From positions 50,553-74,552 of the forward strand of contig JANQHQ010000036.1 in the NCBI GenBank assembly GCA_028282595.1: DNA of 24,000 bases. Reading direction: 5' to 3'. The notes beneath the pieces are model-generated. The model ran no database searches, was not told the DNA's origin, and saw only the letters and a list, made by a program, of their open reading frames with translations. This stretch comes from Chlorobium sp. GTDB taxonomy: Bacteria > Bacteroidota > Chlorobiia > Chlorobiales > Chlorobiaceae. Of this stretch, positions 1-24,000 are shown in pieces (position 1 is the first letter of the stretch; each line of letters starts with the position of its first letter). A program made the position numbers and the translations under genes.

Positions 1-1
1 A

Positions 2-1249
2 GGCGTCCTCGGGGACTGCATCGCGAACCTTCTCGAAACCCAGGGGTACGAGGTGACGAGGGAGTACTACTTCAACGATGCCGGACGGCAGATGACCATT
101 CTCGCCGAATCCGTACGGCTGCGCTACCTCGAACTCTGCGACCGCGACGTCGCGTTCCCTGATACCCACTACCAGGGGGGATACATCAGGGAGATCGCCG
201 AAAAGCTCCACGAGAAACACGGCGACGCGCTCGCGGATTCCGGCTCGCTCGACGAGTTCAAGCGTACGGCGGAAACCGTCATTTTCACCCATATCAAGCA
301 CACCCTCCACCGTCTCGGTATAGAGCACGACAGCTACTTCAACGAGCACAGGCTCTATCTCGAGGACGAGGGCGGCATGTCGGCCAACGGCAGGATCATT
401 GATGCCCTGCGGAAGAAAGGGTTTATCGGGGAGTACGACGGCGCGACCTGGTTCACCACCACGAAGCTCGGGCAGGAAAAGGACAAGGTTCTCCTGAAGT
501 CCAGCGGCGAACCGAGCTACCGGCTGCCGGACATCGCCTATCATGTCACGAAGTTCGAGAGAGGGTTTTCCGAAATCGTGAACGTCTTCGGGGCCGATCA
601 TATCGACGAATACCCGGACGTTATCGAAGCCCTGAAAATCCTCGGTTACGACGGAGACCGCATCCGGGTCGCCATCAACCAGTTCGTCACGACGACCGTG
701 AACGGCGAAACCGTCAAAATGTCGACGAGAAAAGGCAATGCGGACCTCCTCGACGACCTCATCGACGATGTCGGCGCGGACGCCACCCGCCTCTTCTTCA
801 TCATGCGCAGCCGCGACTCGCATCTGAACTTCGATATCGAACTGGCGAAAAAGCAGTCGAAGGACAACCCGGTCTTCTATCTGCAGTACGCGCACGCCCG
901 CATATGCAGCCTCCTTCGCATGGCCGAAAAAGAAATCGGTTTCACCGAGGGGGGCACCGGCGCCCATCTCATGGAAAAACTCTCTTCCGTGCACGAAGTG
1001 CAGCTCGCGCTCGCACTGTCGGACTATCCCGAAATCATCCTGCGCGCCGTCCGCCAGTTGGAACCCCAGAAAATGGTCGAGTACCTGCACTCCGTAGCCG
1101 AGCTGTACCACCGCTTCTACCAGGAGTGTCCGATTCTCAGGGCCGAGCCGGATACCCGCACCGCAAGGCTGTTTCTGTCCGTTGCGACCCGCCAGGTGCT
1201 CCGCAACGGTTTCAGGATACTCGGCGTCACCGCCCCCGAATCGATGTAA
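2..1249 (+). CDS. argS: Arginine--tRNA ligase, C-terminal ~415 aa (5' end outside window)
   Basis: The reading frame is open from base 2 ([30 protein letters not shown]...), so the listed GTG at 53 is internal. YYFNDAGRQ, ...[11 protein letters not shown]..., GADH and a C-terminal anticodon-binding helical region ending ...GVTAPESM are typical of ArgS. Confidence 0.93.
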
Positions 1250-1266
1250 CGGGTACGCTGCCTCCC

Positions 1267-1860
1267 TCAGGGCGTGCGGTAGAGATCGTTGCTGTGAATG
1301 TAGTCGAGGATGGACGAGGGGATGAGGCCGCTGCAGTCCGATCCGGAACGAAGCCGATCGCGGACTTCCGTCGACGAGAGCGGAAACTTGAACCGGACGA
1401 CCCGAAAACCGTGCTCCGGCCGGTCCGCGCCTTCCTCTGATCCTGAAGAGCCGTCGCTGCGCCCGAAAACCACCACCGTGCATCGGCGCGCCAGCTCCTC
1501 CCACGACTTCCAGAGATGGAAATTCCGGTAGTTGTCTTCTCCGATGAGAAGAAACAGGTCGCCCGGACCGTAACGCTCCTCGATAGAGACGACATGATCG
1601 ATGGTGTAGGAGAGCCCCTCTCTCGAAAGCTCCCAGTCGGTCACCTCGGCCACCCGGCCGGTGTTGTTTATGATGCGGGCGAGCAGTCCGGCCATTGCAA
1701 GGCGGTCGGCGCCGGAGGTCGTGCGAAGATCCTTGAGCGGGTTGTTCGAAACGGAAATTATCAGCCTGTCGAGCCTCAGAAGCTCCCGGGCGTAGAGGCA
1801 GAGAGCGAGATGACCGTTATGCGGCGGATCGAACGTTCCTCCGAGCAGAGCGAGTCGCAC
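1267..1860 (-). CDS. nadD: Nicotinate-nucleotide adenylyltransferase
   Basis: 197 aa. N-terminal GGTFDPPHNGH (HxGH nucleotidyltransferase motif) and C-terminal SSTEVR (ISSTxxR-type motif). Convergent with argS and 15 nt downstream of bamD on the same strand. Confidence 0.9.
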   Translation of the reverse strand: MRLALLGGTFDPPHNGHLALCLYARELLRLDRLIISVSNNPLKDLRTTSGADRLAMAGLLARIINNTGRVAEVTDWELSREGLSYTIDHVVSIEERYGPGDLFLLIGEDNYRNFHLWKSWEELARRCTVVVFGRSDGSSGSEEGADRPEHGFRVVRFKFPLSSTEVRDRLRSGSDCSGLIPSSILDYIHSNDLYRTP

Positions 1861-1875
1861 GGCAAGGGGTGGGTC

Positions 1876-2769
1876 TTACTGATTGCCGAAATGCTGGACG
1901 ACCTTCTCCCGGTATCCGGCAACCTTGTCGATGTTCTCCGGGAACTGCTGATCGTAGGCGTCGAGCACAGCCTTGGCCTCGAACCACTTCTCCCGCTTGA
2001 TCAGCACCTCTATTTTTCCGGTCCACGCCTTCTCGAAGTAGGTCGTATCGGGATAGAACCGGAGGATCTCGTCGAAGTAGAGCATGGATGCCCGATAACG
2101 TTTGAGCCTTCTGTACTGCTCGGCTACAGAGTAGGTGCTGCGCGAAAGCTTCTCCCTGAGGGAGATAACGCTGCTGACGGCTTCCTGGGCTTTTTCCACT
2201 CTCGCAAATTCGGCGCTGGCCGCTGCGAGCTGGCGCTCGTAGTCGGCATTGCCGGGATTGAGCTGCAGAAGCCCCTTGTACATTTCGATATCTTCCGCCA
2301 ACTGTTTCGGATCCCTGACGGGATACATGTCGAGATAGAGCCGAAACTCCCTGATAGCCCTTCTGGTATGCTCCTGGTCCCTCGGGTAATCGGGTGAAAG
2401 CTCCATGTGCGATCTGGCGAGATTGAACTGCGCGTCGGCGGCATGGGGTGAGCCCGGCGTCTGCTCCAGAAGCCTCCTGTACATCTCTATGGCCAGCAGA
2501 TACTGTTCGGACTCGTAGTAGGCCCCGGCGAGCTCGAACAACACGTCGTCCTCGAGAGTCGTTGCACGGGCGTCGAACATCAGGGACTCGAGCTCAATGA
2601 TCGCCTTGTCGTAATCCTCCTTGCCCACGAGGGCCTGCACATAGGTGTATCGGTCCGTCAATTTGCCTGTCGCAGGTGGCTGCACCGAGGAACATCCGGC
2701 AAAAATCGTGCTTGCGGCCAGGCAGAGCCCGGCGAGAAAAGTCCGTGTCGTGAATCGTGAAACCGGCAT
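1876..2769 (-). CDS. bamD: Outer-membrane assembly lipoprotein BamD/YfiO-like (TPR lipoprotein)
   Basis: 297 aa. Lipoprotein signal peptide with lipobox FAGC (Cys26). TPR-like helical repeats throughout. Size and pattern are typical of BamD. Confidence 0.72.
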   Translation of the reverse strand: MPVSRFTTRTFLAGLCLAASTIFAGCSSVQPPATGKLTDRYTYVQALVGKEDYDKAIIELESLMFDARATTLEDDVLFELAGAYYESEQYLLAIEMYRRLLEQTPGSPHAADAQFNLARSHMELSPDYPRDQEHTRRAIREFRLYLDMYPVRDPKQLAEDIEMYKGLLQLNPGNADYERQLAAASAEFARVEKAQEAVSSVISLREKLSRSTYSVAEQYRRLKRYRASMLYFDEILRFYPDTTYFEKAWTGKIEVLIKREKWFEAKAVLDAYDQQFPENIDKVAGYREKVVQHFGNQ

Positions 2770-2917
2770 AATCGCTCCGTGAATGGCAGAATATGAAAAA
2801 AGAAAGAATACGATCTATTACGCATAAAATCAAACCGGCGGCCGGGAAGCCGGCAACCGGTCATCGTTGTGAGCATACACCTTTACACGGCCGGGCCGAA
2901 CGCCTGAAGGAGCCGTC

Positions 2918-3160
2918 TTATCGCCTTTTTGCCGGCTTGACTTCGGGAGGGGCATCGAAGTAGCCCACGGTGAAGGTAAAGCTTTCCGCGGTGTTTTTTC
3001 CGAACGGCACGTACAGGGGGCAGTAGCCGATGATCCCGGTCGCCAGCGGAATGATGCCGGTAAGCCACCACCAGCCGTTAAAAACGAACGCTGCGACGAT
3101 CATCACGGCGCCGGTGAAGATTCTGACGGTCCTGTCGACGGAGCCAATGTTTTTCTTCAT
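2918..3160 (-). CDS. DUF2892 (YgaP-like) small membrane protein
   Basis: 80 aa. MKKNIGSVDRTVRIFTG, then two hydrophobic helices and GYCPLY, the usual DUF2892 pattern. Confidence 0.7.
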   Translation of the reverse strand: MKKNIGSVDRTVRIFTGAVMIVAAFVFNGWWWLTGIIPLATGIIGYCPLYVPFGKNTAESFTFTVGYFDAPPEVKPAKRR

Positions 3161-3275
3161 GAGTCGGGCCTCCTGTTTAAAGCGGTTGAAAAAACAATCA
3201 TTACGATACGCTCATCCCTAAAATTACAACCCGGCGGGAGTTATATCAAAGGCCAGCGGATTTTTTCGCCCGTCG

Positions 3276-3299
3276 GTGCGCGCCCGGCCGGGCGCGCAC
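3276..3299. other. Perfect 24-nt GC-rich palindrome (GTGCGCGCCCGG/CCGGGCGCGCAC), possible terminator or insulator hairpin
   Basis: Seen directly, 19 nt downstream of the stop of the minus-strand DsrE-like gene. A T-run precedes it on the plus strand, so there is no canonical U-tract for the minus-strand transcript. Confidence 0.35.
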
Positions 3300-3317
3300 G
3301 GCCCTGGGCGGAACGAC

Positions 3318-3761
3318 TCAGAACGAGAACAGCTTGATGCCCTCCTCGCGGAGCTTTTCGGCGACCACCGGAGGCTTGGCAACCGTGACGCCCTCGATCA
3401 GATCCTCGGGCGACCCGCCCCTGTTCGGCAGGAAAACGGCACAGACCTCGACGACAACGCCTTTCTTTATGAGATTTTTCAGCATCATCTGCGGAGACTT
3501 GTCGAGCGGCTTGACCATTGTCTGAGCACTCCCCTTCAGCGCGAGCTCCCCGCCCGGACCGCAGAGCAGCATCCGAACGCTTTTTCCCTGTTCGACGGTT
3601 TTCGTCGACAGCACCATGGCCATCATCTGCGTCTGAACGTCCGCCGATGTCACAAAGACGTAAAGCCCTTTCGCATCGTCCGCCACGGAACGCGCGGGAA
3701 CCGCGAACACGGCGAGCAACGACAGTACGGCAAGGGCATTTCTGAGTATACGCATAATCAT
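3318..3761 (-). CDS. Secreted DsrE/DsrF-like (COG1416-type) protein
   Basis: 147 aa. Signal peptide (LSLLAVFAVPARSVA). LLCGPGGELALKG and GVVVEVCAVFL...PEDLIEGVTV...EGIKLFSF follow the pattern of DsrE-fold proteins. Confidence 0.5.
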   Translation of the reverse strand: MIMRILRNALAVLSLLAVFAVPARSVADDAKGLYVFVTSADVQTQMMAMVLSTKTVEQGKSVRMLLCGPGGELALKGSAQTMVKPLDKSPQMMLKNLIKKGVVVEVCAVFLPNRGGSPEDLIEGVTVAKPPVVAEKLREEGIKLFSF

Positions 3762-4108
3762 CTCTCCTATGATTTCATTTTCATGTTAGGGTGGAACGCC
3801 CCGAAGAACCGACACATCACCGGGGCATGAGCAACAGGATGAAACCATACGGGAAACGCTCCATCCTGCGATTGAATATAACGATCTGCATCGCCAAACC
3901 AATGCGTCAGAAATACTTCACAATAGTTAACGACGCCGTACCGGCAGTCATGGGAACTTGCCTCCTAAACTGTTGCACGAAATGCAGGGGCACGCCCAAG
4001 GGACTGTAACCGCGCATAGAGGCGAAGACACACACTACCTTTCGACCCAACAAACAAAGCCCCAAATGAACGACTTATCATATATTAAATCGATTAAAAT
4101 CGTATAAC

Positions 4109-4174
4109 GAATGACAAATCATTCATACAACTTGATCTTCCGATTTATTAACGCTATCTTTGAATGGTAATTCA
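4109..4174 (+). promoter_or_regulatory. Two inverted repeats upstream of hipB, candidate HipB operator / promoter region
   Basis: GAATGAcaaaTCATTC at 4109-4124 and TGAATggtaATTCA at 4161-4174, in an AT-rich stretch 27-90 nt upstream of the hipB ATG. Both share GAAT/ATTC arms but with different spacing. Confidence 0.3.
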
Positions 4175-4200
4175 TGCATTGACATGCCGAAAACAACATT

Positions 4201-4548
4201 ATGACCGATACATCATTCTCCGACTGGACAGCGATGAGCGACAAGACACTTGCCGGGCAGATAGGCGCTTTTGTGCGGCATCATCGCCTGGAACAGAACA
4301 AAACCCAGGATACGCTTGCACATGAGGCCGGCATCAGTCGATCAACGTTGAGCTTGCTGGAACGTGGCGAGACTGTCACCCTTGCCACGTTACTCCAGGT
4401 ACTCAGGGTGCTGGACCGGTTGCAGGTAATGAATGCATTTGTCGTTGAGGAGCGCATCAGCCCCCTGATGCTGGCCAAAATACAGAAAGAAAAAAGACGA
4501 CGAGCCAGAAGAAAGCAGGGCGACGATACAACGGAACACGATTGGTAA
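4201..4548 (+). CDS. hipB: XRE-family HTH antitoxin, HipB-like
   Basis: 115 aa. HTH_3 pattern (NKTQDTLAHEAGISRSTLSLLERGE). Stop lies 3 nt before the hipA start. Confidence 0.8.
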   Translation: MTDTSFSDWTAMSDKTLAGQIGAFVRHHRLEQNKTQDTLAHEAGISRSTLSLLERGETVTLATLLQVLRVLDRLQVMNAFVVEERISPLMLAKIQKEKRRRARRKQGDDTTEHDW

Positions 4549-4551
4549 GCA

Positions 4552-5856
4552 ATGGACGTAGCGGAAGTCAGAATATGGGGCGAGTTGGCTGGAGCTGTAG
4601 CATGGGACGATGCCGCCGGCCTGGCTGCCTTTGAATACGATCCCCGGCTCAAGGCAAAGGGGTGGGATCTGTCCCCCCTGAAAATGCCCGTTTCCGAAAC
4701 CAGAAGCACGTTTGTGTTTCCCGAGTTGCGTAAAAAAGCGAATCCCGGGCTGGACAGTTTCAAAGGATTGCCGGGGTTACTGGCAGACGTTCTACCCGAT
4801 CGATACGGAAATGAATTGATCAACCTGTGGCTGGCCCGGCAAGGTCGCCCGCAGAACAGCATGAATCCGGTGGAGATGCTCTGCTTTATCGGCACTCAGG
4901 GAATGGGTGCGCTGGAGTTCGAACCCTCTTTCTGGAAAGCGGAAAAAAGAACCTTCTCCGTTGAGATCGAGACTCTTGTGGACGTCGCAAAAAAGATGCT
5001 CACCAAAAAAGAAGCCTTTGCAGCCAACCTGGATGCGGATGCGAAAAAGACGGTGTCGGAACTTCTTCGTATCGGGACCTCGGCCGGCGGCGCAAGACCG
5101 AAAGCCGTGATCGCCTACAACGAAAAAACAGGAGAAGTTCGATCCGGCCAGACCAACGCCCCCAGGGGTTTCGAACATTGGCTATTAAAGCTGGACGGGG
5201 TGAGTGACGTGCAGTTGGGAACCTCTCACGGCTACGGCAGGGTGGAAATGGCATACTATACCATGGCACAAGCCTGCGGCATAATCATGATGCCGTCCCG
5301 GTTGCTCGAAGAAAACGAAAGAGCGCACTTTATGACCAAACGCTTCGACCGGGAAGGCGGATCGACGAAGCACCATATTCAGACCTTCAGTGCATTACAG
5401 CATTTCGACTACAACTCGGTTATGAGTTTCAGCTATGAGCAGCTCTTTCAAACCATGCGTAAGTTGAAGCTGCCCTATCCCGACGCGGAGCAGATGTTCA
5501 GGAGGATGGCGTTCAACGTGGTTGCCCGGAACTGTGACGACCACACCAAAAACTTTTCGTTCCGGTTGAAGCAGGACGCCAAATGGGAACTGGCGCCGGC
5601 TTATGATGTCTGCCACGCCTATCAGCCCAATCATCGATGGGTCAGTCAGCATGCATTGAGCATCAACGGAAAACGGGCGAACATCACGAAAGAAGATCTG
5701 CTGGCCATCGGCAATTCCATAAGCGTAAAAAAAGCCGCTGAAATCATTGACGAAGTCAATGCAGTTGTAGCGCAATGGAAACAATATGCCGATGACGTTG
5801 CGGTTTCACCCGGCCTGCGAGACCAGATCGCCAAAACCCTTGTTCACCTGAAATAA
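4552..5856 (+). CDS. hipA: HipA-family serine/threonine kinase toxin
   Basis: 434 aa. HipA N-terminal coupling region. GTSAGGARPKAV P-loop-like motif. Catalytic loop ARNCDDHTKNFSF. Confidence 0.9.
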   Translation: MDVAEVRIWGELAGAVAWDDAAGLAAFEYDPRLKAKGWDLSPLKMPVSETRSTFVFPELRKKANPGLDSFKGLPGLLADVLPDRYGNELINLWLARQGRPQNSMNPVEMLCFIGTQGMGALEFEPSFWKAEKRTFSVEIETLVDVAKKMLTKKEAFAANLDADAKKTVSELLRIGTSAGGARPKAVIAYNEKTGEVRSGQTNAPRGFEHWLLKLDGVSDVQLGTSHGYGRVEMAYYTMAQACGIIMMPSRLLEENERAHFMTKRFDREGGSTKHHIQTFSALQHFDYNSVMSFSYEQLFQTMRKLKLPYPDAEQMFRRMAFNVVARNCDDHTKNFSFRLKQDAKWELAPAYDVCHAYQPNHRWVSQHALSINGKRANITKEDLLAIGNSISVKKAAEIIDEVNAVVAQWKQYADDVAVSPGLRDQIAKTLVHLK

Positions 5857-6136
5857 TGTGTGCGAATCGCACAGGCCGGTCCATGCCGCCCCCGTCTGGA
5901 GTGATGCACGCTTTTGATGTCTCCAGGACCGCAGAATGGACATTTGCCGATAAGGAACTGCAACCGCACATAGAGGAGAAGACGAACAAAATATTTTTCA
6001 ACCTAATAAACAACGCCCCCTATTACTGGGAAACCTTGACTGGCAGAGGGAAAGTGGATACCTTTTTAGTTGTCCGGACATCCCCCGCACAAAGATGGAC
6101 AGTGCACAACATCGGCTTCAAAAAGGAACGAAAACA

Positions 6137-7402
6137 ATGAATCAGGAGACGAATAAAATCAACTGCCCTCACTGCGGCAAGGAAATAGATGTCAATGAGA
6201 TTTTATACCATCAGCTCGATGAAGAACTGAGGAAAAAATATAACGACCAGATTGCCGGAGAGCGTAAAGTGCTGGAGGAGAAAGAAGAAGAAATCAAAGC
6301 TGAAAAGGAGGCGATCGACAGGGCGGAAGAGGAGTATGCAGAGCGGGTTGCGACAGCCATAAAGTCGGGGGTGAAAGAGGAGCGGGAAAAACTCGAACGA
6401 TCGCTGAAACAGCAGGCAATGGAGGAGCAGGAGGAGAGGCTCGCCTCACTTCAAAAAGAACTCGACGACAAGACCGAGCAGGTAAAAGAGCTGAACAGGT
6501 CGAAAGCGGAGATAGAGCGCCTGAAACGTGACAAGGAAGAGCTGAGAGACAAAATAGAACTCGAAGCAGAACAAAAGATCAATGCGACCCTTGCCGAAGA
6601 AAAGGAAAAAATCCAAAAAGCAGCGGCTGAAAAAGCCCGGCTGAACATTTCCGAGAAAGATCATGTCATCAATCAGCTGAGAGAACAACTTGTGGAAGCT
6701 CAGCGTAAAGCCGAGCAGGGATCGATGCAGCTGCAGGGAGAAGTCCAGGAACTAGCCATCGAGGAGTGGCTTTCCGCGCAGTTTCCCCTCGATACCATCG
6801 ATGAAATTAAAAAAGGACAGCTCGGGGCAGACTGCCTGCAGATAATCAATACGCACACCCGCCAGAATTGCGGCGCCATCTACTACGAGAGCAAACGCAC
6901 TAAAAGCTTCCAGCCATCCTGGATCGAAAAATTCAAGGCCGATATACTCCAGAAGAATGCCGATGTCGGCGTTCTGGTAACCGAAGCCATGCCTGCCGAC
7001 ATGGATCGCCTTGGGCTGAAAGACGGCATATGGGTCTGCTCATTCGAAGAGTTCAAGGGATTGTGCACTGTGCTGAGAGAGTCGGTCATTCGTATCAGCA
7101 CGGCGCTCACCACCCAAGAGAACAAGGGCGAGAAAATGGGTATGCTGTACGATTTTCTGACGAGCAACGAGTTCCGACTTCAGATCGAGGCCATTGTCGA
7201 AGGTTTCACCCAGATGAAAGCCGATCTCGAGTCGGAGAAACGATCCATGCAGGGAATATGGAAAAAGAGGGAAAAACAGATAGACAAGGTGCTTCTCAAC
7301 ACCAATCACATGTACGGCTCCATCAAGGGTATTGCCGGTAGCGCCATACAGTCAGTCCCGCTGCTCGAGCTGCCATCAGGTGACGACTCCGAGAACAGCT
7401 GA
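6137..7402 (+). CDS. DUF2130-like protein: N-terminal zinc-ribbon, long E/K coiled coil, C-terminal PD-(D/E)xK-like domain
   Basis: The ORF is open from 6095, but the likely start is the ATG at 6137 (MNQETNKINCPHCGKEIDV). About 190 aa of heptad-like E/K/R-rich sequence follow. The C-terminus has GADCLQ...IYYESKRTK (D...ExK). Confidence 0.65.
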   Translation: MNQETNKINCPHCGKEIDVNEILYHQLDEELRKKYNDQIAGERKVLEEKEEEIKAEKEAIDRAEEEYAERVATAIKSGVKEEREKLERSLKQQAMEEQEERLASLQKELDDKTEQVKELNRSKAEIERLKRDKEELRDKIELEAEQKINATLAEEKEKIQKAAAEKARLNISEKDHVINQLREQLVEAQRKAEQGSMQLQGEVQELAIEEWLSAQFPLDTIDEIKKGQLGADCLQIINTHTRQNCGAIYYESKRTKSFQPSWIEKFKADILQKNADVGVLVTEAMPADMDRLGLKDGIWVCSFEEFKGLCTVLRESVIRISTALTTQENKGEKMGMLYDFLTSNEFRLQIEAIVEGFTQMKADLESEKRSMQGIWKKREKQIDKVLLNTNHMYGSIKGIAGSAIQSVPLLELPSGDDSENS

Positions 7403-7414
7403 CAAACAGCACCC

Positions 7415-7666
7415 CTATTTTTTCTTCACCGACGGAGCGTGCTTCATATTCATGTACACTCCACCAGCCCTGAGTTCCTCCAGCATCTGCCTCAGCCGCT
7501 TTTCCTTTGTTTCTTGTCTCTTTGCTGAATTGATCCAGAGCAGGTAGTCATTCCGCTGATACGCCGGTCGGGACTCGTAATCGCCGAGAAGGTTTTCTTT
7601 CTCCAGTGCTGCCAGAACAAACTCCGGCATGGGCTCAATGGGCCGTTTCAGATTTGCATTGTCCAT
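7415..7666 (-). CDS. YdeI/OmpD-associated (OmdA) family small protein
   Basis: 83 aa. RPAYQRNDYLLWINSAKRQETKEKRLRQMLEEL matches the characteristic OmdA-domain pattern. Confidence 0.6.
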   Translation of the reverse strand: MDNANLKRPIEPMPEFVLAALEKENLLGDYESRPAYQRNDYLLWINSAKRQETKEKRLRQMLEELRAGGVYMNMKHAPSVKKK

Positions 7667-7713
7667 CCTCTCTCTCTGCCTCAGGTTTCAGTTGCAGCGA
7701 CAGCCAGCCCTCT

Positions 7714-7741
7714 TCCTTTCTCAGCCAGTGACAAGCCATAC
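7714..7741 (-). repeat. 28-nt conserved element, copy A (5' leader of the YdeI-like gene)
   Basis: TCCTTTCTCAGCCAGTGACAAGCCATAC, 27/28 identical to 8302-8329. GACAGC is also shared further upstream in plus-strand coordinates (7699 / 8291). Confidence 0.8.
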
Positions 7742-7753
7742 CAGTGCTGAGTG

Positions 7754-8251
7754 CTAAAAAGTCGGATTGTTGTTCCCTATACTTCCTCCTGTCATCAAAA
7801 ACAAAAGCCTTGAGAACGCATCAATTGGCTGTATAGCATCCCAATGTTCCGCCAATTGTCCATTTTCCAGCCTGAAAGTGTCCGTTATGATAAACCCTTT
7901 TTTCTCGTCGCCTCTGTGTTTCGCTTGCATAGTGACATGGCTGTGTAAAACAACAAAATCTCCATCAGCCATAACCCGCTTTACATCAAAAGAATATTCC
8001 GGAAATCTTTTTGTCATTGTTTTCACATAACTTACAAGCCCGGATACCTCATCCGGTATTGCTCTATTGTGCTGTATATATGAGCCCTTTCCATACTTTT
8101 CGAGCGTGTATTCGAAATCATGCTCATTCATCAAGTGCTGAAAGAAGTCCAGAACAACCCTGACATTATCGGTTTCCTGTGGAGTCCAGTGATCTTGCAA
8201 GTGTTTGTCGATCTCAATTCTCGGTGCCACGTTCTGACTTACATTTTCCAT
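7754..8251 (-). CDS. SnoaL/NTF2-like fold protein (putative cyclase or isomerase-like)
   Basis: 165 aa. Pattern NVRVVLDFFQ...YIQHN...DGDFVVLH...TDTFRLENGQLAEHWD is typical of SnoaL-like NTF2 proteins. AGGAGG lies 8 nt upstream of the ATG. Confidence 0.6.
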   Translation of the reverse strand: MENVSQNVAPRIEIDKHLQDHWTPQETDNVRVVLDFFQHLMNEHDFEYTLEKYGKGSYIQHNRAIPDEVSGLVSYVKTMTKRFPEYSFDVKRVMADGDFVVLHSHVTMQAKHRGDEKKGFIITDTFRLENGQLAEHWDAIQPIDAFSRLLFLMTGGSIGNNNPTF

Positions 8252-8301
8252 AGTTAGCCTCCTCTTTCACTCATTCTATTGTTTTATAGTGACAGCTGCC
8301 A

Positions 8302-8329
8302 TCCTTTCTCAGCCAGTAACAAGCCATAC
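8302..8329 (-). repeat. 28-nt conserved element, copy B (5' leader of the SnoaL-like gene)
   Basis: TCCTTTCTCAGCCAGTAACAAGCCATAC. Same orientation as copy A and a similar distance (about 50 nt) from the downstream ATG. Confidence 0.8.
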
Positions 8330-8410
8330 TCGTACTTCATCTTTCTGGCAAGCTCTTTTCCCCTGTATCTAATTAATAGAAAAACTCTTAACGACTTATT
8401 GGCGTTACGG

Positions 8411-8425
8411 AACAACGTCCCCTAG
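8411..8425. repeat. 15-bp direct repeat AACAACGTCCCCTAG, copy 1
   Basis: Exact match to 9849-9863. Lies 20 nt beyond the stop of the CDF gene and is followed by a local TAGCGTAC x2 duplication (8423-8438). Confidence 0.7.
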
Positions 8426-8444
8426 CGTACTAGCGTACTCAGTC

Positions 8445-9680
8445 CTACTCAGAAAAAAGGTGAAACTTCTTACGCTCCATCGGACAACTGTCCACAGCGG
8501 CCTCGATACCGATTTCCGCAACCTTTATTTTTCCGGCAAACTTTTCATCTAAAAGTTTTAATGTATCCTGATATACACGCGAATATCGACAGCTTCGAGT
8601 ATGCGTATCCGTCACTAAATCAAATGAAACCTGATATGGCGCCAGCTCGCCAACAGCACGCAAATCGTGAAAATCGATCAGCTCATCATCCGATTTGATA
8701 TATTCAGAGAGCACTTGATGAAGCTCCTTAAACATTGGATGCGATCGATCTACCGGGTCAACATGTGCCACCGCTCTCCATCCAAGCTTCGTCTCCACCG
8801 CAGTTTCAGCCTTCTCTGCAAGTAAGTGCGCCGCATTAAGCGTCATCTTGGCATCCACCTCAATATGGAACGATACCATGCGTACCTCCCCATATTGATG
8901 CACCATGATTTCATGAACGCCCAAAACCTCGTCCAGCGTCTCTACCGTCTCATGGATTTTCACTATATCTTCAGGATCCGGACACACTCCAAGCAAAATA
9001 TCGATGGCTTCCCGCGCGTATTGAACTCCGGTAAAGAGAATAAAGGCCGAAACTCCAATTGCCGTCCATCCATCGAGAGAAGGAAACCCCATCTGGGCAC
9101 AGATCAACGCCACCACCACCAACAGCGTGCAAACTACATCATAGGTATGGTTCCAGGCATCCGCCTTAAGTACCTGCGATTTAGCCATCTTTGCCAGGTT
9201 GCGCGAAAAAACAGCCATCCAGACCTTCACTCCCACCGTAACGGCAACCACAACGAGGACCCAGAAAGGCGCTTCTATTTGTTTTGGATTCAGCAAACGC
9301 ATTACGCCCGACTTGGCCACCTCAAATCCAACTAACAGCAAAGCAAGAGACAATACCAATGTTGCCACCGCTTCAATGCGACCGTGTCCGAAAGGATGAT
9401 GTTCGTCCTGCGGTTTCCGAGACCAATGAAATCCCAAGGCAATAACCAAACTGCTTCCTACATCTGCCAAACTATTCGTGGCATCGGCGATCAGAGAAAT
9501 GCTGCCGGAAACGAATCCCACCCAGCCTTTGGCAACGGTCAGACAAAGGCTGGCCACAGTGCCAACCCATCCGGCTAACATACCGATTCTGGCGCGGTTT
9601 TCGCGACTGTCAGGATCCTGCATCGGATCCATATACCGCTTAACCAGCAACTTCATTACGGGACAAATCATAAAACTCAA
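8445..9680 (-). CDS. Cation diffusion facilitator (CzcD/FieF-like) metal transporter with a second C-terminal cytoplasmic domain
   Basis: 411 aa. Six hydrophobic segments. SLIADATNSLAD and HHPFGHGR motifs typical of CDFs. First cytoplasmic domain ends ...VAHVDP. An extra ~80-aa repeat of that domain follows. The true start may be an internal Met (residue 9 or 17). Confidence 0.85.
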   Translation of the reverse strand: MSFMICPVMKLLVKRYMDPMQDPDSRENRARIGMLAGWVGTVASLCLTVAKGWVGFVSGSISLIADATNSLADVGSSLVIALGFHWSRKPQDEHHPFGHGRIEAVATLVLSLALLLVGFEVAKSGVMRLLNPKQIEAPFWVLVVVAVTVGVKVWMAVFSRNLAKMAKSQVLKADAWNHTYDVVCTLLVVVALICAQMGFPSLDGWTAIGVSAFILFTGVQYAREAIDILLGVCPDPEDIVKIHETVETLDEVLGVHEIMVHQYGEVRMVSFHIEVDAKMTLNAAHLLAEKAETAVETKLGWRAVAHVDPVDRSHPMFKELHQVLSEYIKSDDELIDFHDLRAVGELAPYQVSFDLVTDTHTRSCRYSRVYQDTLKLLDEKFAGKIKVAEIGIEAAVDSCPMERKKFHLFSE

Positions 9681-9848
9681 ACAGTTCCGGATAAAAGAAT
9701 TCTCTAGCAGGATCAGACACTGATAAATAAATGAATTTTGTACCTGTCTGCTTGTATTATTTTCTTCAAAAAATATCTTGGATCAAGAAGAATAACCGAA
9801 AAAAGTGAAACAGAATACAAAGACAAAAAAAGACTTTTAAAGCCAATC

Positions 9849-9863
9849 AACAACGTCCCCTAG
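9849..9863. repeat. 15-bp direct repeat AACAACGTCCCCTAG, copy 2
   Basis: Exact match to 8411-8425. Lies 8 nt upstream of the vsr ATG. Confidence 0.7.
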
Positions 9864-9871
9864 TCCGAAAA

Positions 9872-10372
9872 ATGACTGATAAACTGACAGAAAAAAAACG
9901 TAGCTGGAATATGAGCCGTATACGCTCTATTCACACAAAGCCAGAAATATTATTGCGTTCATTACTGCACCGAATGGGTTTTCGTTTTCGTTTGTATAGC
10001 AAACATCTCCCTGGTCGTCCAGACATAGTACTGCCAAAATACAAGACAGCGATCTTCGTTCATGGATGTTTCTGGCACCAACATCCTGGCTGTAATGAAG
10101 CAACCCTCCCGAAGACAAACCAAGAGTATTGGAAATCAAAACTTGAAAGGAACGTTATACGGGACAAGAAACACCAGCAAGAACTGAGAAAAGCAGGTTG
10201 GCGAGTCCTGCAATTTTGGGAATGCCAGTTGGAAAAGGATCCCATTCGTATTGCTATGCTCGTATCACTTAAACTCCGGCGAAAGGAAGCAGAAAAAAGA
10301 ACCTATGCCTTCCCTTCACGGGAAAAGCTTCTCAAAATGGCTGAATCTCATGCGAATTATCGCAAGAAGTAA
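9872..10372 (+). CDS. vsr: Very-short-patch repair endonuclease
   Basis: 166 aa. SWNMSRIRSIHTKPE, GRPDIVLPKYKTAIFVHGCFWHQH and the following EYW pattern are diagnostic of Vsr. Confidence 0.9.
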   Translation: MTDKLTEKKRSWNMSRIRSIHTKPEILLRSLLHRMGFRFRLYSKHLPGRPDIVLPKYKTAIFVHGCFWHQHPGCNEATLPKTNQEYWKSKLERNVIRDKKHQQELRKAGWRVLQFWECQLEKDPIRIAMLVSLKLRRKEAEKRTYAFPSREKLLKMAESHANYRKK

Positions 10373-10382
10373 AGTATTACTG

Positions 10383-11444
10383 TTAAATGTTTTTCGAATT
10401 CCAGTCATATAATGTTTCACGAATAGCCTTGCCCAAGGCAGCACCGAGTTGCGGCGGAATCGCGTCTGAGACCTGACGGATTTGATCGCTGAGCGTGCCC
10501 AGCAACTCGTAGTCTTCAGGAAATCCTTGAAGTAGCATCGCTTCATAGACACTCAGCCTTCTATCGGCATTCGGGTGTACATGGATCTCCCGGTTTCCGT
10601 AGGCAACGGTCAAACTGGGCTTGTCCCATTGCAGAACACGAAACGACCTCCCCTGCTTGTGGCCATTTTTTAAAGACCCATCAGTGAATTTTCTGGAGCG
10701 AGGGGACATGGTCCAGTGGTTCGGATGGAACGCGATATCTTCCTTCTTCGTCCCCTGCTTAAAAAAAAGCGGTGCAGGTAAATCCTTCAATTTACTCGCA
10801 ACCGTAAGAGGTACTGTCGTCTCCGCTTCTGGAAACGTGAACTTGATATTGGGATACTTGACCTTGTTGAATCCAACAAGAAACACGCGGCGCCGGTGTT
10901 GGGCAACTCCAAAATGTGCGGCATCGAGTTCCTCCTCGAAAAGCTTGAATCCAGCACGGGAGAACAGCCTCTTGATTGTGTTGTACTCCTTTCGGTGCTT
11001 TGCAGACCTGATGCCTTTTACATTCTCGAAAATGAAAAAGTCGAGATCATATTCCTCATTGAGAACGCGAAGTATGCATGCATAGCGACGCGGCAAAGTG
11101 TGCCTTACGTCATCGCCGTTGAAATGCACGTTTCCACTAGAGAAGGTCTGGCATGGTGCACCACCGATCACGCCCCGCGGCTTAACTGAAACACATTTGA
11201 GCTGGTACAAATCTAGGATAGTAGAGGGATATGTGTGCGCAAGGTCCGCCACACGACACACCGTCTGCCCTCGATTGTGGTTGTAGCTTTTCGCCGCCAC
11301 TGGGTCTATGTCAAGGGCTAACTCTACAGAGAAACCAGCGGACGAGAAACCCAAATCGAAACCACCGCAGCCGGAAAAGAAGCTGATGACCGTTTTTAGC
11401 TGTGCTGTATTCTCCTTGATGTTATTCTGTATTTCTTCCTGCAT
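10383..11444 (-). CDS. DNA (cytosine-5)-methyltransferase
   Basis: 353 aa. Motif I FSGCGGFDLGF, motif IV GGAPCQTFS, motif VI FIFENVKG, motif VIII QRRRVFLVGF, then a variable region, then RRLSVYEAMLLQGFPEDY and a degenerate motif X (VSDAIPP). Confidence 0.9.
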   Translation of the reverse strand: MQEEIQNNIKENTAQLKTVISFFSGCGGFDLGFSSAGFSVELALDIDPVAAKSYNHNRGQTVCRVADLAHTYPSTILDLYQLKCVSVKPRGVIGGAPCQTFSSGNVHFNGDDVRHTLPRRYACILRVLNEEYDLDFFIFENVKGIRSAKHRKEYNTIKRLFSRAGFKLFEEELDAAHFGVAQHRRRVFLVGFNKVKYPNIKFTFPEAETTVPLTVASKLKDLPAPLFFKQGTKKEDIAFHPNHWTMSPRSRKFTDGSLKNGHKQGRSFRVLQWDKPSLTVAYGNREIHVHPNADRRLSVYEAMLLQGFPEDYELLGTLSDQIRQVSDAIPPQLGAALGKAIRETLYDWNSKNI

Positions 11445-11547
11445 AAATCCTCAGTTAGTCCTATAAATTACGGTGTTTTGGGTCTCAATGTAGTCACTGG
11501 AACGATAATCACGTTTTAGACCGTACATCGCCACACACGCTCCTATT

Positions 11548-11593
11548 GGCATACTGGTCAGTGACGGATGGGCATACTGGTCAGTGACGGATG
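11548..11593. repeat. Perfect 23-bp tandem duplication (GGCATACTGGTCAGTGACGGATG x2) spanning the nuclease stop codon
   Basis: Copy 1 is 11548-11570 and copy 2 is 11571-11593, identical at all 23 positions. The length is not a multiple of 3. Confidence 0.95.
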
Positions 11594-12637
11594 CCTATCT
11601 AAAGAATCTGTTACGCCACGGACAACAATGGATGATAGCGATGGCGAATCAGCCTGCCCAATTCGCAAACAGATCTTCCCGTTCCGCAAAGGAGTAAACT
11701 CCTCTAGGATCCCACGCACATCAGAGGGCCACTTTGCGTCAATGTCCATTTGACGAGCATCCCAATACGCGCTACATGCAGGTCTGAACAGGCATAGCCT
11801 GCAATGCTCGGGCAGGGCTACCGCGAGAACGGTAGTGTCCATGGTTCCGTCTTGCACGGCGTCAATTCGGTTGTTCGCAGCCCGCAGAAACTCCTTTGCC
11901 TCGTGAAGAAGGCGTTCGGCATGTTCTGGCTCAAAAACAACCTCTATAGGCTCACCTTGAAGCGGAATTACCTCCAATCTGACAGGCCAAGTATCCGTTC
12001 TTTGTCTGTAGAGGGCTGCGTAGAGTTGCATTTGAATTCTGTATGCCTGCTTGAGTTCACGGGAACACTTTTCTTGTCCCGACTCCAAAATGGCTCCGCT
12101 CTTGTAGTCACTGAGGACCACACCCTCAGTCGTCTCGCTTGCACGATCAATGAATCCGCCGAGCTCCCCCTCATCTGATTCTACCCAGAGCTCAAATTCT
12201 GTCGCACGACGGGATGGCTCGGGGAGCTTGCCAGAACCCCGGTGCGCGTCGCGGGCTATCTCCACAGCCCTACTGTATGTCCGCAGTCTACGAACCTGGA
12301 AATCTGGAATGCTCCGGCTCAGGGGTACCTGGTGTCTCCTTAGCGGGGAAAGCTCCATGCGTGCCTCCGCCTCCGAGACAAGAGCTTTCCATCTCTCATC
12401 GACTCCTTCATTGCCGACTCCTTCCAACTCGCCTCGACCTGCAGCCTCAAGAATCCGATGGGCGATGCTGCCAAGTTCTGCGTGCGGGGATGGCGGGAGG
12501 AGAGAGTCGTTGCCAGACGCAGTCCATACTTCTCGCAGCAAGCACGCTTGCATTGCCGTATAGCGAGACGGCGATACACGACGAAACCGCTTCATGGTTA
12601 GCCGCTCCAACAGTAGATTTGTGCCAGATTTCTCCAT
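11558..12637 (-). CDS. Cas4/RecB-like PD-(D/E)xK nuclease with four-Cys (Fe-S type) signature
   Basis: 359 aa. N-terminal Cys (MQACLLRE), GSIAHRILE, FELWVES, GGFIDRA, VLSDYKSG (D/ExK), QMQLYA (QxxxY) and C-terminal CRLCLFRPAC (CxxCx5C). The start ATG overlaps the helicase stop as TAATG (12635-12639). Confidence 0.8.
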   Translation of the reverse strand: MEKSGTNLLLERLTMKRFRRVSPSRYTAMQACLLREVWTASGNDSLLPPSPHAELGSIAHRILEAAGRGELEGVGNEGVDERWKALVSEAEARMELSPLRRHQVPLSRSIPDFQVRRLRTYSRAVEIARDAHRGSGKLPEPSRRATEFELWVESDEGELGGFIDRASETTEGVVLSDYKSGAILESGQEKCSRELKQAYRIQMQLYAALYRQRTDTWPVRLEVIPLQGEPIEVVFEPEHAERLLHEAKEFLRAANNRIDAVQDGTMDTTVLAVALPEHCRLCLFRPACSAYWDARQMDIDAKWPSDVRGILEEFTPLRNGKICLRIGQADSPSLSSIVVRGVTDSLDRHPSLTSMPIRH

Positions 12638-15600
12638 TATGTACCCAACCGCTGATATACCCAGCTCATCCGCCGGTGAAGATTAAACGTGTCGACTATA
12701 CAAACCGGGGCGTCTGCCCCAAGTGATGCCCGGGCTTCTGCGAGAATTCCATCAGGCTGCTCGGTATTCCAGAGGGGATGGGTCAGGATGACACTCTGGT
12801 CGGCAATGTTCCAGCCATGGAGGGGGCCGAATTCGGCAGGCTCACACGACTGGAACGACTGACAGAAAGTCGTACATAGCGAGCCAGAGAACTCTAACCA
12901 GCCAGTGAGCTCGGGCGACGAGAAATCGCCGTTTACACCACAAACGTATGCGGGATCTGCGAGTATACGCAGAATTGACATCCCCAGCCTCCAATCGAGA
13001 AGGCTGTGGTAGCTCATGTTTCGATAGAGGCATAGACAGTCGTAACAGGCCGATTGGCATGCGTTGGCATGTTCCGCAGAAAGCAGTTTCTCGATGAATG
13101 TGTCTTCGTCGTGTTCAGCCCCAGTGATTATGTCGAGCACTCGTCGCCAGTTGTCTTCCTGTGACAGCCAAGCCGTGAAACCAGCACCATTCTCAAGGTG
13201 GTCATTTACAATGACTTCGCCTGCGTGTGTTCCGTCATCAAGTTCGATGGCCCGCACGGTGCTGATGTCAATTTCCTCAGGGTCAATATCGAGGTCTTCC
13301 GCGACAACCGAGCGCAGAATGAATGCGGCTGAGTAATAGGCGGCCTTCACGGCGGCAGCCTGCCCCAGTTGGTTGCGCGGGATAAGATCGAGACACAGCG
13401 ACGGGTGCAACGAATGTGGGCGTATCCTGAGCACGTCCGTGACTTTTGGCGCTGCCAGAGCAAACGAGTCGGTCTGCGCGGTCTCTGCTGTGAAGAGCAC
13501 GTTGTCATCGCCCCGGATGTTCTGGTATCGCTCATCGATCCACTGGTGCGAGAGCGTGACTCCTCCACGGCTCCATCGAGCGGACCCAAGCCCACCAGTA
13601 AACAGTCGACCGGCGCGATCATTGATCCTGTAGACGTGTCCGCCAGACGTTGGAACAAGACCGGTGTTCGTGCTTGGGACGACCACAGGGGGGACATCGG
13701 TTTTTTCGGCCACGGAGCTCGTGCCACGCGGCAGGAATTCGTCATCTGCTTTCGCGTCCACTCCATGGCTGAATGACGTTCTAAACGCTGCGGGGATAAC
13801 AATTTCGAACACACGAAATGCATTCTCACCCTCACGGCTGTTTCCGCAATCGGGACAGCCTGCCATGTCAGGTTCGGCATTATAGGTGTCCACGAAATGA
13901 CAGAGGTCACATCGTGCCATCCACATGCGCCGGGGAAATGGGTTACCGGATACAGGATGCCAAGATGGATCGGGGAGAAGCGGACATGTAAAACCGATAG
14001 AGGTATAGACCCGTTTATCCTTTGTCTTCTGAGAGCCCGGCGCAAACTCCGTAATGGCAAGATCAAGATCACGGTCAATAGTCATGGCTTCTCGACGACG
14101 GAATCCGTGAAACAGCAACCTGACACGGGATGGCATCCCATACATGGGCAGAATTGCGCCTTCCGCAAGCCTTTCGGCCAGTCCTTCGCCGACGAGCTCT
14201 ACGCTGTTCGCACATTCTTGGACTTGTGCGAAAAGGTTTTCCCGGACGTACGTCACCATGTCGCCAACCGAGACCCCTTCTGTACTTGCCAGAATGGAAG
14301 CGACGACTTGGGGTACCTCCGGCGAAGCTGTGAGCCATTCCTCAACAGCCTGCCGCCGGTCGGGATTCCCGAGCCAATCAGCGACAGTGCCGAACTCGCC
14401 ATGGCTATCCGGCGGCGTTGGGCTGTCCCACCACCGAACGCCCGCTGCGCGGAACGCCTCCGACAAACAGGCTTTCGCTAAAAGGCGTTTGGCAATCTCT
14501 TCTCGCCTCATAGACAGAAAAGGAACAGGAGGCAAGTCGCCCGTGATCCGGCGGGGGCGGCTGTAGTAGAACTCGTCATGACTCCGGCCTCGACACAGCG
14601 TCAGCACCGCTGCAAATGCCTGACCACGCCTGCCCGCTCGGCCCACGCGCTGCTGGTAGTTGAATCGCATGGGCGGCATGTTTGCCAACACAACAGCCTG
14701 CAAATTGCCGATGTCCACACCGACTTCCATGGTGGTCGTAACGCTAAGCAGGTCAATCGAATCAACGAGAAGAATTGGCGGACGAGCTCTATCTGCTTCG
14801 GTTCGCACCACAACATCTCTAAAGCATCGCTGACGATCTGGTTGATCGTCCGTCTGAGCCGTCAATTCCTCGCAATGGAGCCGCAGGGGAGCGCGATGCT
14901 CAACGGCCTCGCTTGCGTAGTAGTTTTTGCTATGAAGGTCTTGGCACTGCGCATCCGGTTCACGGTTGATCTCACCGAGGCAACCAGTGCAGACCCCGGC
15001 TGCGCGGTGCATGTGGACACGCTGACAGGACGGACACACCCAGATTGGATCGTCTTGAAGCCCTAGCCTCACAAGCAGACGGTGCGCTTGCAGTTTCGCA
15101 CTCTCATGTCCACCTGCTTGGCAAATCGCATCCCACGTGCCTGCCAGAAGCGTTGACGCGTCCGCACCGTTCTGTGTGGCACAGGCTCGGATGTAGTTTC
15201 GGAGTCTTGCCCTTGCTGGGGGATCCCAATTCATCCAATCGTCAAGCCAGTCTGGAGCAGGCTGCCGTTCTTGATGGTAACGGTAGAGGTCGCCCATGAT
15301 TCGCACGCATCCGTGGCACAGGTCCCGAAAAGTATCCGGCGGCAGCCCAGCACGCCCTGCATGTTCTTCCCATACCTCGTCAGATAGATCAAGGCATGCG
15401 TACCCAAGCCCAGCCGACTCAAAGCCGAAGTAAAGGCGACTGAATAACACATTCATGATTTCCGTGCGAACCTTGCCGCGCACACGGTCTCTTCTCTCAA
15501 TCGCACTCTCCGGCAAACCATTGCGCCAGCATGCATCACTGTTTGTATAGTCAAAGAATTCAGTCCAGTGGTGATCTTCGCCTTCGAAATTGAACATTTG

Positions 15601-18483
15601 GTACATCACGTCATTGCCTGCGGGGTTGATGCCCAGTTTTTTCAAACGCTTGATCAACAGCAGTGAACGTGTGCCTGACACATCTTCCGCATCAAATTCA
15701 TATAGCAGGCGTAGTGGAACCATTCGCGTCGAAGCTTGTCGCCTGATCGCTTCGAGCGCGCTTGAGGCTTTCTGACGCCCCTGTTCCAGGTTGTCCCGAA
15801 GAATTCCGGCAAGGCCGTCGGGTATCTCCGTTCTCGCGATCTCGATTTCGCGCAATAAGCGCTCTGCAATTCCCGGGTTTTCCGCGGCACATGTACGTGC
15901 TCCAGCGCATTGTGCCTCACCGTGTTCTTCCAAGTCTGCCAGCAAAAGGCCTTCACTGACCGCAATACGGTGCAACTCGTCATACATGGCTTCACGCACA
16001 AGGTCCAAGTAATGTGTTCGTTCAATTCCATTCGAGATGGACGCTGCATCCTCTCTGCTGTCCGAGAAAACCACGAGTTTGCGGGTATCCCCTTCGGGAA
16101 GGCTATAGAAAAGCTCCTTGGATAGAAGCTGACTCACGCGAGAAAAACCTGTTCTAAATCCACGCACTGGTGATGTGCGGTACATTTTTCTGCTGTAGTT
16201 GGCCGCACAGTTGGGACAACATGATGGTAGCGCCGAGAAGTTCTGCTCATCGTCAGCCCCATCGATGGCGGGAATGACATACAGGTATCCCGGAATAGCC
16301 GTGCCTTCTGGCGCCAGTGGACCGTTCGGAGCATCGGTAACGCGACCACTGAATGCATCAAGGTGTTTGATGGCCCAGCGAGCTTGTTCTGAACCGTCGA
16401 GGACAACACGCGGCTGACGCCATGTTCGCGCATCATCTTTTAGCATGCTTCTGCCTCTTGGCCAGAAGATCGCAAAGTCACCGTAGGTCTTCCGGTCCAC
16501 AAACCGAGCCGCCTGTTTGTCGGGAAGCCCTTCAATGTCCGGGTCCGTGCTCAGGATCTCGATTCCTCTCCCATCGCGATTCCGAAGTCGGCTGCCACCA
16601 AAGAAAATAGTCCCGCACTGCTCGCAGTATAAAACCTCCAACACACGATGCTGTGTATCAGGATTCTCGCAGAAAATCCGGTTCTGCGAGAAGAGTTTGC
16701 CTGCCGGTCTGACGCCATCAAAATGAGCACCGTCACACTGGCATCCGGGCTGAACGCATGCCCAGAGGCCTTCGATGTTCCTGAAGAACCAGTGAAATCG
16801 AAAAGATGGCAGTATTGGTGCTGCATGCTGAGAGGCTGCAATTCCGCGCGCGACAAGAAGTCCACGCACTGCTTGCATCGCCATCTCCTCGCTGCCCGCG
16901 TCTGGAAAAACTCGGGCCGCAAAGTCAGAAATCGATATTGCCCTGGTACGATTCCCGTCCTTACATGCAAGGAGCATGGTCTTAGCTAACGTTTCCTGCA
17001 CGGACTGCAGAGCAGAACACAGGTGCGTCTGAGGATCGTCACCAGTTGCAGCAGGGTTCAGCGACGTTGCTAGCAACGTACAGGATTCAGCGAGGCTGTC
17101 AGTAGTATTACCAGCTCGGATGCCATCGGCAAAATTTGCGAATGCTGCAGCATAGAGAGTACCGTCATCATCCTCGGCAATCGGTTGTTCAGATCCAGCG
17201 AGGATCTGAGAGGCTGACCAGTTACATCCGAAGAAATCTGAGAGAAACGATAGACTGTCGGTATTGGATGGATCGAGGGACGCACTGGACGCCAAGATGC
17301 GCAACCTGGGATCGGTTGGTGAAAGACCAAGCCTGCGGAAAAGAAGCCGCAAGAGATATGCAACTTCCGTTCCTGAAGTCCCGCGGTAAAGATGAAGTTC
17401 ATCAATGATCAGATGAAACACGTTACCTGGTTGTTCGAGCCATTGACGAGTCTGCTCAAATATTGGCGAATCAGCTTCTCTCATCAGCATGATACTGAGC
17501 ATGCTGTAGTTCGTGATAAGGATATCGGGCGGCGATTGCTGCATATCCCAGCGAGAGCGCATTTCAGCACCATCAAGACGAGGGAAAAAATAGATACTGT
17601 CGCGTGCCGCTTCGCGTTCTTCTTCGGACGATGCTTCTGCCTCCCGCCGAGCGGCGTGCACAGCCGCCTCGGTTGCGCCTCGATCCAGAACCGTTAGTTC
17701 TCTGGCAAGTCTCTCAATGCGCCCTCGATCCGGGTTCCCGCTTTGGTTCTGCTCGTGACCTGGTACGGGGGTGTTCCCGGTGTACCGACCAAAGTAGATC
17801 CGGTTTCCGTTCATGTGTTCAGAGCACCATTCTCGAGCTGAATCGGAATCCAGTGCACGCCGGAGACGTGTTAGCTGGTCCTCTACAAGCGCGTTCATGG
17901 GATATAGAATAAGGGCTCGCACGGCTGCCGGTCTGGTCTCATGTCCTCGCTGCGGAACGCGGTACGAACGTGCTATTCGGTTTCTGCTATTGCAAGATGC
18001 TTGCCAATCCTCGTTCGACCACCAATCATTGACATGAGGATCCTGCGCTCCGGGTTTTCCCCAATGGATGCTTTCAGCAGCAATCGACGCAAATAAAGGT
18101 AACAAGAAAGACTCTGTCTTACCGGAACCGGTCCCTGCCGTAACGACTGCATTCTGGCCGGTGACGGCACGCTGCAACATTGCAATCTGGTGGGCATAAA
18201 GGGGGTAGTTGCCTACCAAACCTGAGAGCGAGAGCTCTTTGAATCTCGCGACAGCTTCGGGGCTCATACCAGGCAAGTCTTCTGCTGTCAGTGCAGCAAG
18301 AGGCCGGTCGGTTGTGTAACGTGGAAGAGGTTCAATCCAAGGCTCTTGGTTTAAAATCCCCGGACGCCTTAGCATTTCTTCACGCTCCTGCTCCAATCCT
18401 GGAAATTGAGTGCCAAACGCTGTCTTCAGGTACAGGATGAAGTTGTCCCGGATCTTTTCAAAAGCACCAACTGGGTCATTCAT
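12637..18483 (-). CDS. Giant DExH-box helicase fused to a DUF1998 (MrfA/YprA-type zinc-binding) domain; DruE-like / DrmA+DrmB-like
   Basis: 1948 aa. Helicase motifs:
- motif [12 protein letters not shown] (about 18115-18135)
- motif Ia [13 protein letters not shown]
- motif Ib ILITNYSML
- motif [11 protein letters not shown] (17392-17403)
- motif III ILASSAS
- motif [13 protein letters not shown] (aa ~803)
- motifs [19 protein letters not shown]...[12 protein letters not shown] (14620-14655)
The C-terminal region has CDLCHF-x14-CPDCG and [27 protein letters not shown] (12994-13059), which is DUF1998-like. Confidence 0.85.
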
Positions 18484-18635
18484 AACAAATGTCCTTAAAA
18501 CTTGCTTTACTGACAGAATTAATCAACAAAAACGCTGTAACACATTGAGCATCGCATCAATCAAAGGTTATCATGATCATGTGTTCTTGTGCCTCTTGGT
18601 GATTTTCATGAAATATACCCTCAATGACAGAACGT

Positions 18636-19628
18636 TTATCGAATTTCAACTCTTGCCGGTCTTTGTCCTACCTTTGAGAGAGCAACCAGCGCGATCTGTG
18701 GAGGAACGTCCTCATACATCAGCCAATCTGCGCATTCACAGCCGGGGACTAGCTTCTCCTCAGGTTTGTGGACAGGTGGTTGCCCTGAGCACAGGCAAAC
18801 GGCTCTGGATATGACTGAGGGCAGCGGAATCCTTACAGGAATGCACAACCGGTATCTCCTTTCATCATAAGCTGCCACAGTTATTCCTTTGGCGTTAAGG
18901 TTTAAATAACGGCCCCAGTCTCGATCCACCTTTGCTCCTGAACCATCCCGGAAAAATACATACGTAGGAAGTGTTGTTGTTGGATTGAGATATTTAGAAA
19001 GGCGAGGAAGCGAATCCGAACGTGTCCGCTGAAACATGTGCGTGCTAACGCAGAAATCGTAACGAGTCCAGCCGAAGTTTTCAGGGATACTGTAGTCCAG
19101 CATTTTCTCGTACTCCAAAAGCGTGCCGCACCAATTCACGAACGTCCATGCTGGAGGAATTTTTGGGCAACGAAGCCCAAGCTTCTCAGTGAACGCAGCC
19201 AATACCTTATCTGATTCAGATTGAATTTTTATGGTGTCAGGAAACAGACCATGAGGTCCGGGATAACGTTTAGTGATGATCTTAATAGAGCCGCTTTGCG
19301 CATTTGCTGCTTCGGCGAGCTGTTCTTGAGTCTTCAAGCAACGAGCACCGGTAAGCACAGCAACTGGCAATCCTGCACGTGGTAGCCGACAAAGTGAGGC
19401 AGGTGATGCTGTTATTATACTCTTTCCATTTTCGTAGTAAGCATCGCAGTGTCCGAGGGCTTCATAGCATTGCAATAGTCCGCTTCGGATAGCTGCTAAG
19501 TTAGATGTACGCTCTTCGCTCAATTTGTTTGCGGAAAGGAAATCAATGGCATCACAGTAATCAGCCCATCTCATTTTTCCACGAGCAGATATGACAAAAA
19601 GCAATCGGTTAGGATCAGCGTATATCAT
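18636..19628 (-). CDS. Hypothetical protein, 330 aa, no recognisable motif (operon partner of the helicase)
   Basis: Clean ORF. The ATG is preceded by AAGGAGG 7 nt upstream. Its start overlaps the end of the 684-aa gene by 14 nt. Its stop lies 152 nt from the helicase start. No P-loop, nuclease or HTH signature visible. Confidence 0.7.
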   Translation of the reverse strand: MIYADPNRLLFVISARGKMRWADYCDAIDFLSANKLSEERTSNLAAIRSGLLQCYEALGHCDAYYENGKSIITASPASLCRLPRAGLPVAVLTGARCLKTQEQLAEAANAQSGSIKIITKRYPGPHGLFPDTIKIQSESDKVLAAFTEKLGLRCPKIPPAWTFVNWCGTLLEYEKMLDYSIPENFGWTRYDFCVSTHMFQRTRSDSLPRLSKYLNPTTTLPTYVFFRDGSGAKVDRDWGRYLNLNAKGITVAAYDERRYRLCIPVRIPLPSVISRAVCLCSGQPPVHKPEEKLVPGCECADWLMYEDVPPQIALVALSKVGQRPARVEIR

Positions 19629-21669
19629 GTGCGACCTCCTTATAATCCTTCCACAATGCTTGCAGTGCAGGAAGTGAAGGGGTAGAAATCCGCTTGCGCT
19701 TGTGCCAAAGGACTTCCTTCCAAAGGCGCAAACGCCGATGGTCCATGCATTGGATTCTTTTCGGTTTTTCGCTGGAGGGGTCTAAACCGCAATAGATGGC
19801 ATTTCCCTTGCCTTTCTTTTTCATAATCACTGCCCAAACAGGCTTCCAGTCATCTGATATGGATTCTCTTGGGCACTCAACAATTTCTCCTGGATTTCGT
19901 CCGATAAAATAGATTCGATTACCTTCGCTCGGCGGCAAGTAAACTTCAAGGCTCAAATCAGGGGGCGCAAAGCCGTCAACAATTATACCGGAACATGATT
20001 CATTTGAGCTACTATCGACCCTGTTACCAAACTTGTTTAATTGTGTTTCCGCTACCGTATTTAACCATGCTGATGATTCCAAGGCGTATAGAGATTTTGT
20101 ACGAACGCAATCGCCATTACGGCGTACTTCGAGTCTTATAAGCTTTTGGGCGCAGACCTCATCGGGGATATTATATAAACCAGTATCACAATCTGCCTTC
20201 AGAGGGATGTCGTTGCAAAACAGTTCTACTGGCTCGGGGGCTCCCCTAACCTCTATACGAGGCAGGCCGAATGTGAAATACTGGTTTCCACGATATTTAA
20301 GACCGCCAATAAACCGGATGCGCAATAGAGTAGGAAATGCGAGGAGAGGCAGAGTATCGCGAATGATCTCGTCGGAATTTGCCCTTTGAATTGAGTACAG
20401 CCGCCAACCTTCTGGCAAACCGGCAAGCATTTGAACCTCAGAAAAACCAGTGCAACAAGCAGTACCCCAAGTTTGTATTTTATCAATGTAATCCTTGTAA
20501 ACTAGCAGGTAAAATGGCTTGTCCTGAGGTATCTGGCTTTCCTCGATACATCCGTCGAAGCCAAATGGGGAAGCACTGACCATAACTCTGACCGGCCGCC
20601 TTGAAAGTGAAGTCCGCCATGAGTGTTCAGTGTCCTCAAGATTCAAGCCAACATGCCAATCAAGAAATGCAGCATCAAATATATTTTGTGTCTCATCCTC
20701 ACAAAGTATGGTTGACCACCCCTGCCTGTCCTCATAGCAATATAATGGCTCTGCACCATCATTTTGGACAAGTCGCAGCCCTTCCTCAGGGTACTCACGA
20801 TTCGATCTGCACCGCAAAGAAAAGTGGACCGTTTTGGCGGTTGGGTCAAGTGTCATCCCTATGCGTAGGGTCCCGAGCGAACTTCCTGTCTTCTCCCCAA
20901 GTTCCACCTGTGGCGGAATAGTACCATCCCAGTCTTCAAGTTCGTCCATAATCGCGGCCAGGAGCACTTCATGCGCTGCGGACTCCTCGGAGCTACGATT
21001 TTCCAGAAGACCCTTCGTGTGAGGCAGCAGGTAGTGGTGCATTTCTCGAGCGAGCAGATGGGAGAGTTCCCTGTCTGCAGGTGGGGAGGACGGATCGAAA
21101 CCGTTCTCAGCAAATAGCAACGGGAGCTTGTGGCGTTCGTCATCGGTTAGAATTGTCTGTGCTTTTGGCAGCCCTACGTACTCCCTGCTCCCCAGAATAT
21201 CAGCATGAAAGATGCCTAGTTCGCCGTTCTTATCCTGGTTGCTCCACACTTCAAGGTCAAACCAGAGTTCATACATCCTGTCGAAAGACGGATAGCTTCC
21301 TGCCACAGGCTCTACTCCCAGCAAATGACGAAGTCCAGGGTAGTAGGACGCACGTGAGAATCCCGGAACCGGAACGGTATCAGCAAGTGAAAACAGCGTA
21401 AGATATGCAAGGTAAGGAGGGTATTCCAGATGTCGATCGCGCCAAGCGTCATAGGCTTGAAGTGCCTGCTGACAAATGCTCCAACCGTGACGGGAATTCC
21501 ATGGTGGCCCTGTTTTTACAGCGGCAAGAAAATCATTGTGATCAACGTCATATGTAGCACCAATCTCATTGATTAAGTCAATAGTGACATAAAGGAAAAC
21601 ACGGGTGCCACTTCTATCTGAATTGAAAAAGCGTTTTCCTATAGCATTATTCCATGACAAATAATCCAC
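19615..21669 (-). CDS. Hypothetical protein, 684 aa, no recognisable motif (first gene of the candidate defence operon)
   Basis: Long uninterrupted ORF with a GTG start (MDYLSWNNAIGKRFFN...). No obvious SD. No Walker, nuclease or HTH motif seen. Lower GC than the helicase by hand counts. Confidence 0.65.
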   Translation of the reverse strand: MDYLSWNNAIGKRFFNSDRSGTRVFLYVTIDLINEIGATYDVDHNDFLAAVKTGPPWNSRHGWSICQQALQAYDAWRDRHLEYPPYLAYLTLFSLADTVPVPGFSRASYYPGLRHLLGVEPVAGSYPSFDRMYELWFDLEVWSNQDKNGELGIFHADILGSREYVGLPKAQTILTDDERHKLPLLFAENGFDPSSPPADRELSHLLAREMHHYLLPHTKGLLENRSSEESAAHEVLLAAIMDELEDWDGTIPPQVELGEKTGSSLGTLRIGMTLDPTAKTVHFSLRCRSNREYPEEGLRLVQNDGAEPLYCYEDRQGWSTILCEDETQNIFDAAFLDWHVGLNLEDTEHSWRTSLSRRPVRVMVSASPFGFDGCIEESQIPQDKPFYLLVYKDYIDKIQTWGTACCTGFSEVQMLAGLPEGWRLYSIQRANSDEIIRDTLPLLAFPTLLRIRFIGGLKYRGNQYFTFGLPRIEVRGAPEPVELFCNDIPLKADCDTGLYNIPDEVCAQKLIRLEVRRNGDCVRTKSLYALESSAWLNTVAETQLNKFGNRVDSSSNESCSGIIVDGFAPPDLSLEVYLPPSEGNRIYFIGRNPGEIVECPRESISDDWKPVWAVIMKKKGKGNAIYCGLDPSSEKPKRIQCMDHRRLRLWKEVLWHKRKRISTPSLPALQALWKDYKEVAHDIR

Positions 21670-21865
21670 GTTACCAAGTATTCAGTTTTATATCAACCAC
21701 GTCTTTTTGGTAAAATTCGCTGTACATCAACGCACAAGGCTTCCCTTGTCGATTATAGATCGAAAAAACACAGGAGCCAACTTCAAGGGTGGCAGAGCCT
21801 CAAAGTTATGAAAAAGCAATACCATATAATATACTGTGAACACACAGCGAGAGAAGAGAAAACAC

Positions 21866-21883
21866 GCATTATCCCGATAATGC
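21866..21883 (-). terminator. Possible intrinsic terminator downstream of tRNA-Ala
   Basis: The minus strand reads GCATTATcgggATAATGC followed by GTGTTTTCTCTTCTCTC. A second small hairpin, GTTTCG-N7-CGAAAC, lies at 21891-21909. The stem is AT-rich and short. Confidence 0.3.
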
Positions 21884-22038
21884 CAAGCACGTTTCGCAAC
21901 TCACGAAACATCACATTCAGAAGCTTGCTCTGACTTCCCGTCTTTAGAGGCAATCGAGTGCATAGCCGGATGAAGCAACACGAAAACCCCTGTTTTCACA
22001 GAGGCTTTGAGATTTGATTATGTCCGATCGCTATGCTG

Positions 22039-22111
22039 TGGAGCTTAGGGGAGTCGAACCCCTGACCTTCTCATTGCGAACGAGACGCTCTACCAACTGA
22101 GCTAAAGCCCC
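22039..22111 (-). tRNA. tRNA-Ala (anticodon CGC)
   Basis: The 73-nt reverse complement GGGGCTTTAGCTCAGTTGGTAGAGCGTCTCGTTCGCAATGAGAAGGTCAGGGGTTCGACTCCCCTAAGCTCCA folds as a cloverleaf. It has a 7-bp acceptor stem with the G3:U70 Ala identity pair, anticodon loop TTCGCAA and T-loop TTCGACT. CCA is not encoded. Confidence 0.92.
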
Positions 22112-22196
22112 ATCTGTACCGGATGAGGAATCCGGCGGTTATCCGGTTCTATTTACGCATTTCGCCGGTATTCTGCAACGGCTCCGGCGCGCGGCG

Positions 22197-22235
22197 AGAG
22201 AAGAAAAAGCCTGCAACCGGAAAGGATGCAGGCTT
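22197..22235 (-). terminator. Rho-independent terminator of atpH
   Basis: The minus strand reads AAGCCTGCA-tcctttccggt-TGCAGGCTT (9-bp stem) followed by TTTCTTCTCT, about 45 nt downstream of the atpH stop. Confidence 0.7.
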
Positions 22236-22278
22236 CGAACGGTATATGACCCGGCCGCTTACGGCGCGGGAAGCGGCG

Positions 22279-22821
22279 TCAGACGCTTTCGCGCAGTGCG
22301 CCTTTCAGCAGCTGCAGCTGGTGCCGCACGCTGCCGTCGAGAATCGTGTCGCCGATCTTGACGGTCGCGCCTCCGAGAAGTTGCTCGTCGAGCGACAGTT
22401 TCGCCCTGATCTTCTTACCCGTATAGGCCGCCAGTCCGTCGATGAGCCGTCCGGACTGCTCCTGGTCGAGCTCGACGGCGCTCCGGACATCGATGTTCAG
22501 GATGCCGCTTCTCTCGTCCCGCAACGCGGCGTACTCGTCGATAACCTCCAGAAGGAGCGGCGCGCGTTTCTTGCGGCAGAGCAGGTCGACGAACAAGAGG
22601 GTCTTCTCGCCGAGCTTCCCCTTGAAAACCTCCTTGAGAACACGGAACTTGGTGTCGCCCTTGACGAGAGGACTCTTGAGCAGTTTGAGCAGTTCCCGGG
22701 ACCCGGAGGCCGTATCCCGGATCATCTCCAGGTCGGCGGTTACCGTATCGACGAAACCGCCCTCTTCAGCGACGTCCAGGAGCGCCGTGGCGTAGCGCCG
22801 GCTTGCAATTGCAGTTGACAT
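22279..22821 (-). CDS. atpH: F-type ATP synthase subunit delta (OSCP)
   Basis: 180 aa. N-terminal [14 protein letters not shown] is typical of OSCP/delta. Follows atpF in the same orientation. Confidence 0.88.
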
Positions 22822-22836
22822 TACCCGTGCGTTTTC

Positions 22837-23364
22837 TTAGTTACGATTTTCGGAAAGATCCCGGATCATGCTCTCCACGATACCTTTCTGCTTTTCCGCG
22901 TCGAGGTTCGCCATGATGATTTTCTCCGCGCCTTTCACGGCCAGATCGGCGACCTCGTTCCTGAGCTCGTCGAGAGCACGGCGTTTTTCCTGCTCGATCT
23001 CTTCCTTCGCGGATGCGATCATCCTGGACGCCTCTTCCTGGGCTTTCCGGGTAATATCGGAGCGCAGCTTGTCGCCGTACTCCTTTCCTTCGCGAATGAT
23101 CTTTTCAGCGTCGGCATCGGCCCGGGCAAGCAGCTCCGTATTTTTTCTCAGCGCGGCTTCGGCCTCTTCCTTCGCCGTGTGGGCACGGTCGATCGACGAC
23201 TGGATTCCTTTCTCCCTCTCCTCGAGGGCGCCGAGAATCGGACCCCACGCAAACTTTTTGAGAATGAAGAGTACGATGAGAAAGGTAACTACCGTCCAGA
23301 AGATCAGGCCCGGATTCGGATCAAGCAGGCCGCCGCTAAGAAATACAATTCCTGTAGCAAGCAT
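22837..23364 (-). CDS. atpF: F-type ATP synthase F0 subunit b
   Basis: 175 aa. A single N-terminal TM helix ([24 protein letters not shown]) is followed by a long charged helix. Lies between atpE and atpH. Confidence 0.88.
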
Positions 23365-23459
23365 GGAACTCAGTTCTCCTTTATGGAATTAAATGAAGTC
23401 CGGTTGCGACAGCTCGTATCTGGCGCAACCGGATGCAAACACCTTACCTATATTTTCGC

Positions 23460-23747
<288 letters not shown>

Positions 23748-23796
23748 CTAAACCCGGATAAAAGTACAGAATATATAAAAAATAACCCGATTCACC

Positions 23797-24000
23797 TCAA
23801 TGCGCGGCCTCACCTTCTTCGTGCCCCTCGTGTGCGGCTGCAAGTCCGATGAACAGCGCCGAAAGCATGGTGAAAATAAAGGCCTGCAGGAACGACACGA
23901 AAATTTCGAGCAGGTAGATGAATATCGAGAACGGAACGGAAACGAACATCGCCACGATATAGCTCTTGAGAATGAAGCTGATGAATACCAGGCTGAGGAT
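23797..24000 (-). CDS. atpB: F-type ATP synthase F0 subunit a, C-terminal 67 aa (5' end outside window; absent from ORF track)
   Basis: Hand translation of the minus strand gives [67 protein letters not shown]. The [10 protein letters not shown] pattern is the conserved C-terminal helix of subunit a. The stop is TGA at 23797-23799. Confidence 0.8.

Follow-up and report, generated by a model that had tools for sequence, protein, structure and literature searches.

The window, that is, the whole 24,000-nucleotide stretch of Chlorobium sp. DNA that was analysed, carries five co-oriented genes on its minus strand, as the sequence-only reading had described. They are druF (19615..21669, 684 aa, GTG start), druL (18636..19628, 330 aa), druE (12637..18483, 1948 aa), druK (11558..12637, 359 aa as encoded in the window) and a gene for a DruM-like C5 cytosine DNA methyltransferase (10383..11444, 353 aa). 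Both translationally coupled junctions of that reading are also seen: druF and druL share 14 nt, the druL ATG being closely preceded by AAGGAGG, and druE and druK meet in a TAATG stop/start. The five genes are real, but the unit has six. A convergent gene that had been missed, vsr (9872..10372, plus strand, 166 aa), encodes a very-short-patch T:G mismatch endonuclease and is separated from the methylase gene by a 10-nt gap. The segment 9866..21692 (11.8 kb; limits from blastn and boundary alignments) is common to three other loci, L081, L082 and L083, at 97.3% nucleotide identity (blastn). It is bounded exactly by vsr at one end and, at the other, by a point 23 nt upstream of druF; in boundary alignments of the window with these three loci the flanks are unrelated on both sides; those of L081 hold T4SS genes (TrbI, CagX, VirB8, TrbL), RadC and an EcoRII-C fragment. 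Since vsr lies inside a 97%-identical segment that recurs in an unrelated context, it is part of the unit. Thus, the six genes are one 11.8-kb unit found in unrelated genomic contexts.

The surroundings are as follows. A tRNA-Ala(CGC) gene is located at 22038-22111 and there is a drop in G+C, both in agreement with the proposed tRNA-adjacent island. Neither an integrase nor a tRNA-derived att repeat turned up in the window, so the term island draws on the tRNA adjacency and the G+C drop only. The toxin–antitoxin module said to adjoin the genes is present as HipB/HipA at 4201-5856, but, at a distance of some 4 kb from the cassette, is not directly adjacent. A candidate sigma-70-like promoter, recognised by its consensus match alone (TTGGCT-17-TATAAT, 10/12 matches, 21752..21780, minus strand), lies 83 nt upstream of druF, beyond the shared cassette; shuffled sequence yields at least as many such sites as the region does overall.

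DruE is a YprA/MrfA-like SF2 helicase that contains several CxxC zinc ribbons and ends in an MZB/DUF1998 domain. The PADLOC model DruE2 (PDLC00014) matches residues 1-1946 over model positions 1-1923/1928 with E=0, and DruE4 (PDLC00051) likewise gives E=0. In the 1948-aa protein Pfam finds DEAD and Helicase_C and, weakly, MZB/DUF1998, bearing out the claim of a helicase fused to DUF1998 and, with the DruE matches, that of a Druantia-related locus built around such a protein. As read from the sequence, the ATPase motifs are intact: a Walker A GTGSGKT (117-123), a DELH (361-364) and a further motif at 1277-1286, all invariant in 17 homologues. No nuclease domain is detectable in DruE by Pfam. 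The best relatives in the PDB are 9wae_A, a 'Helicase' of 1970 aa (2.8e-247), the type III DruE 9tu7 (8.9e-38) and MrfA 6znp (1e-10).

The two upstream proteins, described earlier as unrecognisable, match DruF and DruL models end to end. DruF aligns with DruF4 (PDLC00054, 3.2e-180; residues 1-682 on model 1-677/678) and with DruF2 (PDLC00021, 2.2e-161), and has no Pfam or NCBIfam match. Its AF2 model (pLDDT 84, pTM 0.70) has an N-terminal helical domain (about 1-250), a beta-rich middle (about 260-640) and C-terminal helices. DruL matches DruL4 (PDLC00056, 1.7e-62; residues 7-329 on model 3-324/330) and also two DruF2 models, PDLC00023 and PDLC00016, at their C-terminus; its AF2 model reaches pLDDT 90.8 and pTM 0.88. 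Searched against the PDB, neither model has a significant fold match, with only weak Ig-like/beta-sandwich hits for DruF and weak winged-helix-like hits for DruL, and none favours a specific role. By hhalign, DruF aligns with the N-terminal two-thirds of the canonical type II DruF (Prob 98%, E 1.8e-13) and DruL with its columns 551-817 (Prob 94%, E 8.8e-8), and in Bacteroidota loci DruL is fused to DruF. These alignments show that DruL corresponds to the C-terminal module of the long type II DruF, split off as a separate protein. The accessory proteins diverge faster than the helicase, DruF, DruL and DruK being 55-65% identical where DruE is about 79% identical. Some relatives have a gene for a 265-aa NOV_C/DUF3883-domain protein inserted between druL and druE.

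The Cas4-like Fe-S PD-(D/E)xK nuclease that had been described as coupled to the helicase is DruK. It matches Pfam PDDEXK_1 (6.4e-19), an NCBIfam AddA nuclease motif, the PADLOC models DruK PDLC00060 (4.6e-18) and PDLC00059 (1e-16), and Cas4 (3e-4). A nuclease motif (D164, D177-x-K179, Q202..Y206) and an Fe-S signature (C32 plus C279-x2-C282-x5-C288) are present, and all nine residues, C32, D164, D177, K179, Q202, Y206, C279, C282 and C288, are invariant among 14 homologues. At its 3′ end, however, druK contains a 23-bp tandem duplication (11545..11590, two copies, 96% identical, found by repeat search). The duplication shifts the frame, and a TGA at 11558-11560 ends the protein early, at 359 aa versus 387 in intact relatives, which removes the conserved last ~28 residues. 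In the L082 alignment, otherwise 97% identical, the duplication appears as a 23-bp gap. Removal of one copy restores the conserved C-terminus and yields a 387-aa DruK almost exactly like that of L082; this reconstruction of the intact allele places an out-of-frame remnant of the druK 3′ end at 11451..11557 on the minus strand. Only 6 nt separate the druK stop from the methylase ATG in the intact allele, as in L082, with its DruK end at 14542 and its methylase start at 14549. A Logan assembly likewise records the 359-aa form. Because the conserved C-terminus is lost, the nuclease may be impaired in this genome, either weakened or dead.

The methylase matches Pfam DNA_methylase (3.6e-49), TIGR00675 dcm and the PADLOC models DruM2 (PDLC00030, 1.3e-76) and MTase_II (PDLC03378, 6.2e-72), in accord with the C5 methyltransferase called earlier. 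The motifs FSGCGG (motif I), PCQ (motif IV), ENV and QHRRR are readable in the sequence, and the closest solved structure is that of M.HaeIII (1.3e-33). Methylase identity is 75-99% wherever that of DruE is 73-98%, and at DruE identities of about 50-55% the methylase is still 45-52% identical, even with its position and strand changed. Judged by these identities, the methylase is co-inherited with DruE as a component of the cassette. Vsr is recognised by Pfam PF03852 (3.8e-31), TIGR00632 (1.3e-44) and PADLOC Vsr (7.7e-29). Vsr enzymes beside Dcm-type methylases repair the T:G mismatches that arise by deamination of 5-methylcytosine. Among genome loci, vsr occurs only where a methylase is present (34/57 loci with one, 0/13 without).

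The genome survey comprises 70 usable loci. DruK is encoded in 34 of them, across several DruE clades, and all 34 have a C5 methylase; among the loci lacking DruK, a methylase is present in 23 and absent from 13 (Fisher 7e-5 for the DruK-methylase association, not corrected for phylogeny). Those 13, from cyanobacteria and Bdellovibrionales, encode the DruF-DruL-DruE core but lack both the methylase and DruK. It follows that the core can work, or at least persist, without methylation. Whether the Cas4-like gene always follows the helicase is a question that the metagenomes answer affirmatively, as all 53 DruK genes with visible upstream sequence directly follow DruE. Two metagenomic loci, L096 and L124, encode DruK with no methylase in the 5-10 kb downstream; their sequence upstream of druF was not visible. 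By its neighbourhood DruK belongs to Druantia, and the combination of DruK with a methylase is a common architecture among Druantia loci.

All five minus-strand products match existing PADLOC Druantia models in the profile search: DruF, DruL and DruE end to end (DruF4, DruL4, DruE2/DruE4), DruK over most of the protein, and DruM2 over two stretches of the methylase. DruF, DruL and DruE together define Druantia type IV (Payne et al. 2021, PMC8565338), a type recovered again as a DruE clade making up 18% of 566 loci (Loeff et al. 2026, 10.64898/2026.05.13.724313). On these profiles the locus belongs to the Druantia type II/IV lineage and is formally type IV by its DruF + DruL + DruE core, to which the cassette adds the accessory nuclease DruK together with a putative self-marking pair, a Dcm-like C5 methylase and Vsr. 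The sequence-only reading had favoured a new Druantia or DISARM subtype or an undescribed hybrid, and had itself named canonical matches by all five proteins as the finding that would make the system known; this is essentially what the PADLOC search returned. Because all five proteins match canonical Druantia profiles, this is a new example of a catalogued type and not a new kind of system. Two of the features taken as distinctive also fail: the statement that Druantia has no nuclease conflicts with the DruK (PD-(D/E)XK) models of PADLOC-DB, which match the 359-aa protein, and a methylase placed last instead of first is not diagnostic, since its position varies among close relatives. A literature search found no experimental study of type II or IV Druantia, and DruK is not described in the searchable papers.

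We propose that the six-gene unit, a type IV core with DruK and methylase-Vsr, carries out methylation-gated helicase-nuclease restriction (probability roughly 0.6). The methylase would mark host DNA at its target motif, and Vsr would mend the T:G mismatches that deamination of 5-methylcytosine produces. By analogy with type III DruE, a 3′-to-5′ helicase on ssDNA or forked DNA whose partner is the exonuclease DruH (2026 preprints), DruE would load on exposed ssDNA or junction DNA of the invader and translocate 3′ to 5′. The fast-evolving DruF and DruL, with no catalytic signature, would be sensor or regulator subunits, and DruK, a Cas4/AddB-like Fe-S exonuclease, would degrade the unwound unmethylated DNA. 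The methylation-discriminating helicase-nuclease suggested earlier is still the best inference and its parts are present, but we infer the gating from co-occurrence only. As druK is frameshifted, the proposed mechanism may not operate in this genome. There is a considerable, if minority, chance that the cassette is here a decaying or inactive remnant, in which loss of the conserved DruK C-terminus, a truncation seen also in the Logan assembly, disabled the effector and left a methylase-Vsr pair and a helicase complex without defence. Yet all other cassette genes are intact long open reading frames with 94-99% protein identity to the relative, the frameshift falls downstream of the DruK nuclease core and Fe-S motifs, and a tandem duplication can revert. 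Moreover, DruK-less Druantia systems exist, so the core might still act in this genome.

It is rather unlikely, though worth considering, that the core recognises DNA structure in the manner of type III, where self is told apart by DNA structure and not by methylation (2026 preprints). The methylase-Vsr pair would then simply accompany the core, as an independent solitary modification module or as what is left of an ordinary type II restriction-modification system, with self/non-self discrimination independent of methylation. The 13 methylase-free loci and the functioning of type III without methylation agree with this, as do the near-equal scores of the generic MTase_II and DruM2 models (6e-72 vs 1e-76) and the variable position and strand of the methylase, which in some relatives is replaced by an unrelated C5 lineage (24% identity in L001, at 69% for DruE). 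On the other hand, DruK never occurs without a methylase in the genome loci, the methylase shows the same degree of conservation as DruE throughout the clade and is kept through rearrangements, the cassette boundaries enclose methylase and vsr exactly, and canonical type II requires DruM (PMC8565338). A module for DNA repair, combining an MrfA-like helicase, an AddB-like nuclease and Vsr, is very improbable. The YprA/MrfA helicases do include bona fide repair enzymes (PMC12458937), Vsr is one too, and the DruK motif resembles AddA/AddB; but HMMs place DruE in the Druantia defence branch, the distribution over phyla is patchy, near-identical cassettes occur in unrelated contexts, including beside T4SS genes, the accessory subunits evolve fast, and relatives accommodate the NOV_C/DUF3883-domain gene. 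A variant of DISARM class 2, or a hybrid of DISARM and Druantia, is the least probable reading. DruE shares YprA helicase and DUF1998 ancestry with DrmA/DrmB (PMC12458937), DrmMII models match the methylase (3.9e-38) and DrmA models match DruE weakly (1e-8). These DrmA matches, however, are confined to some 65 residues in the helicase C-terminal domain, and the Druantia models fit far better (DruE E=0, DruF 3e-180, DruL 2e-62, DruK 5e-18). In the PADLOC search no cassette protein matches DrmB, DrmC (PLD), DrmD or DrmE, and a DISARM identity was rejected.

The restriction system proposed here does share the logic of DISARM class 2 (DrmA, DrmB, DrmC, DrmE, DrmMII), a YprA-family helicase with DUF1998, a nuclease and a C5 methylase. 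It differs in having helicase and DUF1998 in one protein, a Cas4-like instead of a PLD nuclease, no DrmE, and only marginal HMM matches to Drm models. Like Cas4/AddB RecB-family nucleases, DruK has the RecB motifs (D, D-x-K, Q..Y) and 1+3 cysteines (C..CxxCxxxxxC), but it ends in an additional conserved domain of some 90 residues, scores only marginally on the Cas4 HMM, always follows DruE and is never linked to CRISPR or AddA. With type III the locus has in common a YprA-like DruE with MZB as the core and an exonuclease partner, DruH there and presumably DruK here, and perhaps the Ig-like beta-sandwich repeats shown for DruH, to which DruF has weak Foldseek hits only. In contrast, the window DruE lacks PLD nuclease domains, the locus lacks DruH, the DruE proteins are distant (E 9e-38 to 9tu7 versus 2.8e-247 to 9wae), and type III has no methylase and leaves host DNA unmodified. 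Type II was reportedly defined by Doron et al. in 2018 as DruM, DruF, DruG and DruE. The window DruE is of the same clade, with DruE2 models scoring slightly above DruE4; the methylase matches DruM2, DruF matches DruF2 end to end, DruF and DruL together correspond by homology to the one long DruF of type II, and Vsr is common near canonical type II loci. The window locus differs in having DruK, a DruF split into two genes and no DruG, for which there is no HMM match in the window and no profile similarity in DruF or DruL. With published type IV (PMC8565338) it shares DruF, DruL and DruE in that order, the absence of DruG, and an accessory PD-(D/E)XK protein of the DruK models; it differs in that published type IV has no DruM, whereas this locus and many relatives carry a DruM-like methylase and Vsr in the cassette.

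The five minus-strand genes announced by the sequence-only reading lie exactly where it placed them: druF at 19615–21669 (684 aa, GTG start), druL at 18636–19628 (330 aa), druE at 12637–18483 (1948 aa), druK at 11558–12637 (359 aa), and a C5 methylase gene at 10383–11444 (353 aa). Both coupled junctions are likewise as described: druF and druL overlap by 14 nt, with AAGGAGG just 5′ of the druL ATG, and druE and druK have a TAATG stop/start in common. A sixth gene, absent from that list, is vsr (9872–10372, plus strand), which is convergent with the methylase gene across a 10-nt gap. Its product matches the Vsr models of Pfam (3.8e-31), TIGR00632 (1.3e-44), and PADLOC (7.7e-29); with the adjoining methylase matching TIGR00675 (dcm, 4e-42), the two genes form a Dcm-Vsr module. 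Vsr repairs the T:G mismatches that arise from 5-methylcytosine deamination next to Dcm-type methylases. G+C is uneven inside the operon (druF and druL 0.47–0.48, druE and druK 0.54–0.58, methylase 0.47–0.50), which may reflect a mosaic origin or differing selective regimes.

The gene train had also been placed in a tRNA-adjacent island next to a TA module. A tRNA-Ala(CGC) is indeed found beside it, at 22038–22111, and G+C drops from 0.56–0.61 in the flanks to 0.44–0.50 across much of 4–12 kb and 18–22 kb. "Island" is thus a reasonable description, but an unproven one, as neither an integrase nor an att repeat derived from the tRNA 3′ end was found in the window. The TA module, HipB/HipA, is present at 4201–5856, but it is no direct neighbour of the train, whose far end is about 4 kb away. 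On the plus strand, segment 4201–7402 has genes for a HipB-like HTH protein of 115 aa and a HipA kinase of 434 aa; after these come an overlapping ORF of 94 aa and a DUF2130 protein of 435 aa whose SMC-related match is weak. Lying in the same low-G+C stretch, these genes may constitute a further defence or toxin module. A pair of direct repeats, 44 nt long and with 82% identity, stands at 7705–7748 and 8293–8336, either side of a SnoaL-like gene (7754–8251). At 90% identity, the F0F1 ATP synthase B subunit (gene 22837–23364) clusters with Prosthecochloris sp. GSB1; the window is part of a 164.5-kb NCBI contig.

The limits of the cassette are set by a close relative on a 534-kb metagenomic scaffold, whose DruE, DruF, and DruL are 98%, 94%, and 97% identical to those of the window. 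By blastn the two sequences are 97.3% identical across window positions 9866–21692 only, and the sequence on either side is unrelated. The common segment has one end 6 nt outside the vsr start codon and the other 23 nt 5′ of the druF GTG, and the neighbours in the relative's genome are T4SS genes (TrbI, CagX, VirB8, TrbL), RadC, and an EcoRII-C fragment. From the sharp edges and unrelated flanks, it follows that the six genes move, or recombine, as one 11.8-kb unit; the alignment shows them coupled in a single transferable cassette. The best promoter-like site 5′ of druF (21752–21780, minus strand) lies outside the common segment, so that the cassette would be expressed from a host-specific flank in each context. 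Mismatches between the two copies cluster at 21000–21692, the 5′ third of druF (66 differences in about 700 nt), and at 18500–19000, the druL-druE spacer region (28 differences and a 14-nt indel), against a background elsewhere of about 5–13 per 500 nt; local diversification or recombination may lie behind both clusters. The druL-druE spacer is only 152–166 nt in the window and its closest relatives. Relatives whose DruE is 73–80% identical (the Methanobacteriota locus L022, at 4395–5192, and loci L088–L097) have a gap of about 0.8 kb there, filled by an extra 265-aa gene, whose product in L022 contains a NOV_C/DUF3883 domain (Pfam, 1.2e-12).

The catalytic motifs of the cassette's enzymes are intact. 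DruE shows no variation in the residues of Walker A, DELH, and motif VI, and has several conserved CxxC pairs; the MZB match is weak (1.6e-4, on a C-terminal fragment), and Pfam detects no nuclease domain. The nearest solved relative of DruE is PDB 9wae_A, a 1970-aa "Helicase" (E 2.8e-247; 1108 bits with the profile), to which the window DruE is much closer than to the type III DruE (9tu7) or MrfA (6znp). This entry belongs to the series 9waf and 9wds–9wdy; no paper for it was found in the literature searched, and it is possibly the first DruE of type I, II, or IV to be solved. Bell et al. 2025 report an "inactivated Vsr domain" (PMC12458937), and BLASTP finds no similarity between the DruE C-terminus and the window Vsr. 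DruK has the residues of a Cas4/RecB-family Fe-S nuclease: D164, D177-x-K179, Q202..Y206, C32, C279, C282, and C288 are invariant among 14 sequences. Like Cas4 and AddB, it retains the RecB-family motifs (II, III, and QxxxY) together with their C..CxxCx5C iron-sulfur pattern of one N-terminal and three C-terminal cysteines, and it matches Pfam PDDEXK_1 (6.4e-19); its match to the PADLOC Cas4 model is marginal (3e-4). In the methylase, the motifs FSGCGG, PCQ, ENV, and QHRRR are legible, and the nearest solved structure is M.HaeIII.

The druK gene of this genome carries a lesion. A 23-bp tandem duplication, CATCCGTCACTGACCAGTATGCC, at 11545–11590 in the druK 3′ end, is the sole frame-breaking difference from the relative and is missing from the 97%-identical cassette (loci L082/L083). 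The frameshifted DruK of 359 aa ends in "..PIRH"; in silico removal of one copy of the duplicate gives a 387-aa DruK that matches the relative's DruK near-exactly and once more has a C-terminal segment that is conserved across phyla. A Logan assembly also records the 359-aa form. The nuclease core and the Fe-S cysteines are upstream of the lesion, and through the frameshift the nuclease arm may be impaired or lost in this genome. This natural frameshift allele and the 97%-identical intact allele in another genome are a ready pair for probing the contribution of the nuclease.

DruF and DruL have no match in Pfam or NCBIfam, and sequence and profile searches of the PDB gave none for DruF, DruL, or DruK. 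Because DruF::DruL fusion proteins caused iterated HMMs of the two families to drift, these HMMs were discarded, and single-sequence phmmer, PADLOC, and hhalign were used. The DruF profile aligns with the first ~500 columns of the canonical ~850-aa type II DruF profile (Prob 98%, E 1.8e-13), and the DruL profile with columns 551–817 of the same protein (Prob 94%, E 8.8e-8); neither resembles the DruG profile (Prob <1%). DruL also matches the C-termini of the long DruF2 models in PADLOC, and in Bacteroidota and Ignavibacteria, a single protein of ~940 aa matches DruF4 and then DruL4, and precedes DruE-DruK-methylase(-Vsr). The profile alignments, the fused Bacteroidota proteins, and the DruF2 matches together show DruL to be the detached C-terminal module of DruF. 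Type IV Druantia would then be a type II system that lacks DruG and has its DruF divided between two genes. The conserved DruF residues are mostly aromatic or structural; in DruL, G59-H60 is invariant, the next residue, C61, is nearly so, and R96 and R275 are conserved too; to judge from these residues, no catalytic assignment is justified for either protein.

To examine co-conservation, which the sequence-only reading had named as a test, 80 genome loci were collected around DruE homologues, and their six-frame ORFs were scored with the window proteins and derived HMMs. The same arrangement of six genes was found again in two MAGs, one from Methanobacteriota (L022, with a DruE 79% identical) and one from Omnitrophica (L014). 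A Kiritimatiellia MAG (L001) has the same genes with the methylase-Vsr pair upstream, and Bacillota, Acidobacteriota, and Gaiella loci have DruK with a methylase elsewhere in the locus. Cyanobacteria and Bdellovibrionales have only DruF-DruL-DruE, and Alpha- and Betaproteobacteria the DruM-DruF2-DruG-DruE set of canonical type II, in most cases with a Vsr close by. A search for DruL in phage records gave none, and among plasmids only two, both cyanobacterial, carry it. Among the 70 loci with adequate flanks, all 34 with DruK have a methylase and none lacks it, whereas the loci without DruK divide into 23 with a methylase and 13 without (Fisher 7e-5, uncorrected for phylogeny). Vsr is found in 34/57 loci with a methylase and in 0/13 without. 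In a neighbour-joining tree of DruE, the window groups with L022 and L001 in a split-DruF/DruL clade, and the state with DruK plus methylase is spread over several separate clades.

In the opposite direction, a metagenome scan that started from a 6-sequence DruK alignment gave 63 DruK loci; L146–L161, proteins of AddA/AddB/RecB size that match on the nuclease motif only, were left out. DruE is directly upstream of DruK in 53/53 loci with >400 nt of upstream sequence. A C5 methylase is present in 35 of the 45 DruK loci with at least 1.3 kb of downstream sequence, directly downstream of DruK in 32 of these 35; in the remaining 10, the region 5′ of druF, the methylase's place in some relatives, is outside view, and L096 and L124 are possible exceptions to the rule. 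The metagenome counts show a strict DruE-to-DruK adjacency, and the 70 genome loci show DruK confined to loci that also carry a methylase. With 274 clusters at 50% identity (E<=1e-30), DruK is a moderate family. Co-inheritance of methylase and Vsr with DruE is seen in sequence divergence: where DruE is 73–98% identical to that of the window, the methylase is 75–99% and Vsr 64–98% identical. At a DruE identity of ~79%, DruF, DruL, and DruK are only 55–65% identical. The orthologous methylase (45–52% identity) is kept even at a DruE identity of ~50–55%, with its position and strand changed; in a few lineages, a different C5 methylase takes its place.

It has been shown that the type III DruE is a 3′-to-5′ helicase that engages ssDNA or forked DNA, with the exonuclease DruH as partner (10.64898/2026.05.13.724758, 10.64898/2026.05.13.724313, PMC13192584), and type I Druantia is described as marking self by modifying host DNA in 10.64898/2026.05.12.722862, as it cites Ojima et al. 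2024. For the present cassette, it is tempting to propose that the C5 methylase marks self, that DruE, regulated by DruF and DruL, would load on invader DNA and unwind it, and that DruK would supply the nuclease missing from this DruE, so that unmethylated DNA is degraded. The 34-to-0 co-occurrence of DruK with the methylase suggests that host methylation may guard DNA from the system's nuclease, a gating like that of restriction-modification. The main rival takes the methylase-Vsr pair for a passenger and discrimination to be structural, as in type III; it gains from cores that exist without a methylase and from the occasional methylase replacements, but a passenger would fit poorly with the co-occurrence with DruK, with the co-inheritance of the methylase, and with cassette boundaries that enclose the pair. 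We give a probability of roughly 40% to a more novel reading. In it, DruK-carrying Druantia II/IV loci would be an undescribed, methylation-gated branch, mechanistically distinct from the structure-sensing type III. A nuclease-less DruE would have as its effector a Cas4-like Fe-S nuclease that strictly requires a co-inherited C5 methylase, Vsr being the genome-maintenance partner, and DruL would be a split-off domain of DruF, so that types II and IV differ only in the presence or absence of DruG.

Were methylation gating true, the lineage would form a bridge between type III Druantia, which senses structure, and epigenetic discrimination of the DISARM kind. In the literature searched, there is no experimental study of type II or IV Druantia and no mention of "DruK", which is known as a PADLOC-DB model. 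The rules that DruK always comes after DruE and never without a C5 methylase, the co-inheritance of methylase and Vsr with DruE, and the origin of DruL as a detached DruF C-terminus are also missing from the searchable literature. As a representative of Druantia's least studied lineage, the locus is clean and compact, with six genes, 11.8 kb, and sharply defined boundaries.

The proposal of a new subtype or undescribed hybrid fails by its own terms, under which matches of all five proteins to canonical Druantia profiles would make the system a known one; in a PADLOC-DB scan, such matches were essentially obtained. DruF matches DruF4 PDLC00054 (3.2e-180, residues 1–682 on model 1–677/678) and DruF2 PDLC00021 (2.2e-161); DruL matches DruL4 PDLC00056 (1.7e-62, residues 7–329 on model 3–324/330); DruE matches DruE2 and DruE4 end to end (E=0); DruK matches the DruK models, "PD-(D/E)XK nuclease superfamily" (4.6e-18 and 1e-16, 21–298 on 2–269/347); and the methylase matches DruM2 PDLC00030 in two stretches (1.3e-76), nearly equalled by the generic MTase_II (6.2e-72). 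The locus thus represents no novel kind of defence system, but a further member of a kind already defined by computation.

DISARM class 2 is ruled out, since helicase and DUF1998 are fused in one 1948-aa protein and no DrmB, DrmC, or DrmE match is seen; PLD, DrmC, and DrmE were sought in all five proteins with PADLOC and Pfam, and none was found. The PADLOC DrmA models match only DruE residues ~1244–1310, a stretch of about 65 residues in the C-terminal helicase domain, and the DrmMII match of the methylase (4e-38) is marginal for DISARM. Bell et al. read Druantia I/II as type IV CoCoNuT, with an inactivated McrB-like CnuB homologue and an extended coiled coil (PMC12458937). That reading is ruled out here, as Pfam, NCBIfam, and PADLOC find no AAA/McrB-like or coiled-coil protein in the cassette; the AF2 models of DruF and DruL predict no long coiled coil. 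DruG, missing here, is the likely CnuB-like component, and DruG proteins from other loci give only weak coiled-coil-like matches in a Pfam scan.

With regard to Druantia itself, the defining DruE, an SF2 DEAH helicase of ~1,800–2,100 aa fused to DUF1998/MZB, is present. The locus shares with type II (Doron 2018) its DruM, but membership in that type is ruled out by the lack of DruG, whose PADLOC models match none of the five proteins at E<=0.01, and the cassette is without room for another gene. Type IV, introduced by Payne et al. 2021 as DruF + DruL + DruE (168 instances in 11 phyla), is worded there as without DruM and DruG (PMC8565338), and is one of four DruE clades, with 18% of 566 loci, in Loeff et al. 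2026 (10.64898/2026.05.13.724313). The type IV example of Payne et al. is in Streptomyces pratensis (PMC8565338); in Streptomyces loci of that kind (L066–L068), a divergently oriented, divergent C5 methylase lies immediately 5′ of druF, at odds with the description of type IV as methylase-free. In the window, DruF is next to DruE and the type-defining hypothetical protein DruL is present, so that its gene content places the locus in the Druantia II/IV lineage, with the positive features of type IV. Like type IV as published, it lacks DruG; its sole departure from that wording is the DruM2-like C5 methylase co-inherited with DruE, and most of its relatives depart in the same way.
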